Under the pieces are notes generated by a model, which did not search any database, had not been told where the DNA came from, and saw only the letters and a program-made list of their open reading frames with translations. From IMG/VR virus record IMGVR_UViG_3300012940_000030, positions 1-55,307 of that record: a stretch of DNA of 55,307 nt; one strand, written 5' to 3'. Source of the DNA: a virus. Its lineage: Duplodnaviria > Caudoviricetes. This document shows positions 1-55,307 of the stretch, piece after piece. A program made the position numbers and the translations under genes. The first letter of the stretch is position 1; every line of letters begins with the position of its first letter.

Positions 1-111
1 ATTCGTGTTAGCTCTTGCTTTAACGGCGGTCACAGCATCGAGAGCCGGCGCTACAATGAGGCGCTGTTTGCCCTTAAGGTGAAGCTAGAGCGCGCCGAGG
101 CGGCGCAGTAG
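1..111 (+). CDS. 3' end of a hypothetical protein (partial)
   Basis: Open frame from base 1 to TAG at 109-111, in line with the downstream small-gene operon. Confidence 0.5.
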   Translation: MRVSSCFNGGHSIESRRYNEALFALKVKLERAEAAQ

Positions 112-125
112 AAAAGGCCCGAGGC

Positions 126-434
126 ATGAACAAAGAGCAGTACGACAATCTGCAAGAGGCTGGCGTCGTTTCTCCCGCTGTTGAGCGGGCAATGGCGCAC
201 TTCCATAAGGCCTCTGATGAACTGATGACCGAGCGCGTCAAAACGCTCGAAGTCGCGCTCTGGAGGCTGGCCAACGAGTGTGACGGCCTGCGCGCCTTCG
301 AGGATGAAATCCGCGCTGCGGCAGGCAACACAAACTGGGGCGTTCTGCGGCTGCGGGTTGATGAGGCACGGGAAGCGCTCAAGAGCGTGCCAGAGGACGT
401 CTTGCGCGCTCTTGCGTCGAAGGCGGCAGCGTGA
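126..434 (+). CDS. phage hypothetical protein
   Basis: GAGG RBS, ATG, 102 aa, GTGA overlap with the next gene. Confidence 0.7.
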   Translation: MNKEQYDNLQEAGVVSPAVERAMAHFHKASDELMTERVKTLEVALWRLANECDGLRAFEDEIRAAAGNTNWGVLRLRVDEAREALKSVPEDVLRALASKAAA

Positions 435-718
435 TGGTGCATCGCTTCCCCAAGCATCAGTTCCCCGGCCTCGTGGATGACATGCACGATTGCTTCAAGC
501 GCCATAACGAACTGATGCAGGCGGCGACGGACGCCCGCATGGGAATAGACATGCTCTGTGTCGCGCTGCGTGACAATCGGCCCACGCCGTATCCGTCTCG
601 GGAGAAGCTGTTGGAACGTCTCAAGGTGCTCGCTGAAATTCTCAACAGGGTGGCGCCGCGATCACCGCTACGGGAAAGTAACTTTGACGCTGCGGGCGAA
701 CCTGCAAAAGATATTTGA
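431..718 (+). CDS. phage hypothetical protein
   Basis: 95 aa, translationally coupled to the previous ORF. Confidence 0.65.
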   Translation: MMVHRFPKHQFPGLVDDMHDCFKRHNELMQAATDARMGIDMLCVALRDNRPTPYPSREKLLERLKVLAEILNRVAPRSPLRESNFDAAGEPAKDI

Positions 719-721
719 CGG

Positions 722-958
722 TTGGAGACGAGCATGCGGCCGACGATCACTCTCACCCACTATGACCGCGGCCCGATGCAGGTAGCCGTGTGGGACGAGG
801 CAACATGGTGGATGCGTAAGCGCCAGTGGACGTGCCCCGACGACGAGGAACTAGGCACTTTCGAGGACGAGGACTTTGACGAAAGCAAAGACCAGATCGA
901 AGCCCTCTTATCCGCCGTGGCGCGAGCCGATTATGCGGGAGCTACGCGAACTGATTGA
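722..958 (+). CDS. phage hypothetical protein (acidic)
   Basis: In operon; likely ATG at 734 after GGAG. Confidence 0.6.
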   Translation: METSMRPTITLTHYDRGPMQVAVWDEATWWMRKRQWTCPDDEELGTFEDEDFDESKDQIEALLSAVARADYAGATRTD

Positions 959-1059
959 GTGGCACGAGACGTTTTCGAGGCGCCCAGACGCCGCCGAAGT
1001 AGACGAGAAAAGTCGCCGCTGGCTGAGAGAGCCGCGGTAGTCAACGAAAGGCCCGAACC

Positions 1060-1308
1060 ATGGCTGCTGTTACGGACGACATCATCTGGAACGCAAGCAT
1101 CAAGGCTTTCCGGCAGGACATTGAGGGCCGTCGCGACCGCGCGATAACGAGTCTTAACGGCCTCCAAAACAAGGACGGCCTTTACGCCTCCGAGCACCGG
1201 AAGCTCTGCCGTCTTTACGGTGACGTTCTCGACGTGATCGAAAAGCACGAGAAAAAGTCCGTGCCGCCACCGCCGCCCAATACTCCCAGCGTGAAGGGCG
1301 GAACCTGA
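1060..1308 (+). CDS. phage hypothetical protein
   Basis: 82 aa, AAAGG upstream, helical-looking sequence. Confidence 0.6.
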   Translation: MAAVTDDIIWNASIKAFRQDIEGRRDRAITSLNGLQNKDGLYASEHRKLCRLYGDVLDVIEKHEKKSVPPPPPNTPSVKGGT

Positions 1309-1516
1309 ACCCCTCAATAAAGGCCCAGTATCGTTTTTCACACGCTGGAACCATTTTTCACAGACACGGCACTCAAGGCACCAACAATCCACCTCCCGCC
1401 ACCTTGAGGCAGCATCCCGCAATTCTCCCGGCAACACCAGTTTATGCAAAGTGCCTTTTACGTAGTCTGGCTTAGTGGAAACGATACTTTCCAAACAGGA
1501 AAAGGTGGCGGCAACG

Positions 1517-1792
1517 ATGGAATGCAAAACCTGCCACGGAACCGGGATGACAGACGGAGCGCGGTGCTTGGCGTGCGACGGCTGGGGCCGTGTTCCTGAA
1601 GTCGATAGTCAGCCGCACACCACCTACCGCCACCCTGAGGCAGGGCCCGAGTTGCAACAGCACAAACAAAAACCGCCCCAGGATACTCCTAGAGCGGCTT
1701 TAATTGTTCCGGCTATATCGGTATCGCCCAGGCTTCAAATCGCCGCGAGCGGATACGCCAGGGTCACAGAGCCGCGATTACCCCGGCGGTGA
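1517..1792 (+). CDS. small DnaJ-type zinc-finger protein
   Basis: CKTCHGTG...CLACDGWG = two CxxCxGxG motifs; the 3' part overlaps the terminator and is doubtful. Confidence 0.5.
   Translation: MECKTCHGTGMTDGARCLACDGWGRVPEVDSQPHTTYRHPEAGPELQQHKQKPPQDTPRAALIVPAISVSPRLQIAASGYARVTEPRLPRR
1667..1702 (-). terminator. rho-independent terminator ending the late/lysis operon
   Basis: Minus strand AAAGCCGCTCTAGGAGTATCCTGGGGCGGTTTTTGTTTG: hairpin plus U-tract. Confidence 0.7.
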
Positions 1793-1819
1793 AGCAACAA
1801 ACCCAAAACACCCCCCATG

Positions 1820-2116
1820 CTAGTGACCTGGCAGTAGAGCGTGCGCCTGTTCCCATGAGAGTTTCCCCAGAGCCACCGCCGCCACTAGCCCGATTCCCCA
1901 GGCTGCCGGGGCGAGTTCCTTCCACGGAACTACCGACAGCCACCCGAGTTTGCCGCGCTCTAGGTGTGCCACTCGTTCGCTCAGCGCCTCCAGCTTCTCG
2001 TCTTGTCGCTCCGTTCGGCCGTCGATCCGCTCTAACATCCGGGTTTGCTCGATCAGGATACTGAATAGGTCTGGGGGCGGCCATGCCGGGTGCCCATTCC
2101 AGTGTCGCATCTTCAC
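1820..2116 (-). CDS. holin-like / lysis-cassette membrane protein
   Basis: Coiled-coil segment then hydrophobic C-terminus; last gene of the lysis cluster. Confidence 0.55.
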   Translation of the reverse strand: MKMRHWNGHPAWPPPDLFSILIEQTRMLERIDGRTERQDEKLEALSERVAHLERGKLGWLSVVPWKELAPAAWGIGLVAAVALGKLSWEQAHALLPGH

Positions 2117-2144
2117 CCCCGAATGCCATATCCATGACGGAGCC

Positions 2145-2558
2145 TCAGAATGGGTTCAGTGATTTGCGGATGTAGTCCAGCGTGTCTTCTACCGGGCGCG
2201 CCTGCCGCTGAGCTGATGACCTACCCCCGCTTTTCTTCGGTTGGATGCGCTCTGAGACGGTCTCTGCCTGGGTCTCGCCTCCCGGCGTCCAGTGTAGGAG
2301 ATAACCAACGGGGTCGTATCTCTCGGCAATGATGCCCGCCACGAGCATGAACACGAACAGGGCGAACGTGGCGTCCTTCCGCTGGAATATCCACTCGCAC
2401 CCGGAGAAGAACTTGGCAGCGCCCTTGCTGGCCACCCCGAGCACAACAGAGGCAAGGCCGGATAGAAACTGCATCGTCAGCGTTGGAAAGAAGAACAGTC
2501 CGGCCACGGTCGCAACACCACCCAGGCCAAGGCTTCCCAATAGGGTCCAGAAGATCAT
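2145..2558 (-). CDS. multi-pass membrane protein of the lysis cassette
   Basis: MIFWTLLG..., 2-3 hydrophobic segments, ATGA overlap with the endolysin. Confidence 0.65.
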   Translation of the reverse strand: MIFWTLLGSLGLGGVATVAGLFFFPTLTMQFLSGLASVVLGVASKGAAKFFSGCEWIFQRKDATFALFVFMLVAGIIAERYDPVGYLLHWTPGGETQAETVSERIQPKKSGGRSSAQRQARPVEDTLDYIRKSLNPF

Positions 2559-3892
2559 GGCTGCACCCGCTTTCCGCCGTTCTGTGAGCGCTGACGGAGA
2601 ACGCGATAGAGGGCCGTTGCGGCGAGTACGGCCGTCATCAGGAACGCCAGCTTGGCGGGCCATGACAGGCCAGCCGTCTGCACTATCTGCTGAGCTGATC
2701 CGACAGTTGTAGAGGTTTGCTCTGCCACGAGCGGGAGGGCATGAACGGCCCCGGAGATGCCGCCCGTGATGTCATTCCAGTAGCTCGCCACGCCGCCAAC
2801 TAGGGCTGCGAACCAGGCGTAAATCTGCATCGTGATCGACGGCGAGTCCTTTGCCACATCACGATAGCGAACCGTGCCGTTAGGCTGGCGCTTGTCTGGG
2901 ATCGGGCGATTGATACCCAGAGCCTTCGATTTGATCTGAGCGAACGTGTACCACTTGCGAACCGTAGAGTTGCTGACGTTGCCCTCTACGCACTCAATGC
3001 GTTTGCCTTCGAGGTCTACGGTGACGACGGTTCCGGTGTGGCCCTGCCACAAAGAGTTGCCTCGGGCCCAGACAAGGGCGTCACCACGACGGACTAGCTC
3101 GGGCTGATCCTTGTCGATCTGGATTCCGGGAGCCGCACCCGCTCCGGTTCTGACCAAGTTGCGGGCCACAAGAATGTCATCGTTGTCCTTGTCTTCGACT
3201 TCCGCGCCGCACTTCTTGCGAATGGCTGAGACCGTGAGCTTGCACCACGCCGTCTTGTCGTCCTCCATGCGGGGAAGGCCCAGCGTGTCGTAAAAGTCAT
3301 CCATGAACTGGTAGTTTCCCGGTCCAGGCTTCTCCCCCTTGCCGACGTAGGTCAGGGCCATGTCGGCAATCCGGTCGCCTAGGTCATTGGACGGACCATC
3401 TGCGGCCGGAATGCGGAACGGGATGCGCAGCCCCTTGCGTGCGGATGCAGGAGTAGGGAAGGCCAGGGCGTGCGCCTGCTTCCACTCCTTAGCCGTCATC
3501 GGGTACTCTTTGCCCGCCTCGTGGAAGGCCATGGCTTTGGCGAATTTGATTCCCGTCGATGGCGCGCGAATGTAGGCTGCGGTAAGCGTGTCGGACTCAG
3601 AGAGACCGGTGCGCTTGCAGACGACCTTGCAGTAGGTGTCAACGTGGTTGCCGCCAGACCAGCGCTTCAGAGCGTTGCGAACGGTCAACCCTGTGTAGCG
3701 CGTGGCCAGCAGATCGAATTGAGCAGCAGCACCCTGCACCTTCGTCGGGAAGGTTGCGATGGTGTTGCCCTGGCCGTCGTTGAGCGTTGTTTCCTCGCTC
3801 GCGCCGAACTTGCGGGCACTTGACGTCGGGCCGCCTAAAGCCATGGCGCCGGGATTGGAATGACGCAGGCTCGCGGGTTCGATGAAGGCCAT
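2555..3892 (-). CDS. multidomain endolysin (lysozyme-like N-domain + CHAP/TIGR02594-like peptidase + C-terminal membrane helices)
   Basis: SLRHSNPGAM motif; TAWC...GD.LVW.RG...QGHTG...EGN CHAP signature; hydrophobic C-terminus; GAGGGAG RBS. Confidence 0.75.
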   Translation of the reverse strand: MAFIEPASLRHSNPGAMALGGPTSSARKFGASEETTLNDGQGNTIATFPTKVQGAAAQFDLLATRYTGLTVRNALKRWSGGNHVDTYCKVVCKRTGLSESDTLTAAYIRAPSTGIKFAKAMAFHEAGKEYPMTAKEWKQAHALAFPTPASARKGLRIPFRIPAADGPSNDLGDRIADMALTYVGKGEKPGPGNYQFMDDFYDTLGLPRMEDDKTAWCKLTVSAIRKKCGAEVEDKDNDDILVARNLVRTGAGAAPGIQIDKDQPELVRRGDALVWARGNSLWQGHTGTVVTVDLEGKRIECVEGNVSNSTVRKWYTFAQIKSKALGINRPIPDKRQPNGTVRYRDVAKDSPSITMQIYAWFAALVGGVASYWNDITGGISGAVHALPLVAEQTSTTVGSAQQIVQTAGLSWPAKLAFLMTAVLAATALYRVLRQRSQNGGKRVQP

Positions 3893-4002
3893 TGGCTCCC
3901 CTCGATTGCTATTTCAGGATTTAGGTTGTTGTGATGGTGGTCGCGACCATGGAACGGGTGCGCGGCAACCAGTGGCGCCTTGGCCCTGCGTAAAGCAGCG
4001 AA

Positions 4003-5061
4003 CTACCCGAGAACGTAGGCGCGGAATCGAAACGTCTTGAGAGGCGTGTAGCTGATGCGGATGATGCCTTGGCGTCCTGCGCCGCCTGCTGCCGCACCGA
4101 ACGTGGGATTGCCGCAACCGCCGCCACCGCCGCCGCCGTACAGACCGCCGGCTGACCCTGGCTGCGGACCTAAGACGTTGTTGACAGGGCACCCACCCCC
4201 TGAGCCGCCACCACCAGCGCCGGCACTTGATGGTGTTGACCAGCCTGTGCCATTGCCTCCCGGCGTGCCGGCTGTACCTGCTGATCCGCTCGGAGAGCCG
4301 CCAGCACCGCCACCGGGAGAGCCACCAGCACCACCCGTGTTGCCGGCCACGGTGTTGACGCCAGTGCCCCCGTTTACGCCATTCGATCCATTGGAGGCGC
4401 TGAACGCTGCGCCGCCGCCAGAACCGCCCTGGCGCCGCGTATTGGAGCCGGCCGTGCCGTTACCGGCGCCGCCGTTTCCGCCAGAGAAGGCGCCTGTGCT
4501 AGGCGTGCATGACGCCGCCTGACCGCCCGTTGTGCCAGACGCCGACTTGGCGATGCAGACAGAAGCAAAGTTCGTATCGGAGCCGACGTTGATGGTGTAG
4601 GAAGCGGAGCCTCCCGGCGTGAGCGTGACGTTTGAAACCGTGGCATACGCGCCGCCCCCTCCGCCGTTGCCAGATGCACCGGAGCCGCCTGCTGTGCCGT
4701 TAGCGCCTGAACCTAGGCATTCGATCTGGTTGTCGCTGTTGTTCCAATCGGCCGGGACGGGCCACGAGTTGGTGCCAGTCGTGGTGAGGTATACGAACGT
4801 GGTGTAGGCCAGGAGCGGTCGAAGGGATTTGCCAGACGAGTCTTCTGCCGAGGCGACAATGCGTGCGCCCAGCATCGCCTTTGTCGGCTTGTCGTAGGCG
4901 ATCTCGTACGTGGTCGTAGCGAGTCCGGCGAGCGGGCCAGACGCCATGACAACAGACGCGATGATGGTGCGAACCTTTGCGCGTCCGCCGCGCCAGCGCT
5001 TCTGCGGCTTGATGCCGTGACGTCTGGCGATCTCGACTAGATCGCTAGTCTGTTTGTCCAT
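4003..5061 (-). CDS. glycine-rich fibre / receptor-binding protein
   Basis: GGGGGAY...YGGGGGGG...GGAGRQGIIRISY pattern typical of phage Gly-rich fibre domains. Confidence 0.75.
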   Translation of the reverse strand: MDKQTSDLVEIARRHGIKPQKRWRGGRAKVRTIIASVVMASGPLAGLATTTYEIAYDKPTKAMLGARIVASAEDSSGKSLRPLLAYTTFVYLTTTGTNSWPVPADWNNSDNQIECLGSGANGTAGGSGASGNGGGGGAYATVSNVTLTPGGSASYTINVGSDTNFASVCIAKSASGTTGGQAASCTPSTGAFSGGNGGAGNGTAGSNTRRQGGSGGGAAFSASNGSNGVNGGTGVNTVAGNTGGAGGSPGGGAGGSPSGSAGTAGTPGGNGTGWSTPSSAGAGGGGSGGGCPVNNVLGPQPGSAGGLYGGGGGGGCGNPTFGAAAGGAGRQGIIRISYTPLKTFRFRAYVLG

Positions 5062-5401
5062 CGGTTGGCTCTTCAGGCTGTTCGGGTAGAGAATCTTCGG
5101 TTGGCGGCGGCGGGATCGACAATTCGTCGAACGCCATAGCCAACGCTTCAAAGACCTGCGCCGCCGTGACCACGCTGCCGTCTGTCAGAGTCCAGGATTT
5201 GTCCGCGATATCCGGCCAGGCCTTGCGTGTGACTGTCACGACGGGGACGCCAACGGGCGAACCGTCTTCGAGGCGCCAATACCTCTCGCGGTAGATATCG
5301 ACGTACGGCGAGGCTTCGCGTGGCACGTAGCCGTCAAATCGAAACGTGCGTTCTACCTTTCGCGCCACAAGAGTTGTGACGTCGACGTCTTCTATCGCCA
5401 T
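5045..5401 (-). CDS. hypothetical protein (tail module)
   Basis: AGGAG RBS, 118 aa, in operon. Confidence 0.7.
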   Translation of the reverse strand: MAIEDVDVTTLVARKVERTFRFDGYVPREASPYVDIYRERYWRLEDGSPVGVPVVTVTRKAWPDIADKSWTLTDGSVVTAAQVFEALAMAFDELSIPPPPTEDSLPEQPEEPTDGQTD

Positions 5402-5411
5402 GCTGCGGCTC

Positions 5412-6077
5412 CTAAGTCTTGATGCACTTTAGGGAGAGCGTCGCGAACTTGATCGCGCTGTTGCTGTCGATGTTGAAGCCGAACACGTCGCCCGCGCTGA
5501 AGGTGGTCGTCCATCCCGTGAGCGTCGAGGATTGGCCCTTTATGGCAGCGCTGATCGTTGGCTTCGCAGACGCGGCGATCGAGTCACCGACTGTTGGCGG
5601 GTAGTTCGCATATGTGTCTTTCCAGACGTCCACGACCATAGACCCCGACTGGTCGCCTACAAGTGTCCAGCCGATGATCTCGCCATCGAAGTCAACGGGT
5701 AGGTACCCGCCGACGCCCGTAGCAATTGCCGCCCCACCACCATTGAACTGGACGACGATATCAACCACTTGGATAATGTCAGCCCGTAACGGCGTTATGA
5801 TCACCGTCGGCGCCGTTGTGAAGCTGACAGCAGCGTTGCTGTTAGAAGACTTCAGTGGCGTGCGCGACAGCTCACCAGCACCGGAGTCGTAGACCCCGTA
5901 TCCGATCTCCCATTCCGTGCGCGTCGCATTCTCCGCACGATACGGATATGTCTTGCCGTTGACGGCTCCCGCATCATCAAGATTCAGAAACCCTTGATCT
6001 GCGGTCCCGTCTTCAAACGCACCCGTTCCCGTATTTCCAGCGGTAAACCGGCAGATATCCAGCAGATCGGCCATCAT
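5412..6077 (-). CDS. virion structural / fibre-associated protein
   Basis: EWEIGYGVYD...LSRT..KSSNSNAAVSF motif seen in alphaproteobacterial phage structural proteins. Confidence 0.7.
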   Translation of the reverse strand: MMADLLDICRFTAGNTGTGAFEDGTADQGFLNLDDAGAVNGKTYPYRAENATRTEWEIGYGVYDSGAGELSRTPLKSSNSNAAVSFTTAPTVIITPLRADIIQVVDIVVQFNGGGAAIATGVGGYLPVDFDGEIIGWTLVGDQSGSMVVDVWKDTYANYPPTVGDSIAASAKPTISAAIKGQSSTLTGWTTTFSAGDVFGFNIDSNSAIKFATLSLKCIKT

Positions 6078-6376
6078 TCACCCCGCTCGTTCGCGGGATT
6101 GGCCTTCAGCCTGAACTCGCCCTGAGCCGCGGTCGCCTCTGGAGAGGTTGAGCGCAAGAACCAATAGACGGTCCCGGGATCGGCCGGGGACGAATCCCAC
6201 GCGCCCGACCATTCGCCACCGTCCTGTGCCAGTGTCACGTCATCGAACTTCTCGCACCCACAGCGCGTGTATCGAACACGCATCGTGGCGCTCTCTGGAA
6301 CCGTCACGTTCCTATCGACATCACGAAACTGGATGCCGAAGAATTGCACGGTCGAGCCGCGCGTGATCTCAATCAT
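6074..6376 (-). CDS. small beta-rich structural protein (BppU-N-like adaptor)
   Basis: ITRGSTV N-terminus, beta-strand pattern, ATGA coupling. Confidence 0.6.
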   Translation of the reverse strand: MIEITRGSTVQFFGIQFRDVDRNVTVPESATMRVRYTRCGCEKFDDVTLAQDGGEWSGAWDSSPADPGTVYWFLRSTSPEATAAQGEFRLKANPANERGE

Positions 6377-6378
6377 TG

Positions 6379-7044
6379 TCAGTGTCTCACTTTGACATCG
6401 ACGGAACCGGAGCCCATCCCGGCTTTAGGGCGTGCGGATCGGAGGCCAATAGCAACGTCACCGGCTCCGATGTTGGATAGCGGCTTGATCGCCCGGAGCC
6501 CTACACTCGCGCCACCACTGCCAATCCCGACAACGGCAGACGTTGGGCGCCGCCAGTACGTTGGCGTCATGAACTCATCAAGGTAGACGCTCAACGCATC
6601 CTGTCTCGATAGGGAGACCAGAATTGCGATGGCTTCGTCTAGGACAACATCTAGGTCGTCAGCGCGGGATAGACCGGCGAGGACCGCGATGCTTTCCGCG
6701 AGGTCCAGCCCAACGCTATCGCTGCGGGTCAACTGCCCAAGGATCGCGAGGACATCATCAACCGCGACGACAACCTCATCAGACCGGGACAGTGAGGCCA
6801 GGATGGCGAGGCTATCTGCTACCGCCACCAGCAAGCTATCGGAGCGGGACAACGCAACACCAATGGTCCCCATCGTGTCCGCCAGCGTTACGTCAACGCT
6901 ATCGGATCGATTCAGGATGACGAGATATGATGCCGCTTCATCGAGAAGGACGGCGAGCGAGTCGGAAGCAGATTTCTCAACAACAAGCGAACTGCTTGGG
7001 ATTTCGCCAAGCGCCAGCTCGCCTATGGCGCCGTGTCCAAGCAT
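6379..7044 (-). CDS. repeat-containing fibre shaft protein
   Basis: MLGHGAIGELALGE N-terminus and ~7 tandem ~19-aa L(S/T)RSD repeats. Confidence 0.7.
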   Translation of the reverse strand: MLGHGAIGELALGEIPSSSLVVEKSASDSLAVLLDEAASYLVILNRSDSVDVTLADTMGTIGVALSRSDSLLVAVADSLAILASLSRSDEVVVAVDDVLAILGQLTRSDSVGLDLAESIAVLAGLSRADDLDVVLDEAIAILVSLSRQDALSVYLDEFMTPTYWRRPTSAVVGIGSGGASVGLRAIKPLSNIGAGDVAIGLRSARPKAGMGSGSVDVKVRH

Positions 7045-7047
7045 CTA

Positions 7048-7431
7048 CTAGCTTCCGATCTGGACCGTCAGCGTCACGTCCAAAAGCCATGATTGGGTCG
7101 CGGCCTTCGTGCCGAGTGACTCAACCTTTCGCGACAACATCACACCAGCCGTTGCATGATTGGCTACGCACCACTCATTCCACGCCCAATTGGCGTCACC
7201 AGTTCCGAACAACGACCGGAACGAGATCACGTTGTCGGTGCGCTGCGGATATGTTGCCTCCATTCCGCGACGGAGCTTTGACCCGCCTTGCAGATCGGTT
7301 TGTGCGGCGTCAAAGGCTGTGTTCGAGTTGCCGGACCCGAGGTACGCATTCGAGTTGTCGAAATGCGTTGGCGCGCTGTCGTTGATGATCGCCTGAGCAA
7401 TCCAGTTTCGTCCAACTGTCGTGAGAGGCAT
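7048..7431 (-). CDS. tail fibre-associated structural protein
   Basis: LTTVGRN...QTDL...ANWAWNEWCV motif of phage fibre N-terminal domains. Confidence 0.7.
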   Translation of the reverse strand: MPLTTVGRNWIAQAIINDSAPTHFDNSNAYLGSGNSNTAFDAAQTDLQGGSKLRRGMEATYPQRTDNVISFRSLFGTGDANWAWNEWCVANHATAGVMLSRKVESLGTKAATQSWLLDVTLTVQIGS

Positions 7432-7434
7432 CTA

Positions 7435-7656
7435 TCAGCCCTCGCCTTCTATCGTTTCAATTGGCGTCTTGCCGGGGATGAACTCCCCGTCGAACTTCTG
7501 AAGCTTGTATCTGATGCCAACCTTGACCTTCACGCCATCGATCTGACCTGACCGAGCGGAGACAATCGCTCGCTCGATCTCGTCTGCTTTCTCAGGCCAA
7601 AATGGGCGGATTTCGTCGGCTATGCGCTTTGCGCGCTCGATGTCAGACTCTGCCAT
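7435..7656 (-). CDS. hypothetical protein
   Basis: 73 aa, tightly packed in operon. Confidence 0.65.
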   Translation of the reverse strand: MAESDIERAKRIADEIRPFWPEKADEIERAIVSARSGQIDGVKVKVGIRYKLQKFDGEFIPGKTPIETIEGEG

Positions 7657-7659
7657 GCC

Positions 7660-8616
7660 CTAAAGCCTCACGTACCAAGTGCCCAACCTATAGGGGCTCA
7701 TGATGTTGATTGGGGTCTCTGATCCGCCAAGCGAGACGGTGACTGTGTGGGAGTGGTTGCCAGCAGCATCTGTTAGCTGGCTCGTCTCTCCGGCATAGGG
7801 CCGATTATCACCGCCCGTTGAGGTGCCGCCGCTGCTGTTGCGTCTGACATACACGTGCTGGTGACTGCCCGTCGTGTTCGTCGTGCCGCTCAGCGAGACG
7901 TTCGGTAGATGGCCCTGCGCCAGCGTGCGCTTTTCTGACCCGCCCGATGAACCAGCGGCAGTTGGCGTTCCGTCCACGATCCGGCCCGCCGCGCCGTTCC
8001 CCATGTCGTCCAAGCCCATCGGGCCATAGCCGCGCATATCGAGGATGGCGATGGGCTTGTTGGCCGCGAAGTCAGCAGACGCTGTATCACCGCGGCCACC
8101 TGTTACCGGGCACAGATCATCGCTGTAGTTGTTCCACAGGAACTCATAGAGCGACTGCGTGTCGGCGTTCGCGCGCTCGGATGCACCGGAAGAAACGGAA
8201 CCGATGGTGCGTCCGTTCATTCGGACCCAGCCGGCCCGCGCACCAGTCTTTGGAACCCAGATCGGATCACCGGTCTGGAAGATCGCGTTCGGGTCTACAC
8301 TGCCGCCACCTCCGCCGCCCTCGCCGGTAGAGGGGCCGACTGCCTGGATAGATGGCACGTCGAAATAGATCACCGCACCGGCCGCGTCCGTCATGCGCAC
8401 GCGATACTGACCGTCTGGGAGCCAGAAGGGGGGGAACATCCCGTTGCTGTCTGTGCGCAACGGCCACTCGTGCGCGACGGATAACCCGTAATCCTGGTAC
8501 GCTATCTCTGGGTCCGACGTATTCGCGGCGAAGATGGACAAAGGCGCATTCACAAGGGGTTTTCCCTCGGAATTGAGTCTTTGTGACATCGCGAGCGAGA
8601 AAATAGTGCCAGCCAA
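7660..8616 (-). CDS. tail fibre protein with tail-collar-like domain
   Basis: N-terminal particle-binding-type domain (GKPL..A.L..FAANT); GWVRMNGRTIG...DMRG collar motif; H-x-H repeats. Confidence 0.8.
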   Translation of the reverse strand: MAGTIFSLAMSQRLNSEGKPLVNAPLSIFAANTSDPEIAYQDYGLSVAHEWPLRTDSNGMFPPFWLPDGQYRVRMTDAAGAVIYFDVPSIQAVGPSTGEGGGGGGSVDPNAIFQTGDPIWVPKTGARAGWVRMNGRTIGSVSSGASERANADTQSLYEFLWNNYSDDLCPVTGGRGDTASADFAANKPIAILDMRGYGPMGLDDMGNGAAGRIVDGTPTAAGSSGGSEKRTLAQGHLPNVSLSGTTNTTGSHQHVYVRRNSSGGTSTGGDNRPYAGETSQLTDAAGNHSHTVTVSLGGSETPINIMSPYRLGTWYVRL

Positions 8617-8771
8617 GGCGGGCTCCTATTGCTATCTTGTGAGTTGTTGCGGATTTACACTTGACGCAGCGCGAATACGCGCAAACATGCGTAATACATT
8701 GTTTTTCCGCGCTTTTTGTTTCGCGCGCATTTGAATAGAAACGGGGGTCGCCATTTCAGGCGTGCAAATCG

Positions 8772-9590
8772 ATGCAATTGACGGACGCAACTCCGGTAAT
8801 TCCGGTCTTTCTAATCAACCTCAAACGCTCACCAGAGCGCCTTGCCGCAATGAATGTCCGTTGTCAGAGACAGGGAATTGCCTTCACGCGGATTGAGGCA
8901 ATCGACGGAAGGTGCGATGCGCTGCCGGGGTGGCTTGCGGGCCAATTCGATGGGACGCAGCTCTCGCCGGGCGAAGTCGGTTGCTACGCGAGCCACTTGT
9001 TGGCCATGGGCGCGCTTCTCAACGGGGATGCGCCAGCCTGCGTCGTGCTTGAAGATGACGTGATCTTGGCCCCAGACTTTATGCAAACGGTGCGCGAGGC
9101 CATTTCTGCGGCGCCAAAGGGGTGGGACATCATCCATCTCTCGACCAACTTCAAATCGGCCGTTAGTCGAGTTGCGAGGCTCCCACGGAATTCTTCTATC
9201 GTTGCTTACACTCGGCTTCCAACCGGTGCTGGTGCCTACATCATCAACAGAGCGGGTGCCCAGAAACTATTGAAACCCCAGCAACGCACGCGGCCGATTG
9301 ATATGGAGTTTCGCTACGGTTGGGTGCACGACCTAACACTATACGGTGTGAAGCCAGCACCAGCTGATCAGGAATCCGGTGCACTCACTGTCTCAACGAT
9401 AGAGGCCCGCGGTACACCACAGCGAAGCCGATGGAACCCAGGAATACTCTCGTGTGTCTACGGGTTCTTGCTGTCTCGCTACAGGCTTGGCGTTGTGGGC
9501 AACGTAACGACCATGTTCACTCCACCAGTGCGCCGCGGGCGAAACAAGATGAACGTGGCGCTCGTGTTGCACAAAACGGAGGGGAAGTAG
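8772..9590 (+). CDS. glycosyltransferase family 25 (LPS-biosynthesis type), moron
   Basis: INLKRSPERL, EAIDG, GEVGCYASH, VLEDD, AYIINRAGAQKLL, PID motifs; antisense to the late operon. Confidence 0.9.
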   Translation: MQLTDATPVIPVFLINLKRSPERLAAMNVRCQRQGIAFTRIEAIDGRCDALPGWLAGQFDGTQLSPGEVGCYASHLLAMGALLNGDAPACVVLEDDVILAPDFMQTVREAISAAPKGWDIIHLSTNFKSAVSRVARLPRNSSIVAYTRLPTGAGAYIINRAGAQKLLKPQQRTRPIDMEFRYGWVHDLTLYGVKPAPADQESGALTVSTIEARGTPQRSRWNPGILSCVYGFLLSRYRLGVVGNVTTMFTPPVRRGRNKMNVALVLHKTEGK

Positions 9591-9767
9591 ATGATTGCCG
9601 CATTAATTCTACTGGTATTTCTCTGCGCCTGCTTTGCCATCAGCGTCGCTGACAACGCCAGCGCTCAAAAGTCACGCGAACATGATCCAGGTCTGTGGGC
9701 AGCGCTCGATGATGCCGAGGCGCAGCGATTACGGCGAGAGGCGCGACTGTTCGGGGACCGCCGCTGA
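9591..9767 (+). CDS. small membrane/secreted protein (58 aa, not in the ORF track)
   Basis: GGAGGGG RBS; MIAALILLVFLCACFAISVA hydrophobic N-terminus; directly follows GT25. Confidence 0.55.
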   Translation: MIAALILLVFLCACFAISVADNASAQKSREHDPGLWAALDDAEAQRLRREARLFGDRR

Positions 9768-12011
9768 ATTGTCGCTAGCCTCGTTAATATCGAGGCCATC
9801 CGAGCGCATTGCGTCGAGCAACTTGCGCTCGGCCTCCTGAAACACGGCCATGGCAGCGCGGTTCTTCGACGACGCGGCCATCAGATAGGCGTTCGACCAT
9901 TTCGATAGCGCCTTGGCCGTTGCGGGCTTGGCCAACGCCTTGGCTAGAAACCGACCGGCCACGACGCCAGACGCACCCAATGCCGCGCTTGTCGGAGCCA
10001 TCACCATGGAAACAATCGCCGTTGGGATGCTGGTCGCAATCAGGCCGATACGCGCGCTTCCGCTCGGGTTTCCAAGTCGTTCCAGGGCCGCAAATTTCGT
10101 GCTCACCAGCGCCAGATCGTCGAGAGCCTGTTTATGACTCTGTGAGAACAGAGCATGCTTTCCAGAAGTCGATAGCTTGTCATAGGCGGTGCGGAATTTA
10201 GCGACGCTGAATCCGTCAGCCGTGCGTCCCATATCGGCAATCACAGCTGAAGCCAGCTCGTCCCATGCGCTTTCACCAACCGTCCGCTTGATCTGCAACA
10301 GCTGCTGAAAGTCGGCACCCTTTCCGGTGCCCGCCATGGTTCGCAGCGTACCAGCGACAGACTCCGCACTCGCGCTGCCGGTCTCCCCAAGCACCTTCTC
10401 GATTGCGTCGCGGCGGGTAACGATGTCCTTCTTGAACAGATCGACTGCGTTATCCCACGCGACGCGCGCGCGCGAACCCTGGCGACCGGCCATCTTTTCC
10501 ATGTCCGCCGTGAGCGCCGCATAGAGCGTCTTCAGCGCCTCTTTGTCCAACCCTGGTTCGGCCACGATGGCCCCGGATAGGCGCTTGCCGATTTCCTGGC
10601 GCAGAGTGTGCATGCCGTCGAAAGAAATGCCACCCGCGGCAACCGCGTCGTTGATCGATTTGTTGATCGTGTTGACGATAGTGGGAGCTTCTAGGAACGC
10701 TTCAGACGACCGACCGACAAGCGTGCTCACCGCGTTAGCCGTGTTGGATAGATCGCCACGCTTATTGCGCAGCGCCCGCTTAACCGGCGTAAATAGCTTG
10801 TCGGCGGCTTCCTCAGACCCGACGCGCGCCCATTGCAGAAGGTCGTCCTTCACGGCGTTACCGGCTGCGCGCTGGCTTCCGCTGCCCAGATTATCAACGA
10901 TCTGGCCAACCCGGTCCTCAACGCCCTTGGTGGCCTTTTGCGAGGCCTCCACAAGCGGGTGCCCTACCCACGGAATTTCCTTCAACGCGCCTGCTACCGG
11001 CTTTGCGGCGAGATTGTCTGATGCTGCACCGCGCGGGATTTGAATTCCCTGGCGTTCTGCGGCCTCAATGGCCTCCGTCGTAGCCGTTCTAGCCGGTTGC
11101 GCCGCTGGTTTGCCAAGAAGAGGACCAGTTGCCGCCCCGAGCCCAGTAGCAATAGCCGCGCGTTCGCCGTCAATGCCCTGCTCCGACCCCTGAGCCATGG
11201 CGGCAACATCCTGCACCACACTGCTACCGCCACCGCCAAGGGCACCGGTAGCGACGCGCGCGGGGATCGATCCGCCCATGCCGAATAAACCGGCAAGAGG
11301 CAGTGTAACGAGCGTCTGCGTGCCCAGTTCGTCAAAGTCACGACCGGAGACGCCTGGTTTATTCAAGTAGGCCCAGTCCTTCATGCCTGGAGCGCGGAGC
11401 ATGACGTTCTCGTACTTGTCCCTCTTGATCTCTAGGCCTGGGTAGTTGGCCTTCAAGATATCAAGCTGTGCGTTTTCGTCGGGTGTGACGGCGGAGCCCA
11501 TCGCAGCGGGCTGCGGCTGCTTAGTGGCCGAAACTAGCGCTGGCGTGAACTCCTGAGCGTCCGGGTATTCCGTCCGGTCATAACCCGTGACGGCGCTCCG
11601 AATGCGCTGAAACGGCGTCTTGGCCTCTGGATCGGCTGCAAGCGCCACCCCGGCCGCAGCACCCTCACCAGCGCCACCGGACGCGGCGCGCACGGCCTTG
11701 GTCGCACCGGTCACAATCGCATCGCGGGCGGCGTCGCGCACAGTATCGAACTCGGTCGGGGCATCGGCTGGGATGTTCGCGGAGTCCAGAGTGAACGAGC
11801 GGCTTTCATCGCTACCCGCTGGCTCTGGCGGCAAGTCGCGGAACGACTGCGCGGCGTTCTGTGCCGAGGCTGCGGCGTCGGCCTGCGTGCTTCGCGGTGC
11901 CTTCGCAGCATTTGATTGCACATACGACAACACGTCCTGCTCTGACGCATCGTCAGGCGCGGATACTTGGTAAGTTCCGCCGTCCGGTCCGGTGATGCGG
12001 TAGGTCGCCAT
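9729..12011 (-). CDS. DNA ejection / internal virion protein
   Basis: MATYRITGPDG..Y.V.AP N-terminus, Ala-rich, NPSGSA near the C-terminus; position after gp7-like gene. Confidence 0.75.
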   Translation of the reverse strand: MATYRITGPDGGTYQVSAPDDASEQDVLSYVQSNAAKAPRSTQADAAASAQNAAQSFRDLPPEPAGSDESRSFTLDSANIPADAPTEFDTVRDAARDAIVTGATKAVRAASGGAGEGAAAGVALAADPEAKTPFQRIRSAVTGYDRTEYPDAQEFTPALVSATKQPQPAAMGSAVTPDENAQLDILKANYPGLEIKRDKYENVMLRAPGMKDWAYLNKPGVSGRDFDELGTQTLVTLPLAGLFGMGGSIPARVATGALGGGGSSVVQDVAAMAQGSEQGIDGERAAIATGLGAATGPLLGKPAAQPARTATTEAIEAAERQGIQIPRGAASDNLAAKPVAGALKEIPWVGHPLVEASQKATKGVEDRVGQIVDNLGSGSQRAAGNAVKDDLLQWARVGSEEAADKLFTPVKRALRNKRGDLSNTANAVSTLVGRSSEAFLEAPTIVNTINKSINDAVAAGGISFDGMHTLRQEIGKRLSGAIVAEPGLDKEALKTLYAALTADMEKMAGRQGSRARVAWDNAVDLFKKDIVTRRDAIEKVLGETGSASAESVAGTLRTMAGTGKGADFQQLLQIKRTVGESAWDELASAVIADMGRTADGFSVAKFRTAYDKLSTSGKHALFSQSHKQALDDLALVSTKFAALERLGNPSGSARIGLIATSIPTAIVSMVMAPTSAALGASGVVAGRFLAKALAKPATAKALSKWSNAYLMAASSKNRAAMAVFQEAERKLLDAMRSDGLDINEASDNSAAVPEQSRLSP

Positions 12012-13522
12012 TAGTCAACCCTCTGGATCGACCAGCCGCCAGCACCAGATTGAGGCGGCGCAACAGGGTTCGCCACTTGACCGGTTGTCGGATTCGGTAC
12101 GGCAGCAGCACCAAAGCGCTTCACATCCGCCTCGTAGGCTTGCCGCTTCAGCACGGCAAACTTCTGTTTGATTTCCTTGACGCGGTTCAGGTTGAAGATG
12201 AGCTGTTCTCGGCTCTGAGACTGCTGAACGCTTGCCCACGTCGATTGCAACAGCGCAAGCTCGCGCTCTGTAACGTTGCCGAGCGCGCCACCCGTAGGTG
12301 AGTTGTCACGCATCTGTTGCAGCGTATCGAAGCCGAGGTTGGATTGCACCTCCAGGAGCGTGTTTGATAGGTCGTGCGCCGCGGTGCCCGGAACTTTCGC
12401 GAGCTGGCTACCAATGAGACCAGTCGTCCACGCGGTGGACTGTGCAATTGCGCGATCAATGGTGCCAGGAGTGGCCGGTTTGCTCTTGTCGCCCGGCGTT
12501 CCGGGGTCGCCAAGAAGATTCTTGTTCTTGATCTCAAGCTCAGCGAGAGCGTTCGCAGCCTTCGGCAACGATGCTTCGCCTTCTGCCTGGTTCTTGCCTC
12601 GCACCTGTTCTGCCGCCGCGCCCGCAACATCCTTTGTAACCGTGCGCACGGTTTGACCTGAGCCCTTGTCGTAAAGCTCCGTGCTCGTCCCACGATCAAG
12701 CTCGCCAACACCAGCAGACTGCGTGCCGCCTACAGGCGACCACGAGCCGTCAGGTTGACGCTGGATTTTCTGCGGACGGCCGGTCACGGGGTCGAAAATC
12801 TCAGAGATGGTACCCGCTTCCTTCGCGTTAGCACCGCCGCGAATTGCGTCACCGACATTGCGCACGGGCCGTCCGGTCGCCTTATCAATAGCGGTATCGC
12901 CCACGACCTCTACGCCGCGGGCCGGGGACAATGGGATGACCTGCGGCGGCGCGTCGTCACCACCCGCTGATGGGCCGCCCGAGAACGCCAGCGGCTCAAC
13001 TTTCTTCGTGCCGTCTGCGCCGAACTGCACTGTGTAGAACTGCCCGTCAGCGCCCTGAACAACGGCGCCAGTCTTTCCGAACTGGCCACCCGAACCGCCA
13101 CCAAGAGCGCCGCGAACGTTTAGCTCTTTCCACTGAGCCTGCTGTTCCGGGGGAAGCTTGCTGTAATACTCGAATTCTTGTGCGCTGGTCGGAAGCCCAT
13201 CCGTCTTGCGCAAGCTTGCTGCCGTCTGAGCTACCTTCGCCGCGGCTTCCGGGTGCCCGGCCCGCATCAGACGCGACGCCGCGGCCTGTGCGTTGAAGTT
13301 CCCATCAGCGTCATAGATGGACTCATCGGCCAAGGCCGCCTTTAACGCCGCGTCCTCGCTCGACGCACGACCGCGAGCCGCGCGTGATGCCGCAAGCTGC
13401 TCCTGTGCCGCTCGCTGCTTCAATGCGTTTTCCTGCGACCGTGTGTATTCGTTGTAGAGGTCGCCAAGCTGTGAGAAGTCGATCTGCGCGCCCGCAAAGG
13501 GCGAGGATTGCCAACCGGCCAT
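12011..13522 (-). CDS. DNA ejection protein
   Basis: SPTGGALGNVTERELALLQ motif of podophage ejection proteins. Confidence 0.75.
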   Translation of the reverse strand: MAGWQSSPFAGAQIDFSQLGDLYNEYTRSQENALKQRAAQEQLAASRAARGRASSEDAALKAALADESIYDADGNFNAQAAASRLMRAGHPEAAAKVAQTAASLRKTDGLPTSAQEFEYYSKLPPEQQAQWKELNVRGALGGGSGGQFGKTGAVVQGADGQFYTVQFGADGTKKVEPLAFSGGPSAGGDDAPPQVIPLSPARGVEVVGDTAIDKATGRPVRNVGDAIRGGANAKEAGTISEIFDPVTGRPQKIQRQPDGSWSPVGGTQSAGVGELDRGTSTELYDKGSGQTVRTVTKDVAGAAAEQVRGKNQAEGEASLPKAANALAELEIKNKNLLGDPGTPGDKSKPATPGTIDRAIAQSTAWTTGLIGSQLAKVPGTAAHDLSNTLLEVQSNLGFDTLQQMRDNSPTGGALGNVTERELALLQSTWASVQQSQSREQLIFNLNRVKEIKQKFAVLKRQAYEADVKRFGAAAVPNPTTGQVANPVAPPQSGAGGWSIQRVD

Positions 13523-13544
13523 GATCCGTCCCGTTTATGATCCG

Positions 13545-14282
13545 TTATGCGGGCGTGACAGTTGCGCCCCACGAGCCAAGCCCAACATCTCCTAGACCGG
13601 CGCCCCCCCCGGCAAACGAAGCAGCGAGCTTTCCGACACCAAGGATTGCAGCCCACTGATTGGCGTTCGCGGCCTGCTCGGCGGCGTACTGGTCCTGGAT
13701 CATCTGCGCATTCGAGTTGCCGACGCCAGTTTCCTTGCCCCAAGCCAAGTTGCCGATGTTCGTGTTCGTGTTGTTGATCGTGTTCGCCAACTGATCGAGC
13801 TGTGACGCCTGCTGACCCGCAGCCGTCTGACCGCTACCTGACACGACGCCAAGGTTGTTCAAATAGTTCTGCCACTCTTGGTTGGCCACGCCCTGAGAGA
13901 ACGTGATGCTGTCGGCATTCGTGTTGCCAGAGCCGAGCATGCCGCGTGCTGATGCGCGCCGATCAATCGCGTCTAGACCGCTCTCAAGTGCAAACTCGTA
14001 GCCGGGCGATGTCTGAAACGCCGAAACTGCCGCGTCTCGACCTTCTTGACCATTCAGGCCCAACGCATTGGCGCGTGCGGTCTCCGCGGCGGCGCCTGAG
14101 TTATACCACGTATCAAATAGATTCTTGGCCTCACCGTATTTCTCGGTCGCGCCCTCTAGGCCCTTGTTGAAATAGCCTGATGCTTGGTCAAAGCCTTTGT
14201 TCAGGCCGCTGTTGCGAGCTGCCGCAGCGTTCGCGGCGGCTTCCTTGCCGTCACTGCTGCTGAAAATGTCCCAGAACGCCAT
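13545..14282 (-). CDS. DNA transfer protein, P22 gp7-like
   Basis: FQTSPGYEF...SARGMLGSGNT motif. Confidence 0.8.
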   Translation of the reverse strand: MAFWDIFSSSDGKEAAANAAAARNSGLNKGFDQASGYFNKGLEGATEKYGEAKNLFDTWYNSGAAAETARANALGLNGQEGRDAAVSAFQTSPGYEFALESGLDAIDRRASARGMLGSGNTNADSITFSQGVANQEWQNYLNNLGVVSGSGQTAAGQQASQLDQLANTINNTNTNIGNLAWGKETGVGNSNAQMIQDQYAAEQAANANQWAAILGVGKLAASFAGGGAGLGDVGLGSWGATVTPA

Positions 14283-14291
14283 CTAGGCCCC

Positions 14292-14672
14292 CTATTGCTT
14301 GATTACCCGCGCGCGGAGCGTTCCGCTCGCGAGGTTGAGTGCGCCGCCAGATTCATTCTGCATCCGCACCGAAACCGTATCCGCCGCAGACACCCAGGCC
14401 GTGAGCGTGATGCCCTGAAGGTTCAGCGAGAAGGACGCCATAGCGAAGTCGCCTAGCGCAGCGCCCGTGACCGTGATCGTGGTTGTCTCGCCCGTACCGT
14501 CCGCGAGGTTCGAGGGATCGAACGTCTTGGAGCCCTCAAGCCCTTGCAGAACACGCAAAAGCCGGTCCATCGACTTCAAGTAATCCCACCACACGCGGCT
14601 GACGACGCCAACAATACCCTCAAGCCAGTTGAGGTGCGGTTCCGGGAGCGGCCTGAGGACAGGTAGGCTCAT
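14292..14672 (-). CDS. small structural protein
   Basis: TITVTGAALGDF...VSAADTVSVRMQN beta-rich domain; ATGA coupling. Confidence 0.7.
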   Translation of the reverse strand: MSLPVLRPLPEPHLNWLEGIVGVVSRVWWDYLKSMDRLLRVLQGLEGSKTFDPSNLADGTGETTTITVTGAALGDFAMASFSLNLQGITLTAWVSAADTVSVRMQNESGGALNLASGTLRARVIKQ

Positions 14673-16096
14673 GACTTGGCCCGAACAGACGCCGCCTGGT
14701 CACCGGCTATAAGCGTGGCGTCCACAGGATCAGAGATTTCCAGTCTCCAGCGGCGGCCAACGGGACCAGTCAGCCCCGTGTTCAGCACCGTAACCCGTGT
14801 CTGAGACTGCTGTTGCCGTCCGAGGCTACGCACCAACGGATTCGACCAGTAGACGCCTCCATCATCTGTCCATGAAATGCGTACTGATGGACTTGTCTCG
14901 ACAGGGTCGCGTCCTGGCGCAATGCCGACACCCACAATGAAATCGAAATCAGCGCGCGCGACCTGAATGCGTTGCGGGAACTTCTGCACCGGGCCGGATT
15001 CAATCGTCACCACAAGCGGCGAGCCTAATTCTTCGCGTGCATCGCGAGAAATCTGCGCAATCTTTCCGCTAAGCACGTCCCCGCAAAGCCAGCGCCCGTC
15101 GAATGGGAATGACTGCGTAATCCGTGAGCGCGGTTGCAGGTAGCTCCGGCGCTCGTGCCATTTCTTTGTGTTCAAGTCGAACACCCATGACCACGCCGCG
15201 CACGAAACCTGCCAGAACTTATGACCTCCCGACGAATAGACGCACGCCTCAATCGTCGTCTTGTCCGTAATGGCCTCAATCAGCCGGTCAAGGTCGGGGG
15301 GTGACACCTTGTCCGCCGCATATCCGTTGAGCATGCGGACAGTGTTGTCATCCGCCACCCACAACAGGAACTCGCTGAACTCATCGCCACCGCCTGCAAT
15401 CGCGTGGGCTCCGATCAATCCGGCTGCAATCGTGTACGAGTACGAGAACGGGAAACCAGTGGCGTTGCCGGTGTTGGTCCAGACTTCCATTGTGCGAGGC
15501 CCGCACAAGATCATCTGCGAACGATATGGAACAGGCCGCAGCAGGCCGTCCGGGTTCTGCTCCGCCGTCGCCAGATCGAGCGTGTTGATCGACGTTGAGT
15601 TAATGCCGCTCGTGCGCACCTTGCCGTCACCGTAGGTGAAGAAGAAATACCCGGCGAGAAAGGCCACTGCATTAGGGGAGCCGACATCAGCGTCTGGATA
15701 TTCCTCAACACCACTCGATGTAATGACCGAGACGCCGATGTCTCCGACGACCACGACGTCAGGGGTTGAGTTGTTGTTGCGAGCCAGAAACAGCTTGTCA
15801 GAACCAGCAAATGAGCCGTGAGTCGTTACCAGCCAGTCTGTTCCGTCACTCGTGGCGCCCTCTTCGATGGCAAGGATTGCGTCCTTGAAGCCAACGTAGA
15901 CCACACCGGGCATGACGATGGCGCCGCGGAATGTCTCTGAGCCTGTGTCCACAAACTCGCTCAGACCGGGAGCGCGCCGCCAGAGTGGGCCGAGTCCTTC
16001 GCCGCGCGGCTCTGCATACGTGTTGATCAGACGCCCCGCGGATTCCTGGGGGCGCTCGCCTGGGGCGCTGCTCAACGGGAAGGGGATGGCCGTCAT
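14669..16096 (-). CDS. tail hub / packaged DNA stabilization protein, P22 gp10-like
   Basis: RLIN.YAE, AEQNPDGL, WVFDLNTKKWHER, SWTDDGG..WSN, ISDPV motifs. Confidence 0.85.
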   Translation of the reverse strand: MTAIPFPLSSAPGERPQESAGRLINTYAEPRGEGLGPLWRRAPGLSEFVDTGSETFRGAIVMPGVVYVGFKDAILAIEEGATSDGTDWLVTTHGSFAGSDKLFLARNNNSTPDVVVVGDIGVSVITSSGVEEYPDADVGSPNAVAFLAGYFFFTYGDGKVRTSGINSTSINTLDLATAEQNPDGLLRPVPYRSQMILCGPRTMEVWTNTGNATGFPFSYSYTIAAGLIGAHAIAGGGDEFSEFLLWVADDNTVRMLNGYAADKVSPPDLDRLIEAITDKTTIEACVYSSGGHKFWQVSCAAWSWVFDLNTKKWHERRSYLQPRSRITQSFPFDGRWLCGDVLSGKIAQISRDAREELGSPLVVTIESGPVQKFPQRIQVARADFDFIVGVGIAPGRDPVETSPSVRISWTDDGGVYWSNPLVRSLGRQQQSQTRVTVLNTGLTGPVGRRWRLEISDPVDATLIAGDQAASVRAKS

Positions 16097-16447
16097 CTAG
16101 AAATAGGCCGTCCGCAGAGGCTTATACGTTGGACCACTCGCGCTCTTGATGCGCAGCTTGGCCTCTGCGGCCTGCGCAGCGGCCGGAAGCTCAGCGTTGC
16201 CGCTCAGCCCAAATGCATGGCGGCAGGCGTTTGCGCAGCAGATTGCGAAGTCGTCGAAGATACTTGCATCAATCTCTTCCGTATCGCTGACGTAGTAGAC
16301 ATCGCGCGCAATCAGGTCTTCCGCTGTCGGGTCTATGTAACCGTCGATGCGGGCGATGTCCTCGTTGGCTAAGCTCTGCCCAGCGGCCAAGACCCCGAGC
16401 GCTTCGCCCGCACGGTCGATAAGTTCACGCCGTGTTTTTGTGCTCAT
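16097..16447 (-). CDS. head-tail adaptor, P22 gp4-like
   Basis: KTRRELIDRA...LGVLAAGQ N-terminus, ends in YF; precedes the gp10-like gene. Confidence 0.75.
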   Translation of the reverse strand: MSTKTRRELIDRAGEALGVLAAGQSLANEDIARIDGYIDPTAEDLIARDVYYVSDTEEIDASIFDDFAICCANACRHAFGLSGNAELPAAAQAAEAKLRIKSASGPTYKPLRTAYF

Positions 16448-16635
16448 TGCGCCTGCCCTTGTGCGTACCGCTCAGCGACCTCGGCAACGATGTGCTGCAC
16501 AAACGCAGCATCGCTCGCGTACCTGATCGGGTTTCCGTCCTCGTCTCGTTCGGGGTTGGCATTGTAGGCATCGCGTGCCGCTGCCAACCCAGCCAACTGC
16601 TCCGGTTCCTCGACCACAACAGTGAAGACGCTCAA
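16444..16635 (-). CDS. hypothetical protein
   Basis: GGAGG RBS, coupled on both sides. Confidence 0.6.
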   Translation of the reverse strand: MSVFTVVVEEPEQLAGLAAARDAYNANPERDEDGNPIRYASDAAFVQHIVAEVAERYAQGQAQ

Positions 16636-18008
16636 GCCGCAGCCTCCAGAACATCATCGAACCAAGCCTGTTCGGGTGCACCGTAGACTTCGCGGGTCCA
16701 CCCACTCATCGAGCGCACCACGGAGCCCCAGTCGCGTTTGTGCCGCAGCCATGGGCGCCTGTAGTGCTCAACCTCCCGCGGAGACCACGGAACGTCGTCA
16801 AAGAAGTGTGGTGAACTTTCTAGCGGACACCCGGCCAGCACGACTTTCTGTGCCCCAAGAGACAATGCGACTTCCGTTGCAAGAGCTGCCGACCCACCAC
16901 CAGGATTAATCACCCGGGAGAAGTTCGGCGCGGCGTCCAGGTGCTCGGCGGTCCAGAGCGTGCGCGAGGGCTCAAACCCGGCATCCTCACGCATCTTTGC
17001 CCAGCGCTGGAGCTTCTGTGGGTGCATCGAGCACCAGGCATCGATCTTGCCGCCGTACACCGTGCCAATATCGTTGACGGCAACCACGAGGTCGAACTTG
17101 CCCAGTGCTTCAGCGGCCTTGATGTCCTCGTGCACGCAATGGGCGCCGCCGATCACGAGTGCGGTGCGGCCCTCCGGTGCATTCTCTGTAACGGACTTCG
17201 GCATCGCAGTCCGCGCGAACTCCCACGCTTTGCCCGATGCGATTTCGCGGATCGTCCACTGACGCCACGCCATACGCCTGCACCAATCGGAACGGTCTGG
17301 CGTGATCACCGCGGCGTCCAGTCCGTGCCCGGCGACCGGCCAACTCATAGAGCCCTGATCGCAGGCGATGACCGGAACACCGGCCATGACCGCATCGCAC
17401 CCCGTGTTGCTGTTCCACGTCACGGCCACAGCGGCACCCGACAGAGCCTCCCGCAGATCACCGCCACACGTGATATCGCGTAGGTACTCTGAGGGCTGGC
17501 CCTTGTTGGCCGCCATGGGGTGGGGCCGGAACCGGGCTTCAACACCGCGGCTCTCGAAATGCCTAGCGGCCTGTTCGTACCATGGATTGAGGTCCAGACC
17601 AGCTAACGCCGCATCGCCCGGAACCTGTCCGCATATCAGCGCATAGCCGCTCGGGTTCGGATGCCACGGGCGCAACAGGTGCCCGAAATGCACATTGAAC
17701 CTCTCGCCGTTATCTCCCGGCTCATTCCACTTCGCGCGCCCGTTCAGGCCATTCCAGCCTAACGAGGTCCAGAGGAACCGATCTGAGAGGTAGCCGCGCT
17801 CCATGACAAGGACATTGCATCCCAGATCGCGCAGCCGTTGACCCTCTCGCCAGCCCCAGCAGACAACGAACTCCCCTTTGTCGGGCACCGTGCCTTTGGG
17901 CGCTATGATCGGATTATAGCCGTGCCTGCGGAGACCGTCGCGCATGGCAACAGCATGCTCGTTCATGGCCCCGCGGCGATTGGAGATAACGTAGATTGTG
18001 CGGCTCAT
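16632..18008 (-). CDS. fused glycosyltransferase: KpsS/KpsC (Capsule_synth)-like domain + Maf/Cst-II-like domain
   Basis: MERGY, GQVPGD, RFRPHP, TWNSNTG.DAV.AGVP; then ALVIGGA...VAVND...GS...A..LGAQKVVLAG...HFFD. Confidence 0.7.
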   Translation of the reverse strand: MSRTIYVISNRRGAMNEHAVAMRDGLRRHGYNPIIAPKGTVPDKGEFVVCWGWREGQRLRDLGCNVLVMERGYLSDRFLWTSLGWNGLNGRAKWNEPGDNGERFNVHFGHLLRPWHPNPSGYALICGQVPGDAALAGLDLNPWYEQAARHFESRGVEARFRPHPMAANKGQPSEYLRDITCGGDLREALSGAAVAVTWNSNTGCDAVMAGVPVIACDQGSMSWPVAGHGLDAAVITPDRSDWCRRMAWRQWTIREIASGKAWEFARTAMPKSVTENAPEGRTALVIGGAHCVHEDIKAAEALGKFDLVVAVNDIGTVYGGKIDAWCSMHPQKLQRWAKMREDAGFEPSRTLWTAEHLDAAPNFSRVINPGGGSAALATEVALSLGAQKVVLAGCPLESSPHFFDDVPWSPREVEHYRRPWLRHKRDWGSVVRSMSGWTREVYGAPEQAWFDDVLEAAA

Positions 18009-18584
18009 CTAATCCCTGACAGCATCGACGATCAGCGTTCTGCCGATCAATTCGGGGACAACGGGAGAAACCTTGTCGGCCTGGCCAAACCATGCGGTTA
18101 CGCGCCAGCCGCATTCCTTGAGACGCTTCGTGAACTGTGCCAGCGTGTAGTGGCGCTGGTGAAATGGGTTCTTGCGCGGATCGAACGGGAACACGTCTTC
18201 GTTCGGAACGCTCGCGAGAAGTCTGGGAGCCGCCTCGCGCGCCGCCGTCAGAAACCGCTTGGGGCGCTTCAGGTGCTCGATGGTCTCGAAGCTAACGACC
18301 ACGTCAGACTGTGGAAGCTCTGGGCATTCCAGATCGCACTTTACCCAATCGATAGTTTCGCGTGTCCAGTGCTTCTTAGCGTATGCGAGAGCTAAATCGG
18401 ATACGTCTATCCCGACCACATCACAGCCGACATCAGCGAGCATCGCAGAGCCATACCCACACCCGCATGCGGCATCGATAACACGCTTACCGCTGATACG
18501 ATTAGCCGCCCACCTGTACCGGGAAAGGTGATCGAGGCGGATGTCAGCGAGGTCGGCTTTGAACAAACGCTCTTGTGCTGCCAT
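18009..18584 (-). CDS. class I SAM-dependent methyltransferase (glycan-type)
   Basis: HLSRYRWA, VIDAACGCGYG, GIDVS, SFETIEH, SVPN, NPFH. Confidence 0.9.
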   Translation of the reverse strand: MAAQERLFKADLADIRLDHLSRYRWAANRISGKRVIDAACGCGYGSAMLADVGCDVVGIDVSDLALAYAKKHWTRETIDWVKCDLECPELPQSDVVVSFETIEHLKRPKRFLTAAREAAPRLLASVPNEDVFPFDPRKNPFHQRHYTLAQFTKRLKECGWRVTAWFGQADKVSPVVPELIGRTLIVDAVRD

Positions 18585-18602
18585 GGGCCCTCAAGCGGGA
18601 TA

Positions 18603-18628
18603 GGGAGTGGCAGTTGCCCGCCACTCCC
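18603..18628 (-). terminator. stem-loop after the major capsid gene (no U-tract)
   Basis: GGGAGTGGC...GCCACTCCC inverted repeat. Confidence 0.5.
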
Positions 18629-18636
18629 GTTGATCG

Positions 18637-19818
18637 TTAGGCCGAAGCCGCAACCACGCCGTCAGCAGCGGCAGCGGCGAACGTCGTGTGAACGCCAAAG
18701 TCCTTCAGGCCACCACCGCCAATCGGAGCCTTGGCGAGCTTGCCGATGCCATACGACATCTCGATGCCAACGCCCTTCTTGAAGCCGTAGTCGTCCTCCG
18801 AACGCTTGGTCGGCGCCGGGTTCTGAACCCAGGGCATGCCCAATGCGTTCTGCCCGAGCAGGAAGATCGGCGTCAGGTCGCAGGAGTCCGCACCCTTCTC
18901 TTCAAGGTCGCCACCAAGAATAGTGTCGATCTCGGGGATTTCGGTCACGATACAGCCATCGAGCACGATATCGCCGCTGCGGAAGATCGGGTTTTTCTTC
19001 CAATCCTCACGCTCACGAGCGCGGGCCTCGCGGTTGGCCTGCTTGACTTCATCGGAGCCCGAGAAGTCACGGAAGGCGCGCGAGCCACAGGCCACGAGGA
19101 ACCATTCGGCGTTCGGTTCCTCGACCATGTACGGCGTGATGGTCGGCTGCGAACCCGACGTGTTCTGAGCACGACGCTTCATGAGACGAAGCATGTCGGC
19201 GTCGAACGTCATCGATGCCGTCACCGCAGCCAGCGAGTTGGCGTGATTGCCCGACACATAGTTTGCTGGGCTATCGCCATACAGGATGCGATCAGCGTTG
19301 TTCGTGTGCCAGGTGTTCTTCTCACCGGCCGAAGCCGCTGAATAGAGAATACCATTCACGCGCTGACCGGCATCCGTGCCGTGACCAGCAGGAGCCGCCG
19401 CGGATGGAATGGCCAAGAGAGCCTTGACGATCTCGTCGCGCTGCGTGCGCTGACCCCACTGCGTCAGAGCCGGGCGGGCCTGAGCAAGCGGGTCAAACGA
19501 CGACTTCTGAATCTGGTTCTTCTTGAAGACAACCGCGTTGCGAATCCAGTCGGTCCACATGCGGAAGCCGTAGGAGTCCATCTCTTCCTCGGCATCAACA
19601 AGCGAGCCGGAACCCATACCGGCGCCACTCATCACATTGATGAGGGGGATGTTCACCTGATCGCCGCCATCCTTGTTCTCATAGAACAGACGGATGATGG
19701 CGCTTTCGCCCTTGCCCATGTAGGGCGAAAAGCGGTTCTTGCGCAGGTAGTCAAAGAGCACCTGCTTGCGGAACTTGATTTCCGCGTTATTGGCGTGAGT
19801 AACCGAAGGGCCAGCCAT
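18637..19818 (-). CDS. major capsid protein, N4-gp56/DUF4043 family
   Basis: NRFSPYMG....IIR, GDQVNIPL, RNAV, NPIF, DYGFKKGVGIE, DFGV; follows the scaffold gene. Confidence 0.9.
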   Translation of the reverse strand: MAGPSVTHANNAEIKFRKQVLFDYLRKNRFSPYMGKGESAIIRLFYENKDGGDQVNIPLINVMSGAGMGSGSLVDAEEEMDSYGFRMWTDWIRNAVVFKKNQIQKSSFDPLAQARPALTQWGQRTQRDEIVKALLAIPSAAAPAGHGTDAGQRVNGILYSAASAGEKNTWHTNNADRILYGDSPANYVSGNHANSLAAVTASMTFDADMLRLMKRRAQNTSGSQPTITPYMVEEPNAEWFLVACGSRAFRDFSGSDEVKQANREARAREREDWKKNPIFRSGDIVLDGCIVTEIPEIDTILGGDLEEKGADSCDLTPIFLLGQNALGMPWVQNPAPTKRSEDDYGFKKGVGIEMSYGIGKLAKAPIGGGGLKDFGVHTTFAAAAADGVVAASA

Positions 19819-19861
19819 GGCGCCTTACCTTTCTCTGGATATGGCCGGTCCCGCGCGGGGA

Positions 19862-20872
19862 TCAGCGGCCGAGAGCTGCGTTGAAAAGCTCGTCCTCGCT
19901 CATGTGCTGAATGCCGGTTCCATCGCTTGCGGCGGCGGCGCCGGGCATCGTACGCAGTGAGGGAGGGAGCTGGGTTTTCAGGTTTGGACGGGCTGCTGGA
20001 GCGCCGGGCTGTGCCGCGGGCTGGCCAGTGGCTTGAGCCTTCGCGCGCTCAAGTGCCTTCGCGAGAAATTCAGGATCGTTCAGCGCCTCGTCCAACTTCT
20101 TCTGGACGTAGGATGCTGGGTCGTTCCCAATCTCGTCCAGCGTCTTGCGCTCGCGATGCCACGCGACAATCGAACCACCTGGATCGGCGGAGTTGAACAC
20201 GCGCGTAGCTGTCGCCCTGTCTCCGCCCTCAACGGCTTTGACGAAGGCTTCATAGGCTGGCGGGAAATCTTCCTTGTAAACGATGGCAGAGATGGCGAGG
20301 TTGTTTTCCAACCGTATCTTGCGCAACTCACCCTGGAAGCTATCGCGCTCACGGGCCAAACGTTCCTCCACAGAGCCAACAAAGCCCTCTGGATTCTCGA
20401 ACAGGTTGACGGGTTCTTGCTTGGGCTTTGTCAGCTCATCGAGACGGCGCTTAAGCTCAGCGCTTTCACGCTGTGCCTGCTCCCACTTCGCGGCGTGTGC
20501 TTTGGCCTCAGCCTCGGCACGTTCCGCACGCTCTGCGGCAGCTTTCTTCGCCTCACTGATCTCACGAGCACGCCACGACGGAATCCAGCCGTCCCTATCT
20601 TCTTTCGGGTCGGCCTTTGCTGGCTCTGCCGGTGCTGCGACCGCAGGGGCCTCCTGCTGTTGCGGCTCGGCTTCTGCCTTCGGTTCCTGTGGCGTCTCTG
20701 ACGGCTCGTCCTGTGACTTCGCGGCAAACCTGCCGTGTTCATCACGGGGCGGGCTGCCATCGCCCGACGCATCACTTACCGATGTTTCCTTGACTGGCGT
20801 CGGTTCCGCGCTAAATGCGGCATCGAAGATGTCAGATTCGGAAACAGACTCGTCCTGTTCGGTTCCGGCCAT
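19862..20872 (-). CDS. capsid scaffolding protein
   Basis: Acidic N-terminus with PRDEHGRFA, coiled coil, LPPSL near the C-terminus; directly before the capsid gene. Confidence 0.85.
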   Translation of the reverse strand: MAGTEQDESVSESDIFDAAFSAEPTPVKETSVSDASGDGSPPRDEHGRFAAKSQDEPSETPQEPKAEAEPQQQEAPAVAAPAEPAKADPKEDRDGWIPSWRAREISEAKKAAAERAERAEAEAKAHAAKWEQAQRESAELKRRLDELTKPKQEPVNLFENPEGFVGSVEERLARERDSFQGELRKIRLENNLAISAIVYKEDFPPAYEAFVKAVEGGDRATATRVFNSADPGGSIVAWHRERKTLDEIGNDPASYVQKKLDEALNDPEFLAKALERAKAQATGQPAAQPGAPAARPNLKTQLPPSLRTMPGAAAASDGTGIQHMSEDELFNAALGR

Positions 20873-20889
20873 AGCCTTACCCGTCCTTT

Positions 20890-21056
20890 CGCTATATCGC
20901 TGCGTTGCGGAAATTCGCCCTGTATCGCCGGGCGCTGGCGGTTCAGTTGCCCTTGTCGCCGGGCCAGCGCAGTGAGTTGCATCGCTATCGCGCGGTGCCA
21001 GCGGATGACCGGGCTAAGGCGCCGGTAGACCTTGCGTGATGTCGCTCACGCGGGCG
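20890..21056 (-). promoter_or_regulatory. tandem array of five CGC-NN-[stem]-GCGAYA-[stem] hairpins in the scaffold gene leader
   Basis: Five hairpins with different stems and the same loop motif (see findings). Confidence 0.75.
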
Positions 21057-21097
21057 AAATCGTTATTGGCAGAGAATCTGCCATTTAGACCCACTCG

Positions 21098-21490
21098 TTA
21101 GCCTTTGACCCATCCATAGTCATCCGGCCCCAGCCTGGACGCGCCGGGCTTAACCGGGACTTCGGGGCACTCCGGGGCCGGGCCAACGTAGCGCGGCGTA
21201 TGCCTAATGCGGCCTCTCTGGTGCGCGTAGGGAGCAAACGTACCGGAGGGGAACGGTTCCGACACACCCCTTTCGCTGACATCTGGCAGAGCGAACAATT
21301 CCTCCGGCGTCTCGTTCACCGCCTCGCGCAGCCCCTCAGAGAAATACAGCCACGTGCACTCCAAGGTGCGCTCCGGGCGGCCATCGATCTTCTCATGCAG
21401 CGTGCCCCGCACAATCAGCGGGCAGGCATCAAGGTCAACGTAAAGAGGCTGGTGGCTCTGGACCTGCGTGGCTTTAACCCGGCGCATCAA
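21098..21490 (-). CDS. hypothetical protein
   Basis: 130 aa, overlaps the stop of the previous gene. Confidence 0.55.
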   Translation of the reverse strand: MMRRVKATQVQSHQPLYVDLDACPLIVRGTLHEKIDGRPERTLECTWLYFSEGLREAVNETPEELFALPDVSERGVSEPFPSGTFAPYAHQRGRIRHTPRYVGPAPECPEVPVKPGASRLGPDDYGWVKG

Positions 21491-22020
21491 GCCTGCTCCT
21501 GGGCCTTGCGGACAATCACACGAAGCGCCTCGCGCTCCGCAACCGTTTCAGCATCGATCTCGCCTGACTTGGACAGAAGTTCCTCGACAGCCTTGATCAC
21601 CTTGAAGTCCGATGCCGCGAGCTGCTTCAGCGCGTCATTCATCGGCTTAGCGGCGTCAACGAGCTTTTTCTGTGCGGCCACCTGTGCCTTGAACTCGGCT
21701 AGACGCGCGGCTTCCTCTGCCGCCACTCGTGTTGCTTCGGCATCGGCATGAGCCTTAATCGCCGCCTGCTGTTCGTCGTCGATTGCAGCGGCCGTAACCC
21801 ACAGCCCAACATAGGGCGCGATGCGCTCGAACTCCTTGAAGGCGCGGCCCTCGCCATGCTGGTTCTCGACGAACCCAGGCCAGTCCTTGACCGCAGGATT
21901 CCATCGCATCACTCGCACGTCGCTCGGGGCCGCCGTCATCGCGACAAGCTTGCGCCCGTCGATGCTCACGGACTTGTCATCCGCGGTTACGACGATCAGG
22001 CTCTTGGTGTAGTCGGTCAT
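21487..22020 (-). CDS. hypothetical protein (tail-fibre-assembly-like C-terminus)
   Basis: AGGGA RBS; LAASDFKVIKA.E...REALR pattern. Confidence 0.7.
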   Translation of the reverse strand: MTDYTKSLIVVTADDKSVSIDGRKLVAMTAAPSDVRVMRWNPAVKDWPGFVENQHGEGRAFKEFERIAPYVGLWVTAAAIDDEQQAAIKAHADAEATRVAAEEAARLAEFKAQVAAQKKLVDAAKPMNDALKQLAASDFKVIKAVEELLSKSGEIDAETVAEREALRVIVRKAQEQA

Positions 22021-22035
22021 TGGTCGTCCCTATTC

Positions 22036-23961
22036 TCAGAACGGGAGTGATTGCTGGAGCGGATGCGGGTTCAGCATCGCTGGAGACATCTGCGGCATCG
22101 GCTCGGACGGGAACCCAGGCTGCGGGTTGATGTTGGGCCGCTCGAATGCTGCTCCCAAGCCAGGCATGGCCATAGGCGACCGGCTCAGCTTCTCAACCGC
22201 AGTGGCCGTAGACCCAAACGTATCGGCCCGCGTCTTGCCGGTCTCTGCCTTGATCTTACCCGTCTCAGCCTTTGTCTTCTCTGTCTTTGCAGCCTCCTGC
22301 TCAAGCGCGATGCGCTCGGCCTGCTGCTTCATCGGATTCGGCTGCTGTGCCTGCTGCATCCGCTCACGGAGCTTCTTCTTGATGTCCGAGCGGATCGGCA
22401 GAAGGTCGACAAGAATGTCGGGCGGGATCGGCATGCCAGCTGCAAGGGCAGACTGAAGCGTCTCAAGCGCCTCCGCCATCGTGGTCACAACGTCGCCGGA
22501 CTCATCCAACTGGATGTCCACATCCAGCGAGCCCACGGCATTGACAAGAGCGGGGCGCCCGTACTCATCGACCTGCAAGCCGTTCAACTGAATGAACTGC
22601 ATCAGGCCCTCAGAATCGGTAACGCGAATCCAGCGCTCAGACTGCCAGTGGCGCTGTATGGCATTCCACATCTTGCGATAGACACGAAACTTCCATGAGC
22701 GGAATGCAATGATAAACGGGCCTAGCTCTGCCAAGCCCGCCTGTTGAAGCAACGCAATGGCTTTGCCGGAACTTCCGCTGCTAGCCTGTCCCAACTGAGC
22801 GGCGTTGGGTCCGAACCGGTCTAGGTCTTGCTTGGCTTCCTGGAGCAACAAGAGCTGGCCCTGGAAGTCCTGCGTTGTGTTGTCGGCCCAGATGTCCTGC
22901 CCAACCGTTACATTTGGTTCGACCTCAACCCAGCCGTCAGCACGTGCCCATTCCCTACGAGCGCGCTCAACGTCCTTGACGGCGCCCTTCCTGGAAATGA
23001 TGCGCCGTGAGTTGGAGATGTGCAGCAACCGGCTTGTGCGCTGGTTTACCTCATCTTGCGGCGTCTTCAGATTACGGAGGAACCCGTAGCGGTCGCCCTC
23101 GTGATCGACGAATGCCGAGTACATCTCGAACTTGTGCTGAGACTTATTGCGCTCATCCACCCACGGGCTGACCCCTTCGGCTAGAACAACGTTGCCGATA
23201 TGGAAGCACCATAACCACTTGTCTCCCACGCGATACCAGTGGTCCACCGCGCGAACCGTGCTGCGCATGGAGTTGGTCCAGACGACATCGCGATCACTGT
23301 CAATCGTGAAGTCAGAGCCAGACGACATAACGCCGTCTATATCCGCGGACTTGTCGGGAAACATCGCCTTCAGGACATCAACATCAACCCACTTCGACGT
23401 GCCCATATAGAGCGCGTCAGAGAAATCATCTTCGTAGGAACGTGGGTCGTAAAAGAACGTATCGGGCTGGACGAATCCGATGCCAACTTCTGGGTCGCCT
23501 TCGTCACCATCGATAAGGTCGAATTCGACTCCGCCGATGCCATCAATGGCGCCCGACCGACCGCACCGCGGCATGATCGAATCCCAATGCTGGGAAGACA
23601 TCGCGTACCGAAGAGTTTCGGTCGCAACGTCGGCACCATCAGAGTGCTTCGGGGTGTTCGGGAATGCCTTCGGGTCTTGCTTCAGTCGCTCAAGCAGACC
23701 AATGATTGCATTGACCTTGCGCGCGTACTCGTTCTTTGTCGTAACGGGCTGACCGCGGGCTTTGATGGCATCCATCTGCTCCTTGGTCCACTGCACCGCG
23801 TTGTAGTAGCGGCGCGATTCCTTCTGTTCTTCGACCTCGTTTGCCTTTTGGAAAACGTAATCGTTGAACTGCGAGCGCAGGCGGCCCAGGCTGAGGTAGT
23901 TGACCTCGGCGGGCTCCGCTTCCGGCGCTTTTGCTGTGTTCATCTCTGCTTCGTAGAGCAT
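22036..23961 (-). CDS. portal protein, P22-like
   Basis: YYNAVQWT...RGQP..T.N, FFYDPRS...DFSDA.Y, QDEVNQR, SGKAI motifs. Confidence 0.92.
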   Translation of the reverse strand: MLYEAEMNTAKAPEAEPAEVNYLSLGRLRSQFNDYVFQKANEVEEQKESRRYYNAVQWTKEQMDAIKARGQPVTTKNEYARKVNAIIGLLERLKQDPKAFPNTPKHSDGADVATETLRYAMSSQHWDSIMPRCGRSGAIDGIGGVEFDLIDGDEGDPEVGIGFVQPDTFFYDPRSYEDDFSDALYMGTSKWVDVDVLKAMFPDKSADIDGVMSSGSDFTIDSDRDVVWTNSMRSTVRAVDHWYRVGDKWLWCFHIGNVVLAEGVSPWVDERNKSQHKFEMYSAFVDHEGDRYGFLRNLKTPQDEVNQRTSRLLHISNSRRIISRKGAVKDVERARREWARADGWVEVEPNVTVGQDIWADNTTQDFQGQLLLLQEAKQDLDRFGPNAAQLGQASSGSSGKAIALLQQAGLAELGPFIIAFRSWKFRVYRKMWNAIQRHWQSERWIRVTDSEGLMQFIQLNGLQVDEYGRPALVNAVGSLDVDIQLDESGDVVTTMAEALETLQSALAAGMPIPPDILVDLLPIRSDIKKKLRERMQQAQQPNPMKQQAERIALEQEAAKTEKTKAETGKIKAETGKTRADTFGSTATAVEKLSRSPMAMPGLGAAFERPNINPQPGFPSEPMPQMSPAMLNPHPLQQSLPF

Positions 23962-25382
23962 CAGATTGAGAGTATCCCGTTGCCGCCGCTATTGCGGGAG
24001 GACGTGTAGTCAGAGCGCTTTTTCTTGATGTCTGCTGGAGATGGGGCCTGCCAATGCACCACCTGGGGGAATAGCTCGGTGAAGGCCCAAACCAGCGCAT
24101 CAACGTCGTCCGCCGTCGTGTCGCCTTCGATCCCGAGCGGCGTAAACAGCACCATGTGGTCTTCAAGCTCTGGGAATGATCCGACATGACTCACGCGGCC
24201 TTGCTCGTACAGCGCGGCGATTGGCTCTGCTCTCGTGACCTTGCCTCGGCTAGCGCGTACAGCCTTGTACGGAGCAATGTCCCGAACAGTTCTGATGGTC
24301 GCCTCGACCATCTCGCCGCCCTGGTTTATCTCGCCTACGATCAAATCGGCCTTGTGCAGGTCAAACGCTGCCACCGCGCGCCGCGCCCATCCGTTCGGAC
24401 CCAGTGCGCAAGAGGCGTCTTCAAACACATATCCGCGGCCATCAACACCGACACCCGCGACAACGATACCTGTCTTTGCGCCCCGGTCCTGCTCGCCGCC
24501 ACCGCCTGACATCGCTGCCGGGTCAACCGCGACCACGACGCGCTGCATGTCCGGTACTTCCCCTGGCCTTCTGCGGTGCGCCTCGATGTTCTCACGTGAC
24601 CAGAGCGCGCCGGGCGCATCATCAAGGATTTCGGCCGATAGCTCCTGCCTGCCAAGCCGCGTCCCCTCATAACGCTCCTTGACCTGAGCCAAGAATTTCG
24701 GGGCCAAGTTCGCCGCGTTGTCGAAGGTTGAGCCCTTCGTGACGTGCGTTCCGGGTTGAGCGATAATCTCTTTCAGCAGCGGTATAGGACGCGGGGTCGT
24801 CGTGATCACAGTGCGCGGGTTCGTTCCCAGACGAAGCCCAAACTGCATATTATCCCACGTCTCTCTTGCGTACCGCCACTTGGCCAGCTCATCGCAAACG
24901 GCGGCCTCGTGTTGTGGGCCGCGTAACTGGTCGGGCTCTACTGCGTTGTAGAGCGTGGCGACCGCACCATTCGGCCATGTCAGGCGGCGCTTGGAGGGCT
25001 CGTAGTGCGGGCGAAAATCATTCGGATGAACAGACAGGATGCCCGACTCACCCTCTACAAGAACGTCTCGGGCATCAGCCGCCGTCTCGGCTATCACCGC
25101 AATGCGGCCAACCTCACCACGGGCTAGCGGAGTCTTGCCGCATGCGATCTTGCGCACCCACTCGGACGCTATCCTGGTTTTTCCGTAGCCACGGCCCGCA
25201 AGCACTAGCCACGTAGACCAATCACCGGGGGGCTCTAGCTGATCGGGGCGGCCCCAGAACTGCCAGTCAAAGGCCAGTTCTTCAGCCTGCCGCTCGCTCA
25301 GTTCTGAGAGTATTGCTGTTCGCTGCGCCTCTGGAAGCGAGGCCAGCAATGCGGCTTGAGATAAGCTCGCGGGCACTGACAT
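23961..25382 (-). CDS. terL: terminase large subunit
   Basis: AGRGYGKT Walker A, LRGPQ, CDE Walker B, TTTP, VAVDP, DDVDALVWA nuclease motif. Confidence 0.96.
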   Translation of the reverse strand: MSVPASLSQAALLASLPEAQRTAILSELSERQAEELAFDWQFWGRPDQLEPPGDWSTWLVLAGRGYGKTRIASEWVRKIACGKTPLARGEVGRIAVIAETAADARDVLVEGESGILSVHPNDFRPHYEPSKRRLTWPNGAVATLYNAVEPDQLRGPQHEAAVCDELAKWRYARETWDNMQFGLRLGTNPRTVITTTPRPIPLLKEIIAQPGTHVTKGSTFDNAANLAPKFLAQVKERYEGTRLGRQELSAEILDDAPGALWSRENIEAHRRRPGEVPDMQRVVVAVDPAAMSGGGGEQDRGAKTGIVVAGVGVDGRGYVFEDASCALGPNGWARRAVAAFDLHKADLIVGEINQGGEMVEATIRTVRDIAPYKAVRASRGKVTRAEPIAALYEQGRVSHVGSFPELEDHMVLFTPLGIEGDTTADDVDALVWAFTELFPQVVHWQAPSPADIKKKRSDYTSSRNSGGNGILSI

Positions 25383-25824
25383 CCTTCGTCTCGATTGGTC
25401 CGCCGTCTCGACCGCTCAGTTCTTGAGCGACAACATCGCGGTAATCTTCGCGGAAACGGTTCTTCATCTGGAAGATGTACGCGGTGGCGTTGAAGCCCTG
25501 CCGCATCATGTTGATCTGCCCGGCGCCTTCCCACCACGCTAAGGCAATGTCGTAGGCGTTTTTAAGGGCGACGGAAAATTCATCGTGTTGCTTGGACCAC
25601 TCGTTCAGCGTGTCCCTGTTTACGCCTAGGCAAGCCGCGATCTGCGCTCGGCTTTTACCGTCAGCGGCGAGGTCAAGCACAAGATCGCAGAACGATGGAT
25701 CATACTTGGACGGACGTCCCACCTTGCGGATGTCCAGGGCCGGTGGAAGCTCTGCAAACGGCTGCTTCGGTGCACTGGCCCGCTTCTTAGGCTTGCCGCC
25801 CTCGTCCTTTGGTTCGTCACTCAC
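25282..25824 (-). CDS. terS: terminase small subunit
   Basis: GRPSKY, HTH, WWE, IFQMKNRF, ELSGRDGGPI; upstream of terL. Confidence 0.88.
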   Translation of the reverse strand: MSDEPKDEGGKPKKRASAPKQPFAELPPALDIRKVGRPSKYDPSFCDLVLDLAADGKSRAQIAACLGVNRDTLNEWSKQHDEFSVALKNAYDIALAWWEGAGQINMMRQGFNATAYIFQMKNRFREDYRDVVAQELSGRDGGPIETKDVSARELISSRIAGLASRGAANSNTLRTERAAG

Positions 25825-25991
25825 GAGAGTACCTTGTTTTCTCCGCCGACAATCGTGGACAGCTCATACCGCCGTCCGTCCAGTCGCCAGCGCCAGTTGA
25901 TCAATTCATGCCCTTCGGCTCGGTGCTCGCGCTCTCTGCGCAATGCGTCCCGATAGTCTTCCGCCGTTGGGTAGTCGTCGCGTCTGCACAT
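25821..25991 (-). CDS. small hypothetical protein (56 aa)
   Basis: MCRRDDYPTAEDY...; GTGA overlap with terS. Confidence 0.45.
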   Translation of the reverse strand: MCRRDDYPTAEDYRDALRREREHRAEGHELINWRWRLDGRRYELSTIVGGENKVLS

Positions 25992-25996
25992 TGGGG

Positions 25997-26221
25997 TCAA
26001 TGCACCGTCATGTGGTCTCGATCCGAAACCGCCGCGTCGCTGATTTCATCCTCAACGAACGTGACCAGTGATCCGAATGGGTATTCCTCGTCTCCGTAGC
26101 TATCGACCTTGCCGACGAATATCCCGTCTGCGTTGTGGAATATGTTCCGTAGCCAGATGTCTTGGCCGTTGCGGGTGATCTTGATGTAGGTCATCGGCAC
26201 CCGATGGTGGTTTGCCATCAC
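25997..26221 (-). CDS. hypothetical protein
   Basis: 74 aa, first gene of the late operon. Confidence 0.55.
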   Translation of the reverse strand: MMANHHRVPMTYIKITRNGQDIWLRNIFHNADGIFVGKVDSYGDEEYPFGSLVTFVEDEISDAAVSDRDHMTVH

Positions 26222-26590
26222 TCGCCAACCAGTCGCCCGCTGTTTGCATTCAATGCGGTTTGATCGGGGCTGTTGAAGCGAGGGAGGCGAATTGGGTCAG
26301 ATCGAAGGCTCGGGAAGCTCCCTGCGAAAGTTGCTTTCCCGAGTCCTTCGCCACACGATCTGTGTCAAATTGACTCAGATACGAAAAATGCCCGTTATAA
26401 TGCTTTGGGCGCATTACGGGCGTCTGCCATCTCGGCTTTTTTTCGCGGGGCGCGGCAAAATCTGGACGCTAAACCCACCCAGAAACGCCCGTCTCTCCAC
26501 CGCTTTATTCTCGGCTATGTGCCTGAGAATGCGCGATATTCGCGCTAATTCACGACGCAGACAAATGAACGCTGGCGCCTGATTTGATCT

Positions 26591-26618
26591 ACAATAGTGA
26601 TTTGTTGCTGCTTGTCAA
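26591..26618 (-). promoter_or_regulatory. putative late-operon promoter
   Basis: Minus strand TTGACA-N16-TATTGT with CAAATCAC in the spacer. Confidence 0.5.
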
Positions 26619-26672
26619 TGACTTGTTTTGGCATGTTCGTTTTCTGGTTGATGCGATTTGTTTCGTTGTCTG

Positions 26673-26701
26673 TTGACAACCTCAAATCACTCCTCTATAT
26701 T
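26673..26701 (+). promoter_or_regulatory. sigma70-type promoter of the inserted cassette
   Basis: TTGACA-N17-TATATT. Confidence 0.8.
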
Positions 26702-26728
26702 CAGAACATCAAACAACGGAGAATGACG

Positions 26729-26953
26729 ATGCAGACCGAAGATTGGATGGCCGCAGCACAGAGTTACCTCGCCCGCGTTGGCGCCGCCGAATATGCCGCT
26801 TTCCGCGCATCTAAGGCCGGCAAGCGCAAGCGCGCCCGCTTTACCCCGAGCGCGTATCTTGTCGATATGTGCAAGGAACTCGGTCGCGGCAACGAGGAGG
26901 CATTTAAGGCTAACAAGATGATTGAAGGCTACGCTTCCGCCGCTGGCGTCTGA
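26729..26953 (+). CDS. small hypothetical protein
   Basis: GGAG RBS after the promoter; 74 aa. Confidence 0.75.
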   Translation: MQTEDWMAAAQSYLARVGAAEYAAFRASKAGKRKRARFTPSAYLVDMCKELGRGNEEAFKANKMIEGYASAAGV

Positions 26954-26970
26954 CGAGGAAAGGGCAGGAA

Positions 26971-27330
26971 ATGAGCGAAATTATCATTTTCTACGCTTGG
27001 ACCGGACGCAAAGGCGAAACGGTGTTTTATGGCATAGTTGAGGAGCCGAATGGAAAGCGCACTGCCAGCAACCGCTTCCGCCGGCCGGCATCGGCAATTA
27101 GCCACGCACGCACCATTGCTATGAACATCAATGGCGATAAATCGGGAGGGGTGTGTATGCCGGCGCCTGCCAAATCAAGGAGGTCTACCACCAGCATTGG
27201 TCGGCAGTTGCCGGCGCGAGAAATAAGTAGTCGGCCGGCGCGTTGTCGATGGACAACGCAGGCAAATCACCCTATATTCAAATCATCAGCAACGGCCAAT
27301 GCGGCCACCCGAAAGGAAGAGACGAAATGA
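26971..27330 (+). CDS. hypothetical protein
   Basis: AGGA RBS; the 3' part runs through the second promoter. Confidence 0.55.
   Translation: MSEIIIFYAWTGRKGETVFYGIVEEPNGKRTASNRFRRPASAISHARTIAMNINGDKSGGVCMPAPAKSRRSTTSIGRQLPAREISSRPARCRWTTQANHPIFKSSATANAATRKEETK
27250..27278 (+). promoter_or_regulatory. second copy of the cassette promoter
   Basis: TGGACA-N17-TATATT, similar over ~55 bp to 26664-26719. Confidence 0.65.
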
Positions 27331-27572
27331 CCGACCTTAGCCACCTGGAAGCTCTCGAAGCCCGCCTCCGCAATGAGAATGGTCGCCTCGCCGCAGCGCA
27401 GGCCGCGCGCCCCTCGCGCAAGTCGGCAAACGAGATTGCTTTCCGCCTGCGCGAAATCGCCGCCTGCGAGAAGGAAATTGAAGGCGAATACAAGTTTCTC
27501 GGCATCAAGCCGCTCACCCTCGATGAAATCCTGATGAGCGACGACGAACTTCTGGCAGAGCTGGAAATCTAA
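27327..27572 (+). CDS. small coiled-coil protein
   Basis: AAAGGA RBS; ends MSDDELLAELEI. Confidence 0.75.
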   Translation: MTDLSHLEALEARLRNENGRLAAAQAARPSRKSANEIAFRLREIAACEKEIEGEYKFLGIKPLTLDEILMSDDELLAELEI

Positions 27573-27575
27573 CCA

Positions 27576-27591
27576 GGGGGCTTCGGCCCCT
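27576..27591 (+). terminator. UUCG-capped stem-loop
   Basis: GGGGC-TTCG-GCCCC. Confidence 0.6.
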
Positions 27592-27636
27592 CCCCTCTCT
27601 CAACCGGGCATTGAGCCCACCTGAAAGGATGAAACG

Positions 27637-27882
27637 ATGCGCACGACGCCGATGGTGTGGAACCGGGGCACAGAATGCAGTGACGAACCATGCGCTTGCT
27701 GCGGGCGAAAGCTCAACCCGTCACGTATGTATGCCGTGCACGTGATCAACGGAGGCGCCGACGTACTTCATCCCGACGACGAGGCCCTTTACGTTCCAGA
27801 TGGCGGCGACATGGGCTGCCACATGCTCGGGCCTGAGTGCCGCAAGCGCTTCGGTGAGTTTGCCTTCAAGTGGGAGAGCTAG
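27637..27882 (+). CDS. small zinc-binding protein
   Basis: CACCGR...GPECRK. Confidence 0.75.
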   Translation: MRTTPMVWNRGTECSDEPCACCGRKLNPSRMYAVHVINGGADVLHPDDEALYVPDGGDMGCHMLGPECRKRFGEFAFKWES

Positions 27883-27883
27883 G

Positions 27884-28063
27884 ATGCGCGCTAGCTACAA
27901 GGCCGCCATCGAATGGATGGTCGAAAACGACGACACCGAGTGGATCGGATGCGACGACCCTCATTCTGTAACCGCCGCAATGGTTGCCGACCTGTTTGGG
28001 AAGGATGATGAGACGGTTCGGGCCGATCTGCGCAGGGCGCTAAAGAAAGCTGGTCGCTTATGA
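27884..28063 (+). CDS. small hypothetical protein
   Basis: GGAG RBS, 59 aa. Confidence 0.7.
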   Translation: MRASYKAAIEWMVENDDTEWIGCDDPHSVTAAMVADLFGKDDETVRADLRRALKKAGRL

Positions 28064-28266
28064 CACCGACCCAGCTTAAGGAGGCCCGGCTCAGGCTGGG
28101 CCTCACCCTAGATCAAATGGCGAAGATGCTGGGGTATGAGAAAGAAAACGCTCGATCCCAGGTCCACCACATGGAAACTGGCAAGCGCCCAATCAGGCCC
28201 GCACAGCGACGGCTCGTTGAGGCCTATTCCGAGGGATATCGTCCGAAGGATTGGCCTTCAACCTAG
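28060..28266 (+). CDS. XRE-family HTH regulator
   Basis: MTPTQLKEARLRLGLTLDQMAKMLG...METGKRPI. Confidence 0.85.
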   Translation: MTPTQLKEARLRLGLTLDQMAKMLGYEKENARSQVHHMETGKRPIRPAQRRLVEAYSEGYRPKDWPST

Positions 28267-28807
28267 CTCTAGCTCCCATTCTACTCGAACGCTCCTGGGG
28301 CGTTTCCACATCCTCAATCCCAATCGTAATCGGAGTGGCCCGCCCGAATATCATCACCTCGACTTTGACCAGCCCGTCCTTGGCCCAATCGACAATTCCT
28401 GAATGGGCCGCAAACACACCGGCTTTGACGATGATTTCCGTTCCCTTCTCATACGTCTTTGACGGGGCTTTCTCTGGCTCTCTGCTGAGTTGCACAGACC
28501 ATTGGCGCATTTCATGGTTCTTGATCTGGACCGGGATGCCGTCGAACGTAACGGGGGCTTTGATCGCCCGGCAGAATGCCAGCTCGTGAAGGTCTGGCTT
28601 CTCTTGGTTGCGGGCGACGAACACGTAGCCGTTGGCTGCGATGACCTTGTGCCTAACGGTTGCCCCTATTCGACCACCCTTGCCTGAGCGCGTCTTGACG
28701 ATCTGGCGAGGTACGCAGGCATAAATCCCTCGCCGTAGGAGCTGGCGGGCTGATGATAGCTCGCGCTGTGGTTCGGTGCGGCACATGAACCATACGTGAC
28801 CCGCCAT
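28193..28807 (-). CDS. NusG-family antitermination factor (NGN + KOW)
   Basis: WFMCRTEPQRE, GYVFV, GVFAAHSGIV, VEVMIFGRATPI. Confidence 0.9.
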   Translation of the reverse strand: MAGHVWFMCRTEPQRELSSARQLLRRGIYACVPRQIVKTRSGKGGRIGATVRHKVIAANGYVFVARNQEKPDLHELAFCRAIKAPVTFDGIPVQIKNHEMRQWSVQLSREPEKAPSKTYEKGTEIIVKAGVFAAHSGIVDWAKDGLVKVEVMIFGRATPITIGIEDVETPQERSSRMGARARLKANPSDDIPRNRPQRAVAVRA

Positions 28808-28820
28808 GCACTTCCCTTCT

Positions 28821-29213
28821 CTAGTGGACCAATTCTTCGGCCATCCTCTGCGCACGCTGTACGGTCGTACGGCCCACATTGTAGGCCCTGGCAATCTCTC
28901 GCTGTGACCCAGTAGCCCGGCCCTCTGCGATGGCCTTGACGATGCTGGTGACTACCTTGCGGTCGCTCTGTGCTGGCCTCTTCGCTGGCTTGTTGGGGCG
29001 GCGCAAAGCCTTTGACTTACTGGGGTGGGCCACCTGGGGCACCGGGGCCGGTTCTGGCTCAACCTCGATGGCCCTGACGGGGAGCGGGGCCGGTGGGGCA
29101 ACGTGGCCCTCGGCTACCAGCTTCCGCACCGCCTGACTGTCCATCCAATCCTCTACGCGGGCGCACAATCTGCGAACGAATCGCTCAAATGGGCCGGGCA
29201 CATGCGAGATCAT
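28821..29213 (-). CDS. protein with C-terminal HTH
   Basis: SQREIARAYNVGRTTVQRA. Confidence 0.7.
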   Translation of the reverse strand: MISHVPGPFERFVRRLCARVEDWMDSQAVRKLVAEGHVAPPAPLPVRAIEVEPEPAPVPQVAHPSKSKALRRPNKPAKRPAQSDRKVVTSIVKAIAEGRATGSQREIARAYNVGRTTVQRAQRMAEELVH

Positions 29214-29549
29214 GATGCCCTCCCGGTTGAGACATTAGATGAACTTTCGGGGGCTAACTCACTGATCGTGTTGCATGCAAAATTATGGGTTTGCGCGGGG
29301 CGCGCGAATAGGCTCTTGTGTTCCACGAAGCCGCTCCTGCTTGCATCAGGGGTTGGACTCAATAGAGGCCCGTTGCTCTGCCAGGAGCGCGGGCCTCATT
29401 CGTTTTGGAACGCTGTACGGGGATGGCCGGGGTTTTTACTGGCGCCAATAAAAACTAGCGCTTGACAATCCGACCGACGCAAATATTGCCATACCAGTCA
29501 GTGATTTGCAAGAGCAACTTCAGATTCTACTTGACTTTGGTGCAGCGCG

Positions 29550-29852
29550 TCACTTGGCCATTTGCTTTCGCACAGCCGAGCTACGCTCTAGGTACCTATC
29601 CATGGCCGCCTGCTTCTCTGTGGTCATCGCACCTAATTCAAACACGTGAACCAGCGTGCCGCCCGAGTAGACCTTGTGCACTCCGGTCCAGTGCGGCTCA
29701 CCACCTGGGCTCCCAATAAAGAGGGTCGGTGCCTCGTCACGCGGCGCCGCTCTTAGTTCAACGTGATTGGTTGAAACGATCTTGGTGCATTCGCCATGCA
29801 CCGTCATCGACACAACCGTGATCGTGGCGTTCTTGCCTGGATTGTCCGGCAT
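29550..29852 (-). CDS. hypothetical protein
   Basis: GGAG RBS, 100 aa. Confidence 0.6.
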   Translation of the reverse strand: MPDNPGKNATITVVSMTVHGECTKIVSTNHVELRAAPRDEAPTLFIGSPGGEPHWTGVHKVYSGGTLVHVFELGAMTTEKQAAMDRYLERSSAVRKQMAK

Positions 29853-29892
29853 TCTAGATTCTCCGATTACCTCATGGTTCACTTGATGGGAC

Positions 29893-30897
29893 TCAAGCCG
29901 CCCGCGCTCCGGCGCGTGACATGAACCCAACCTGCGACTTATCCGGCGTGTCATCGCTTGTCGGCCGCCGCTCGTGCATCTTTTCTAGGCGGGCGATTGC
30001 ATCCTTGAATTCCTGCCCCAAGCACCTGACGGCGATAATCAACTCCTTGAGATGAGCAACGCTGAACCCTTCTGTTGCCGTAACCCAGCGCTCCATTTCT
30101 CCGTCTGTAAGGCTCGGCTCCTTTGCCTTCAGGTACGCCTTGCGTGCGGCTGCACTCGGCATGCCGATGTACCGCACGGTGTCGAAGCGTGACGGGCGGT
30201 CCACAAACCGCGGATCGAGCCGTTCCGGGTAGTTCGTCGATGCGACAAACACTACGTTGTCAACCTGGGCCTCGCCATCGAGTAGAGCCAGGAACTCATG
30301 CTCTCCGTAACGCACCGTCAGCGCGTCCAAGTCCTCGATGATCGCGATTAGCGGGCGCTTGGGCTCAATGGTGCGAAGCATCTGAAGCGCACCAGCAGCT
30401 AGCCCCGGCTCATCTACGAAAAGCACGACGCCTGAGAGGTCGCTGATAAGGCGCTTGACCAGGACGTGCACGGTTGAGGTTTTGCCGCTTCCCGGTGGTC
30501 CCCACAGGAGAAAGCCGCGCTTGTGAAGAAATCCCCGCTTGCGGAATTCGTCTCCGAGATTCCAGAAGTCCTGAAACTCAGAGATGATCGATGCGCTCGC
30601 GTCGTCTGGAAGCTCAATCAGGCTGTCCGTCTCGACACGCTGGCGAACGAGCACAACGCCCTTGTTGATGTCGTGCGCGGCACGATAGAGGCCAGCAGGT
30701 AGCTCGTCGTGTGTCTGCGTGGCGCCCCAGAACATGTCGTGTGATGCGGCCCACCGCTTGAGACCAGCCATAGCCTCGCGGCTCAACGTTTCCCGGGGCT
30801 GCGGCTCCGGCGCACATCCCGCCACGCTAACAGGACGGCTCGCCCGCTCCGTGGATTGCTTGGTCCCTACATGCTCGTAAAAATCCGGCTCAGCCAT
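29893..30897 (-). CDS. AAA+ ATPase
   Basis: KRGFLLWGPPGSGKT, IIEDLD, STNYPERLD, RPSRFD. Confidence 0.92.
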   Translation of the reverse strand: MAEPDFYEHVGTKQSTERASRPVSVAGCAPEPQPRETLSREAMAGLKRWAASHDMFWGATQTHDELPAGLYRAAHDINKGVVLVRQRVETDSLIELPDDASASIISEFQDFWNLGDEFRKRGFLHKRGFLLWGPPGSGKTSTVHVLVKRLISDLSGVVLFVDEPGLAAGALQMLRTIEPKRPLIAIIEDLDALTVRYGEHEFLALLDGEAQVDNVVFVASTNYPERLDPRFVDRPSRFDTVRYIGMPSAAARKAYLKAKEPSLTDGEMERWVTATEGFSVAHLKELIIAVRCLGQEFKDAIARLEKMHERRPTSDDTPDKSQVGFMSRAGARAA

Positions 30898-31093
30898 TTG
30901 CTTCCTCTGTTTCCGCCGACGCAAGCACCCTACCTTCCCACTCATCCAACCACGCTTCACGCCGTTCTTTCGTCCCGCCCATTACTCCAGCCTTTGCGGA
31001 CTGCCCCGTCTCTAGAACGATGATCCGCCATGTGGATGGGTGCCATAGAGGGTCTTCACCTTCAAAGGTGTGGCGGTGAAGGATGGTGGTCAT
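30890..31093 (-). CDS. hypothetical protein
   Basis: Coupled in operon. Confidence 0.55.
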   Translation of the reverse strand: MTTILHRHTFEGEDPLWHPSTWRIIVLETGQSAKAGVMGGTKERREAWLDEWEGRVLASAETEEANG

Positions 31094-31314
31094 GGCGCAC
31101 GTCGGTTCCTAATCCTCAACACGATAAGCTGTATCAGCGCCCGACACGTTCTGCGCTCCTGCGCCGTCATCTCGCCCATTTCCAAGAGCAAGTCCTGCAT
31201 TTCCAAGCCCTGGACCAAGGCAATGATCTGCTCCCGCTCTGATGCGCGGCCTCGCTCAAGTCCGGTGGCGTAGGCACGCACCTCTGGCTCTGAAAGCATG
31301 CGGGTCTCGCTCAC
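31090..31314 (-). CDS. hypothetical protein
   Basis: GAGG RBS; LLLEMGEMTAQERRT. Confidence 0.6.
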   Translation of the reverse strand: MSETRMLSEPEVRAYATGLERGRASEREQIIALVQGLEMQDLLLEMGEMTAQERRTCRALIQLIVLRIRNRRAP

Positions 31315-31826
31315 TTCGCCTCACCTCGTTCCATCACCGGCCGACACGGACGCGCCGACACTTCGCACCTATGAAACGTTTGCCCTACGACTTCCCCAAT
31401 TGAGGACCGAGAACACCGCTTGGCGTAGCCCTGAGCATTCGCGAGGTCCATCGCGCTCTCGCCGTGCGCCCAGCGCGTTGACTCCATCCAACTCTTCTGT
31501 GCGCTTTCCTCCGCACCAGCCTCTGTCGCCCACTGTGAGCCAACGACGGTCACGCGGTCCAAGCACTGCACATGCCGTCTCGGCTTATCATCGGCTCGGT
31601 ACAGCCTCACCTCTGGCTCTTGGCGGTGCTCCACTCGCCTGTGCCGAACCATCCGGGATTTCCGGATAGTTGCCCTACGCATCCGGTTATCACGAGCCAC
31701 GCTTGACGATTCATATGCAACACTTGAGCGTGGTCCTGCATGCCATGTGCTTAGGGACCAGTCTTCTGCGTGCGTTGATGCAGAGAACCAGACAGCGAAG
31801 AGTGCGATGGTCAGGTAGTAGCGCAT
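31311..31826 (-). CDS. secreted Cys-containing protein
   Basis: Signal peptide MRYYLTIALFAVWFSASTHA; four Cys in the C-terminal domain. Confidence 0.7.
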   Translation of the reverse strand: MRYYLTIALFAVWFSASTHAEDWSLSTWHAGPRSSVAYESSSVARDNRMRRATIRKSRMVRHRRVEHRQEPEVRLYRADDKPRRHVQCLDRVTVVGSQWATEAGAEESAQKSWMESTRWAHGESAMDLANAQGYAKRCSRSSIGEVVGQTFHRCEVSARPCRPVMERGEAK

Positions 31827-31987
31827 TAGATTATCCCGCTGCATCTAGCCAAGATCAGAGCGACAAACGACGCAACAACATGCCCACCATACCGACCGAA
31901 GAACGTCGCCACACCCGCGAGCACAATGATGAACGCAGCGAGAAGAACACCGCCTATTAGGGTGAGAGTGTCTGATGCTGTTTTCAT
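31826..31987 (-). CDS. small two-helix membrane protein
   Basis: GGAGG RBS; MKTASDTLTLIGGVLLAAFIIVL. Confidence 0.6.
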   Translation of the reverse strand: MKTASDTLTLIGGVLLAAFIIVLAGVATFFGRYGGHVVASFVALILARCSGII

Positions 31988-32028
31988 TTGAGCTTGCCTC
32001 CCTCGACAACATCCAGCTTCACGCCCTG

Positions 32029-32250
32029 TCACGACAGAACCCCATCGGAGAATTTCGGCATCTCGCGAGATAGCCACACCAGCAAATCCTCGGCGTCTAC
32101 CTCTGTGTAATTGCACCCGCCCTCGTTCATGGCGCGGACCACTAACCTTCCGCTCTTAGCGTCACGCCATAAGGTGACGGGCAGAACATCCCCGGTGTAA
32201 TCAACGCTATGCTGGCGGACCCCGTCTAGGACTGCAATCTGATGGCTCAC
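32029..32250 (-). CDS. hypothetical protein
   Basis: GTGA coupling. Confidence 0.6.
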   Translation of the reverse strand: MSHQIAVLDGVRQHSVDYTGDVLPVTLWRDAKSGRLVVRAMNEGGCNYTEVDAEDLLVWLSREMPKFSDGVLS

Positions 32251-32471
32251 TTCCCCTTCCCTCCCTCATGCACCTCAAAGTCTGGCTTCGTCCCTGGAAT
32301 GGTCCCAGCGCGTACCCATTTGAAAATTGCGTCCAGGAACTTAACGTGCTCGTCCGTGTTCGCTGCGTCCCGGATTGCGTACTCCAATGCGATGTGCTCG
32401 CGGAGCTTTCTGTCTTTCTCGGATTGAGAAAGTTCACGGGGCTTGCGGGGTGTCTTAGGTGCGGCTGCCAT
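32247..32471 (-). CDS. hypothetical protein
   Basis: GAGG RBS. Confidence 0.6.
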   Translation of the reverse strand: MAAAPKTPRKPRELSQSEKDRKLREHIALEYAIRDAANTDEHVKFLDAIFKWVRAGTIPGTKPDFEVHEGGKGK

Positions 32472-32661
32472 CTGCGACCTCAACGTTGGTTGTCCGTGAT
32501 CCGGTCAAGCGATCAACCAGCTTTGCGACGTCCCTTGGATGAATGGCCATCTTGGCCGAAATCGAAAGGTCGTCTCTAATCCAGTCATGAATAATGCTCT
32601 GCGTCTTCGCGTAGTCTTCGGCGCTTTCCAGCCCTACTAAAATCTTATTCGTGGTTGCCAT
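32455..32661 (-). CDS. hypothetical protein
   Basis: MATTNKILVGLESA. Confidence 0.55.
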   Translation of the reverse strand: MATTNKILVGLESAEDYAKTQSIIHDWIRDDLSISAKMAIHPRDVAKLVDRLTGSRTTNVEVADGSRT

Positions 32662-32872
32662 TGTCGGCGCCTTTGTGTTCCGGTCCAACTCTCGTCGGAG
32701 TAATGTCAACACACCGATACGCCACTGGATTGTACGCGCTGAGACCCAGCCGATAGAGAGCGTCGCGAGGAGACCAGCCCCATTGTTGGAAGCGCTCACC
32801 TGTCCAAAATTTGAACTCGTAAAGCCGCTCGCCTGTTGAATCGGTCACGACACATTCCCCAACTTCCTGCAC
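32645..32872 (-). CDS. hypothetical protein
   Basis: In operon, 75 aa. Confidence 0.5.
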   Translation of the reverse strand: MQEVGECVVTDSTGERLYEFKFWTGERFQQWGWSPRDALYRLGLSAYNPVAYRCVDITPTRVGPEHKGADNGNHE

Positions 32873-32906
32873 TCTACGGGTTGACCAATTTGCTCTGAGC
32901 GCTGCG

Positions 32907-33245
32907 TCATTGCTCTATCGCCCTGTCGTCCGTACCTAGCTTCTCAAGCTGGTATCCCAAGAGGAACACGACGCAGCACCCGCAATGAGCTAGATGCGCA
33001 AGACCCGTCTCTGGGTCACGGTCTTGCCCGCGCGCGAACGCGTACAGGTGCCTCATGGCCGCCCCAATCAGCCGTCGCCAGCTCATACCCTGCCGCCAGT
33101 TGTCCGCTCCGTACTTCTGCGCACCGAACGTCAGCACCTTTCCGATTTCTTCAAGGGCGCCGAAATGGAACAACTCCAGACGCACCTTCTCGGCATCGAA
33201 CTTCAGTGCCTCGCCGTTGGCCTTCGTGGAGCGTTTCATGGCCAC
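32907..33245 (-). CDS. dATP/dGTP diphosphohydrolase-domain protein (DUF5664)
   Basis: KFDAEK.RLEL, FGAQKYG.DNW..G, AAMRHL, DPETGLAHLAH. Confidence 0.88.
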   Translation of the reverse strand: MAMKRSTKANGEALKFDAEKVRLELFHFGALEEIGKVLTFGAQKYGADNWRQGMSWRRLIGAAMRHLYAFARGQDRDPETGLAHLAHCGCCVVFLLGYQLEKLGTDDRAIEQ

Positions 33246-33407
33246 ATGGTTCCTGGAATTGGGGGGATGTGTTCATCACGCGTACACGTCGGTGAGACGT
33301 GTTGAGTTTCGCGCTGATTTTTAACGGGTTCGGTCATGTTACGCGCCTCCGTCTCGTTCTGCACTGAACACGCACACTCTCGGCGTCGCGCTTCCTCCGC
33401 CTACCCC

Positions 33408-33749
33408 CTAAGCGAATACAGTTCTTCTGCGAACGTCCGAACTGCCGCACCGCCAGCTCACCTTGTTCGCGCAGAATCTTTGCAACCCCTCAATCGACAC
33501 AAGCTCATCGAACAACAGCCGGCAAATTCCTTGCAGCAGGACGACGTCCTCCAAGCGGTAGTACCGCCTTTTTCCAAGCATCAGCGGAGTCACGCACTTG
33601 AAGCGCTTTTCCCACAGGCGCAGGAGTGAATGTTCGACACCAAGACGTGACGCAACCTCACTAATCCCGTAGTACAATCGACCAGCATATAAGTCATCGG
33701 CTTGGTCACAGCCGTCATCTCGATCTGGCGTGGGGCTGAACATAATCAT
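33408..33749 (-). CDS. MerR-family HTH protein
   Basis: ISEVA..LGV..SLLRLWE..F...RRYYR.EDV. Confidence 0.85.
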   Translation of the reverse strand: MIMFSPTPDRDDGCDQADDLYAGRLYYGISEVASRLGVEHSLLRLWEKRFKCVTPLMLGKRRYYRLEDVVLLQGICRLLFDELVSIEGLQRFCANKVSWRCGSSDVRRRTVFA

Positions 33750-34789
33750 GCCGCCTTCCTCCGGTTCGGCTTGCGGGGAAGCTCTTGGCTGCGCATGGCG
33801 CGGAGGACGGCGGCGCCCTGTTTTATCGAGGGGAACAGCATGCACCGCTCGTGCTCGGGTGCGTTGGGGTCGATGATTGCAACCGCTGAGCGGAAGCGCT
33901 GGCCCTCGTGGAAGCCGTTGACTAGTGCAAAATGATCCTCGTCTTTATAGCCTCGCACGCGGCATAGATTGACTACGCGACCGCCTGGAATCTCAATGGT
34001 CTGCATCCCGCCGTAGTGGATGTGTCCGGCCGCCAGAAGGTGTGCGCCGTCTGGGTTCCAAATCGCCTCACGCAAGGGGCCATGCGTGGTGCTGTAGATG
34101 GAACGCCCCTTGAAGTCATGAGCGAAGCTGCCCCGGAACACCGCGCCGTTTGGCGTCACAAAGTCGATCTTCGCTACCCAGTCGTGAACCGGAATTTCCA
34201 CGGGCGAACTCGCGCACATGCGGCGTAGTATTTCCCCGCCCTCGTTCCATGCATCGTGGTTTCCTATGATAACGCCAGCCCACTTGATGCCAGCCTTTGT
34301 AAGAAACCACTCAGCGTACTGACGCGCCGTGGTCTGCGACGCCTCTTGTTCCCCAAACAGCCGCGCAAGGCGCCCAACCCAATTGTTGGTGGTGTCGCCT
34401 ATGTTGATTGCATACAGGCCCTGCGTTTCCTTCAGCAGGGCGATGTCATCGAGAAGCGCGGGCCAGCAACACCCATCGGCATCAAGGTGCGGGTCGCCAA
34501 TCATGGCGATGCCGTATGGCTTGGTTTCGTTGATCTTGATCTTCTGCCACGTTGCCGCCTCACGGTACTCGCGCTTGCGATTGTACCGTTCAACGCTGAG
34601 CGCAATCAGCTTGTCCACCGGCATGCGCGGGTCAGGTAGCGACGGAAACTCAATAACCGTGCGCGCCGATTTTGCGGCGGATGGCTTTGACCGCCTTAGA
34701 TGATCCTTGAACGTGCTCACGGGCATGTTGAGCGCGCGAGCCGCCGCAGCCTTGCTGCCGTAGGTTTCGTATGCTTGCGCTGGAGTCAT
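33746..34789 (-). CDS. calcineurin-like metallophosphoesterase with N-terminal HTH
   Basis: GDPH, GD..N, GNHD, H, GHIH motifs; SKAAAARALNMPVSTF. Confidence 0.88.
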   Translation of the reverse strand: MTPAQAYETYGSKAAAARALNMPVSTFKDHLRRSKPSAAKSARTVIEFPSLPDPRMPVDKLIALSVERYNRKREYREAATWQKIKINETKPYGIAMIGDPHLDADGCCWPALLDDIALLKETQGLYAINIGDTTNNWVGRLARLFGEQEASQTTARQYAEWFLTKAGIKWAGVIIGNHDAWNEGGEILRRMCASSPVEIPVHDWVAKIDFVTPNGAVFRGSFAHDFKGRSIYSTTHGPLREAIWNPDGAHLLAAGHIHYGGMQTIEIPGGRVVNLCRVRGYKDEDHFALVNGFHEGQRFRSAVAIIDPNAPEHERCMLFPSIKQGAAVLRAMRSQELPRKPNRRKAA

Positions 34790-34938
34790 GATGCCTCTGG
34801 CATATCCTTGAGCATTTCGACCGCCCATTTCTGATCGGGGCAATTCCCCGGCGCACATTCCGGGTGCGGTCGCCAGCCCTCGTCGGGCTGATTCAGCAAC
34901 TCGTGTAGGCACAGAATTTCGCTTTGATTTGTTCGCAT
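34786..34938 (-). CDS. small hypothetical protein (50 aa)
   Basis: TAATG and ATGA overlaps on both sides. Confidence 0.45.
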   Translation of the reverse strand: MRTNQSEILCLHELLNQPDEGWRPHPECAPGNCPDQKWAVEMLKDMPEAS

Positions 34939-35390
34939 TATGCCAGCTTTTTCACACCCGGTCTAAACAAACCCGCCATTTGTCCCGCATCACGTGATTG
35001 ACAATCCGAAAACAACTGATTTGCGGACTGACCGTTTTTCGCCCGCCCTTCGCGTTCCTGCCGCCACTGCTCCAGTTCCATCGCGCGGGCGAATGCATCG
35101 TTCTGGCTGGTGAAATACTCGGGGGACTCCCACTCCTGGCCCTTCACGTGCCTGGGTCTCAGAGATTGATCGTGTACCCCAGCGCCTCGCCCTGCCGCCT
35201 TGTTATGCTCCCCGCTCACGCCGCACTTCTGGCGGCAGGCTGTAACCTGTCCCTCAGTTGCTCCGGTCTCATCGGCTATTTCTCGGTCGCGTAGTCCTGC
35301 CTTTGCGAGCGAGATGATTTTCCGTTTCTGTGCCTCGGAAATTGGCGAAGCACCTTGGTTTCGTTCGGTCCGTCCGCGTGATCCGATCAT
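34938..35390 (-). CDS. HTH-domain protein
   Basis: GLRDREIADETG.T..QV...RQK; GGAGG RBS. Confidence 0.7.
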   Translation of the reverse strand: MIGSRGRTERNQGASPISEAQKRKIISLAKAGLRDREIADETGATEGQVTACRQKCGVSGEHNKAAGRGAGVHDQSLRPRHVKGQEWESPEYFTSQNDAFARAMELEQWRQEREGRAKNGQSANQLFSDCQSRDAGQMAGLFRPGVKKLA

Positions 35391-35469
35391 TTGCGTGTGG
35401 CCTCCATTTCGCGTGCGATGCGTTCCAACGCGGTAACGAGTGCGTCCCCTAGAGAAATCCAGTTATCCA

Positions 35470-36399
35470 TCAACGCAGGTCCGCCATGACAACATCGTTC
35501 CAATCGGAACCGACATCAGGCGGCAACCGAACATCCACCTGGAGCCCTTTCCCGGCGAGCTTGTGCGCGAGCGTGTAGGCGGCGGCTTGACCGGCGTACC
35601 CCGCGTCTGCGTCGCCAAATATGAGGATGTTCTTAGCCGTCACGGGCGGCTCCCACTTCACCATCGCGCCCGCACTTAGCGCCGCCCAAACCGGAACATC
35701 AAACAACTGCGCTGCGCTCAACGCAGTCTCGATGCCCTCGGCAATCCCCATCGTTTCCGCTGATCTTGACAGCCTCACCGCGCCACCGATTGGTATGGCT
35801 ACAGGAGCGAGCTTTCTAGGCTTCGGCACATTGGCCTTGTTGCCATGCTCATCCAGGAACGTGTGGTGCAGCGTCCAGGACTTCGTGTCGGGGCTGACCA
35901 TCTTCGCCACCAATGCGGGGTGGTGCGTAATGCGCCCGTCGTCGTGCCGGTACGCCGCACGATGGTTGAACCTGAGCTGCGTTGGGTAGTCCTCGATTTG
36001 CAGGCCACGGGAGCGAAGGTATTGCGATGCCACGTCGTCACCACTGAGCCGCCGCGACGCGCTCCAGAGCGACTGTATCCGCTCCATCCCGCGTTCGTTG
36101 TTCCGGGGCGCGCGCGGGGCCTCGACTGGGGACGTTCCAATCTGCTGGAGAATCCACGTGCGCGCCTCTCGGAACGATACACCTTTGACTTTCATCACGA
36201 GATCAACGCCAGTGCCTGGGCCGCACGTGTTGCAGAAGTAGGAACCGGAGCCGGTTCGGTTCGTCCACCTGTAGCGATCTTTCCCTCCACACATTGGGCA
36301 TGGCCCGTGTTTTCCATTTAGGGCTGTCGCTGGAACTCCAGCCTCAAGCAAAATGTTGCGCCAACGCCCCCGCGCAGCATCATGGATATCGTCCCGCAT
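35470..36399 (-). CDS. DNA primase (zinc-binding + Toprim)
   Basis: HGPCPMCGGKDR, CNTC, IAEGIETALS, FGDAD, DWND. Confidence 0.92.
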   Translation of the reverse strand: MRDDIHDAARGRWRNILLEAGVPATALNGKHGPCPMCGGKDRYRWTNRTGSGSYFCNTCGPGTGVDLVMKVKGVSFREARTWILQQIGTSPVEAPRAPRNNERGMERIQSLWSASRRLSGDDVASQYLRSRGLQIEDYPTQLRFNHRAAYRHDDGRITHHPALVAKMVSPDTKSWTLHHTFLDEHGNKANVPKPRKLAPVAIPIGGAVRLSRSAETMGIAEGIETALSAAQLFDVPVWAALSAGAMVKWEPPVTAKNILIFGDADAGYAGQAAAYTLAHKLAGKGLQVDVRLPPDVGSDWNDVVMADLR

Positions 36400-36929
36400 T
36401 AGAGCCGCACTCCCCCGCCGCGAATAGACGGATTAAACGCATGAAGGCGTTTCTTTGCTTGAACATATGCAGCATGCGCAGATTCAGGATCGTCAAAATA
36501 CCCAAGATGGTACGCACGATTGTTTGCGCGTATCTCCGCCCGCCACCTCTGTTTTGGCTTAAACCACACAACACCCACAAAGCCGGACTTATTGCTCTTT
36601 TTGATCGCGACGTTTTGCTGGTTTTCTCCATTCGTTGCTAAGCGCAGATTACAAATCCTGTTGTTGAGTCTATCCCCGTCCCTGTGGTCAACTTGCTGTT
36701 CTGGCCACTTCCCATGAGTCATCGCCCATGCAATCCTGTGGGCATAGTAGCGCCTGTAGGCCACCGTTACACGCCAATGACCTGTGCTATGCAAAGACCC
36801 AGCAATACGCCCCGCCCACTTCGCGTCCCACTTAGGAATGCCGCGCTTTCTCCACGTGAGAATTCCGCTTGTTGGATCATAAATTAGCCATTCATGTAGA
36901 GCGCTTATTTCAATGTTACGCTGCGCCAT
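36399..36929 (-). CDS. HNH-AP2 homing endonuclease
   Basis: YAHRIAW, VDHRDGDRLNNRICNLR, NKSGFVGV, HLGYF. Confidence 0.93.
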   Translation of the reverse strand: MAQRNIEISALHEWLIYDPTSGILTWRKRGIPKWDAKWAGRIAGSLHSTGHWRVTVAYRRYYAHRIAWAMTHGKWPEQQVDHRDGDRLNNRICNLRLATNGENQQNVAIKKSNKSGFVGVVWFKPKQRWRAEIRANNRAYHLGYFDDPESAHAAYVQAKKRLHAFNPSIRGGGVRL

Positions 36930-38595
36930 GTGCAGCCTCCGTATGCTTGCGAGCTTTAGCGAATGCGATGTTGCGATGCTTGACGAATTGGCGAACGGCA
37001 AACGAGGGCTCTATTGGCCCAACGTTGCTCACCCCTCGTGGCCAGACGCCAGTGGCATCTCGATAGAGATTTGCGGCATGTCCAGTTGACTTCGCGACAC
37101 TGAGAATTTGCGCGTACAAATCCGCCTTCGGAATCTGCGCCAGCGCCTCGTGCTTCGGTCGCTTTCCTTTGCGTCTCTTGCCTCCAAATTCCGTTAGCTC
37201 GCCCTCGATGGTGTGCACGTCGATGCGCTTAGGCAGTGGCGTTCCGCACTCAAGGCACGCGCGCTCACCAACAGGCATCAGCGCAGAACACGTGCCGCAA
37301 CACTTTGGCATCGGAGCAGACTTGTCGCGCTTCTGCGTCTTCGCTTGCTTCTTGGTGCCATCGTCTAGCTCATCGAAGTCAATGTCAGTCACGAACCCAA
37401 GACGGTCGTGGGTGTCTGAGTGGTCCAGAATCAGCGCATCCGACTTGCCTGGTGCGGTACGCAGTGCGCGCCCGACGATCTGAACGAATAAGCTTGGCGA
37501 CTTCGTTGGGCGCGCGAGGATCAAGCATCGCACATCCCAATCAATTCCAGTCGTGAGACACCCGATGTTGCACACGACCTTGATTTCACCGGAGTTGAGT
37601 TTGCGTCCGATCTCTTCACGTTCCTCGCGTGGGGTGTTTGCATCAACGTAGGCGACAGGAACTCCGAACTCTGCGAAGCGGTCGTGCAATGCCCGCGCAT
37701 GATCGCGGCCTGTTGCGAAACAAAGCGTCGGGCGATCCTCTCCGCGCTCAAGCCACGTGCTCACGATGTCAGCAACCAGCTTCGGCTTGTTCATCCGCTC
37801 TGCAAGCTGGCCCTCGTGGAAATCACCCGCCACCGTGGCCACCCCGTCCAGGTCGGGGTGAGATGGCGCGAACACACGAAACGGCGACAGGAACCCCATG
37901 TCGATCAGCTTCGCCATTGACGTGGTTTTGATCAGAGCATCCCAGCGCTTGCCCATGCCCTTAGCCCACGGGGTTGCACTGAGGCCTATGAACAGCGCTG
38001 ACGATTGCTGCATCCAACGGTCATAGACCGCGTGCTGAACGTGACACTCATCGACTACAACCACATCACAGACCGGGAACTTGCGCCGTGCGAGCGTCTG
38101 CGCCGTTGCGATCTGGACGGGCGCGTGTGGACGGCGCCAAGCATGGTCTGCCTGGATAACGCCCATGTCTGAGGCGTCTATGCCGTTTTCGAGAAAGCGT
38201 GCGAACGTCTGGTCAACGAGGCCAATCGTCGGCACGCAGAACACCACCCGGTTTCCCTTGGCGCGAGCACCAGCAACGATGTGCGCTGAGAGTACCGTTT
38301 TTCCGAACCCGCACACGGCTTGCAAAACCGGCCGACGTGCTCCCGAGCGGAGAGCGCTGCGTAAGGCATCCATGGCAGTGAGTTGGTGTGGGCGCAGCGG
38401 CCTCAAGCCGACGATGGCTGGCTGGATAGGCGATTGCCGCCCCAAATTTGGCGTTTGGCGGCTTTTTGACGGCAAGCCGCTACCCATGTAGCCGAAATCT
38501 TCGCGAGCGGCCTCAGCGTGTTCCCTAGCGGCGTTCTCACAAAACGTGAGCAGCGACTCGCAAGCGTCTGAGTTGGATGGGGTTTGCGAGGTCAT
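36916..38595 (-). CDS. superfamily 2 (DExH) helicase with C-terminal zinc finger
   Basis: GFGKT, DECH, SATP, QIVGRALR, CxxC..CxxC. Confidence 0.93.
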   Translation of the reverse strand: MTSQTPSNSDACESLLTFCENAAREHAEAAREDFGYMGSGLPSKSRQTPNLGRQSPIQPAIVGLRPLRPHQLTAMDALRSALRSGARRPVLQAVCGFGKTVLSAHIVAGARAKGNRVVFCVPTIGLVDQTFARFLENGIDASDMGVIQADHAWRRPHAPVQIATAQTLARRKFPVCDVVVVDECHVQHAVYDRWMQQSSALFIGLSATPWAKGMGKRWDALIKTTSMAKLIDMGFLSPFRVFAPSHPDLDGVATVAGDFHEGQLAERMNKPKLVADIVSTWLERGEDRPTLCFATGRDHARALHDRFAEFGVPVAYVDANTPREEREEIGRKLNSGEIKVVCNIGCLTTGIDWDVRCLILARPTKSPSLFVQIVGRALRTAPGKSDALILDHSDTHDRLGFVTDIDFDELDDGTKKQAKTQKRDKSAPMPKCCGTCSALMPVGERACLECGTPLPKRIDVHTIEGELTEFGGKRRKGKRPKHEALAQIPKADLYAQILSVAKSTGHAANLYRDATGVWPRGVSNVGPIEPSFAVRQFVKHRNIAFAKARKHTEAAHGAA

Positions 38596-39071
38596 TGCGG
38601 GCGACCTCCGGGCGTGCAGTGCCCAACTGAAGCCGACCCCCCGCCCCCTACTACCTTTGACGTATCACCTAGAGGATAGGTCTCAATAAAGGTGTCTAAC
38701 TCCCTGGTAGAATAAACCTTAGAAGTAAGTGGAGGGGCCACATTGGCCTCTAGGCCTAGACATACGTTTTGGCCCCTAGGCTTTCTGCGCCTACAGGCCA
38801 CATTGGCCCATAGGAGAACGTATTTTGTCGTCACCCGATGCCCCCTTGAATTGACCTTCCGTTCACGCTCTATGAGCTTGTCTTTCGCCAGCTTGGCGGT
38901 GGCCCGCTTCAACGTTCGTTCCGGCATGTCGAGCATGTGGGACAGATCAGAAATTGAGACCACGACGGCCCCATTACGGTTGGCCATGTACGCCAATCTG
39001 ATCAGCACATGATTGGCGCGGTCGCATCCCGTCCGCTGCTTTAATGCCCACTGAAAGTGCTTCCAACTCAC
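38592..39071 (-). CDS. winged-HTH replication initiator-like protein
   Basis: WA....VLIRLA..AN..G...S...L...ERTLKRA...L. Confidence 0.75.
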   Translation of the reverse strand: MSWKHFQWALKQRTGCDRANHVLIRLAYMANRNGAVVVSISDLSHMLDMPERTLKRATAKLAKDKLIERERKVNSRGHRVTTKYVLLWANVACRRRKPRGQNVCLGLEANVAPPLTSKVYSTRELDTFIETYPLGDTSKVVGGGGSASVGHCTPGGRPQ

Positions 39072-39406
39072 GCGGCATTCCTCCGAAACCCACCGCGAAA
39101 AGCCCGCGTCAATTCCTTCGCCCTCATGTCGATTGTTTCGAGGTCCGCAATGATTGCCCTGTCACCGGATGCAATCACGGCATCTATGCGCCCAATGCCG
39201 TACAGGACCGGGGTGTAGTGCTGGCCAAGCTTGTTTGCGATTTGCAGGATGCTGTAGCCGTGCAACTTGCTGACCCAGGCGGCACACCAACGGGCCTCTG
39301 TCTCAGCCCGCGGCCCGTAACGTCCGCAGAACTTTTCCAGCGGAATGCCGCTGCATTCGCTCGTGGCCTTGATGATGTCGGCTAGGCGGGGGCGTGTAGG
39401 ATTCAT
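39068..39406 (-). CDS. DnaA C-terminal (domain IV)-like HTH protein
   Basis: II...G...AR..A.W...GYS..QIA..LG.HYT.VLYG. Confidence 0.7.
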   Translation of the reverse strand: MNPTRPRLADIIKATSECSGIPLEKFCGRYGPRAETEARWCAAWVSKLHGYSILQIANKLGQHYTPVLYGIGRIDAVIASGDRAIIADLETIDMRAKELTRAFRGGFRRNAA

Positions 39407-39630
39407 GCGGCCCTCCGTTGGTCCAGGAGCGCCGCAAGCATTGCTTGCTTGAGTGAGCGGTAGACGATCTGCCCAACGCGATCACCGCGCTTGGCGCGCC
39501 ATTGCAAGCCATCTTGGACGGTGGCGTATCGCCCGCATGTGGAACGCCATTCGTAGTCACCGGAGCCGACTGCCCAGCATTGCCATGTGATGCCGTTGAT
39601 GGTGAAATCTGGAGCGGAGGAACGCTTCAA
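39403..39630 (-). CDS. hypothetical protein
   Basis: Coupled in operon. Confidence 0.55.
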   Translation of the reverse strand: MKRSSAPDFTINGITWQCWAVGSGDYEWRSTCGRYATVQDGLQWRAKRGDRVGQIVYRSLKQAMLAALLDQRRAA

Positions 39631-39989
39631 GCCCGCGCCCTCCCCATCCCAATAGACGGCGCAATGGAGCGCATCTCACCGAAGAACTTATCGGTGAGAC
39701 GTCCCGCTCTGCGCTCGATGTAGTTGATGCTGTCGATGGTCTGCTGATTGCCGTCTGCGATCTCGGCTGTGATGCGCTCTATGGAGCAGCGGACGCAGGA
39801 ATGATCCCTACCTAGCGTGTTAGCGACCGTGAGGACCGCGTAACCGTTCTTGACGGCAACGTAGGAAATCAGGTGCCGGGCGCGCATGTAGCGGCCCTGA
39901 CGTATGGGCGCGAGAATGTATTTCTCTTCGACGCCGACGACAATGCACGCTGCGCTGATGATGTCGCGCAATCGAGGTCGATTAGACAT
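39627..39989 (-). CDS. DnaA C-terminal (domain IV)-like HTH protein, paralog
   Basis: ARHLISYVA...GY....VA..LGRDHSCV. Confidence 0.75.
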   Translation of the reverse strand: MSNRPRLRDIISAACIVVGVEEKYILAPIRQGRYMRARHLISYVAVKNGYAVLTVANTLGRDHSCVRCSIERITAEIADGNQQTIDSINYIERRAGRLTDKFFGEMRSIAPSIGMGRARA

Positions 39990-40066
39990 GCAAACCCCTA
40001 TCTATTCGGGGCGTGCGTCTTGACCTTCGCAGCAAATCGGCGCATACAATTCGCATGTGCTGCGTA

Positions 40067-40190
40067 GGGCAAAACTCAAGCCCACAAGCGACCCGCCAAG
40101 GTCGCCATTTCCTGAAGTTGATCCGCCAAGATCATAGAAACAGTCGAACCCTGATCGAGCCCGCCAGCTCCTTCGGGGTTCCTCGTTTTT
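40067..40190. ncRNA. structured element with three CCGCCA-loop hairpins (sRNA or leader element)
   Basis: Three different stems with the same loop; promoter-like TTGACC...TACAAT upstream on +, T-run downstream. Confidence 0.6.
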
Positions 40191-40398
40191 AGTCGTCGTG
40201 TTCGTCCATAAACTTCAGCGTCGGCAACGTGATCGGCTTGTCCCGCCTAGCAAGGCTCGCTGTCTGCGCATCACGAACCGTTTTCTCTGTCTTGGTTGGT
40301 CGGCGCTTGAACACGAATGCTGATCGCAAGCCGTTCGGCCTGCACTGCTCAGACCCGCCGTATTTGCGAGCCGACGACCAGTTCATTCGGTTGGACAT
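40189..40398 (-). CDS. small basic protein
   Basis: TGATG coupling; ends KPITLPTLKFMD. Confidence 0.6.
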   Translation of the reverse strand: MSNRMNWSSARKYGGSEQCRPNGLRSAFVFKRRPTKTEKTVRDAQTASLARRDKPITLPTLKFMDEHDD

Positions 40399-40496
40399 CA
40401 GGCCCGCAGCACAATGACGGTTGCGATCACGAGGCAACAGGCAGCTCCGAGGACAAGCCCTGAAAGGACGGCTGCAAACGCAGGGTTTCTATCCAT
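40398..40496 (-). CDS. 32-aa single-pass membrane peptide
   Basis: MDRNPAFAAVLSGLVLGAACCLVIATVIVLRA; coupled. Confidence 0.5.
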   Translation of the reverse strand: MDRNPAFAAVLSGLVLGAACCLVIATVIVLRA

Positions 40497-40641
40497 GCTG
40501 CTCTGCTCCCGCATTCATGATGGTTTCAATCTCGACGCCTTCGCCCCACCAGAAGAGAACCGTGCTCTGGTGCCACCCCTGCATTTCATATCTGCGGAGC
40601 TTGGTGATTGCGTCGTCGATGGCTTGCGCGAGTTGGCTCAT
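40489..40641 (-). CDS. 50-aa hypothetical protein, first gene of the leftward early operon
   Basis: GAGGA RBS; MSQLAQAIDDAITKLRRYE. Confidence 0.6.
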   Translation of the reverse strand: MSQLAQAIDDAITKLRRYEMQGWHQSTVLFWWGEGVEIETIMNAGAEQHG

Positions 40642-40889
40642 TTGATCCTCTGAATTAGTACGGGCGATGCGCGGATTTCACGGCATGCAAAAATCCCCTC
40701 AGGGCCACCATCGCCAACCGCATCTGCGCTTTCGTCAGTTCGATCCGCCCGCTGACCGATGGACCTTCCGACGATGGTGGGAACAGTCACTTTGCGAGAT
40801 GCAGGATGGGGACGGCTCATCACCGTGCCGATGCCTCGCGGCAAGGGCTTCCTGCACCCGGCAAAATGACCGGCACTCAAACGCTACGG

Positions 40890-40954
40890 AGAAAAGCGGC
40901 CGGTGATCAGAACGAGACCCGGCCTAAGTCTAGGGAGGAACGCCCAAGGTGGGC
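40890..40954 (-). ncRNA. MmgR/suhB (alpha-r8)-like small RNA
   Basis: Hairpin, GUUCCUCCCUAGACUU, GGCCGG..CCGGCC hairpin, U-rich tail. Confidence 0.65.
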
Positions 40955-41368
40955 TGGTACTGCTCTAGGGAACAGCACCGCGAAGCCGATCAGAGTGGCC
41001 TGGCCAGACCTTGCTGCCTGCTCCGGTGCCTATCTGGCTAACCGGCTCCGTCCCAACCCTGCCAGCTTTCAGGACGATGGTTTGGAGTGCAGGTATCCAA
41101 TCGACTTCGCGCTACTGTCCTCAACGCCACAGCAGGCCCCTGGGTCCTCAACCTCGCGCATCATGGGTGAGACCACCGTGCGCACGCGGTTCGTGGCCGC
41201 TGTCTCGCCAGGGGCCAGCTCTAGCGCTGGCTACTCGGAACTAACGACCGGGGAGTGGCTGCCCTCACAAACCACCCCCCGGTCTCGGCTACCCCCGCCG
41301 ATGCCCTTACGGGCCGTTCCATCGGCAATGGGAAAGTGTACGTCGCACTCGCGCCACGGTGGCGTGCT

Positions 41369-41438
41369 ACGTAAATTGACTTTACGTGATAGGAGGCGTA
41401 TATGTCAACAGGTGTAATCTGGAAAAATCGTTTTACGT
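41369..41438 (-). promoter_or_regulatory. leftward early promoter with repressor operators (OR-like)
   Basis: Perfect palindrome ACGTAAA-N5-TTTACGT at 41369-41387 over the -10; minus strand TTGACA-N18-TAAAGT; second half-site at 41432-41438. Confidence 0.75.
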
Positions 41439-41473
41439 GCGCGGCATGGCGAGTTGTGTGAAGACTCGCCCTC

Positions 41474-41749
41474 ATGGAAAGGTTTGAGACCAAGGTGAAA
41501 AAGGCTTTTGCGGAGCGGCTACGCAGCGCTCGCGAAGCGGCTGGCTATAAGACGATGGCCGACTTTGCCGATGCCATGGGCGTCGAACCACCCACATATC
41601 GCTATTGGGAGCGCGGGCAATCTCTTCCCGACCTGCCCCAGCTCACGCGGATATGCCAGCTTTTGGATATTGAGCCGAATGACCTTCTGCCATTGGGTAA
41701 GCGGCGCCGCCCTACCCATATGGACACAGATGGAAAATCCGCAGCATGA
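41474..41749 (+). CDS. CI-like XRE repressor (no peptidase domain)
   Basis: FAERLRSARE..G...DFA..MGV...TY.YWERGQS.PDL; flanked by operators. Confidence 0.88.
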   Translation: MERFETKVKKAFAERLRSAREAAGYKTMADFADAMGVEPPTYRYWERGQSLPDLPQLTRICQLLDIEPNDLLPLGKRRRPTHMDTDGKSAA

Positions 41750-42181
41750 GGTATCTACAAGCTGTGTTCGGGGCGGTGAATGACAATCACCGCAAGGGCA
41801 CCTCAGTCAGGCTGTATCGAAAGATTAGATTACTAGCCCAAACCAAAGAGGACGCGAGCTAGCCCCTGGCTACTCGGCATCGTTTCCTGCTCGATGACAA
41901 CTGAGGGCGGATGGTGGCCCACCTCAGGCTGGGCGACCCGCCGCGATGCGCTTGATGACCTAGCGCGGAGATGGCCCGGTCTGATGCGGCAACAGTCATA
42001 GACAGTATGCGCTTCATCTAATCCTCCACCCTAATATACCAAATAGGGTGCGCATCGCGCGAACCTGACGCAAGTCACGGTCGTGCTCTGTCCACAGACA
42101 TAAAACACATTCACGCCCCGTGCGATTCTCAACGATTAGGCCGTCGCGGCTCTGATCCAGGATGATCCCCGTTGCATAAGC

Positions 42182-42241
42182 CCGTAAAAAATATTTGCAT
42201 TTTCCTGTTGACGGGCGTGGCAACGTAAAGTAGTTTTACGC
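42182..42241 (+). promoter_or_regulatory. rightward early promoter with two operators (OL-like)
   Basis: TTGACG-N17-TAGTTT; CCGTAAA-N5-TTTGCAT and ACGTAAA-N5-TTTACGC. Confidence 0.75.
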
Positions 42242-42353
42242 ACATAAACGAGCGCCGAGCGGGTCGCCACTAGCCAAACCTGATGGCCCGCTCGGCAGAG
42301 AAACGAACAACAGGGCACGGCGTCTTTCTTCGCAACCATTCAGCGCACGGAGA

Positions 42354-42533
42354 ATGACGATGGACGGACTAACACACGAGCAAACTCAACAATTCCTGAG
42401 GGGCTATTTCGCTGCCCTGAGGAACGAACCCATAGACCATCACGAGACCCCGGAATGGAAGGACGGTTACGCCTTCCGCGTTCAGGTGATGGCCGAAAAG
42501 GCGGAACGGAGACTGCAATGCAGGCTGCACTGA
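42354..42533 (+). CDS. small protein, weakly Rmf-like
   Basis: GGAG RBS; FLRGY.A...EW.DGY. Confidence 0.6.
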   Translation: MTMDGLTHEQTQQFLRGYFAALRNEPIDHHETPEWKDGYAFRVQVMAEKAERRLQCRLH

Positions 42534-42877
42534 CCCAGATCGACAGCCGCCCGAAGTGGCAGCAGCTCATGGACGCGCACGCTGCGGAATGCCGTAGCCG
42601 CGATCTGATCCAGCCGTTGCGTCCCTTCATCTCTAACACCGAGCGTCGGCGGGCAATCACGCTCTGCATGCCGATGTGGTTGGACGAGCTTGAGGCGACT
42701 GACGTTGCGGGCCGCAAGCGTGTTGTGGAGCGGTTGGGCCAAGCATTGCTGGTCGAAGATCGTCGGCGCCGCACGGGAAGCTGGAATTATCTACCCGGAC
42801 GCCACCGGCACATGCTCGCAGTCTACAAGCGCGAGTTGGCGGACCTCAATGCAGCGATGGCACGGAGGGCGGCATGA
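42518..42877 (+). CDS. hypothetical protein (DUF6477-like)
   Basis: E.RRRRTGSWNY...RH..ML..YKRE. Confidence 0.65.
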   Translation: MQAALTQIDSRPKWQQLMDAHAAECRSRDLIQPLRPFISNTERRRAITLCMPMWLDELEATDVAGRKRVVERLGQALLVEDRRRRTGSWNYLPGRHRHMLAVYKRELADLNAAMARRAA

Positions 42878-42993
42878 TCTCCCTCCCCATCGACTACACC
42901 CCCGACGCATCAACCATCCTCATGGCCATTGTGGCCGTTGAATTCATCTACGCTTGCGTTTGGACGCGCAAGAAGATCGTGAGAAACCGATGA
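42874..42993 (+). CDS. 39-aa membrane peptide
   Basis: ATGA overlaps at both ends; hydrophobic core. Confidence 0.5.
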   Translation: MISLPIDYTPDASTILMAIVAVEFIYACVWTRKKIVRNR

Positions 42994-43352
42994 ACGCTCA
43001 GTGTCAAGCAGCGGCCGACCTCGCATTCTTCGTCCACGAGACGTTGGAACTAGCGAACCCTGATGCAGTCGGAACGCTCGCGAAACTCGCCAACAACGTC
43101 CTGGACGCAATCCACCTCCCGCAACTCAAGCTCTCACCCGAAGAGATAGAGCGCCGCAAGCTCCTATCAGAGTTTCGGCATCCGTCACGCGACCGAGAGG
43201 AAACGGAGTGGGACCGGGAGCACGTCATCAGCGCCAGACACAAGGCGATGACGAAGGACGCAGAGATTGCGCGAGTGGTTCAATCCACTTTGCCGCCGAA
43301 CGTCCTGCGGTTCCCCGTTGTGCCGCGTCTCAACTCAGAGGTGACGCGATGA
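42990..43352 (+). CDS. hypothetical protein
   Basis: Coupled; NVLRFP motif. Confidence 0.65.
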   Translation: MNAQCQAAADLAFFVHETLELANPDAVGTLAKLANNVLDAIHLPQLKLSPEEIERRKLLSEFRHPSRDREETEWDREHVISARHKAMTKDAEIARVVQSTLPPNVLRFPVVPRLNSEVTR

Positions 43353-43501
43353 TCGAGGATGATGGAATTCCGTTTGACCTCGCCGAAGAGGACCGGATTT
43401 CCACCGACTACACGAGCGACATGCATACCGCAGAGATCATCGCGGGCGTTGTTGTCGGGTCGCTACTTGCCGCTGCGGCGGTTTGGTTTTTGCTGGCTTA
43501 G
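43349..43501 (+). CDS. small membrane-anchored protein
   Basis: GAGG RBS; C-terminal hydrophobic helix. Confidence 0.6.
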   Translation: MIEDDGIPFDLAEEDRISTDYTSDMHTAEIIAGVVVGSLLAAAAVWFLLA

Positions 43502-43504
43502 GGG

Positions 43505-44329
43505 ATGACAATGGACGGCTTTGATCCAGTAACGGGTGAAGTTTCGGACGCGCCGACGTCAGAACGAGCGCTCATGGCTGGGCGCCTGGAGCGAGCCGAG
43601 CGGGCGGAGCGAAAGCACGCGGCTGTCGTTGGAACATCTAACCTGAACGGAAAGATTGACGCGGCCCTAGCGCAAATCCAGCCTGTTCTCAAGAACAACA
43701 AGCTGGAGAAGGACAAGCCGGGCCAACGCGGCAACTACACAAGTCTTGATCGCATCGCCGCAATACTCATTCCACGTCTGCGCTCTGAAGGCGTGATGCT
43801 GCGCTGGAATGCGGGTCACGTCTTCACGATGGATAAGACGTACTGGCTGCCGGTGACTTGCTACCTGATAGACCGCGAGACCGGCGAAAGCGTTGAGTGC
43901 ACGCTGCCAATGCCAATCTCGCAGGTCAATCCGCATGGGCTGGCAAGCGCCTTCACCTATGGGCGACGCCTTACGGTGCTTGGGGCAACGGGCCTTGTGA
44001 CCGGCGATGAGGGCGAGGACGACGATGGCATGGCGGCTATGCCCCGCGCCATGGAAGTAGAGAGCGAGGTTGACTCTCTCAAGCGCGAGCTTCTGGAGAA
44101 CCCCACCGAAGCCGAAGCCGTCAAATGGAAGGCAGCGGTCCACAAGCGCCTACAGGATTTGGAGGCCGACGACTTTGAGGCCGTGAAGGTTGCGTTTCAG
44201 GATCACGTCAAGAGCATTCGGGCCAAGATAGCGAGCGGAGAGGTGCCAGCCCCAAAGCCGTCGAAGCCAACGCGCGGCGGTCCCAAAGAGCGCATAGCTG
44301 CCACACATAGCGACGGTGGCACGGCATGA
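43505..44329 (+). CDS. erf: ERF-family single-strand annealing recombinase
   Basis: Y.SL, ASAFTYGRR..VLG..GL....EDDDG. Confidence 0.88.
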   Translation: MTMDGFDPVTGEVSDAPTSERALMAGRLERAERAERKHAAVVGTSNLNGKIDAALAQIQPVLKNNKLEKDKPGQRGNYTSLDRIAAILIPRLRSEGVMLRWNAGHVFTMDKTYWLPVTCYLIDRETGESVECTLPMPISQVNPHGLASAFTYGRRLTVLGATGLVTGDEGEDDDGMAAMPRAMEVESEVDSLKRELLENPTEAEAVKWKAAVHKRLQDLEADDFEAVKVAFQDHVKSIRAKIASGEVPAPKPSKPTRGGPKERIAATHSDGGTA

Positions 44330-44706
44330 GCACCATAAGCAAACGCGCCCTAGAGGCAGGCCAGCCGCAACAGTCTCCCCGTCTCATTTCAGACGCTGAG
44401 CTTGAGAAGGCACTGGATTGGCTGCGGGACAACGCCAAGACAATTGGAGACGCAAAAGCGGAAAGCGTCAGAGCTGGCCACATGGTGAAGCACACCAAGG
44501 CGCTAGCGATGAAAATGCACAGCGAGCTTCCCGTCAGTGCCCAGGAGCGGGAAGCATACGCGTCGGACGAATACAAGAAAGCAATCGAGCGCGATGCGAT
44601 AGCTGCCGGTGAATACGAGAAGCTGCGGGCACTGCGTGAGGCCGCGGCGCTCAAGATCGAGAGCTGGCGGTCGGAGCAGGCCAATTTCAGGGCGATGAAG
44701 GTATGA
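44326..44706 (+). CDS. conserved phage coiled-coil protein
   Basis: EREAYAS..Y...IESWRSEQAN.R. Confidence 0.75.
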   Translation: MSTISKRALEAGQPQQSPRLISDAELEKALDWLRDNAKTIGDAKAESVRAGHMVKHTKALAMKMHSELPVSAQEREAYASDEYKKAIERDAIAAGEYEKLRALREAAALKIESWRSEQANFRAMKV

Positions 44707-45140
44707 CCGACCTCCGCGGAATCCACCTGTACGGAAATTTCCGACCATCGAAGTCTGAGCGCAGCAAGAAGCACGCATCCGCACAGAAGCGCCGGGCGGG
44801 CAATGACGAAAAGTACGCAGCCCTGCTTCGCCAGTGCCCATGTGTCGCCACTCTGAAAATGCCAGCCGGGCAAATCCACCACTTAAAGGGCGGGCTGGCG
44901 TCGAAGGAACGCGGCGTAAACATGCGGGCCACGGACAAGTGGGGCCTGCCATTGAGTTACGAAGCCCACATCCTTGGCGTTGAGCGCGTGCCATCTAGCC
45001 GGGAGCACCAGTGGTTCCAGGATAACGGAATTGACGACCCATACGAGCTGGCAGCTGCGCTCTACAGCGCACCACGAGACGTTGCAGCGATGACGAAAAT
45101 CATTCTGGCGCATAGGCGCCCGACCAAAGCAGCGGAGTGA
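44703..45140 (+). CDS. DUF968-like HNH-type nuclease
   Basis: LRQCPCV...HHL...D.W.LPL...H. Confidence 0.7.
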   Translation: MTDLRGIHLYGNFRPSKSERSKKHASAQKRRAGNDEKYAALLRQCPCVATLKMPAGQIHHLKGGLASKERGVNMRATDKWGLPLSYEAHILGVERVPSSREHQWFQDNGIDDPYELAAALYSAPRDVAAMTKIILAHRRPTKAAE

Positions 45141-45403
45141 TCCCCATGACCACAGATACGAAAGATGATGGTGGACCGGCGTTTCCTGTTCAGGAACTAA
45201 ATGCGGATGGCAGCCCGGCTACGCTAACTCTTGGCGCGACCCTCCGCGACTATTTCGCAGCGAAGGCACTTATCGGATTGATCAGCGAGCACGCGCACCC
45301 GCAGTCAGCAGGCTCTTGGGGCCATATCGATGAGTTGGCCGACAAAGCCTTCGAGTTTGCAGACGCCATGCTCTCTGCCCGCAAGCAGGAGCCCACCCCA
45401 TGA
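45137..45403 (+). CDS. conserved phage hypothetical protein
   Basis: GGPAFP...TLRDYFAAKA...ADAML.AR. Confidence 0.8.
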   Translation: MIPMTTDTKDDGGPAFPVQELNADGSPATLTLGATLRDYFAAKALIGLISEHAHPQSAGSWGHIDELADKAFEFADAMLSARKQEPTP

Positions 45404-45759
45404 CAGACACAATGGAACAGGGTGAAGGGTGTGGGGAGAAGTTTACTCCTGGGCCTTGGCGAGTAATCAGCAACTCACCAACCGACATATACGTCCGTGA
45501 CGACGGCGGCCTGATCGCACGCGGGGCTACTCCGACGTTCTATCCCGACCAACACGACAGATACGTTGCGGAACTCGCAGAGTACGCCGCCAACGCCCGT
45601 CTGATCGCATCAGCACCAGAACTGTATGAGGCTCTACAGCGCTGCGTGGCACATATGACCGACCACCCCATGTTCAACGACCCCGACGCTGGCGAGTGTG
45701 AAACGCTGCGCATTGCCCGTGCAGCCCTCCTCAAAGCATCAGGAGGGAAGGATGTCTAA
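45400..45759 (+). CDS. conserved phage hypothetical protein
   Basis: TPGPW...ANARLIASAPELYEAL. Confidence 0.8.
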   Translation: MTDTMEQGEGCGEKFTPGPWRVISNSPTDIYVRDDGGLIARGATPTFYPDQHDRYVAELAEYAANARLIASAPELYEALQRCVAHMTDHPMFNDPDAGECETLRIARAALLKASGGKDV

Positions 45760-46084
45760 CGCTAAATTCCCGACACACGGCGACAACAACGATTTTCTAG
45801 AAGGCGCACATAACGCCAATAGGTTCACCGCGCGTGATGTTCTGACCTATCTATTTTCTGAGGCCGTCGAGTGGAAGGAAGATGTTGACGGTGACTGTGA
45901 TGACGGCGTGGAGCGCGTGTTCATCACACACCACATCTGCATCAAGAATGGCCTTCTCGACGAACTCTTGGACATGGCGCTAATTCCGCGAGGCCGATAC
46001 GACGAGTCTCCACTACAGCGGTTGCAGAAGGCCGCTGAAGATGACGCCGCCACGTCCTCAACAGACGGGGGCACGGATGTCTGA
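45752..46084 (+). CDS. hypothetical protein
   Basis: AGGAGG RBS. Confidence 0.65.
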   Translation: MSNAKFPTHGDNNDFLEGAHNANRFTARDVLTYLFSEAVEWKEDVDGDCDDGVERVFITHHICIKNGLLDELLDMALIPRGRYDESPLQRLQKAAEDDAATSSTDGGTDV

Positions 46085-46310
46085 CCTCAAGTCACTTCTG
46101 GAAAGAGTGGCGAAGGCTACGGGGCCTGATCATCCTGAGCTTGATGCGGACGATCTCGACACCATCCTCATCATCGCACGCAATGGGCAGAGCGGGCGCA
46201 TCACTCCGAGCGAAGTCGAAGCGCTGGTGGAAGGTTACCGTGCCCTCATAGCACAGCAGGAAGCCAAGGAGGGGACCACCTCAACCAACAGCGATGAGGG
46301 TGGGAGATGA
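46077..46310 (+). CDS. hypothetical protein
   Basis: MSDLKSLLERVAKATGPD.ELD, a common phage N-terminus. Confidence 0.65.
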   Translation: MSDLKSLLERVAKATGPDHPELDADDLDTILIIARNGQSGRITPSEVEALVEGYRALIAQQEAKEGTTSTNSDEGGR

Positions 46311-46606
46311 GCAGCCTCGTATCAATAGAGCCCGATGAGCGCGGGCGATGGCACGTCAACTTCTGGGCCGAGCACCCAAACGAGGAAGGGGTGCCGCCCG
46401 ACGGCTTTGCGACGACCGCGGTAGGCGCGCCGCTCGAACGAGCCGTCACGCTTGCGCAAGAATTCAGGGCGACACGCATCGTGGTCTGGGAGCCGTGTGA
46501 GTATTGCAACGGAACAGGCGAGGATGCCGAGGGTGAGTCCTGTGATGAGTGCGACGACGGCATGATGTGTCGTGACCTTCGTGATCTGGAGACCCTTGGA
46601 CGATGA
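46307..46606 (+). CDS. protein with C-terminal CxxCxGxG zinc finger
   Basis: CEYCNGTG...CDECDDG. Confidence 0.7.
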   Translation: MSSLVSIEPDERGRWHVNFWAEHPNEEGVPPDGFATTAVGAPLERAVTLAQEFRATRIVVWEPCEYCNGTGEDAEGESCDECDDGMMCRDLRDLETLGR

Positions 46607-46830
46607 GCACCCCAGCAGAGCTGATCCGCACGTTACGAGCCAACAATTTCGACGATGCAGCAGACGCCATCGAATGCCTACAGGCACAGGTAGAGGTGCT
46701 GCGAGGTATGATCCGAGAATATCTCGGCGAGTACGACACTCCGGCCAAGGACTACTCCTATCGGCATCAGTGCCGAGAGAAACTCCGCGCAGCCCTCAAC
46801 CAAGCAGGAACGATAGAGGTGGGGAAGTGA
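46603..46830 (+). CDS. hypothetical protein
   Basis: AADAIE.L motif; ATGA coupling. Confidence 0.65.
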   Translation: MSTPAELIRTLRANNFDDAADAIECLQAQVEVLRGMIREYLGEYDTPAKDYSYRHQCREKLRAALNQAGTIEVGK

Positions 46831-47063
46831 GCGCCATCATTCTCAGCCATCCGGCGAAAGCCGCAGAAGAAGTTTGCCACGAAGAGCAGCTTGAAATCTG
46901 GGCCAACGAGATCGTCGGCCGCCTCAGCATCGAGGGCTATCTCCGAGACGACATTTCTTACGATGACGTCATCGACATACACAAATCCATCGCTGATGAA
47001 ATCAAGAGCATCGTGGCGTCCGCGTTCACGCATCCTGAAGCTATGCGCAAGGCAAAGCCATGA
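46827..47063 (+). CDS. hypothetical protein
   Basis: GTGA coupling. Confidence 0.6.
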   Translation: MSAIILSHPAKAAEEVCHEEQLEIWANEIVGRLSIEGYLRDDISYDDVIDIHKSIADEIKSIVASAFTHPEAMRKAKP

Positions 47064-47905
47064 CAGACACCCAAGACGACATGGAACTGGTGGAACTGAT
47101 GCTTGACCGCGGCGATGATGTCGGGGTGCTCGGCGCATTCGAGGCATTGAAAGCAAGCGCAGACCGTCGCGTAGAAGAGGAACGGGAGGCGATAGCCAAG
47201 CTGGCCGAGCAATTCGCGCGCGACATCCCTACCTTTGGAGCAATCCCGGCTGATCCAGTTCTAGCTGCCATTGGGGCTGCTCGCGAACTGGCATCCGCCA
47301 TCCGCTCCCGCAGCAACGCAACTGGTGAAGACAAGGATGGGCCAGATGACAAGTTTTGGGGTAGCGACCGGCACCTAAGCGCACAGCGCAAGGAGAGGGA
47401 TGATGCTCAATTACACGACCAGCTTTGGCAACTGCGCGAGATCATAAAGGCCGTCCGCATCGCAGCAAACAGCGGGGTTCTCGCCGACTTCGCTGGCGAG
47501 CCGTGGTTACGCCGTATTCAGAACATCGACCTGGATCACCCGTCACCCGTACAGACCGGAGCAGTGGGGAGTGTTCCTGAGGGCTGGAAGCTGGTGCCGG
47601 TAGAGCCGACTGACGAGATGTTGGGCGCGGCGCAAGAGCGCCTTTGCGAGATAGCCAACTTCACCAACTTCGACGACTACAATCAGGCAGAAATGTTCAA
47701 GGCGATGCTAGGCGCATCACCATCACCACCAGCACTAGAGGGTGTAGGGGGTGGTCTGGCCGACATCGTGCGCAGGTTCATCCTGTGGGATGACCGCCCA
47801 GCAGGACAAGAACACCTAGACGAGTTTGAATCGATAAAGCGGGATGCACAGCGCACGCTCGCAGAACTCACCCGCTCACCTCAGACTGTAGGGGGTGGGG
47901 AATGA
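47060..47905 (+). CDS. mosaic phage hypothetical protein
   Basis: EREAIA...AIRSR and VPEGWKLVPVEPTDEM modules. Confidence 0.75.
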   Translation: MTDTQDDMELVELMLDRGDDVGVLGAFEALKASADRRVEEEREAIAKLAEQFARDIPTFGAIPADPVLAAIGAARELASAIRSRSNATGEDKDGPDDKFWGSDRHLSAQRKERDDAQLHDQLWQLREIIKAVRIAANSGVLADFAGEPWLRRIQNIDLDHPSPVQTGAVGSVPEGWKLVPVEPTDEMLGAAQERLCEIANFTNFDDYNQAEMFKAMLGASPSPPALEGVGGGLADIVRRFILWDDRPAGQEHLDEFESIKRDAQRTLAELTRSPQTVGGGE

Positions 47906-48144
47906 AACCAGGACCCGCACCGCGCACCAAGCCGTACCACATGGCCAAGTGGATAGACGCTGATGGTAATGTCTCGCCGCTCTGCGCTGACAGCTTTCGC
48001 CCGATCAATTTGCAGCGTGGACTTTGGACCAATCGCGCCGAAGCCGTGACGTGCCCAAAGTGTCTTCGCCGTCTTCGCGCTCTAGAGCCTACCGGGGCCG
48101 GTGCAAACTCTACCAACCCTTCAGTAGATGATGGGAGGGGGTGA
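47902..48144 (+). CDS. small zinc-binding protein
   Basis: H...C...VTCPKC. Confidence 0.65.
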   Translation: MKPGPAPRTKPYHMAKWIDADGNVSPLCADSFRPINLQRGLWTNRAEAVTCPKCLRRLRALEPTGAGANSTNPSVDDGRG

Positions 48145-48551
48145 TGATCATCTGGTGCTGCCAGTGCCAGTCAGACGTCGAAGCGCGGCTTACAAACGGC
48201 GCCGAGGTCTACCCGCACAGACCAGACCTTGCCGATGTTCCTCGCTGGAAGTGCGACGCATGCGGCAACCACGTCGGCACGCATCACAAGACGAACAACC
48301 CGACGCGCCCACTTGGAAACATACCATCGGCCGATCTGAAGCGCGCACGAATTCACATCCATGCGCTCATCGACCCCGCGTGGAAATCGGGCAAGGTTCG
48401 GAGGCGTTCTATCTACGCACATCTGAGTTCAATCATCGGCCGCGAGTACCACACCGGGGAACTGAAAACGGTAGAAGAGGCGCGCATGGTCTACGCGGCG
48501 GCTCGCAAATTTCTCATCACCCATACCGACAAGAGCGAGGGTGCGAAGTAA
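48141..48551 (+). CDS. zinc-finger protein (DUF3268-like)
   Basis: CCQC...EVYPHRPDL...CDAC..HVGTH....PLG. Confidence 0.8.
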   Translation: MMIIWCCQCQSDVEARLTNGAEVYPHRPDLADVPRWKCDACGNHVGTHHKTNNPTRPLGNIPSADLKRARIHIHALIDPAWKSGKVRRRSIYAHLSSIIGREYHTGELKTVEEARMVYAAARKFLITHTDKSEGAK

Positions 48552-49276
48552 TGGCCGAAAACAGCAAAATCGAATGGACCGACCACACCTTCAATCCGTG
48601 GATTGGATGCCAGAAGGTCTCAGCCGGTTGCGACCGCTGTTACGCGGAAGCCATGATGGACCACCGCTATGGCCGCGTGAAGTGGGGGCCGCACGGTGAG
48701 CGTGTGCGCACGTCCGAATCCAACTGGCGCAAGCCATTTCAGTGGAACAAGCAGGCCAAGGCTGAAGGTCGCCGCTATCGGGTGTTCTGCGCCTCGCTTG
48801 CTGACTGGCTCGACAACAAGGTGCCAACGCAATGGCGTGAAGACTTGGCCGTGGTGATCGAAGAGACGCCGCATCTCGACTGGCTATTGCTGACCAAGCG
48901 CATCGAGAACTTCGACAAGCTCGCGCCGTGGCATGCGGGAGCATTGCCGTCAAACGTATGGCTTGGCGTCACAGCGGAAGATCAGGACGCCTATCGTAAG
49001 CGGTGGCCGATACTGAGCCGCCTAGGCGCGAGCATCAACTTCATCAGCTACGAGCCTGCCATTGGTCCACTGGAGCCGTTCGGCAGGCCAGATTGGATCA
49101 TCTGCGGCGGCGAGAGCGGAACCGGCGCGCGCCACATGCAAGCCGAGTGGGCACGTGATGTGATGGCCTACTGCGCTGTCGCGGACATTGCGTTTTTCAT
49201 GAAGCAGATGACGGGAAAGGCTCCGATCCCGGACGATTTGCTGGTGCGGCAGTTTCCTGAGTTGGTGCCAGCGTGA
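48551..49276 (+). CDS. phage Gp37/Gp68 (DUF5131) protein
   Basis: SKIEWTDHTFNPWIGCQKVSAGCDRCYA, LLTKR, WIICGGESG, FFMKQ. Confidence 0.93.
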   Translation: MAENSKIEWTDHTFNPWIGCQKVSAGCDRCYAEAMMDHRYGRVKWGPHGERVRTSESNWRKPFQWNKQAKAEGRRYRVFCASLADWLDNKVPTQWREDLAVVIEETPHLDWLLLTKRIENFDKLAPWHAGALPSNVWLGVTAEDQDAYRKRWPILSRLGASINFISYEPAIGPLEPFGRPDWIICGGESGTGARHMQAEWARDVMAYCAVADIAFFMKQMTGKAPIPDDLLVRQFPELVPA

Positions 49277-49292
49277 GCGAGGGTGCGAAGCC

Positions 49293-49598
49293 ATGAACAA
49301 GACGACAGCATCAGGTGAGGGAGAGGCAATGCAAGCCAACGTCATCCGCGTCGCTGGTCACATCGTCAACCTACCAAACGACCGCTCAGTGTTCCTTTCG
49401 CGCCAAGATGGTTCCTGCTGCATTCAATTCACGAACGGTGACAGGCGCATGCGCCTTAGGCTCTCACCCGAGGCTCTGGACGCCCTCGTGAAGCTCGCCA
49501 CCCAGCCCGACGAGTGCGAACAGTTCTGGGAGGTAGCGGTCCCATTGCACGAAGTGAAAACGCAGTGGGAGCAGTCCCAACCCAACGACACACTCTGA
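49293..49598 (+). CDS. hypothetical protein
   Basis: RBS, in operon. Confidence 0.6.
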   Translation: MNKTTASGEGEAMQANVIRVAGHIVNLPNDRSVFLSRQDGSCCIQFTNGDRRMRLRLSPEALDALVKLATQPDECEQFWEVAVPLHEVKTQWEQSQPNDTL

Positions 49599-49614
49599 AT
49601 AGATGGGAGACGAA

Positions 49615-50214
49615 ATGCGCGATTTTGCCATTCTGGTCTGTGGTGCCGGCAGGTGCGGATCATCCATGGTCATGCAGATGCTGTCTGCCGGTGGCGTTCC
49701 TTGCGCTGGAGCGTTTCCGTCTTTCGAGCCGGATGAATCTGGACACATCCCGCTGAAACAAGATTGGCTGCTGACGCTGCGCGGCAGAGCCGCGAAGGTG
49801 CTTGATCCGCATCGTGGGCTACGGTCATCGCCCGTGCCGCTGCGCGTCATCTGGCTCAACAGAGACCCCAAGCAGCAGGCGCGGTCGCAAGCAAAATTCT
49901 TCCGTGAGTTTCTAGGCGAGTCGTTGCCGCGCAACGCGACACGTAAACTGGCGGCATCGTACTCAGCCGACAAGGCGGCAGCCATGGCAATATTCCGTCG
50001 CCTGAACGCCCCGGTCATGGAGCTGCATTTCGAGCGCATCATCGACATGCCCAGGACGGCGGCTGGGATGATTTCCGACTTCATTTGCGGGTTCGACGAG
50101 GCTTCGGCAGCGGCTTGCGTCCTTCGACGAGACGCAGCATGCGCTCCAGACATGGGAATAGAACTGTCGCTGATAGCCGAAGCGGAGCCGAACACAACCA
50201 CACACTCTGAATAG
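49615..50214 (+). CDS. sulfotransferase-family P-loop protein
   Basis: ILVCGAGRCGSSMVMQML, K, VIWLNRDP...RS, FE.II..P. Confidence 0.75.
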   Translation: MRDFAILVCGAGRCGSSMVMQMLSAGGVPCAGAFPSFEPDESGHIPLKQDWLLTLRGRAAKVLDPHRGLRSSPVPLRVIWLNRDPKQQARSQAKFFREFLGESLPRNATRKLAASYSADKAAAMAIFRRLNAPVMELHFERIIDMPRTAAGMISDFICGFDEASAAACVLRRDAACAPDMGIELSLIAEAEPNTTTHSE

Positions 50215-50226
50215 AGGGGATACGAA

Positions 50227-50667
50227 ATGGATGAAGACACGAAACTGATGCTTCGCATCGCGAAGTGGGGCGCAACCATCATATTCCTGTCCATCGCGGC
50301 GCTGATGGGCGGGTGCCCTTACTACAACGTCTGGCAGCAAGAGCTTACCGGCCGCGCTGAGTTCGCCCGTGCCGAACAGAACCGGCGCATCAAGGTTGAG
50401 GAAGCTCGGGCCGCGCTGGAGTCTGCGAAGCTCAACGCTCAGGCGGAAGTTGAGCGCGCGAAGGGCGCAGCCTTGGCCAACAAGGAACTGATCGAAGGCC
50501 TCGGCGGCGCTGAGAACTATCTGCGCTGGCGCTACATCATGATGCTCGAATCGAACGAGGCCAAGGGCATTCAGCGCGAGGTTATCTACACGCCGTCTGG
50601 CGGGATGTTCCCAATTACCGAAGCTGGTCGGGCAGTGACCCCCACGCAGCCACCTCCGCAGCGTTGA
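50227..50667 (+). CDS. membrane-anchored coiled-coil (band7/SPFH-like) protein
   Basis: TM helix; PYYNVWQQ..G.AE.A...AKGAA.AN..I...YLRW. Confidence 0.8.
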   Translation: MDEDTKLMLRIAKWGATIIFLSIAALMGGCPYYNVWQQELTGRAEFARAEQNRRIKVEEARAALESAKLNAQAEVERAKGAALANKELIEGLGGAENYLRWRYIMMLESNEAKGIQREVIYTPSGGMFPITEAGRAVTPTQPPPQR

Positions 50668-50728
50668 GGTTCGAGATCGATGACCCACACCACCCGCCTC
50701 ACAGTCGTAGAGCAGCAGGAACACTGAG

Positions 50729-50944
50729 ATGGGCAAACCATCAATCACAGAGCAGAGAGAAGCCGTAGAGGCTTTGATCAACGAGGCCGTGGGCCATGGC
50801 GTCTTGGTTGGGCTTGAACCGGCAAAGCAGGCCGTCGTCACGCTATCGTTCATCGAGCGGAATGCGGGCCTAGCGCGCGTGTTGGCGGCAGTGATGAACG
50901 AGTTTCCGGGGGCAGATGTCGTAGAGGACAGAGGGGCTACATGA
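50729..50944 (+). CDS. hypothetical protein
   Basis: Ends FPGA.V. Confidence 0.65.
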   Translation: MGKPSITEQREAVEALINEAVGHGVLVGLEPAKQAVVTLSFIERNAGLARVLAAVMNEFPGADVVEDRGAT

Positions 50945-51282
50945 GGCGGATGGATATGGGGGGTGGTGATAGCGGCGCTCTACTCACCCCAGCGCAGTGC
51001 AGAGAGCGCCTTCCATTTGCGATAAGCGAAAGACGGCTACGTCAGTACCTACGCGCATCGAAGCTGTGCATCGAGCACAGACGCCAACTAGCGATTACCG
51101 ACGCGCGCTGGCCAGAGTTTCTTGATTGGATGTCAAAATGCTCAAGCTCAAGCAGAGGATCGTCAAAACGAAGCGCGGGGAAACCCGCGTCTGGTACATC
51201 AAAGGTACGTGCCCATACACCGGAAGCCCTGTACGCGAAAGCGCAGGCACTGATAGCAGGCACGAGGCAGAGCAGAAACTAG
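50941..51282 (+). CDS. xis: excisionase-like protein
   Basis: LLTPAQC...ISERRLR wHTH; overlaps the int start with a C-S-S-S basic tail. Confidence 0.65.
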   Translation: MRRMDMGGGDSGALLTPAQCRERLPFAISERRLRQYLRASKLCIEHRRQLAITDARWPEFLDWMSKCSSSSRGSSKRSAGKPASGTSKVRAHTPEALYAKAQALIAGTRQSRN

Positions 51283-52286
51283 CCGAGTACCTAGCCCGGA
51301 AGAGGGACGAGGTTATGCTAGGCCCGTCCAACGGCACGGCCCTGTTTGCCGAGGCAATAGCCGAGTACATCGGAAAAATGGGTGAGAGTCGGTTTCTTGA
51401 TCCTCTTCTGGAGAGGTTTGGGAAGATGCGTTTGCGTGACATCGAGGACAAGCATCTCACAGAACTGGGAAACCGCATATACCCCGGCGCCAAGGCATCG
51501 ACACTTGTGCGCCAACTCTATGGACCGATGCAGGCCGTGTGGAACCGGGCCGTTGACGCCAAGATGGTTGGTCCAAGGAAGTTCGCAAAGCCATCTGTTC
51601 CAAAACCGCGATCTGAGGGTGTGACAGAAGACTGGCTGCGCAAACTTGTGCGCGACGGCCTCACAACCGTGCAACAAAGGGCCACGGTGCTATTCATGTC
51701 GTTCTCGGCTTGCCGCTCGGGTGAGGCGTGCGGAATTCTCATCCAGCATTACGACCCCGGCATCGGTCGCATTCTAGTTGTAGACACCAAGAATGAAGAC
51801 CCCCGCGAGATTTGGTTGACGCCACTGGTCAACGAATACCTGCAAGCCATGCTCGCGGAGCGGCTGGCGCGGATGCGGGCTGCGGTAAAAGACGACACCT
51901 TGGAGCTTGATCCTGAAACGCCCCTGTTCGGGTACTCAACTCGATTTTCGATCTGGCACATGGTCGCCCGCGGCTGTGAGCGCGCCAAGATCAAGCACGC
52001 CTCCCCGCACAAGATCGGTCGCCACACGTTCGCCGCTAGGTTCCTGGCAGACGGACACTCGCTGAAGGCGCTGATGGAGGCTGGCGGTTGGCGCAGCGTC
52101 GGGGCCGTTTTAAGGTATTCGCACCTGGAGACATCAAAAGTGCGTCAGGCCGTTGCCCATGTCTCCACGCCTCTGTCAACCCAGCTCGCACTAGAACATA
52201 CGCAGGATTCCACTGTGCCAAAAGTGGGTCACAGCAAGGGCGATGTTCTCACCCCGTTCCCGACTCATAAGAAACAGGCCGGATAA
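51138..52286 (+). CDS. int: tyrosine integrase
   Basis: CRSGE, TKN, HKIGRHTF, GGW, RYSH catalytic residues. Confidence 0.93.
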   Translation: MLKLKQRIVKTKRGETRVWYIKGTCPYTGSPVRESAGTDSRHEAEQKLAEYLARKRDEVMLGPSNGTALFAEAIAEYIGKMGESRFLDPLLERFGKMRLRDIEDKHLTELGNRIYPGAKASTLVRQLYGPMQAVWNRAVDAKMVGPRKFAKPSVPKPRSEGVTEDWLRKLVRDGLTTVQQRATVLFMSFSACRSGEACGILIQHYDPGIGRILVVDTKNEDPREIWLTPLVNEYLQAMLAERLARMRAAVKDDTLELDPETPLFGYSTRFSIWHMVARGCERAKIKHASPHKIGRHTFAARFLADGHSLKALMEAGGWRSVGAVLRYSHLETSKVRQAVAHVSTPLSTQLALEHTQDSTVPKVGHSKGDVLTPFPTHKKQAG

Positions 52287-52447
52287 TGAGAAACCGGGAA
52301 ATGCCTAGGAAACAAAGGCGTTTAATGGTGCTGCGAGAGAGGATTGAACTCTCGACCTCTCCCTTACCAAGGGAGATAGCAGATGCACAAAACACCAGTA
52401 AAATCAACTCATTCACACCACACACAAATGTAGGTGTGCCAAAAGTG
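52214..52447 (+). repeat. TGTGCCAAAAGTG direct repeat (52214-52226, 52435-52447), probable integrase arm sites
   Basis: Identical 13-mers flanking the att core. Confidence 0.65.
52326..52375 (-). mobile_element. attP: attP core identical in form to the 3' half of tRNA-Thr(GGT)
   Basis: Minus strand CTCCCTTGGTAAGGGAGAGGTCGAGAGTTCAATCCTCTCTCGCAGCACCA: anticodon arm, T arm, CCA; no 5' half. Confidence 0.92.
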
Positions 52448-52476
52448 TGCCGTTTGCACAAGCAACTGGTGACGCC

Positions 52477-52656
52477 ATGACCGCCCTCCGCACATTCCTC
52501 GCCTGGGTCTGCTACTGGGCCGGTGATCTCACCTACCGCATTCACGAGCAACTACTGCCAGAGGCCGATTCCATGGCCTGGGGATACCAGAGGCTCATGC
52601 GCTGGTCTTCAAAGTTGCAGGGGAAATCTACCTGCGGTCCGTGGAGGGACGTATGA
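52477..52656 (+). CDS. small hypothetical protein
   Basis: 59 aa, ends GPW. Confidence 0.6.
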   Translation: MTALRTFLAWVCYWAGDLTYRIHEQLLPEADSMAWGYQRLMRWSSKLQGKSTCGPWRDV

Positions 52657-52904
52657 CCTTCGACTTCCCCACCCTCATAGCCATACGCCGCCGTATGGAA
52701 GCCCTGAGAGCCCGTCCGCTCCTATTCCACGACGTGAGGACGCCAGCCCGTCAGGCAGCCCGCATTGACCGCCTAGAGCGATGGTTCGCGCCCTGGGGTC
52801 TGGTCATGACCCAGGACTACTACTTGCCGGATTATCTGAGGGGTATGGCAGGTCTCACAAGCAACTCTAAGCGATACGGGCGCCACTTCAGCGCCATCGC
52901 CTAA
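52653..52904 (+). CDS. hypothetical protein
   Basis: GGAGG RBS, ATGA overlap. Confidence 0.6.
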   Translation: MTFDFPTLIAIRRRMEALRARPLLFHDVRTPARQAARIDRLERWFAPWGLVMTQDYYLPDYLRGMAGLTSNSKRYGRHFSAIA

Positions 52905-52930
52905 CGTGTCGCTCGCTACATGCGTCCCCC

Positions 52931-53128
52931 TCACTTGTTCTTCAAATCAACCGACAGGACGGCCCCGCCGACTAGTGCCTGCCAGTCTGAAGCGTGGTAC
53001 TCGCCGGACTTAACGGTTACGGTATCGCCGGGGGTGGCTAGGGCCAAGGCGCGTGTGATCGTCTTGACCGGAGCATCCTTCGCACCAGAGTTTGAGTCGT
53101 CTCCAGCTGGTGAAACAAACAAGTTCAT
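52931..53128 (-). CDS. stand-alone DUF1565-like fragment
   Basis: FVSPAGDDSNSG....PVKTI..A...A.PGDTV.V..G.Y; AAGGAGG RBS. Confidence 0.7.
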   Translation of the reverse strand: MNLFVSPAGDDSNSGAKDAPVKTITRALALATPGDTVTVKSGEYHASDWQALVGGAVLSVDLKNK

Positions 53129-53138
53129 AGCGGCCTCC

Positions 53139-53363
53139 TTATCTGTCGGTCGAATTCTGCAAATACTCGCGGCCAGCGTCGGTGATCGACACTTCCTCGA
53201 TGTCCCATTCCTTGCCGTTGCGCCACTCCGTATATCGGCGGGTGATGCACGCATGCCCCGCGGTGATTAGCGGCTGGACCGTCATCAACGGCTGCGAGCG
53301 CAGTTGCACCGCTGGCTTCTCAGCCAGCAATCGCAACGAGCGAAGTGACGACACTTGGGCCAC
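53139..53363 (-). CDS. small wHTH-like protein
   Basis: ITDAGREYL; AGGAG RBS. Confidence 0.65.
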   Translation of the reverse strand: MAQVSSLRSLRLLAEKPAVQLRSQPLMTVQPLITAGHACITRRYTEWRNGKEWDIEEVSITDAGREYLQNSTDR

Positions 53364-53372
53364 CTAACTCTC

Positions 53373-53597
53373 CTATGTGGACTCGGTTGGATTGCGCAAA
53401 GCGTCGAGGGCGGCTGTGATCGCCTTGGCGCGAGACTTTCCGGTTTGCGCGTAGACCAGCAAACCATTCAGCGCGCCCTCAAGCTCCCACACGCGCCGCT
53501 GCAATGCGATGTTCTTTTCCTCAACGGCGCGCAGCGACTGCCGCCGCGTTCGTGTGCGGTCTCGGCTGTTGCTGGCGCCTGCCCCGGCAGTCGGCAT
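53373..53597 (-). CDS. hypothetical protein
   Basis: AGGAG RBS. Confidence 0.6.
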   Translation of the reverse strand: MPTAGAGASNSRDRTRTRRQSLRAVEEKNIALQRRVWELEGALNGLLVYAQTGKSRAKAITAALDALRNPTEST

Positions 53598-53697
53598 TCT
53601 CGGCTCCTATGTTGACTACAGTGCCGATATTTCTATGCGACACTGGCCCCTGGTGGGGTCTTAGACGTGGATCGCTTGCGCGAGAGCCACACACTCC

Positions 53698-53895
53698 TTA
53701 CGTTCCCATGCCGCCCATTGCGGCGTTCCAACCGTCCGTGCGTGCCTTGTCCAAGGCTTCGCCAATGGCTCTGACGTGCTCCGCTTCAAGCGCGGGGAAT
53801 TTTGCCTCACCGCTAATGCGACGAAGCTCACCCCATAAATCGAGGATCGGCTTTACGGGGCCCCGTAGCTTATCTACCTCTTCGCCAACCGTCAT
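53698..53895 (-). CDS. hypothetical protein
   Basis: AAGGAG RBS. Confidence 0.65.
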   Translation of the reverse strand: MTVGEEVDKLRGPVKPILDLWGELRRISGEAKFPALEAEHVRAIGEALDKARTDGWNAAMGGMGT

Positions 53896-54099
53896 TTGTT
53901 GCTCCTTTTTAAGACAGCGCCAGATCGACTGCGTACCACCACAGCAGTAATCGCTTGCGCCACGTCCAAACCTTCACGCCTCGACTGAACACACGCCGCA
54001 ATACCGCGTGGTGGTAGCCGACGCGAAACCAAAGCGACCGCCTCCGCAGTACCGGTCTCATACTCGATGCGTCGATAACCGCGGTCACGGTCGGCTCCT

Positions 54100-54303
54100 T
54101 TATGTTTCCAGCAGGTCTTCTGCGAAGTCTGCGACGATCTCTTTGGCGCGGGCTAAGTTCGCCGCTTCCTTCTCAGTGATGGGAGGGCTTTCACACGTAC
54201 ACGAGAGGTGCCGCGCCTCAACGTCGCCAGCAAGTAGCCACAGCGCTTCGTGCGCCTGGCGCAGCAGGCCGTCGAGCACCTTGATCTCTTCCAATCGGGT
54301 CAT
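54100..54303 (-). CDS. hypothetical protein
   Basis: TAAGGAG RBS. Confidence 0.65.
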   Translation of the reverse strand: MTRLEEIKVLDGLLRQAHEALWLLAGDVEARHLSCTCESPPITEKEAANLARAKEIVADFAEDLLET

Positions 54304-54312
54304 GGTCGCTCC

Positions 54313-54552
54313 TTATTCGGACGTTGATTTACGAAAATCGCCAGGCTCCGCATCGCAGTCCGATGTGGTCACGAGTTTTCCCTTCTCGATCCCGAACCAA
54401 ACCACCTGTCGATAACCGTCCTTCTCGATGCCGAGCCACCAACTTTTCTCGCTCATCTGTTCAAGGTGCACGAAGGCGCCAGAAGCGACAACTTCGTCAA
54501 GAGAGCCGTCGCCGTTGCGGCGGACCTCGATCTTGTCTTTCGGGCTATCCAC
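54313..54552 (-). CDS. hypothetical protein
   Basis: LDEVVA....VHLEQM....WWLG; TAAGGAG RBS. Confidence 0.7.
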   Translation of the reverse strand: MDSPKDKIEVRRNGDGSLDEVVASGAFVHLEQMSEKSWWLGIEKDGYRQVVWFGIEKGKLVTTSDCDAEPGDFRKSTSE

Positions 54553-54566
54553 TCGACGCTCCTTAT

Positions 54567-54788
54567 CTAGCTTGCCGATTTCGGCAAATCCTCATCGTCA
54601 GCGTAGCCCACGCGACCGATGTGCTGGCCGCAAGCAGCACACCGAACGAGGGGAAAATTGCTGGCTCCAACGAACGTATGCGTGAAGGTCTTGTTGCGGC
54701 AGGTCTTGCACGCGAGGAAGTCCATGCAGTCCGTCACTAGCTCGTCGGACTTGAACTTCAGATAGATGACGTTCTCACCGTCTGACAT
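54567..54788 (-). CDS. zinc-ribbon protein
   Basis: CKTC.NKTF...CAACG. Confidence 0.7.
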   Translation of the reverse strand: MSDGENVIYLKFKSDELVTDCMDFLACKTCRNKTFTHTFVGASNFPLVRCAACGQHIGRVGYADDEDLPKSAS

Positions 54789-54790
54789 GA

Positions 54791-54991
54791 CTAGTGCCTC
54801 TCTTCCCAGGGCCGCTCAACGAGCATGCGGCGATACCACTGCTTCGCCGCTTTGTGGTTCTTGACGACTTCCACTGAGCAGACTACCACGTTCTCGTCGC
54901 CGCGCTGCGGATGGCCCAACGTGATGACCGCCAGAAGCCCCTTGCCGTTCGGGTTCTGATCAGTCGTCAGGTAGAACTGTTGCTCCGCCAC
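54791..54991 (-). CDS. hypothetical protein
   Basis: TAAGGAG RBS. Confidence 0.65.
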   Translation of the reverse strand: MAEQQFYLTTDQNPNGKGLLAVITLGHPQRGDENVVVCSVEVVKNHKAAKQWYRRMLVERPWEERH

Positions 54992-55307
54992 GTCCGGCGC
55001 TCCTTATGGTTTTGCGAGACCCATCGCAAACCAGTGGCGCCACTCGGGGCCACGGGCACGACGGCGCCAGAGCAGGTGTTGCAGTCGTAACCAGCGCATT
55101 GCTCGGCTCCTTCACTTCTTCGGGTTCATTCGCTTTTTCCAGATCGTGTAGGCACGCTCAGGAGTGAACGCTATGCCGTTCGGCGAAACGATTTGCTTGA
55201 GCGGCGCCTTAGTATCTTTCCACTCGGGATAGTCTATCAAATTACGCCATATGGCCTTTGCTTCGGCGAGCTGCTGTGGCGTGTAATCCGGCTTTGGTCG
55301 GCCCTTG

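What the first reader, a model, noticed from the sequence alone, without database searches (positions are those of the whole stretch)
20890..21056. Array of five GCGAYA-loop hairpins, each a possible mini-pseudoknot, in the scaffold/capsid leader
Seen on the minus (sense) strand: CGCcc-GCGUGA-GCGACA-UCACGC; CGCug-GCACCGC-GCGAUA-GCGAUGC; CGCug-GCCC-gGCGACAa-GGGC; CGCcag-CGCCC-gGCGAUAca-GGGCG; CGCaa-CGC-aGCGAUAua-GCG. The last unit abuts the AAAGGA Shine-Dalgarno region. The stems all differ but pair, while the loop and the 5' CGC are constant, which is internal covariation. The 5' CGC is complementary to the loop GCG, so each unit could form an H-type pseudoknot. Known: P22 scaffold autoregulates its synthesis post-transcriptionally. 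Inference: a multivalent protein-binding RNA that senses free scaffold or capsid protein and sets head-protein stoichiometry.
Basis: partly seen in the sequence, partly recalled or inferred. Interest (0 to 1): 0.8.

Follow-up and report, generated by a model that had tools for sequence, protein, structure and literature searches.

The report
Tandem mini-pseudoknot RNA leader before scaffold gene
The five repeats are real and fold into a row of tiny RNA pseudoknots just ahead of a phage's scaffold and capsid genes; the same uncatalogued element occurs in dozens of related uncultured phages and probably sets how much head-building protein is made.

Summary
Observation confirmed. On the minus strand, 21056-20890 holds five units of the form CGC, 2-3 nt, variable stem, GCGAYA loop, stem. 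The last unit ends at the AAAGGA ribosome-binding site of a scaffold homologue (19862-20872), which the capsid gene follows.

Five GCGAYA in 160 nt was reached in 0 of 300 simulations.

The element is conserved. 91 of 124 non-redundant leaders of scaffold homologues carry 1-5 such units.

Loops starting GCG have a 5' CGC and loops starting ACG have a 5' CGU: 175 Watson-Crick and 4 G-U among 192 anchored units. The tool count gave CG 23, UA 19, with 0 of 500 shuffles as high.

No Rfam family matches. Five literature searches found no description.

Function is inferred only. I favour a cis-acting post-transcriptional operator next to the ribosome-binding site, bound by an unknown factor. Feedback by free scaffold or capsid protein is possible but untested, and the scaffold is acidic. 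P22 has only a 13-nt portal-scaffold spacer.

Earlier notes of this scan report tandem pseudoknot leaders before scaffold or capsid genes in other phages, on other DNA.

The parts
21034..21056 (-). Unit 1: S1 5' strand CGC 21056-21054, linker CC, S2 GCGUGA (21051-21046) / UCACGC (21039-21034), loop GCGACA 21045-21040 whose GCG pairs with the 5' CGC
   Evidence: (36.1 bits; it was in the model seed)
20979..21003 (-). Unit 2: CGC 21003-21001, linker UG, S2 GCACCGC (20998-20992) / GCGAUGC (20985-20979) with one C.A mismatch, loop GCGAUA 20991-20986
   Evidence: 14.0 bits, not in the seed
20949..20969 (-). Unit 3: CGC 20969-20967, linker UG, S2 GCCC (20964-20961) / GGGC (20952-20949), loop gGCGACAa 20960-20953
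   Evidence: 13.0 bits; the L002 orthologue has CCCC/GGGG
20916..20940 (-). Unit 4: CGC 20940-20938, linker CAG, S2 CGCCC (20934-20930) / GGGCG (20920-20916), loop gGCGAUAca 20929-20921
   Evidence: 13.9 bits
20890..20909 (-). Unit 5: CGC 20909-20907, linker AA, S2 CGC (20904-20902) / GCG (20892-20890), loop aGCGAUAua 20901-20893; ends directly at the ribosome-binding site
   Evidence: 14.0 bits; orthologous last units in L006/L007 have CGU...ACGAGA
20870..20889 (-). AAAGGA Shine-Dalgarno-like stretch (20889-20884) and ATG (20872-20870) of the scaffold gene
   Evidence: GCGAAAGGACGGG is conserved in L002, L006 and L007
19862..20872 (-). Scaffold-protein homologue, 336 aa, acidic (pI 4.83)
18637..19818 (-). 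Major capsid protein, 393 aa
   Evidence: phrog_334, E 1.7e-54
21004..21033 (-). 30-nt spacer between units 1 and 2. In this window only, the minimum-energy fold pairs it with the ribosome-binding site and start region
   Evidence: not reproduced in L002
21098..22020 (-). Two ORFs of unknown function (177 aa 21487-22020; 130 aa 21098-21490) lying between the portal gene and the array; absent from relative L002
22036..23961 (-). Portal protein, 641 aa
   Evidence: phrog_156, E 6.4e-90

Best explanation
The array is RNA. It is the untranslated leader of the scaffold-capsid part of the late messenger, folded into five small H-type pseudoknots in a row.

Each unit has a constant 3-bp helix, 5' CGY paired with the first three loop bases RCG. 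This helix is interlaced with a variable 3-8 bp hairpin helix. A 2-nt linker crosses the hairpin helix, and a conserved A-N-A stretch crosses the small helix.

The last pseudoknot sits flush against the Shine-Dalgarno sequence.

I propose that the array acts in cis on translation initiation of the scaffold gene, and probably on the stability of that mRNA segment. It would do so as a docking array for a trans-acting factor that recognises the constant CGY/RCG helix with its A-rich strand. Occupancy of the last unit would then decide 30S access.

The factor is unknown. A head protein giving assembly feedback is the leading candidate. A host component such as the ribosome or a ribonuclease is the alternative.

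Shown: the fold, its conservation and its fixed position. Inferred: that it is read as sense RNA, that a factor binds it, and the effect on expression. The confidence given is for the functional proposal (factor-bound operator); for the fold itself I would say about 0.9.
For: Fold:
- Stems differ but pair between the window and L002. Unit 1 is GCGUGA/UCACGC against GUCGCUG/CAGCGAC, and unit 3 is GCCC/GGGC against CCCC/GGGG.
- In 24 distinct units of one geometry, all 4 stem pairs change on both sides. The covariation score is 0.603 against 0.118 shuffled, 0 of 500. These units had been selected for pairing.

Pseudoknot helix:
- The set was 221 unique units, chosen only by loop motif plus a stem of at least 3 bp. 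Of these, 192 have a CG 1-4 nt 5' of the stem.
- The base after that CG against the first loop base gave U/A 100, C/G 75, U/G 4, and other combinations 13.
- Fisher's test gave 4.8e-40, ignoring relatedness.
- The tool count on 45 distinct rows gave CG 23, UA 19, UG 1, other 2. That is 98.5% paired against at most 42.2% when the partner is slid, with 0 of 500 shuffles as high.
- Y matches its own unit's loop in 194 of 198 cases. It matches the previous unit's loop in 37 of 93 and the next unit's in 39 of 93.
- Six of 90 stem-sequence groups contain both CGC/GCG and CGU/ACG versions.

Specificity of place:
- 195 of 391 loop motifs in leaders (37.5 kb) carry stem plus pseudoknot signature.
- The figure is 30 of 1594 on the same strand elsewhere (541.6 kb) and 47 of 1155 on the other strand.
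- A second model finds its strong hits in whole phage records only in the scaffold leader.

Position:
- In 69 of 91 leaders the last unit's loop starts 19-29 nt before the start codon.
- The array stays next to the scaffold gene when ORFs are inserted after the portal gene.

Recognition:
- The C-G and G-C pairs of the small helix are invariant in all 45 rows.
- A4 and A6 of the loop are part of the search motif, so their constancy is not independent evidence.
Against: - No expression or binding data exist.
- Strand of the transcript cannot be read from wobble pairs. Internal G.U is 9 against A.C 8. In the pseudoknot pair, U.G is 4 against C.A 5.
- No candidate RNA-binding protein was found. 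The scaffold is acidic.
- ORF177 and ORF130 are not conserved.
- A NusG-family gene occurs in only 2 of 13 array-bearing records.
- Related phages carry a different-sequence tandem pseudoknot in the same place. Notes of this scan report further kinds in unrelated phages. This could mean that the architecture alone is what matters, not a specific partner.
- The whole-leader folding energy is not exceptional.
- A 3-bp helix is marginal without tertiary contacts or a partner (inference from recalled nearest-neighbour energies).
Confidence: 0.45

Rival explanations
1. Autogenous assembly sensor. Unassembled scaffold or capsid protein binds the repeated pseudoknots cooperatively and shuts off its own translation. 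This is a special case of the best explanation.
For: - Multiple units in a row.
- The last unit abuts the ribosome-binding site.
- The element is tied to the scaffold gene and not to the portal gene.
- It is confined to that leader in whole phage records.
- The head module is the only gene set seen in common among array-bearing records.
- Autoregulation of P22 scaffold is in print. I saw only the title of Wyckoff and Casjens 1985, in a reference list.
Against: - The scaffold is acidic, pI 4.83, with no basic domain.
- Scaffold proteins share only 25-54% identity, yet the RNA motif is nearly constant.
- P22 has a 13-nt spacer and no such leader.
- No binding test was possible.
Confidence: 0.2
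2. Protein-independent boundary module. A compact, nuclease-resistant, Rho-resistant spacer uncouples the highly expressed scaffold and capsid cistrons from the weakly expressed terminase and portal cistrons. It would stabilise the downstream mRNA after processing and keep the ribosome-binding site free.
For: - The array fills the whole gap from the upstream stop codon to the ribosome-binding site. The first CGY lies within -18 to +9 nt of the portal stop in 18 of 65 loci with a recognisable portal.
- It sits where the required protein copy number jumps (established virion stoichiometry, recalled).
- Unit number varies from 1 to 5.
- A second sequence class of tandem pseudoknots occupies the same place in relatives.
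- Terminator-like hairpins occur in or before the array in several relatives.
Against: Pure structure does not explain why two of the three small-helix pairs never change in 45 distinct rows while the third switches repeatedly. It also does not explain why the same CGC/GCG helix is constant in the second class.
Confidence: 0.3
3. Transcription-level element. The RNA hairpins or pseudoknots recruit an antitermination factor (lambda nut/boxB, HK022 put or LoaP-type) so that RNA polymerase reads through terminators into the head genes.
For: - Terminator-like hairpin plus U-run lies inside the array, after two units, in L006, L007, L065, L066 and L068.
- It lies just before the array in L047/L050 and in phage CBW1004C-Prop1.
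- The window encodes a NusG-family protein.
Against: - The array lies about 5 kb inside the late operon, not at its start.
- No terminator is found in the window's array on the sense strand.
- A NusG-family gene is present in only 2 of 13 array-bearing records, and in 1 of 3 that are at least 90% complete.
- Most units lie after the terminator and against the ribosome-binding site.
Confidence: 0.07
4. Tandem small-ligand riboswitch, in the manner of guanidine-II hairpins with ACGR loops or small pseudoknot riboswitches.
For: - Small conserved pseudoknots lie next to a ribosome-binding site.
- Loops contain ACGA or GCGA.
- The tandem arrangement fits.
Against: - No Rfam family is found even at E up to 10, nor at gathering score in 19 relatives.
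- Loops are 6-9 nt, not tetraloops.
- The loop CG pairs in cis with its own flank.
- No rationale links a metabolite to a scaffold gene.
Confidence: 0.04
5. Not sense RNA. It would instead be a DNA-level array of protein-binding sites (for example for the small terminase), an antisense RNA, or a decoy RNA mimicking a type III antitoxin.
For: - Spacings of 28-32 nt between four of the loops are close to three helical turns.
- Pairing alone cannot tell sense from antisense.
- Type III antitoxins are tandem pseudoknot repeats (recalled).
Against: - Spacing is not conserved: L002 has 52, 60, 26 and 29.
- Stems covary instead of being conserved.
- The variable distance between CGY and RCG (4-12 nt) is incompatible with a rigid double-stranded DNA site.
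- No promoter-like site is found on either strand.
- Units are not near-identical repeats.
- The downstream gene is the scaffold, not a toxin.
Confidence: 0.04

Closest known systems
Phage T4 gene 32 translational operator (leader pseudoknot; autogenous control)
   Same: A small H-type pseudoknot sits in the 5' leader of a phage gene whose product is needed in stoichiometric amounts. Control is post-transcriptional. A catalogue paper notes that this operator too has no Rfam model (PMC10690425, passages seen).
   Different: - T4 has a single pseudoknot followed by an unstructured tract that the protein coats (recalled).
- Here there are 1-5 tandem units, the last flush with the ribosome-binding site, separated by short linkers.
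- No binding protein is known here.
E. coli rpsO mRNA pseudoknot bound by ribosomal protein S15 (entrapment of the 30S subunit)
   Same: A pseudoknot lies at the ribosome-binding site, and its occupancy by a protein could decide initiation (recalled knowledge).
   Different: In rpsO there is a single pseudoknot that contains the ribosome-binding site itself. Here the site lies just 3' of the last unit and is not part of the fold.
Upstream pseudoknot domain of tobamovirus 3' UTRs (consecutive small pseudoknots that enhance translation)
   Same: Several small H-type pseudoknots lie head to tail in a viral untranslated region, with 3-bp helices (recalled knowledge).
   Different: That domain is in a eukaryotic RNA virus, in the 3' UTR and next to a tRNA-like end. 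There is no sequence relation.
Guanidine-II riboswitch (mini-ykkC, tandem hairpins with ACGR loops)
   Same: Tandem hairpins have variable stems and constant ACGR-type loop letters next to a ribosome-binding site. A loop CG makes the key pairing.
   Different: There the loops are tetraloops and kiss each other. Here the loops are 6-9 nt and pair with their own 5' flank. No Rfam hit was found.
Tandem pseudoknot leaders noted earlier in this scan (e1-5348251, e1-3482143, e1-6236651, e1-6262051, e1-6276725)
   Same: Rows of small pseudoknots lie directly before scaffold or capsid genes of other phages and are absent from Rfam. These are AI notes, seen only as short summaries.
   Different: They are on other DNA. 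No look-alike of this window's sequence is in the index. At least one (e1-6236651) is the CGCC/GGCG class, which I also saw in relatives.

Membership tests
H-type RNA pseudoknot (structural class) | Two helices in the order a-b-a'-b' | tested here: met
   The order is 5' CGY (a), stem 5' arm (b), loop RCG (a'), stem 3' arm (b'). Helix b-b' covaries. Helix a-a' covaries at its third pair, CG 23 against UA 19; 175 of 192 are Watson-Crick.
H-type RNA pseudoknot (structural class) | Loop lengths able to span the helices | tested here: met
   The linker is 2 nt in 145 of 215 units, with a range of 1-4. Nothing lies between the stem and RCG in 138 of 215. ANA plus 0-3 nt follows RCG. That these lengths suffice is recalled stereochemistry and was not computed.
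Any Rfam 15 family | Match to a covariance model | tested here: not met
   Window 20000-22000 at E up to 10 gave only two chance microRNA hits elsewhere. There were 0 families at gathering score in 19 relatives. In the whole window only suhB was found, at 40883-40961.
T4 gene 32-type autogenous operator | The product of the downstream gene binds the leader | not testable with these tools
   No RNA-protein prediction or binding data are available. The scaffold has pI 4.83.
T4 gene 32-type autogenous operator | Unstructured tract between the pseudoknot and the ribosome-binding site for cooperative coating | tested here: not met
   The last unit ends at 20890 and AAAGGA starts at 20889. In 69 of 91 leaders the last loop starts 19-29 nt before the start codon.
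Guanidine-II riboswitch (mini-ykkC) | Two hairpins capped by ACGR tetraloops that pair with each other | tested here: not met
   Loops are 6-9 nt. Y pairs with its own loop in 194 of 198 cases and not with neighbours. No Rfam hit.
Lambda-type nut site (boxA/boxB) | Hairpin with a GNRA-like pentaloop near the start of the operon, with an N-type protein | tested here: not met
   Loops are hexa- to nonaloops. The array lies downstream of the terminase and portal genes. No N-type protein was searched for.
Type III toxin-antitoxin antitoxin RNA (ToxI-like) | Near-identical tandem direct repeats followed by a toxin gene | tested here: not met
   No tandem repeat was found by TRF in the array. Shared stretches are only 9-13 nt. 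The downstream gene is a scaffold homologue.
Phage scaffolding protein (the downstream gene) | Homology to a named scaffold, and a position between the portal and major capsid genes | tested here: met
   Profile against the Pam1 scaffolding protein: 96.5% probability, E 8e-10 over 88 columns. There is no Pfam or PHROG hit.

The most novel reading that the evidence does not exclude
The tandem pseudoknots are a multivalent read-out of head-assembly state. Unassembled scaffold or coat protein binds the constant CGY/RCG helices cooperatively and throttles its own translation. The same logic would have arisen repeatedly, with different pseudoknot sequences, in many lineages of tailed phages. This would give the long-unexplained scaffold autoregulation a concrete and general RNA mechanism.
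Probability: 0.2. Interest if true: 0.85.

Novelty: new variant of a known kind. Interest (0 to 1): 0.7.

Why it matters
Tailed phages must make hundreds of scaffold and capsid subunits per particle, but only a dozen portal subunits, often from one operon. How that step in expression is set is largely unknown outside a few model phages.

Here a compact RNA element with a clear, covariation-supported fold sits exactly at that step in about ninety related leaders. It matches no Rfam family. A second sequence class sits in the same position in relatives, including the cultured cyanophage Pam1.

This gives a defined, mutable target for reporter, probing and binding experiments on head-protein stoichiometry. 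It is also a small natural pseudoknot module that may be useful as a genetic part.

Tried and rejected
- Nucleotide search of the leader against cultured phages found no match.
- A single-protein scan of viral contigs with the scaffold found none. The capsid protein and a scaffold alignment did find relatives.
- Model R1, built from 11 units, is biased to 6-bp G-type units. It recovered only 34 hits in 21 loci, some of them spurious. I therefore did not use it for counting and made gap-free alignments by geometry instead.
- The wobble asymmetry test for strand was confounded at first by the A-rich 3' flank. When restricted to internal positions it was inconclusive, G.U 9 against A.C 8.
- Public runs: no RNA holder is listed. 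There were 5 DNA rows, one of which is possibly the source sample.
- The NusG paralogue as partner is rejected as a required factor. There was no homologue of the window's protein in 12 records, and the family occurs in 2 of 13.
- Sequestration of the ribosome-binding site by the spacer is present in the window's minimum-energy fold but not in L002. I do not treat it as part of the mechanism.
- P22 as a model: its spacer is only 13 nt.
- Literature: searches found no description of such a leader.
  - One search returned 247 papers, 20 listed by title and abstract.
  - One search returned 0, one search returned 11, one search returned 2 and one search returned 11.
  - The catalogue of over ten thousand candidate viral RNAs (PMC10690425) mentions five candidates upstream of a major capsid protein family and none for scaffolds in the passages I saw.
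  - Wyckoff and Casjens 1985 is not held. I saw only its title in a reference list.
- Rows dropped:
  - leaders identical over their last 120 nt (141 reduced to 124);
  - identical units (268 reduced to 221);
  - 29 of the 221 units that lack a CG anchor, left out of the pair table.
- Seven of the 30 signature hits outside leaders lie at -509, -380 or +19 to +21. These are probably leader units displaced by wrong start-codon calls.

Full report
**What is there**

The window is an 86%-complete viral contig of 55,307 bases. On the minus strand the gene order is as follows:
- small terminase-like helix-turn-helix gene (25282-25824);
- large terminase (23961-25382);
- portal (22036-23961);
- two ORFs without family matches (21487-22020 and 21098-21490);
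- a 225-nt gap;
- a 336-aa ORF (19862-20872);
- the major capsid gene (18637-19818).

The 336-aa protein has no Pfam or PHROG match. A profile of it and 18 homologues matches the annotated scaffolding protein of Pseudanabaena phage Pam1 at 96.5% hhalign probability. I therefore accept the name "scaffold leader".

There are two small qualifications: unit 2's stem has one C.A mismatch, and unit 5's stem has only 3 bp.

**Chance**

GCGAYA is not over-represented in the window, with 71 matches against 74.4 expected. Five copies on one strand within 160 nt occurred in 0 of 300 Markov simulations, and 3 simulations reached four.

A covariance model was built from 11 units of one geometry, only one of them from this window. 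It ranked the five units as the five best hits of the whole window on both strands. The array is therefore unique in this genome. It is not a tandem DNA repeat.

The leader's total folding energy is ordinary, z = -1.34. The signal lies in the pattern, not in stability.

**Relatives**

The nearest relative, L002, shares 83% capsid and 54% scaffold identity. It has the portal stop codon followed at once by five units and the same GCGAAAGGACGGG ribosome-binding region.

Orthologous stems differ but pair:
- unit 1: GCGUGA/UCACGC against GUCGCUG/CAGCGAC;
- unit 3: GCCC/GGGC against CCCC/GGGG.

The spacing between units 2 and 3 differs by 28 nt.

A scaffold alignment then brought in further loci:
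- 60 metagenome loci;
- 75 viral loci;
- 3 genome loci.

I assigned start codons in 141 loci and reduced the leaders to 124 non-redundant ones including the window.

Hairpins whose loop contains RCGANA (GCGAYA, ACGAAA, ACGAUA, ACGACA and others) are common in them. I found 268 units, 221 of them unique. Of the 124 leaders, 91 carry at least one unit with the full signature. The distribution is 21 with one unit, 29 with two, 29 with three, 11 with four and 1 with five.

My strict stem rule missed the window's unit 2, so the window is counted there as four.

**The pseudoknot**

That covariation is there.

I chose units only by loop motif plus a stem, and anchored on a CG 1-4 nt 5' of the stem. 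The next base against the first loop base gave the following among 192 anchored units (29 units had no anchor):

| Flank base / loop base | Units |
|---|---|
| U/A | 100 |
| C/G | 75 |
| U/G | 4 |
| C/A | 5 |
| other | 8 |

On a gap-free alignment of the 51 units (45 distinct) with 8 nt between CGY and RCG, the pair-counting tool gave CG 23, UA 19, UG 1 and other 2. That is 98.5% of cells paired, against 0.7-42.2% when the partner is slid, and 0 of 500 shuffles reached the observed score.

The flank base matches the loop of its own unit in 194 of 198 cases. It matches the loop of the preceding unit in 37 of 93 and of the following unit in 39 of 93. The pairing is therefore within a unit.

Relatedness inflates such counts. 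However, six stem-sequence groups, for example GAGCC/GGCUC and UCGC/GCGA, each contain both matched versions. The orthologous last unit is CGC...GCGAUA in the window and L002, but CGU...ACGAGA in L006 and L007. The switch has therefore happened several times.

The other two pairs of the small helix never vary. They say nothing for the fold, but they do suggest sequence-specific constraint.

**Geometry**

- The linker is 2 nt in 145 of 215 units.
- No base lies between the stem and RCG in 138 of 215.
- ANA plus 0-3 nt follows RCG.
- An A follows the stem in 155 of 215.

This is what a small H-type pseudoknot needs. A conserved A-rich strand crossing the minor groove of a short G-C helix is a familiar feature of such folds (recalled, not computed).

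**Where it sits**

Signature-bearing units are about 90 times denser in leaders than elsewhere in the same loci: 195 in 37.5 kb against 30 in 541.6 kb on the same strand. Seven of those 30 are probably leader units displaced by wrong start calls.

In 13 whole phage records a second model (A-type, 4-bp stem) placed all its strong hits in the scaffold leader. The best exception is one unit in record G011, more than 9 kb from the scaffold gene.

In 69 of 91 leaders the loop of the last unit starts 19-29 nt before the start codon, so its 3' arm touches the ribosome-binding site.

Where the portal gene is directly upstream, the array often begins within a few bases of its stop codon. Where extra ORFs are inserted, as in this window, the array stays with the scaffold gene.

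In 76 of 91 leaders the last unit is of the A type. The all-G arrays of the window and L002 are a minority.

**What it is not**

- No Rfam family matches.
- It is not a guanidine-II pair of hairpins. Loops are 6-9 nt, pairing is in cis, and there is no model hit.
- It is not a nut site, because it lies in mid-operon.
- It is not an antitoxin-like repeat.
- It is not a double-stranded DNA site array. Spacing and the CGY-RCG distance both vary, and stems covary.

Strand cannot be settled from wobble pairs. I infer sense RNA from four features:
- the fixed orientation;
- the contact with the ribosome-binding site;
- the unpaired conserved adenines;
- the absence of promoter-like sites.

**Mechanism**

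The fold, its conservation and its position are shown. Everything about function is inference.

The contact with the ribosome-binding site points to control of initiation. The invariant C-G and G-C pairs and the repeated units point to a factor that recognises each unit.

A second class of tandem pseudoknots occupies the same place in at least 21 of 126 leaders, including Pam1 and CBW1004C-Prop1. It has a variable first helix and a constant CGCC/GGCG second helix. It shares the CGC/GCG helix in mirrored topology, which fits a common partner.

Against a phage-encoded partner:
- the scaffold is acidic;
- a NusG-family gene is present in only 2 of 13 array-bearing records;
- the two ORFs beside the array are not conserved.

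My probabilities are:
- about 0.45 that it is a factor-bound operator, of which about 0.2 is feedback by a head protein;
- 0.3 that it is a protein-independent boundary module (stabiliser or insulator);
- small weights on antitermination, a ligand switch, and readings other than sense RNA.

P22 cannot serve as the mechanistic precedent, since its portal-scaffold spacer is 13 nt.

**Novelty**

Five literature searches found no description. A 2023 catalogue of over ten thousand candidate viral RNAs might contain it in supplementary tables that I could not open.

Notes of this scan report tandem pseudoknot leaders before scaffold or capsid genes in several other phages. None is on DNA like this window. 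I treat those notes as leads. They suggest that the architecture is widespread and that this is one sequence family of it.

I class it as a new variant of a known kind, namely cis-acting leader pseudoknots. The family is well defined and its partner is open.

Noticed in passing
L144 2640-2760 (Pseudanabaena phage Pam1), L143 2575-2610 (phage CBW1004C-Prop1), and leaders of L039, L040, L056, L106, L107, L110, L113, L114, L119, L124, L128, L130, L131, L135, L136: A second class of tandem H-type pseudoknot sits before scaffold homologues. It has a variable first helix and a constant CGCC in its loop, paired with a downstream GGCG. At least two units occur in 21 of 126 leaders. Pam1 combines two of these with two units of the CGU/ACG kind that have shorter loops (ACGCA, ACGUCA).
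   Followed up: partly
L006 about 2855-2895, L007, L065, L066, L068 (same position); L047/L050 just before the first unit; L143 2558-2585: A terminator-like G+C hairpin followed by a U-run lies inside the array, after two units, or immediately before it in several relatives. None is seen in the window's array.
   Followed up: partly
window 21098-22020 (-): Two ORFs (177 and 130 aa) with no Pfam or PHROG match lie between the portal gene and the array. L002 lacks them, and there the portal stop TAA is part of the conserved TAACGATTTCGC that precedes unit 1 in both.
   Followed up: partly
window 21004-21033 with 20860-20886 (-): In the window's minimum-energy fold, the spacer between units 1 and 2 pairs with the ribosome-binding site and the first codons, enclosing units 2-5. 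The L002 fold does not show this.
   Followed up: partly
window 20932-20939 and 20963-20970: A perfect 8-bp inverted repeat (sense GCGCUGGC / GCCAGCGC) joins the 5' flanks of units 3 and 4. If formed, it would compete with their small helices.
   Followed up: no
window 40883-40961 (-): An Rfam suhB/mmgR small RNA match above gathering score (44.2 bits, E 6.8e-06). This hints at an alphaproteobacterial host.
   Followed up: no
window 28193-28894 (-): A NusG-family protein: Pfam 22.1 bits against a cut-off of 22.2 on the protein, and 24.1 bits in the six-frame search. The family is present in only one other of 12 array-bearing phage records.
   Followed up: yes
L147 (record G011, 2955-2970, minus strand): A single unit (CGU, 2 nt, GGCCC, ACGAAAC, GGGC) lies more than 9 kb from the scaffold gene of that phage, about 60 nt before another ATG. 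It is the only convincing unit outside a scaffold leader.
   Followed up: partly
scaffold protein residues 42-49 and 97-107 (window 19862-20872): RDExGRF and PSWRxREI are invariant motifs in an otherwise variable, acidic N-terminal half across 19 homologues. Their function is unknown.
   Followed up: no
window 18009-18584 (-): A class I methyltransferase gene lies directly behind the major capsid gene (Methyltransf_11, E 2.3e-12).
   Followed up: no

What the first reader, a model, noticed from the sequence alone, without database searches (positions are those of the whole stretch)
40020..40190. Three hairpins with identical CCGCCA loops upstream of the replication genes: antisense sRNA, protein sponge or antitermination site
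Seen: GCGAC-CCGCCAAG-GTCGC (40088-40105), TGAT-CCGCCAAG-ATCA (40119-40134) and GAGC-CCGCCA-GCTC (40157-40170). The last is nested in a GAACCC...GGGTTC stem followed by a T-run. A plus-strand TTGACC...TACAAT (19-nt spacing, imperfect) lies upstream, antisense to the operon. Inference: either a ~130-nt counter-transcribed RNA with repeated loops (CsrB-like or ctRNA-like architecture), or UGGCGG-loop sites on the early mRNA gating read-through into replication genes. GCCA-containing loops also occur near 29375 and 42270.
Basis: partly seen in the sequence, partly recalled or inferred. Interest (0 to 1): 0.72.

Follow-up and report, generated by a model that had tools for sequence, protein, structure and literature searches.

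The report
Three-hairpin RNA element before phage replication genes
A 170-base spacer in an uncultured temperate phage most likely encodes a small antisense RNA with three matching hairpin loops, and those loops match the start region of the phage's own late-gene antiterminator, but no expression data or usable relatives could be obtained.

Summary
Three hairpins at 40088-40170 expose the same CCGCCA hexamer. It is the only such triple in the window, and 0 of 60 shuffles gave any triple. No Rfam family matches, and no related sequence could be fetched.

Best reading, confidence 0.4: a ~135-nt plus-strand counter-transcribed sRNA. It has one of only 5 strong sigma-70-like sites in the window. 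Its T5 run has the most stable upstream fold of the 24 plus-strand T5 runs. Position and orientation resemble lambda OOP and repABC ctRNAs: antisense to the leader of five replication genes that each overlap the next by 4 nt.

New here: hairpin 3 is an 18-of-19 copy (0 of 300 shuffles) of a segment inside the phage's NusG-like antiterminator gene. That segment is predicted to pair with the gene's own start region (pair probability 0.86-1.00). Hairpin 1 carries a 9-mer complementary to that start codon region. The element therefore probably also controls the late regulator.

The acting strand is unresolved. The CsrB-like and N/nut-like readings failed their tests. Everything is in silico. One related contig replaces exactly the hairpin block. 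Interest is moderate.

The parts
40020..40050 (+). Promoter-like site TTGACC-19 nt-TACAAT (10 of 12 to the sigma-70 consensus), pointing at the hairpins.
   Evidence: It is one of only 5 sites with at least 10 of 12 matches (spacer 16-19) on both strands of the window. The other four sit at positions where promoters are expected. Shuffles give a mean of 2.33 such sites, and 9 of 100 shuffles reach 5.
40055..40190 (+). Predicted ~135-nt counter-transcribed small RNA (start inferred from the -10 box, end at the T-run).
   Evidence: dG -46 kcal/mol, z -3.68; loop bases are unpaired with probability 0.83-1.00. Transcription is inferred, not shown.
40068..40084 (+). Weak 5' hairpin GGGC-9 nt-GCCC of the predicted RNA. 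It is also the right arm of the long inverted repeat.
40088..40105 (+). Hairpin 1: GCGACC[CGCCAA]GGTCGC. GACCCGCCA (40090-40098) is a perfect complement of UGGCGGGUC at the NusG-like start codon.
   Evidence: This 9-mer occurs only twice on the + strand, at 28798 and 40090.
40119..40134 (+). Hairpin 2: TGATC[CGCCAA]GATCA. Its 14-nt core is a 12-of-14 repeat of the hairpin 1 core, and both differences compensate each other.
   Evidence: (family D6).
40146..40181 (+). Hairpin 3: a 9-bp outer stem (one U-G pair on the + strand), a 2x2 internal loop, then the inner GAGC[CCGCCA]GCTC. 40158-40176 matches the minus strand of 28733-28751 at 18 of 19 bases.
40135..40190 (.). Terminator-like structure readable in both directions: an A-rich tract, hairpin 3, then T5 on the + strand. 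On the - strand hairpin 3 is followed by GACTGTTTCTAT.
   Evidence: flags a site on each strand; of 24 T5 runs on the + strand, this one has the most stable upstream 50-nt fold (-21.9 kcal/mol).
40009..40083 (-). Long imperfect inverted repeat (29-nt arms, 79% complementary) in the leader of ORF120. It encloses the plus-strand promoter.
   Evidence: (pair I1).
39995..40011 (-). Shine-Dalgarno GGGG (39998-39995) of ORF120 and the CCCC (mRNA sense, 40011-40008) that can sequester it.
   Evidence: The SD bases are unpaired with probability 0.30-0.85 in the free leader and 0.00 when 40190-40057 is blocked. This is a thermodynamic prediction only.
36916..39989 (-). Replication operon: ORF120 (DnaA domain IV-like HTH), ORF75, ORF112 (a second DnaA domain IV-like HTH), an O-like initiator with iterons, and a helicase. 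Each gene overlaps the next by 4 nt.
40189..40398 (-). ORF69, a small basic orphan protein. It is the last of three tightly packed small early genes, and its stop codon lies in the T-run/A-tract of the terminator.
28733..28816 (-). Start region of the NusG-like antiterminator gene (SD GGGA 28816-28813, ATG 28807, UGGCGGGUC 28806-28798) and the in-gene segment AGCCCGCCAGCUCCU (28751-28737) predicted to pair with it.
   Evidence: pair probability 0.86-1.00 in three context sizes; for the protein.

Best explanation
The spacer encodes a ~135-nt counter-transcribed small RNA on the + strand. It starts about 7 nt after TACAAT (near 40055-40057) and ends at the T5 run, at a terminator that also serves the convergent small early genes. 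The RNA presents three exposed CCGCCA loops.

Because it is the exact antisense of the leader of the replication operon, its loops can 'kiss' the UGGCGG loops of that leader. This resembles lambda OOP and plasmid ctRNAs. Full pairing is predicted to free a CCCC tract that locks the Shine-Dalgarno sequence of ORF120. The five replication genes each overlap the next by 4 nt, so this would damp the whole module.

The loop motif is not arbitrary. It is the complement of AUGGCGGGUC, the start of the phage's NusG-like late antiterminator gene. Hairpin 3 is a near-exact copy of the segment that masks that start site in cis. So the same RNA pair (sRNA and early leader) probably also sets translation of the late regulator. 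The sRNA would act as a trans copy of the mask. The early leader would act as a mimic of the start site that could pull the mask away.

Shown: the sequence features and their statistics. Inferred: transcription of the + strand, every pairing in vivo, and every regulatory effect.
For: Structure and non-randomness: 0 of 60 shuffles; loops unpaired with probability 0.83-1.00.

Promoter: one of 5 sites in 110.6 kb of both strands. At the shuffle rate of 2.33 sites per window, a chance site in the right 50 nt and orientation is expected about once in 1000 (my arithmetic).

Terminator: the most stable upstream fold among the 24 plus-strand T5 runs, also flagged. Two G-U pairs in its stem would be A-C mismatches on the minus strand.

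Not coding: the three repeats fall in two different frames of the only open frame. That frame has no protein match.

Not the origin: TTGGCC[CT][CA]TAGG iterons lie inside the O-like gene.

No promoter-like site on the minus strand lies between the hairpins and ORF120, so the leader carrying the antisense target is part of the early transcript.

Leader refolding.

Precedents: OOP is made from pO next to gene O, runs opposite to the early operon and ends at tO (PMC5869508, passages; PMC12197685, section 2). repABC ctRNAs lie between repB and repC and are highly variable incompatibility factors (PMC7610768, passage).

Related phages: in run X3 a 42,996-letter contig follows the window on both sides (65 differences in 1007 letters and 24 in 275), but replaces 40090-40178, exactly the hairpin block, with 84 other letters (table 5). 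This fits a fast-changing specificity module.

Link to the NusG-like gene: an 18-of-19 match (15 exact) with 0 of 300 shuffles. The copied segment pairs with the gene's own start region at probability 0.86-1.00. GACCCGCCA occurs only at hairpin 1 and at that start codon. Predicted duplexes: sRNA hairpin 3 with the start region -25.6 kcal/mol; the cis mask -27.8; early-leader hairpin 3 with the mask -41.4. Summed over the three units, the NusG-like start region ranks 2nd of 100 crude start regions.
Against: There is no expression evidence of any kind.

The spacer between the promoter hexamers is 19 nt, which is poor, and about half of such 10-of-12 sites could be chance.

The minus strand folds almost as well (z -3.31). 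There each loop can close to a tetraloop by a U-G pair, so strand choice rests on the promoter and terminator alone. Every hairpin also exists in the early mRNA, which is certainly made.

No related sequence could be fetched, so there is no cross-phage covariation. Internal covariation is one pair only (81 of 500 shuffles as high).

A plain cis-antisense RNA does not need identical loops.

The NusG link is post hoc. In a window-wide duplex ranking the NusG-like start region is not among the 10 best partners of any unit, and it ranks only 10th of 100 by best single unit. UGGCGG/CCGCCA is a common hexamer here, with 79 copies.

The NusG-like start site is already masked in cis, so a trans repressor may be redundant.
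Confidence: 0.4

Rival explanations
1. Only the minus-sense RNA (or the non-template DNA strand) matters and no plus-strand RNA is made. The hairpins are cis elements of the early operon. Hairpin 3 would be a leaky terminator after ORF69. The three UGGCGG hairpins would then be one of two things. (a) Mimics of the NusG-like start region, which capture the in-gene mask and switch on the late antiterminator once early transcripts accumulate; this is anti-antisense activation, as I recall for DsrA and rpoS. (b) Loading sites for the NusG paralog itself, as ops is for RfaH and a leader RNA hairpin is for LoaP.
For: The early mRNA certainly contains these hairpins and folds well.

Hairpin 3 starts right after the ORF69 stop codon and is followed by a U-rich stretch. 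No minus-strand promoter lies between it and ORF120, so the replication genes need read-through.

The strongest predicted trans pairing of the element anywhere in the window is minus-sense hairpin 3 with the NusG-like mask: -41.4 kcal/mol, with the next-best partner of that unit at -33.2. This is stronger than the cis mask with its own start region (-27.8).

The phage encodes a NusG paralog: PHROG 6386 'transcription antiterminator' E 3e-16, NusG chains in the PDB at E 1.5e-5, Pfam NusG 22.1 bits.

Such paralogs are recruited by a hairpin in the non-template DNA (PMC5995543, passages) or by a small leader RNA hairpin placed before a terminator (PMC12691694, passages).
Against: This reading leaves the plus-strand promoter-like site and the T5 run unexplained.

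In this sense the terminator-like hairpin comes first and the other two come after it, which is the wrong order for a loading site that must act at that terminator.

Pairing from inside a stable 13-bp hairpin is unfavourable.

Resemblance to ops is only GGCGG (6-7 of 12), and ops-like matches with up to 3 mismatches are at chance level (95 found, 77.6 expected).

No UGGCGG lies in the late-operon leader (26580-26390), where the NusG paralog would be expected to load.
Confidence: 0.28
2. The repeats are double-stranded DNA sites GANCCGCCA(A)GNTC for a DNA-binding protein. Candidates are the two DnaA domain IV-like HTH proteins encoded just downstream (ORF120, ORF112). Binding would act as a roadblock or operator controlling entry into the replication operon.
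For: Twelve of 14 positions are shared by units 1 and 2, and most by unit 3. The three units are direct repeats with start-to-start spacings of 30 and 38 bp (CCGCCA at 40093, 40123, 40161).

Two stand-alone DnaA domain IV-like proteins follow: Pfam Bac_DnaA_C E 2e-5 and 1e-4; atlas feature score 0.95 and TM 0.75 to DnaA.
Against: The variable stem position is complementary in 3 of 3 units. Each unit also carries extra, different, complementary flanks: 2 more pairs in hairpin 1, 1 more in hairpin 2, and a 9-bp outer stem in hairpin 3. A duplex-DNA site does not need these.

The motif is asymmetric and always in one orientation. The 14-mer has no further good copies (10 matches at up to 2 mismatches, 7.9 expected).

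Any similarity to a DnaA box rests on my recall only. The paper I opened gives no box sequence.
Confidence: 0.1
3. This is an ordinary bidirectional terminator plus two small duplicated hairpins with no specific function. The match to the NusG-like gene is coincidence.
For: Terminator-like sites in this 4-kb region are no more frequent than chance (4 found, 3.2 expected). The element is a singleton with no retrievable relatives. In X3 the block is replaced, so it is not strictly conserved. The motif is a common hexamer.
Against: 0 of 60 shuffles give a triple and 0 of 300 give the 18-of-19 match. The promoter-like site, the exposed loops and the terminator coincide within 170 nt.
Confidence: 0.12
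4. The hairpins form in single-stranded DNA and serve replication, for example as a primase or helicase loading signal next to the replication genes.
For: Neighbouring genes encode a Toprim/zinc-ribbon primase and a helicase. The hairpins are strand-symmetric.
Against: Iterons that mark a lambda-type origin lie 1.3 kb away inside the O-like gene. Nothing here is AT-rich. The promoter and terminator signals and the NusG link are left unexplained.
Confidence: 0.04

Closest known systems
Lambda OOP antisense RNA (pO-oop-tO)
   Same: It is a short RNA made from a promoter beside the replication-initiation genes, transcribed away from them and against the early operon, ending at its own terminator. 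It sits between a small early regulator gene and the O-type gene that carries the iteron origin (PMC5869508 passages; PMC12197685 section 2).
   Different: OOP overlaps 52 bases of the cII coding end (PMC5869508). Here the overlap with ORF69 is 2 nt, and the RNA covers the untranslated leader of the next gene instead. This RNA is about 135 nt, against about 77 nt for OOP (my recall). It has three repeated loops. No sequence relation was tested, and the host is probably an alphaproteobacterium (the mmgR-like hit is the only clue).
Counter-transcribed RNAs of plasmids (repABC ctRNA; ColE1 RNA I, recalled)
   Same: It is antisense RNA in the spacer just upstream of the replication initiator genes, ending in an intrinsic terminator. 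It lies in a variable region, as expected of a specificity determinant (PMC7610768 passage). The three stem-loops that could kiss complementary target loops resemble RNA I and RNA II (recalled).
   Different: No Rfam ctRNA model matches. The replicon is a phage, not repABC. The loops are identical to one another, which ctRNAs do not need. No attenuator terminator was seen downstream in the target leader.
Multi-seed sRNAs with repeated C-rich loops (Xanthomonas sX13, S. aureus RNAIII and RsaE, alphaproteobacterial CCUCCUCCC RNAs; all recalled, none checked in a paper here)
   Same: Several hairpins each expose the same C-rich motif, which can pair with G-rich translation start regions.
   Different: The motif CCGCCA is not an anti-Shine-Dalgarno sequence. 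It complements a start codon plus the next codons (AUGGCGG). It is phage-borne and is also a cis-antisense RNA.
Anti-antisense activation (DsrA/RprA with the rpoS leader; recalled)
   Same: A start region is masked by a cis segment, and a second RNA is more complementary to that mask than the start region is (-41.4 versus -27.8 kcal/mol).
   Different: Here the mask lies inside the coding region (codons 19-24), and the candidate activator is the leader of another operon, folded as hairpins. Nothing has been shown experimentally.
Recruitment sites of specialised NusG paralogs (RfaH ops; LoaP leader hairpin)
   Same: The phage encodes a NusG paralog. The known paralogs read a small hairpin loop in the non-template DNA or in leader RNA, near a terminator (PMC5995543, PMC12691694, passages).
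   Different: Only GGCGG is shared with ops, and that is at chance level. The loop is not of the UNCG type. There are three copies. The order relative to the terminator is wrong in the minus sense.
CsrB/RsmZ protein sponges
   Same: Repeated hairpins with one loop motif on a short RNA that ends in a terminator.
   Different: No GGA in any loop on either strand and no Rfam match. This is not a member.

Membership tests
Lambda OOP-type antisense RNA | Short transcription unit (promoter plus intrinsic terminator) opposite to the early operon, beside the replication initiator genes. | tested here: met
   Sequence signals only. Transcription is not shown.
Lambda OOP-type antisense RNA | Overlaps the 3' coding end of the upstream regulator gene (52 bases of cII, PMC5869508). 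| tested here: not met
   The T-run at 40186-40190 overlaps only the stop codon of ORF69 at 40189-40191.
Lambda OOP-type antisense RNA | Sequence or structure homology to OOP. | not tested
   No OOP sequence was on hand. The Rfam scan gave nothing, but I do not know whether Rfam holds an OOP model.
Lambda OOP-type antisense RNA | RNase III-dependent cleavage of the target duplex. | not testable with these tools
   Needs experiment.
Plasmid ctRNA (repABC and others) | Antisense RNA in the spacer upstream of the initiator gene, ending at a terminator. | tested here: met
   (sequence signals only).
Plasmid ctRNA (repABC and others) | Match to a curated ctRNA covariance model. | tested here: not met
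   of 4227 Rfam families at E up to 10, only two microRNA noise hits (16.0 and 15.6 bits, against cut-offs of 81 and 90).
Plasmid ctRNA (repABC and others) | repABC-type replicon. | tested here: not met
   The neighbours are an O-like initiator, a helicase and a primase.
CsrB/RsmZ sponge | Multiple GGA motifs in hairpin loops. | tested here: not met
   The loops are CGCCAA, CGCCAA and CCGCCA on the + strand, and UUGGCG/UGGCGG (or UGGC/GGCG) on the - strand.
CsrB/RsmZ sponge | Match to Rfam Csr/Rsm models. | tested here: not met
Lambdoid N/nut site | boxA-like sequence next to the hairpin on the early transcript. | tested here: not met
   14 matches at up to 3 mismatches in the window (25.5 expected), none on the minus strand between 41400 and 39990.
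Lambdoid N/nut site | Hairpin placed upstream of the terminator it overrides, and an arginine-rich N-like protein. | tested here: inconclusive
   In the minus sense the terminator-like hairpin comes first. ORF69 is basic but an orphan.
NusG-paralog recruitment element (ops / LoaP hairpin) | A specialised NusG paralog is encoded by the same genome. | tested here: met
   22.1 bits, cut-off 22.2; PHROG 6386, E 3e-16; NusG chains, E 1.5e-5.
NusG-paralog recruitment element (ops / LoaP hairpin) | Match to the ops consensus or to a UNCG hairpin. | tested here: not met
   6-7 of 12 positions match ops by eye. Such matches are at chance level (95 found, 77.6 expected). The loops are not UNCG.
NusG-paralog recruitment element (ops / LoaP hairpin) | Binding of the paralog and antitermination. 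| not testable with these tools
   Needs purified protein and in vitro transcription.
Intrinsic (bidirectional) terminator | GC-rich hairpin followed directly by a U-run, on each strand. | tested here: met
   + strand: the extended stem ends at G40185, followed by U5. - strand: followed by UGUUUCU, which is weaker.

The most novel reading that the evidence does not exclude
The element is the hub of an RNA-only timing switch. The early-operon leader carries three hairpin mimics of the start site of the phage's NusG-like late antiterminator (UGGCGG(G)UC). The convergent sRNA carries three copies of the motif that masks that start site (CCGCCA), including a 15-nt exact copy of the in-gene mask.

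Early transcripts would unmask the late regulator. The sRNA would neutralise them, re-mask the start site, and throttle the replication operon at the same time.

A multivalent start-site mimic and mask-mimic pair encoded on opposite strands of one spacer has, to my knowledge, not been described. My literature searches and the phage-sRNA review section I read show nothing like it.
Probability: 0.25. Interest if true: 0.8.

Novelty: new variant of a known kind. Interest (0 to 1): 0.5.

Why it matters
Antisense RNAs at the junction between the early genes and the replication genes are classic in lambda and in plasmids. They are barely known outside enterobacterial phages. None of those I could find uses three identical loops, or copies a piece of another regulator's mRNA.

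If the link to the NusG-like gene is real, one 170-bp spacer would couple three decisions through RNA pairing alone: early transcription, replication, and the switch to late genes. It would also give a compact, portable example of a start-site mimic and a mask mimic on opposite strands.

The hairpin block is swapped in a related phage while its flanks are kept. That makes it a candidate specificity (immunity-like) module, and the idea can be tested as soon as that relative's sequence is read.

If only the plain reading holds, this is one more phage cis-antisense sRNA, in an uncultured phage with an unknown host. That is of modest interest.

Tried and rejected
Relatives. None could be fetched.
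- DNA searches: phages and plasmids, no match.
- Protein-anchored scans of viral contigs with ORF120, ORF82, an ORF120 alignment, ORF112 and ORF50: none.
- Scans of genome contigs: none.
- Scan of metagenome contigs: none.
Of the stretches held as loci, 16 showed two or more CCGCCA-loop hairpins within 80 nt, and none resembles the element; several are tandem repeats of one unit. Strict patterns gave 0 matches in metagenome contigs and 0 in viral contigs.
- The tools state that records very near the window may be left out.
- Helicase relatives (8 loci, 45-62% identity) have no such hairpins and no NusG-like gene (0 of 5 records).
- ORF120, ORF69 and the plus-strand frame are orphans in the word-indexed protein search. 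The full HMMER search gave 36 hits, the best at 39% identity.
- NusG-like protein against phages: no match.
- Earlier findings of this scan by sequence and by relatives: nothing.

Expression. No RNA holder was listed among 7 runs.

Laid contigs, weak points. X4 (406 letters, depth 5.98) covers 39775-40179 with 7 differences. X5 (151 letters, depth 2.6) covers 40066-40216 with 1 difference. Neighbouring pieces of the same runs differ by 6-9%. These are short, low-depth contigs, perhaps of other strains, and the positions of the differences were not listed, so I draw nothing from them. Parts without cover are not interpreted.

Targets in trans.
- The UGGCGG-near-starts list is noisy.
- The window-wide duplex ranking does not single out any start region.
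- Only the antisense of 28721-28760 stands out.

Other ideas dropped.
- tRNA 3'-end (GCCA) mimicry or T-box-like pairing: no tRNA genes, no test possible.
- LexA-type box: not followed; it rested on recall only.
- DnaA-box likeness of TGATCCGCC: recall only, and the paper read gave no sequences.
- The GCGAYA hairpin array at 20.9 kb as a sister element: its fold is no better than shuffles (z -0.22).
- ops-likeness of the late leader: at chance level.
- Structure prediction of the NusG-like protein from a single sequence: unusable (mean pLDDT 31.4), and no fold search was run.
- Supplementary files of papers were closed and not consulted. They might hold OOP or ctRNA sequences that would allow a direct comparison.
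Full report
SETTING. The window is a 55,307-base IMG/VR virus record with 59% G+C. It looks like a temperate phage. An HTH gene lies at 41474-41749 (+). A leftward promoter-like site TTGACA-18-TAAAGT lies at 41408-41379. Nearly all genes from 41.4 kb leftward are on the minus strand.

After that promoter comes about 400 nt without a convincing gene. Then comes a match to Rfam suhB/mmgR (RF00519, 44.2 bits, cut-off 41, at 40961-40883 on the minus strand). Then come three small packed genes: ORF50, a 38-residue membrane-like ORF, and ORF69.

The finding lies in the 199-bp spacer between the ORF69 stop codon (40189-40191) and the ATG of ORF120 (39989). ORF120 heads five genes that each overlap the next by 4 nt:
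- ORF120 and ORF112 are stand-alone DnaA domain IV-like HTH proteins.
- ORF75 is unknown.
- 38592-39071 is an O-like initiator holding three TTGGCC[CT][CA]TAGG iterons.
- 36916-38595 is a helicase.

The plus-strand RNA 40055-40190 folds at -46 kcal/mol (z = -3.68, 0 of 200 shuffles as good). It forms a weak 5' hairpin, two hairpins with CGCCAA hexaloops, and a composite third hairpin (9 bp, a 2x2 internal loop, 4 bp, hexaloop CCGCCA). The base of the third hairpin extends to G40185, directly before U5.

A scan for any three hairpins sharing any loop hexamer within 100 nt finds only this cluster in the window, and none in 60 dinucleotide shuffles.

Two corrections apply. First, the shared hexamer includes the closing C of hairpins 1 and 2. 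Second, the stems share a GANC/GN'TC core in which only one pair varies (CG, UA, GC). The units are therefore 14-nt repeats with one compensated position and different, complementary outer extensions. That pattern argues for hairpins in RNA or single-stranded DNA rather than duplex sites, but the internal covariation alone is weak (81 of 500 shuffles as high).

WHICH STRAND. The minus sense folds nearly as well (z = -3.31), and there each loop can shrink to a tetraloop through a U-G pair. The plus sense has two G-U pairs in the terminator stem that would be A-C mismatches on the other strand. Base-pair arguments therefore do not decide.

What favours the plus strand is a complete transcription unit.
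- TTGACC-19-TACAAT is one of only five sites in both strands of the window with at least 10 of 12 consensus matches. The other four sit where promoters are expected: 41408(-), 26618(-), 26673(+) and 27250(+).
- Shuffles give 2.33 such sites on average. A chance site in the right 50 nt and orientation is therefore expected about once in a thousand (my arithmetic).
- Of the 24 T5 runs on the plus strand, the one at 40186 has the most stable upstream fold (-21.9 kcal/mol).
- The loops are unpaired with probability 0.83-1.00.

The region is not coding. The only open frame reads the repeats in two different frames and has no protein match.

The hairpin plus A-tract/T-tract also reads as a weaker terminator in the minus sense. 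It probably ends both convergent units. No minus-strand promoter-like site lies between it and ORF120, so the replication genes depend on read-through.

HOW IT MAY ACT ON THE REPLICATION OPERON. The predicted sRNA is the exact antisense of the ORF120 leader from 40190 to about 40057. That stretch includes one arm of a long inverted repeat (40009-40037 / 40055-40083). In a simple thermodynamic test, the Shine-Dalgarno GGGG of ORF120 is unpaired with probability 0.30-0.85 in the free leader, and 0.00 when the sRNA-complementary stretch is blocked. Given the 4-nt overlaps, this would damp all five genes.

This is inference. It mirrors plasmid ctRNAs, which lie between repB and repC and are variable incompatibility factors (PMC7610768, passage). 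Its position mirrors lambda OOP, which is made from pO beside gene O, runs leftward, ends at tO and acts with RNase III (PMC5869508, passages; PMC12197685, section 2). OOP overlaps 52 bases of cII, whereas this RNA overlaps ORF69 by 2 nt.

RELATIVES. No related sequence could be fetched (see Tried and rejected). Contigs of four runs from four other studies were laid on 38600-41500. In X3 one 42,996-letter contig follows the window at about 93% identity on the left (65 differences in 1007) and 91% on the right (24 in 275). It replaces 40090-40178 with 84 other letters. The replaced block begins at hairpin 1 and ends inside the 3' arm of hairpin 3. The promoter-like site, the 5' hairpin and the T-run lie in the conserved flanks. 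A swap of almost equal length, confined to the hairpins, is what a specificity module would show. I could not read the 84 letters, so I cannot say whether hairpins or loops persist.

THE NEW LINK. A self-search showed that 40158-40176 (+) matches the minus strand of 28733-28751 at 18 of 19 bases, 15 of them contiguous. No such match arose in 300 shuffles.

That site lies in codons 19-25 of a gene starting at ATG 28807. The gene encodes a NusG paralog: PHROG 6386 'transcription antiterminator' at E 3e-16 over residues 4-168, NusG chains of the PDB at E 1.5e-5, and Pfam NusG at 22.1 bits.

In folds of 121, 251 and 361 nt, the copied segment GCCCGCCAGCUCCU pairs with the gene's own Shine-Dalgarno and start codon. 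The helix UGGCGGGU:GCCCGCCA has probability 0.86-1.00.

Separately, GACCCGCCA of hairpin 1 is the perfect complement of UGGCGGGUC at that start codon. This 9-mer occurs nowhere else on the plus strand. Hairpin 2 gives 9 pairs with one G-U.

The three CCGCCA loops are therefore copies of the mask of the late regulator's start site, and the three UGGCGG loops of the early leader are copies of the start site itself. Predicted duplex energies are -25.6 kcal/mol (sRNA hairpin 3 with the start region), -27.8 (the cis mask) and -41.4 (early-leader hairpin 3 with the mask).

CAVEATS ON THE LINK.
- It is post hoc.
- In a window-wide ranking of 40-nt targets, the NusG-like start region is not among the ten best for any unit.
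- Among 100 crudely called start regions it ranks 10th by best unit and 2nd by the sum of the three.
- The hexamer is common.
- Pairing from inside stable hairpins is costly.
- Which strand acts, or whether both do, cannot be told.

OTHER READINGS TESTED.
- CsrB-like: no GGA loops and no Rfam match.
- N/nut-like: no boxA-like sequence in the early leader, and the hairpin order is wrong.
- NusG-paralog loading site: attractive, because RfaH reads a hairpin loop of the non-template strand (PMC5995543, passages) and LoaP reads a leader RNA hairpin ahead of a terminator (PMC12691694, passages). But only GGCGG is shared with ops, and such matches are at chance level (95 found, 77.6 expected). The late-operon leader holds no UGGCGG.
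- Duplex-DNA sites for the DnaA domain IV-like proteins: possible, but these do not need the complementary flanks.
- Origin function: unlikely, given the iterons in the O-like gene.

VERDICT. This is a real, non-random, structured element. It is most likely a new phage counter-transcribed sRNA with an unusual triple-loop design. It shows a statistically notable but unproven tie to the NusG-like late regulator. All function is inferred from one sequence.

Noticed in passing
window 40883-40961 (-): Match to Rfam suhB/mmgR (RF00519, 44.2 bits, cut-off 41), with its own terminator, inside the early leftward transcript. The control search matched this family in Caulobacter only. Contigs of runs X2-X5 also cover this stretch.
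   Followed up: partly
window 40962-41370 (-): About 400 nt after the leftward early promoter has no convincing gene. In related contigs, blocks of it are replaced (joints at 40962/41087, 40995/41085 and 41136/241). Together with two internal terminators downstream, this suggests some processive antitermination signal.
   Followed up: no
window 28733-28816 (-): The start site of the NusG-like antiterminator gene is predicted to be masked by codons 19-24 of the same gene (pair probability 0.86-1.00). The upstream HTH gene stops 14 nt before the ATG, so translational coupling could open the helix.
   Followed up: yes
window 26388-26618 (-): Late-type unit: TTGACA-16-TATTGT, then about 190 nt, then a strong hairpin with T5 readable on both strands (26388 on the - strand, 26437 on the +). 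This layout resembles lambda pR'-tR'. GGCGCCAGCGTT near the predicted start matches the RfaH ops sequence at 9 of 12 positions, but such matches are at chance level in this window.
   Followed up: partly
window 38736-38814: Three iteron-like repeats TTGGCC[CT][CA]TAGG (two of them within 19-nt repeats) inside the O-like initiator gene. This is the probable replication origin.
   Followed up: partly
window 36916-39989 (-): Five replication genes each overlap the next by 4 nt. Two of them (ORF120, ORF112) are stand-alone DnaA domain IV-like HTH proteins, a type the atlas finds mostly in viruses.
   Followed up: partly
window 36399-37001 (-): An HNH endonuclease with an AP2 domain sits between the primase and helicase genes and overlaps the helicase end. 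It looks like a homing endonuclease insertion.
   Followed up: no
window 29365-29405 (+): A nested hairpin (8-9 bp outer stem, inner GCUC/GAGC stem, GCCA in the loop) followed by TTCGTTTT, on the strand opposite to the local genes (z -3.39). Its architecture is like hairpin 3 of the finding. It may be the end of a second antisense RNA, but I saw no strong promoter upstream.
   Followed up: partly
window 42254-42296 (+): A 13-bp hairpin at the head of the rightward operon (ERF recombinase side). Its large loop holds CGCCA and GCCAA. The overall fold is not better than shuffles (z -1.17).
   Followed up: partly
   Followed up: partly
window 39394-39626: In run X5 a contig replaces this stretch (ORF75) with 589 other letters, while ORF112 and ORF120 on either side stay about 94% identical. 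The replication module is a mosaic.
   Followed up: no
window 1502-1519 (+): UGGCGG also lies in the ribosome-binding region (AAGGUGGCGG, 5 nt before the ATG at 1517) of a counter-oriented small gene. This could be a second start region of the same kind.
   Followed up: partly

What the first reader, a model, noticed from the sequence alone, without database searches (positions are those of the whole stretch)
40645..41372. No cro: the leftward lytic promoter is followed by ~730 nt of densely structured, apparently non-coding RNA
Seen: the switch is lambda-like (operator/promoter, repressor, operator/promoter), but no credible HTH ORF follows the leftward promoter; the first gene with an RBS starts at 40641. 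The gap holds serial domains: GCCGATG/CATCGGC enclosing a GCCC-GUAA-GGGC GNRA hairpin (41297-41326); a long hairpin (41246-41284); GGCCCCTGG/CCAGGGGCC multiloop (41135-41216); TGCAGGA/TCCTGCA junction with a GCGA tetraloop (40800-40856); CCACCATCG/CGATGGTGG multiloop (40705-40780). Inference: an RNA-based lysis-lysogeny or antitermination device (put-like), or a polycistronic sRNA precursor.
Basis: partly seen in the sequence, partly recalled or inferred. Interest (0 to 1): 0.75.

Follow-up and report, generated by a model that had tools for sequence, protein, structure and literature searches.

The report
Structured phage early leader carrying MmgR-type sRNA
The 730 bases behind this temperate phage's early promoter appear to code for no protein but for a tightly folded leader RNA that contains a known type of bacterial regulatory small RNA and its terminator, so the phage probably makes a host-directed small RNA and meters early gene expression from one transcript.

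Summary
Between a repressor-controlled leftward promoter (41408-41379) and the first gene with a ribosome site (40641) no frame shows a coding signal, a family match or a relative. The minus-strand RNA folds better than shuffles (z -4.27) and better than all 300 same-size window/strand samples of the phage. The plus strand does not (z -0.51).

The gap is not anonymous. At 40961-40883 (-) lies a full-length match to Rfam RF00519 (suhB/MmgR, alpha-r8 sRNA; 44.2 bits, cut-off 41) with a CCUCCC seed and an intrinsic terminator. The same core occurs in 84 other IMG/VR stretches, mostly behind a phage NusG-like gene. This scan has noted phage-borne MmgR-like sRNAs on at least 8 other genomes, and structured early leaders on others.

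A 24-bp long-range stem ends 9 nt before the sRNA. Its arms lie in blocks conserved in a related 42,996-nt contig, while its apex is replaced there.

Best reading (about 0.45): a non-coding early leader that acts as a terminator gate and as precursor of the sRNA, like StxS or DicF. An sRNA gene with its own promoter is the main rival. A put-like antiterminator is not supported. "No cro" is true for HTH genes in the gap but unproven for the operon. No RNA data or alignable relatives were obtainable.

The parts
41379..41408 (-). PR-like early promoter, TTGACA-18-TAAAGT
   Evidence: It is the only promoter-like site in 39800-42600, with 10 of 12 matches. It is overlapped by the operator palindrome.
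41369..41387 (.). Operator palindrome ACGTAAA-N4-TTTACG (OR). An imperfect further copy lies at 41417-41438.
   Evidence: One search found only two sites in the window, with 0 expected. (I4) shows the imperfect partner.
42223..42240 (.). Second operator palindrome (OL), overlapping a weaker rightward TTGACG-17-TAGTTT (42208-42236)
   Evidence: The operator is. The promoter was read by eye and was not reported by the scan.
41474..41749 (+). 91-aa XRE-type HTH repressor gene without a peptidase domain
   Evidence: Pfam HTH_31 E 4.1e-11 and HTH_3 E 8.2e-10. PHROG 3, 'transcriptional repressor', E 1.3e-11.
41246..41326 (-). Two 5'-proximal leader hairpins: 41326-41297 with a GUAA-capped inner stem, and a 15-17-bp hairpin at 41284-41246 with two G-U pairs
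   Evidence: z -2.49 and -5.89. The 120-nt window 41190-41309 has z -3.53. A 1-nt deletion in three relatives falls in the linker (41291), not in a stem.
41122..41229 (-). Multi-branched domain closed by 8+8 bp (41229-41222/41129-41122 and 41216-41209/41142-41135)
   Evidence: (I1). Most of it (41137-41240) is replaced by 95 unlike bases in the X2 contig.
40970..41120 (-). Long-stem domain: a 16+8-bp near-continuous duplex (41120-41096 with 40994-40970, five G-U pairs) enclosing about 100 nt. Its 3' arm is the same bases as the 5' arm of the sRNA's first hairpin.
   Evidence: I3; z -4.03, 0 of 200. Both arms lie in blocks conserved in the X2 contig, and the apex 40996-41084 is replaced there by 106 bases.
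40883..40961 (-). alpha-r8 / suhB-MmgR family sRNA: hairpin GCCCA-CCU-UGGGC, single-stranded GUUCCUCCCUAGACUU, terminator hairpin. An optional extra 5' hairpin lies at 40979-40956.
   Evidence: Rfam RF00519, 44.2 bits against a gathering score of 41, model positions 1-77 of 77, E 6.8e-06 for the whole window. Fold.
40888..40924 (-). Intrinsic terminator of the sRNA: GGCCGG...CCGGCC stem (-14 kcal/mol) followed by GCUUUUCUCC
   Evidence: The simple terminator scan did not list it (bulged stem, short U run).
40705..40870 (-). Downstream leader: 21-nt-armed domain 40870-40786 and domain 40780-40705 closed by CCACCAUCG/CGAUGGUGG
   Evidence: I2, I10; 238 nt: z -2.19, 5 of 200. The window 40770-40889 has z -4.40.
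40489..40641 (-). First gene of the early operon: 50 aa, AGAGGA ribosome site, three predicted helices, no known family
   Evidence: A 47-aa homologue (78% identity) lies on a 42,996-nt contig. AF2 pLDDT 84.7. No fold match: Foldseek E 9.1, VIA Z <= 4.7.

Best explanation
The gap is the untranslated, strand-specifically folded 5' leader of the early (replication) operon of a temperate phage whose host is probably an alphaproteobacterium.

Shown:
- It lies behind a promoter overlapped by one of the two operator palindromes.
- It carries no coding signal.
- It folds far better than chance on the transcribed strand only.
- It contains, 411-490 nt from the expected start, a full-length alpha-r8/MmgR-family small RNA with an anti-Shine-Dalgarno CCUCCC seed and its own intrinsic terminator.

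Inferred mechanism:
1. When the repressor leaves the operator, transcripts enter the leader.
2. A share of them stops at the sRNA terminator, giving a ~490-nt RNA.
3. That RNA is trimmed to the ~80-90-nt sRNA. The 24-bp duplex that ends 9 nt before the sRNA is a plausible double-strand-specific cut site, and it must open for the sRNA's own first hairpin to form.
4. The sRNA then acts in trans, with Hfq, on host (perhaps also phage) mRNAs with strong GGGAGG-type ribosome sites.
5. The remaining transcripts read through, or are helped through by a phage factor, into the replication genes.

The leader would thus both meter early expression, a job done in lambda by Cro and tR1/N, and deliver a host-directed regulator at the start of lytic growth.
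For: Promoter and operators.

No coding signal:
- No Pfam match for 3 ORFs (also no PHROG match) and for 10 stop-to-stop frames.
- Codon and GC-position statistics are non-coding-like.
- The 203-aa plus-strand ORF hit only itself, and the 80-aa minus-strand ORF hit nothing, among 5.8 billion proteins. The same database does hold the related contig's copy of the neighbouring 50-aa gene.

Strand-specific stability:
- Whole gap: z -4.27 (minus) against -0.51 (plus).
- Promoter-to-terminator 490 nt: z -3.84, 0 of 100 shuffles, against -0.87, 22 of 100.
- The gap is the most stable of 300 same-size samples of the phage.

sRNA: above Rfam's curated cut-off over the whole model. The same 23-24-nt core occurs in 84 other viral stretches.

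Family context: among the 80 loci fetched, 49 have a same-strand ORF of >=150 aa ending within 700 nt upstream. 26 of those 49 are NusG-domain proteins. Among the 62 with a same-strand downstream ORF of >=150 aa, 8 are small-terminase genes and 3 large-terminase genes. So the family habitually sits in operon leaders, in the sense orientation.

Long stem: z -4.03. Its arms lie in blocks conserved in a collinear 42,996-nt relative (0 differences in 41085-41136; 19 in 40546-40995), while the enclosed apex is replaced.

Precedents (abstracts read): StxS, an Hfq-bound sRNA made by termination at tR' just behind the phage late promoter PR' (PMC7547250). DicF, cut by RNase III and RNase E out of a prophage operon repressed by a CI-like protein (PMC10448788).
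Against: - No RNA data exist. None of the 6 runs that hold the DNA is on record as RNA, so start, end, processing and read-through are all inferred.
- No base-pair covariation could be tested, because close relatives were visible only as block-level summaries and more distant phages share only the sRNA core.
- In the X5 relative the 3' arm of the long stem lies inside the replaced segment (joint 40962 to 41087), so that stem is not demonstrably conserved.
- Replacement blocks of about 100 nt also occur outside the gap (40089-40179, 40453-40546, 42366-42486). The apex replacement may therefore be ordinary mosaicism.
- Local 120-nt windows in the middle of the gap are not more stable than shuffles.
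- The terminator is modest: -14 kcal/mol, four U.
- Several family members in other phages have an evident sigma-70 promoter directly before the sRNA (by eye, e.g. L083, L094, L117). Independent transcription is therefore a normal mode for this family.
Confidence: 0.45

Rival explanations
1. The sRNA is an independent 'moron' gene with its own promoter, expressed in the lysogen. It happened to be inserted between the early promoter and the early genes. The rest of the gap is recombination-scarred spacer whose folding has no function.
For: The sRNA core is a mobile module shared with 84 otherwise unrelated viral stretches, and only the core is shared. Relatives lose similarity at three different points just upstream of it (40962, 40980, 40995), as expected at a module boundary. 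Some family members have clear promoters of their own (by eye). Chromosomal mmgR is an independently transcribed gene (review passage, PMC7143759).
Against: No promoter-like site was found upstream of the sRNA in the window (one search lists only PR; by eye CTAGAG has no -35 partner). The segment just upstream is hypervariable among near-identical phages, which is odd for a promoter. The sRNA has the same orientation as PR and the operon. The flanks are significantly and strand-specifically structured, which spacer should not be.
Confidence: 0.3
2. The 5' hairpins (41326-41246) or another leader domain are a cis-acting antitermination RNA (put-like), or a loading site for a phage factor such as the NusG-like protein. 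This lets polymerase pass the sRNA terminator and later terminators. It can coexist with the best explanation.
For: A terminator lies in the leader of an operon that must be expressed. The phage encodes a borderline NusG-like protein at 28193-28894 (22.1 bits, cut-off 22.2). In 26 of 49 other phage loci the sRNA follows a NusG-domain gene. The hairpin 41284-41246 is exceptionally stable (z -5.89).
Against: No Rfam family matched. No boxA-like motif lies in the gap. GCGGTAG lies within 60 nt upstream of the sRNA core in 29 of 79 loci (expected about 0.5), but it is absent from this gap and from the late leader. The gap shares no motif with the late leader or any other part of the phage.
Confidence: 0.12
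3. A small protein, a Cro analogue, is encoded after all. The best candidate is the 60-aa frame from ATG 40820, whose stop overlaps the next start (ATGA at 40641-40638).
For: GAGG lies about 11 nt before the ATG, with the same SD energy as the accepted first gene (-5.9 against -5.8). The ATGA overlap suggests translational coupling.
Against: Codon score is -0.079, and GC3 is 0.49 against 0.67-0.72 in neighbouring genes. There is no Pfam or PHROG match. There is no relative among 5.8 billion proteins of 44-140 aa, even though the 96%-identical contig's neighbouring gene is in that database. The frame runs through the most stable local RNA domain.
Confidence: 0.07
4. The inverted repeats act at the DNA level, for example as a replication origin, further repressor or CII-type binding sites, or a PRE-like promoter firing towards the repressor gene.
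For: The region lies in the immunity/replication control zone. An imperfect third operator-like copy exists at 41417-41438.
Against: The stability is strongly strand-asymmetric: 52 kcal/mol in favour of the transcribed strand, with 5 G-U pairs in the 24-bp stem. That points to RNA, not DNA. There are no iteron-like direct repeats, only 2-copy families of 9-13 nt. The operator motif occurs nowhere else in the gap.
Confidence: 0.05

Closest known systems
suhB / MmgR (alpha-r8) sRNA family, Rfam RF00519; MmgR of Sinorhizobium meliloti, SisA-D of Caulobacter
   Same: It matches the whole model above the curated cut-off. It has a GCCC-loop-GGGC hairpin, a single-stranded U-rich CCUCCCU seed and a Rho-independent terminator. 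The family is described as spread by duplication plus vertical and lateral transfer within Alphaproteobacteria (passage in PMC12559287).
   Different: This copy is carried by a phage. It lies inside the leader of the repressor-controlled early operon rather than being a stand-alone chromosomal gene under NtrC/AniA control (PMC7143759 passage). The seed is one U shorter than in 72 of the 74 distinct phage copies aligned.
StxS of Shiga-toxin phages (PMC7547250, abstract read)
   Same: A phage promoter is followed by an intrinsic terminator. The short terminated leader RNA binds Hfq, is processed, and acts in trans on host mRNAs. The terminator is also the gate for downstream phage genes.
   Different: StxS comes from the constitutive late promoter PR' and tR', is made in lysogens and is 74 nt. 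Here the promoter is the repressed early one, the terminator is ~490 nt downstream, and the sRNA belongs to a host sRNA family. Nothing here is shown experimentally.
DicF in the dicBF operon of prophage Qin (PMC10448788, abstract read); KilS of Rac
   Same: An sRNA is embedded in a prophage operon that is repressed by a CI-like protein, and it is released from the long transcript by RNase III and RNase E.
   Different: DicF lies between protein genes, not in a 730-nt gene-free leader. That switch has a Cro-like DicC. The sRNA families are unrelated.
Lambda PR-cro-nutR-tR1 and HK022 put RNAs (recalled, not checked in a paper here)
   Same: The position is the same: a terminator soon after the early promoter, which must be overcome to reach the replication genes, with folded RNA elements in the leader.
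   Different: There is no cro, no boxA-like motif and no N-like gene recognised. No similarity to put could be tested.
Long structured early leaders of other prophages noted by this scan (e1-3465226 Pseudomonas, e1-459309)
   Same: These are 600-760-nt gene-free, folded leaders in the immunity region.
   Different: The sequences and hosts are unrelated, and I did not check those notes.

Membership tests
Rfam RF00519 suhB/MmgR (alpha-r8) | Covariance-model score at or above the curated gathering score over the full model | tested here: met
   44.2 bits against 41, model positions 1-77 of 77, not truncated.
Rfam RF00519 suhB/MmgR (alpha-r8) | Conserved single-stranded 10-mer UUUCCUCCCU between hairpin and terminator | tested here: met
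   The window has GUUCCUCCCUAGACUU, one U short. Relatives X5 and X4 carry the extra base(s) at 40938/40940. 72 of 74 distinct phage copies have UUU.
Rfam RF00519 suhB/MmgR (alpha-r8) | Rho-independent terminator at the 3' end | tested here: met
   GGCCGG/CCGGCC stem, -14 kcal/mol, then GCUUUUCUCC.
Rfam RF00519 suhB/MmgR (alpha-r8) | Hfq-dependent trans-acting regulator in an alphaproteobacterium | not testable with these tools
   The host is unknown (virus record from a soil metagenome) and there are no RNA or protein-binding data.
Cro / small HTH lytic repressor | Small HTH ORF as first gene behind PR | tested here: not met
   No HTH or any other Pfam match in any gap frame of >=40 aa. The first gene (50 aa) has no Pfam or PHROG match, and its fold search is inconclusive (Z <= 4.7).
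Lambda-type nut site | boxA-like motif plus boxB hairpin in the leader | tested here: not met
   0 matches in 40645-41372 to a recalled boxA-like 11-mer at up to 2 mismatches. The window has 4 matches against 8.07 expected. The motif comes from memory, so the test is weak.
HK022 put RNA | About 65-70 nt, two stem-loops, acts in cis on RNA polymerase without protein | not testable with these tools
   No Rfam row other than suhB and two chance-level hits at E<=10. I did not verify that Rfam holds a put model. Two adjacent hairpins exist at 41326-41246, but that resemblance is only topological.
Leader-terminated / operon-processed phage sRNAs (StxS, DicF type) | The sRNA 3' end is made by the leader terminator and the 5' end by processing of a promoter-proximal transcript | tested here: inconclusive
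   The geometry fits: promoter 41408-41379, terminator 40924-40888, a 24-bp duplex ending 9 nt before the sRNA. No RNA ends are available.

The most novel reading that the evidence does not exclude
This phage has replaced the protein Cro/tR1-N layer of the lambda-type switch by RNA. The ~490-nt early leader would be a folded precursor whose terminator sets the rate of entry into replication. Its processed product, a hijacked host alpha-r8 sRNA, would reprogramme host translation or carbon storage at the moment of induction. The leader domains would control the choice between termination (sRNA release) and read-through, through the mutually exclusive pairing of 40994-40970 with either 41120-41096 or the sRNA's own first hairpin.
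Probability: 0.12. Interest if true: 0.75.

Novelty: new variant of a known kind. Interest (0 to 1): 0.45.

Why it matters
If the reading holds, it extends the StxS/DicF principle to Alphaproteobacteria and to the early operon. In that principle, phage transcription-control elements double as sources of host-directed small RNAs. It would also show a host sRNA family (alpha-r8/MmgR, linked to carbon storage in rhizobia) being carried widely by phages.

I found no paper that links MmgR or alpha-r8 to phages. The search for 'mmgR' plus 'phage' returned 8 papers, none on this point judging from their listing and from passages in two of them. The searches 'alpha r8' plus 'prophage' and 'alpha r8' plus 'sRNA' returned 0 papers, and that phrase probably does not match the printed Greek form. 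Supplements were closed.

It also gives a concrete, testable case of a lambda-like switch without a recognisable Cro. The sRNA itself is a new member of a known family and has been noted repeatedly by this scan, which limits the surprise.

Tried and rejected
Relatives for covariation
- blastn of 40400-41800 against phages and plasmids gave no match.
- The repressor protein as query gave one 38% hit in viral contigs, and only distant Firmicute-type HTH genes in genome contigs and metagenome contigs. Those two capped scans were poorly spent.
- Helicase relatives L073-L080 (45-62% aa identity) share no DNA with 38501-43000 and have no Rfam hit.
- A 26-mer from the fully conserved block had no match in viral contigs.
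- Neighbouring genes 39627-39989 and 42455-42877 have no relatives in viral contigs.
- nhmmer of the two flanks against 88 loci (775 kb) gave nothing below E 0.05.

RNA evidence
- No RNA holder is listed among the 6 runs.
- The contigs of X2-X5 were laid, but the per-base difference table was cut (353 rows not shown), so no compensatory changes could be read.

Other attempts
- A MAFFT/RNAalifold run on 74 family members failed to align the variable hairpins and gave a meaningless consensus with 0 covarying pairs. I draw nothing from it.
- The plus-strand 203-aa ORF is rejected. It hits only itself and has non-coding composition. The summed length changes in the X2 contig (+17, -9, -1) are not a multiple of three.
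- sRNA seed against 463 start regions of the phage: the best is -21.0 kcal/mol (39403-39630 ORF), 3.6 sd below the mean. That is about what the extreme of 463 values gives. The repressor ranks 354 of 463. The exact seed complement with up to 2 mismatches gave 5 matches against 2.2 expected, one of them the gene itself. There is no convincing phage target.
- No repeat is shared between the gap and the rest of the phage.
- There are no tRNA or tmRNA genes.
- The 50-aa first gene gave no usable hit in the protein atlas, a Foldseek E of 9.1 and VIA Z <= 4.7 with generic three-helix domains.
- phmmer of the repressor against 2415 ORFs within 2.5 kb of the sRNA in the 80 loci gave no hit at E<=0.01. 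The immunity-region context therefore seems unusual for this sRNA family.
Full report
WHAT THE WINDOW IS. The window is a whole IMG/VR virus record of 55,307 bases, 86% complete by CheckV, from a soil metagenome, with about 59% G+C. It is temperate:
- a tyrosine integrase at 51126-52286;
- an ERF recombinase at 43505-44329;
- a 91-aa XRE-type HTH gene at 41474-41749 (+).

Leftward of the finding lie replication genes on the minus strand: two DnaA-domain-IV-like small genes, an O-like initiator and a helicase. Further on lie a borderline NusG-like gene (28193-28894; 22.1 bits, cut-off 22.2) and the late genes.

THE SWITCH. The promoter scan finds a single site in 39800-42600: TTGACA-18-TAAAGT at 41408..41379 (-). 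The palindrome ACGTAAA-N4-TTTACG occurs only at 41369-41387, over that promoter's -10 and start, and at 42223-42240. None is expected by chance. By eye, the second copy overlaps a weaker rightward TTGACG-17-TAGTTT. The repressor has no peptidase domain.

IS THE GAP CODING? I found no sign of it.
- Three ORFs of 80-203 aa had no Pfam or PHROG match at E<=0.1, and ten stop-to-stop frames of 40-252 aa had no Pfam match at E<=0.1.
- With a codon model trained on the 23 ORFs of >=250 aa, the gap ORFs score -0.04 to -0.32 per codon, against a training mean of 0.149 (sd 0.075). They also lack the low-GC2/high-GC3 pattern of the neighbouring genes.
- The 203-aa plus-strand ORF found only itself among 5.8 billion proteins, and the 80-aa minus-strand ORF found nothing.
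- This blank is somewhat informative. The same database does contain the homologue of the adjacent 50-aa gene (47 aa, 78% identity) from a 42,996-nt contig. That matches the length of the related contig seen in run X2.
- The only minus-strand start with a tolerable ribosome site and more than 40 codons is ATG 40820 (60 aa, stop overlapping the next start). Its composition is non-coding-like. I keep it as a low-probability rival.

IS IT STRUCTURED BEYOND CHANCE? Yes, on the transcribed strand.

| Stretch | Minus strand | Plus strand |
|---|---|---|
| Whole gap, 728 nt | -345.9 kcal/mol, z -4.27, 0 of 20 shuffles | -293.9, z -0.51 |
| Promoter to terminator, 490 nt | z -3.84, 0 of 100 | z -0.87, 22 of 100 |
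| Downstream 238 nt | z -2.19, 5 of 200 | not run |

Against 150 windows of 728 nt on both strands of the phage (300 folds), the gap's minus strand is the most stable. The next is -333.1, and the gap lies 3.07 sd below the GC regression.

In an unbiased 120-nt scan of 39000-43000 (130 windows, 30 shuffles each), the 21 windows inside the gap average z -1.17 on the minus strand and -0.26 on the plus strand. Three reach z <= -3, against four of the 101 windows outside. 'Densely structured' is therefore overstated: there are islands at 41190-41339, 40890-41009 and 40770-40889.

There is also a long-range element that short windows miss. A 16+8-bp duplex, 41120-41096 with 40994-40970, closes a 181-nt domain (-85.4 kcal/mol, z -4.03, 0 of 200). 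It has five G-U pairs, and the 41284-41246 hairpin has two. These would be A-C mismatches on the other strand, which explains the strand asymmetry and argues for an RNA-level rather than a DNA-level feature.

WHAT IS IN IT? Rfam finds one family above its gathering score in the whole window: RF00519 suhB/MmgR at 40961-40883 (-), 44.2 bits against 41, over all 77 model positions. It consists of:
- a hairpin GCCCA-CCU-UGGGC;
- the single-stranded seed GUUCCUCCCUAGACUU;
- a GGCCGG/CCGGCC terminator hairpin (-14 kcal/mol) followed by GCUUUUCUCC.

MmgR is the Hfq-dependent alpha-r8 sRNA of Sinorhizobium that limits polyhydroxybutyrate accumulation (passages in PMC7143759). The family is described as restricted to Alphaproteobacteria and spread by duplication and by vertical and lateral transfer (passage in PMC12559287). 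This suggests the host class.

An extra 10-bp hairpin (40979-40956) can form just upstream. Its 5' arm is the same sequence as the 3' arm of the long-range duplex, so the two folds exclude each other.

HOW COMMON IS THE MODULE IN PHAGES? The core pattern has exact matches in 84 viral stretches, and 80 loci were fetched. Only the core is shared with the window. Of the 80 loci, 49 have a same-strand ORF of >=150 aa ending within 700 nt upstream, and 26 of these are NusG-domain proteins. Among the 62 with a same-strand ORF of >=150 aa starting within 1000 nt downstream are 8 small-terminase genes, 3 large-terminase genes and 2 HTH_3 genes.

The usual place of the phage copies is therefore the late-operon leader behind a NusG paralogue. 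An earlier follow-up of this scan concluded the same on another genome (e1-5352236). The window's copy is unusual in sitting in the early leader next to the immunity region. No ORF within 2.5 kb of the sRNA in the 80 loci resembles the window's repressor (phmmer).

RELATIVES. Contigs of four metagenome runs carry 80-99% identical DNA. The X2 contig (42,996 nt) is collinear from 39083 to 43497. Its conserved blocks are:
- 40546-40995, 19 differences;
- 41085-41136, 0 differences;
- 41241-42366, 24 differences.

Its replaced blocks are 40996-41084 (89 bases replaced by 106) and 41137-41240 (104 by 95). The first replaced block is almost exactly the apex enclosed by the long stem, and both arms are in conserved blocks. 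That fits a conserved stem with a free apex.

The fit is weak, however. The X5 contig loses similarity already at 40962, so its 3' arm is replaced, and similar ~100-nt replacements occur outside the gap. A 1-nt deletion shared by three runs (41291) falls in the linker between the two 5' hairpins. The per-base table was truncated, so covariation could not be counted.

MECHANISM. The steps shown are the promoter/operator geometry, the absence of coding signal, the strand-specific stability, and the sRNA family membership with terminator. The rest is inferred, and I hold this reading at 0.45:
- After derepression, part of the PR transcripts end at the sRNA terminator.
- That RNA is trimmed to the sRNA. 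Recalled knowledge: duplexes of about 20 bp are typical RNase III substrates.
- The sRNA acts through its anti-Shine-Dalgarno seed.
- The rest of the transcripts read through into the replication genes.

Known precedents are StxS, a terminated PR' leader that becomes an Hfq-bound sRNA (PMC7547250, abstract), and DicF, cut by RNase III and RNase E from an operon repressed by a CI-like protein (PMC10448788, abstract).

The main rival (0.3) is an independently transcribed sRNA gene in a mosaic spacer. A cis-acting antitermination element in the 5' hairpins may coexist (0.12), but nothing supports it directly:
- no further Rfam match;
- no boxA-like motif (motif recalled);
- no motif shared with the late leader;
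- the GCGGTAG motif is absent here, although it precedes the sRNA core in 29 of 79 other loci.

NOVELTY. The sRNA is a new, phage-borne member of a known family. The scan has noted such copies on this window (e1-6297566) and on at least eight other genomes, and structured early leaders on others. I found no paper linking MmgR or alpha-r8 with phages:
- 'mmgR' plus 'phage' returned 8 papers, none on this point by their listing and by passages in two of them.
- 'alpha r8' plus 'prophage', and 'alpha r8' plus 'sRNA', returned 0 papers. That phrase probably fails to match the printed Greek letter, so these two blanks weigh little.
- Supplements were closed.

The particular arrangement is a gene-free, 730-nt, strand-specifically folded early leader with an embedded host-type sRNA and terminator, in a switch without a recognisable cro. 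I rate it a new variant of a known kind, at moderate interest, because expression and processing are entirely inferred.

Noticed in passing
L081-L160 (e.g. L085, L087, L129, L143), 60 nt upstream of the sRNA core: GCGGTAG, usually as GTGCGGTAGCG forming the 5' arm of an extra hairpin and often preceded by CATAGG, lies within 60 nt upstream of the sRNA core in 29 of 79 loci. About 0.5 are expected from its overall frequency. From memory, it resembles the ops element that recruits the NusG paralogue RfaH, and 26 of 49 of these loci have a NusG-domain gene just upstream. The window's two leaders lack it.
   Followed up: partly
window 41750-42353: This is a second gene-poor stretch of ~600 nt, between the repressor gene and the rightward promoter. 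A 52-aa minus-strand ORF (42017-41859) has a strong GGAGGA site but non-coding-like composition and no Pfam match. The 12-mer CTGGCTACTCGG occurs at both 41227-41238 and 41866-41877.
   Followed up: partly
window 39960-40200: This island is strongly structured on both strands (z down to -3.9 on the minus strand and -4.3 on the plus strand in 120-nt windows). It lies between early genes and matches the three CCGCCA-loop hairpins of another first-reader note. Part of it (40089-40179) is replaced in the X2 contig.
   Followed up: no
window 41440-41476: The repressor's ATG has no Shine-Dalgarno sequence before it (GACUCGCCCUCAUG), and the divergent promoter region is only ~65 nt away. The repressor mRNA may be leaderless or SD-less, as recalled for lambda cI from PRM.
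   Followed up: no
window 40925-40942: The window's sRNA seed is one U shorter (GUUCC) than in 72 of 74 distinct phage copies; only L144 shares this. The related contigs in X5 and X4 carry the extra base(s).
   Followed up: partly
window 26280-26291: The late leader holds a CGCCUCCCUCGC motif (anti-SD-like) on the sense strand, but no Rfam match and no sRNA-type terminator was noticed.
   Followed up: no
window 39403-39630 and 38592-39071: The start regions of a 75-aa ORF and of the O-like initiator are the best and fourth-best predicted partners of the sRNA seed among 463 start regions (-21.0 and -17.9 kcal/mol). This is within what chance extremes give, but both lie in the same early operon as the sRNA.
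   Followed up: partly
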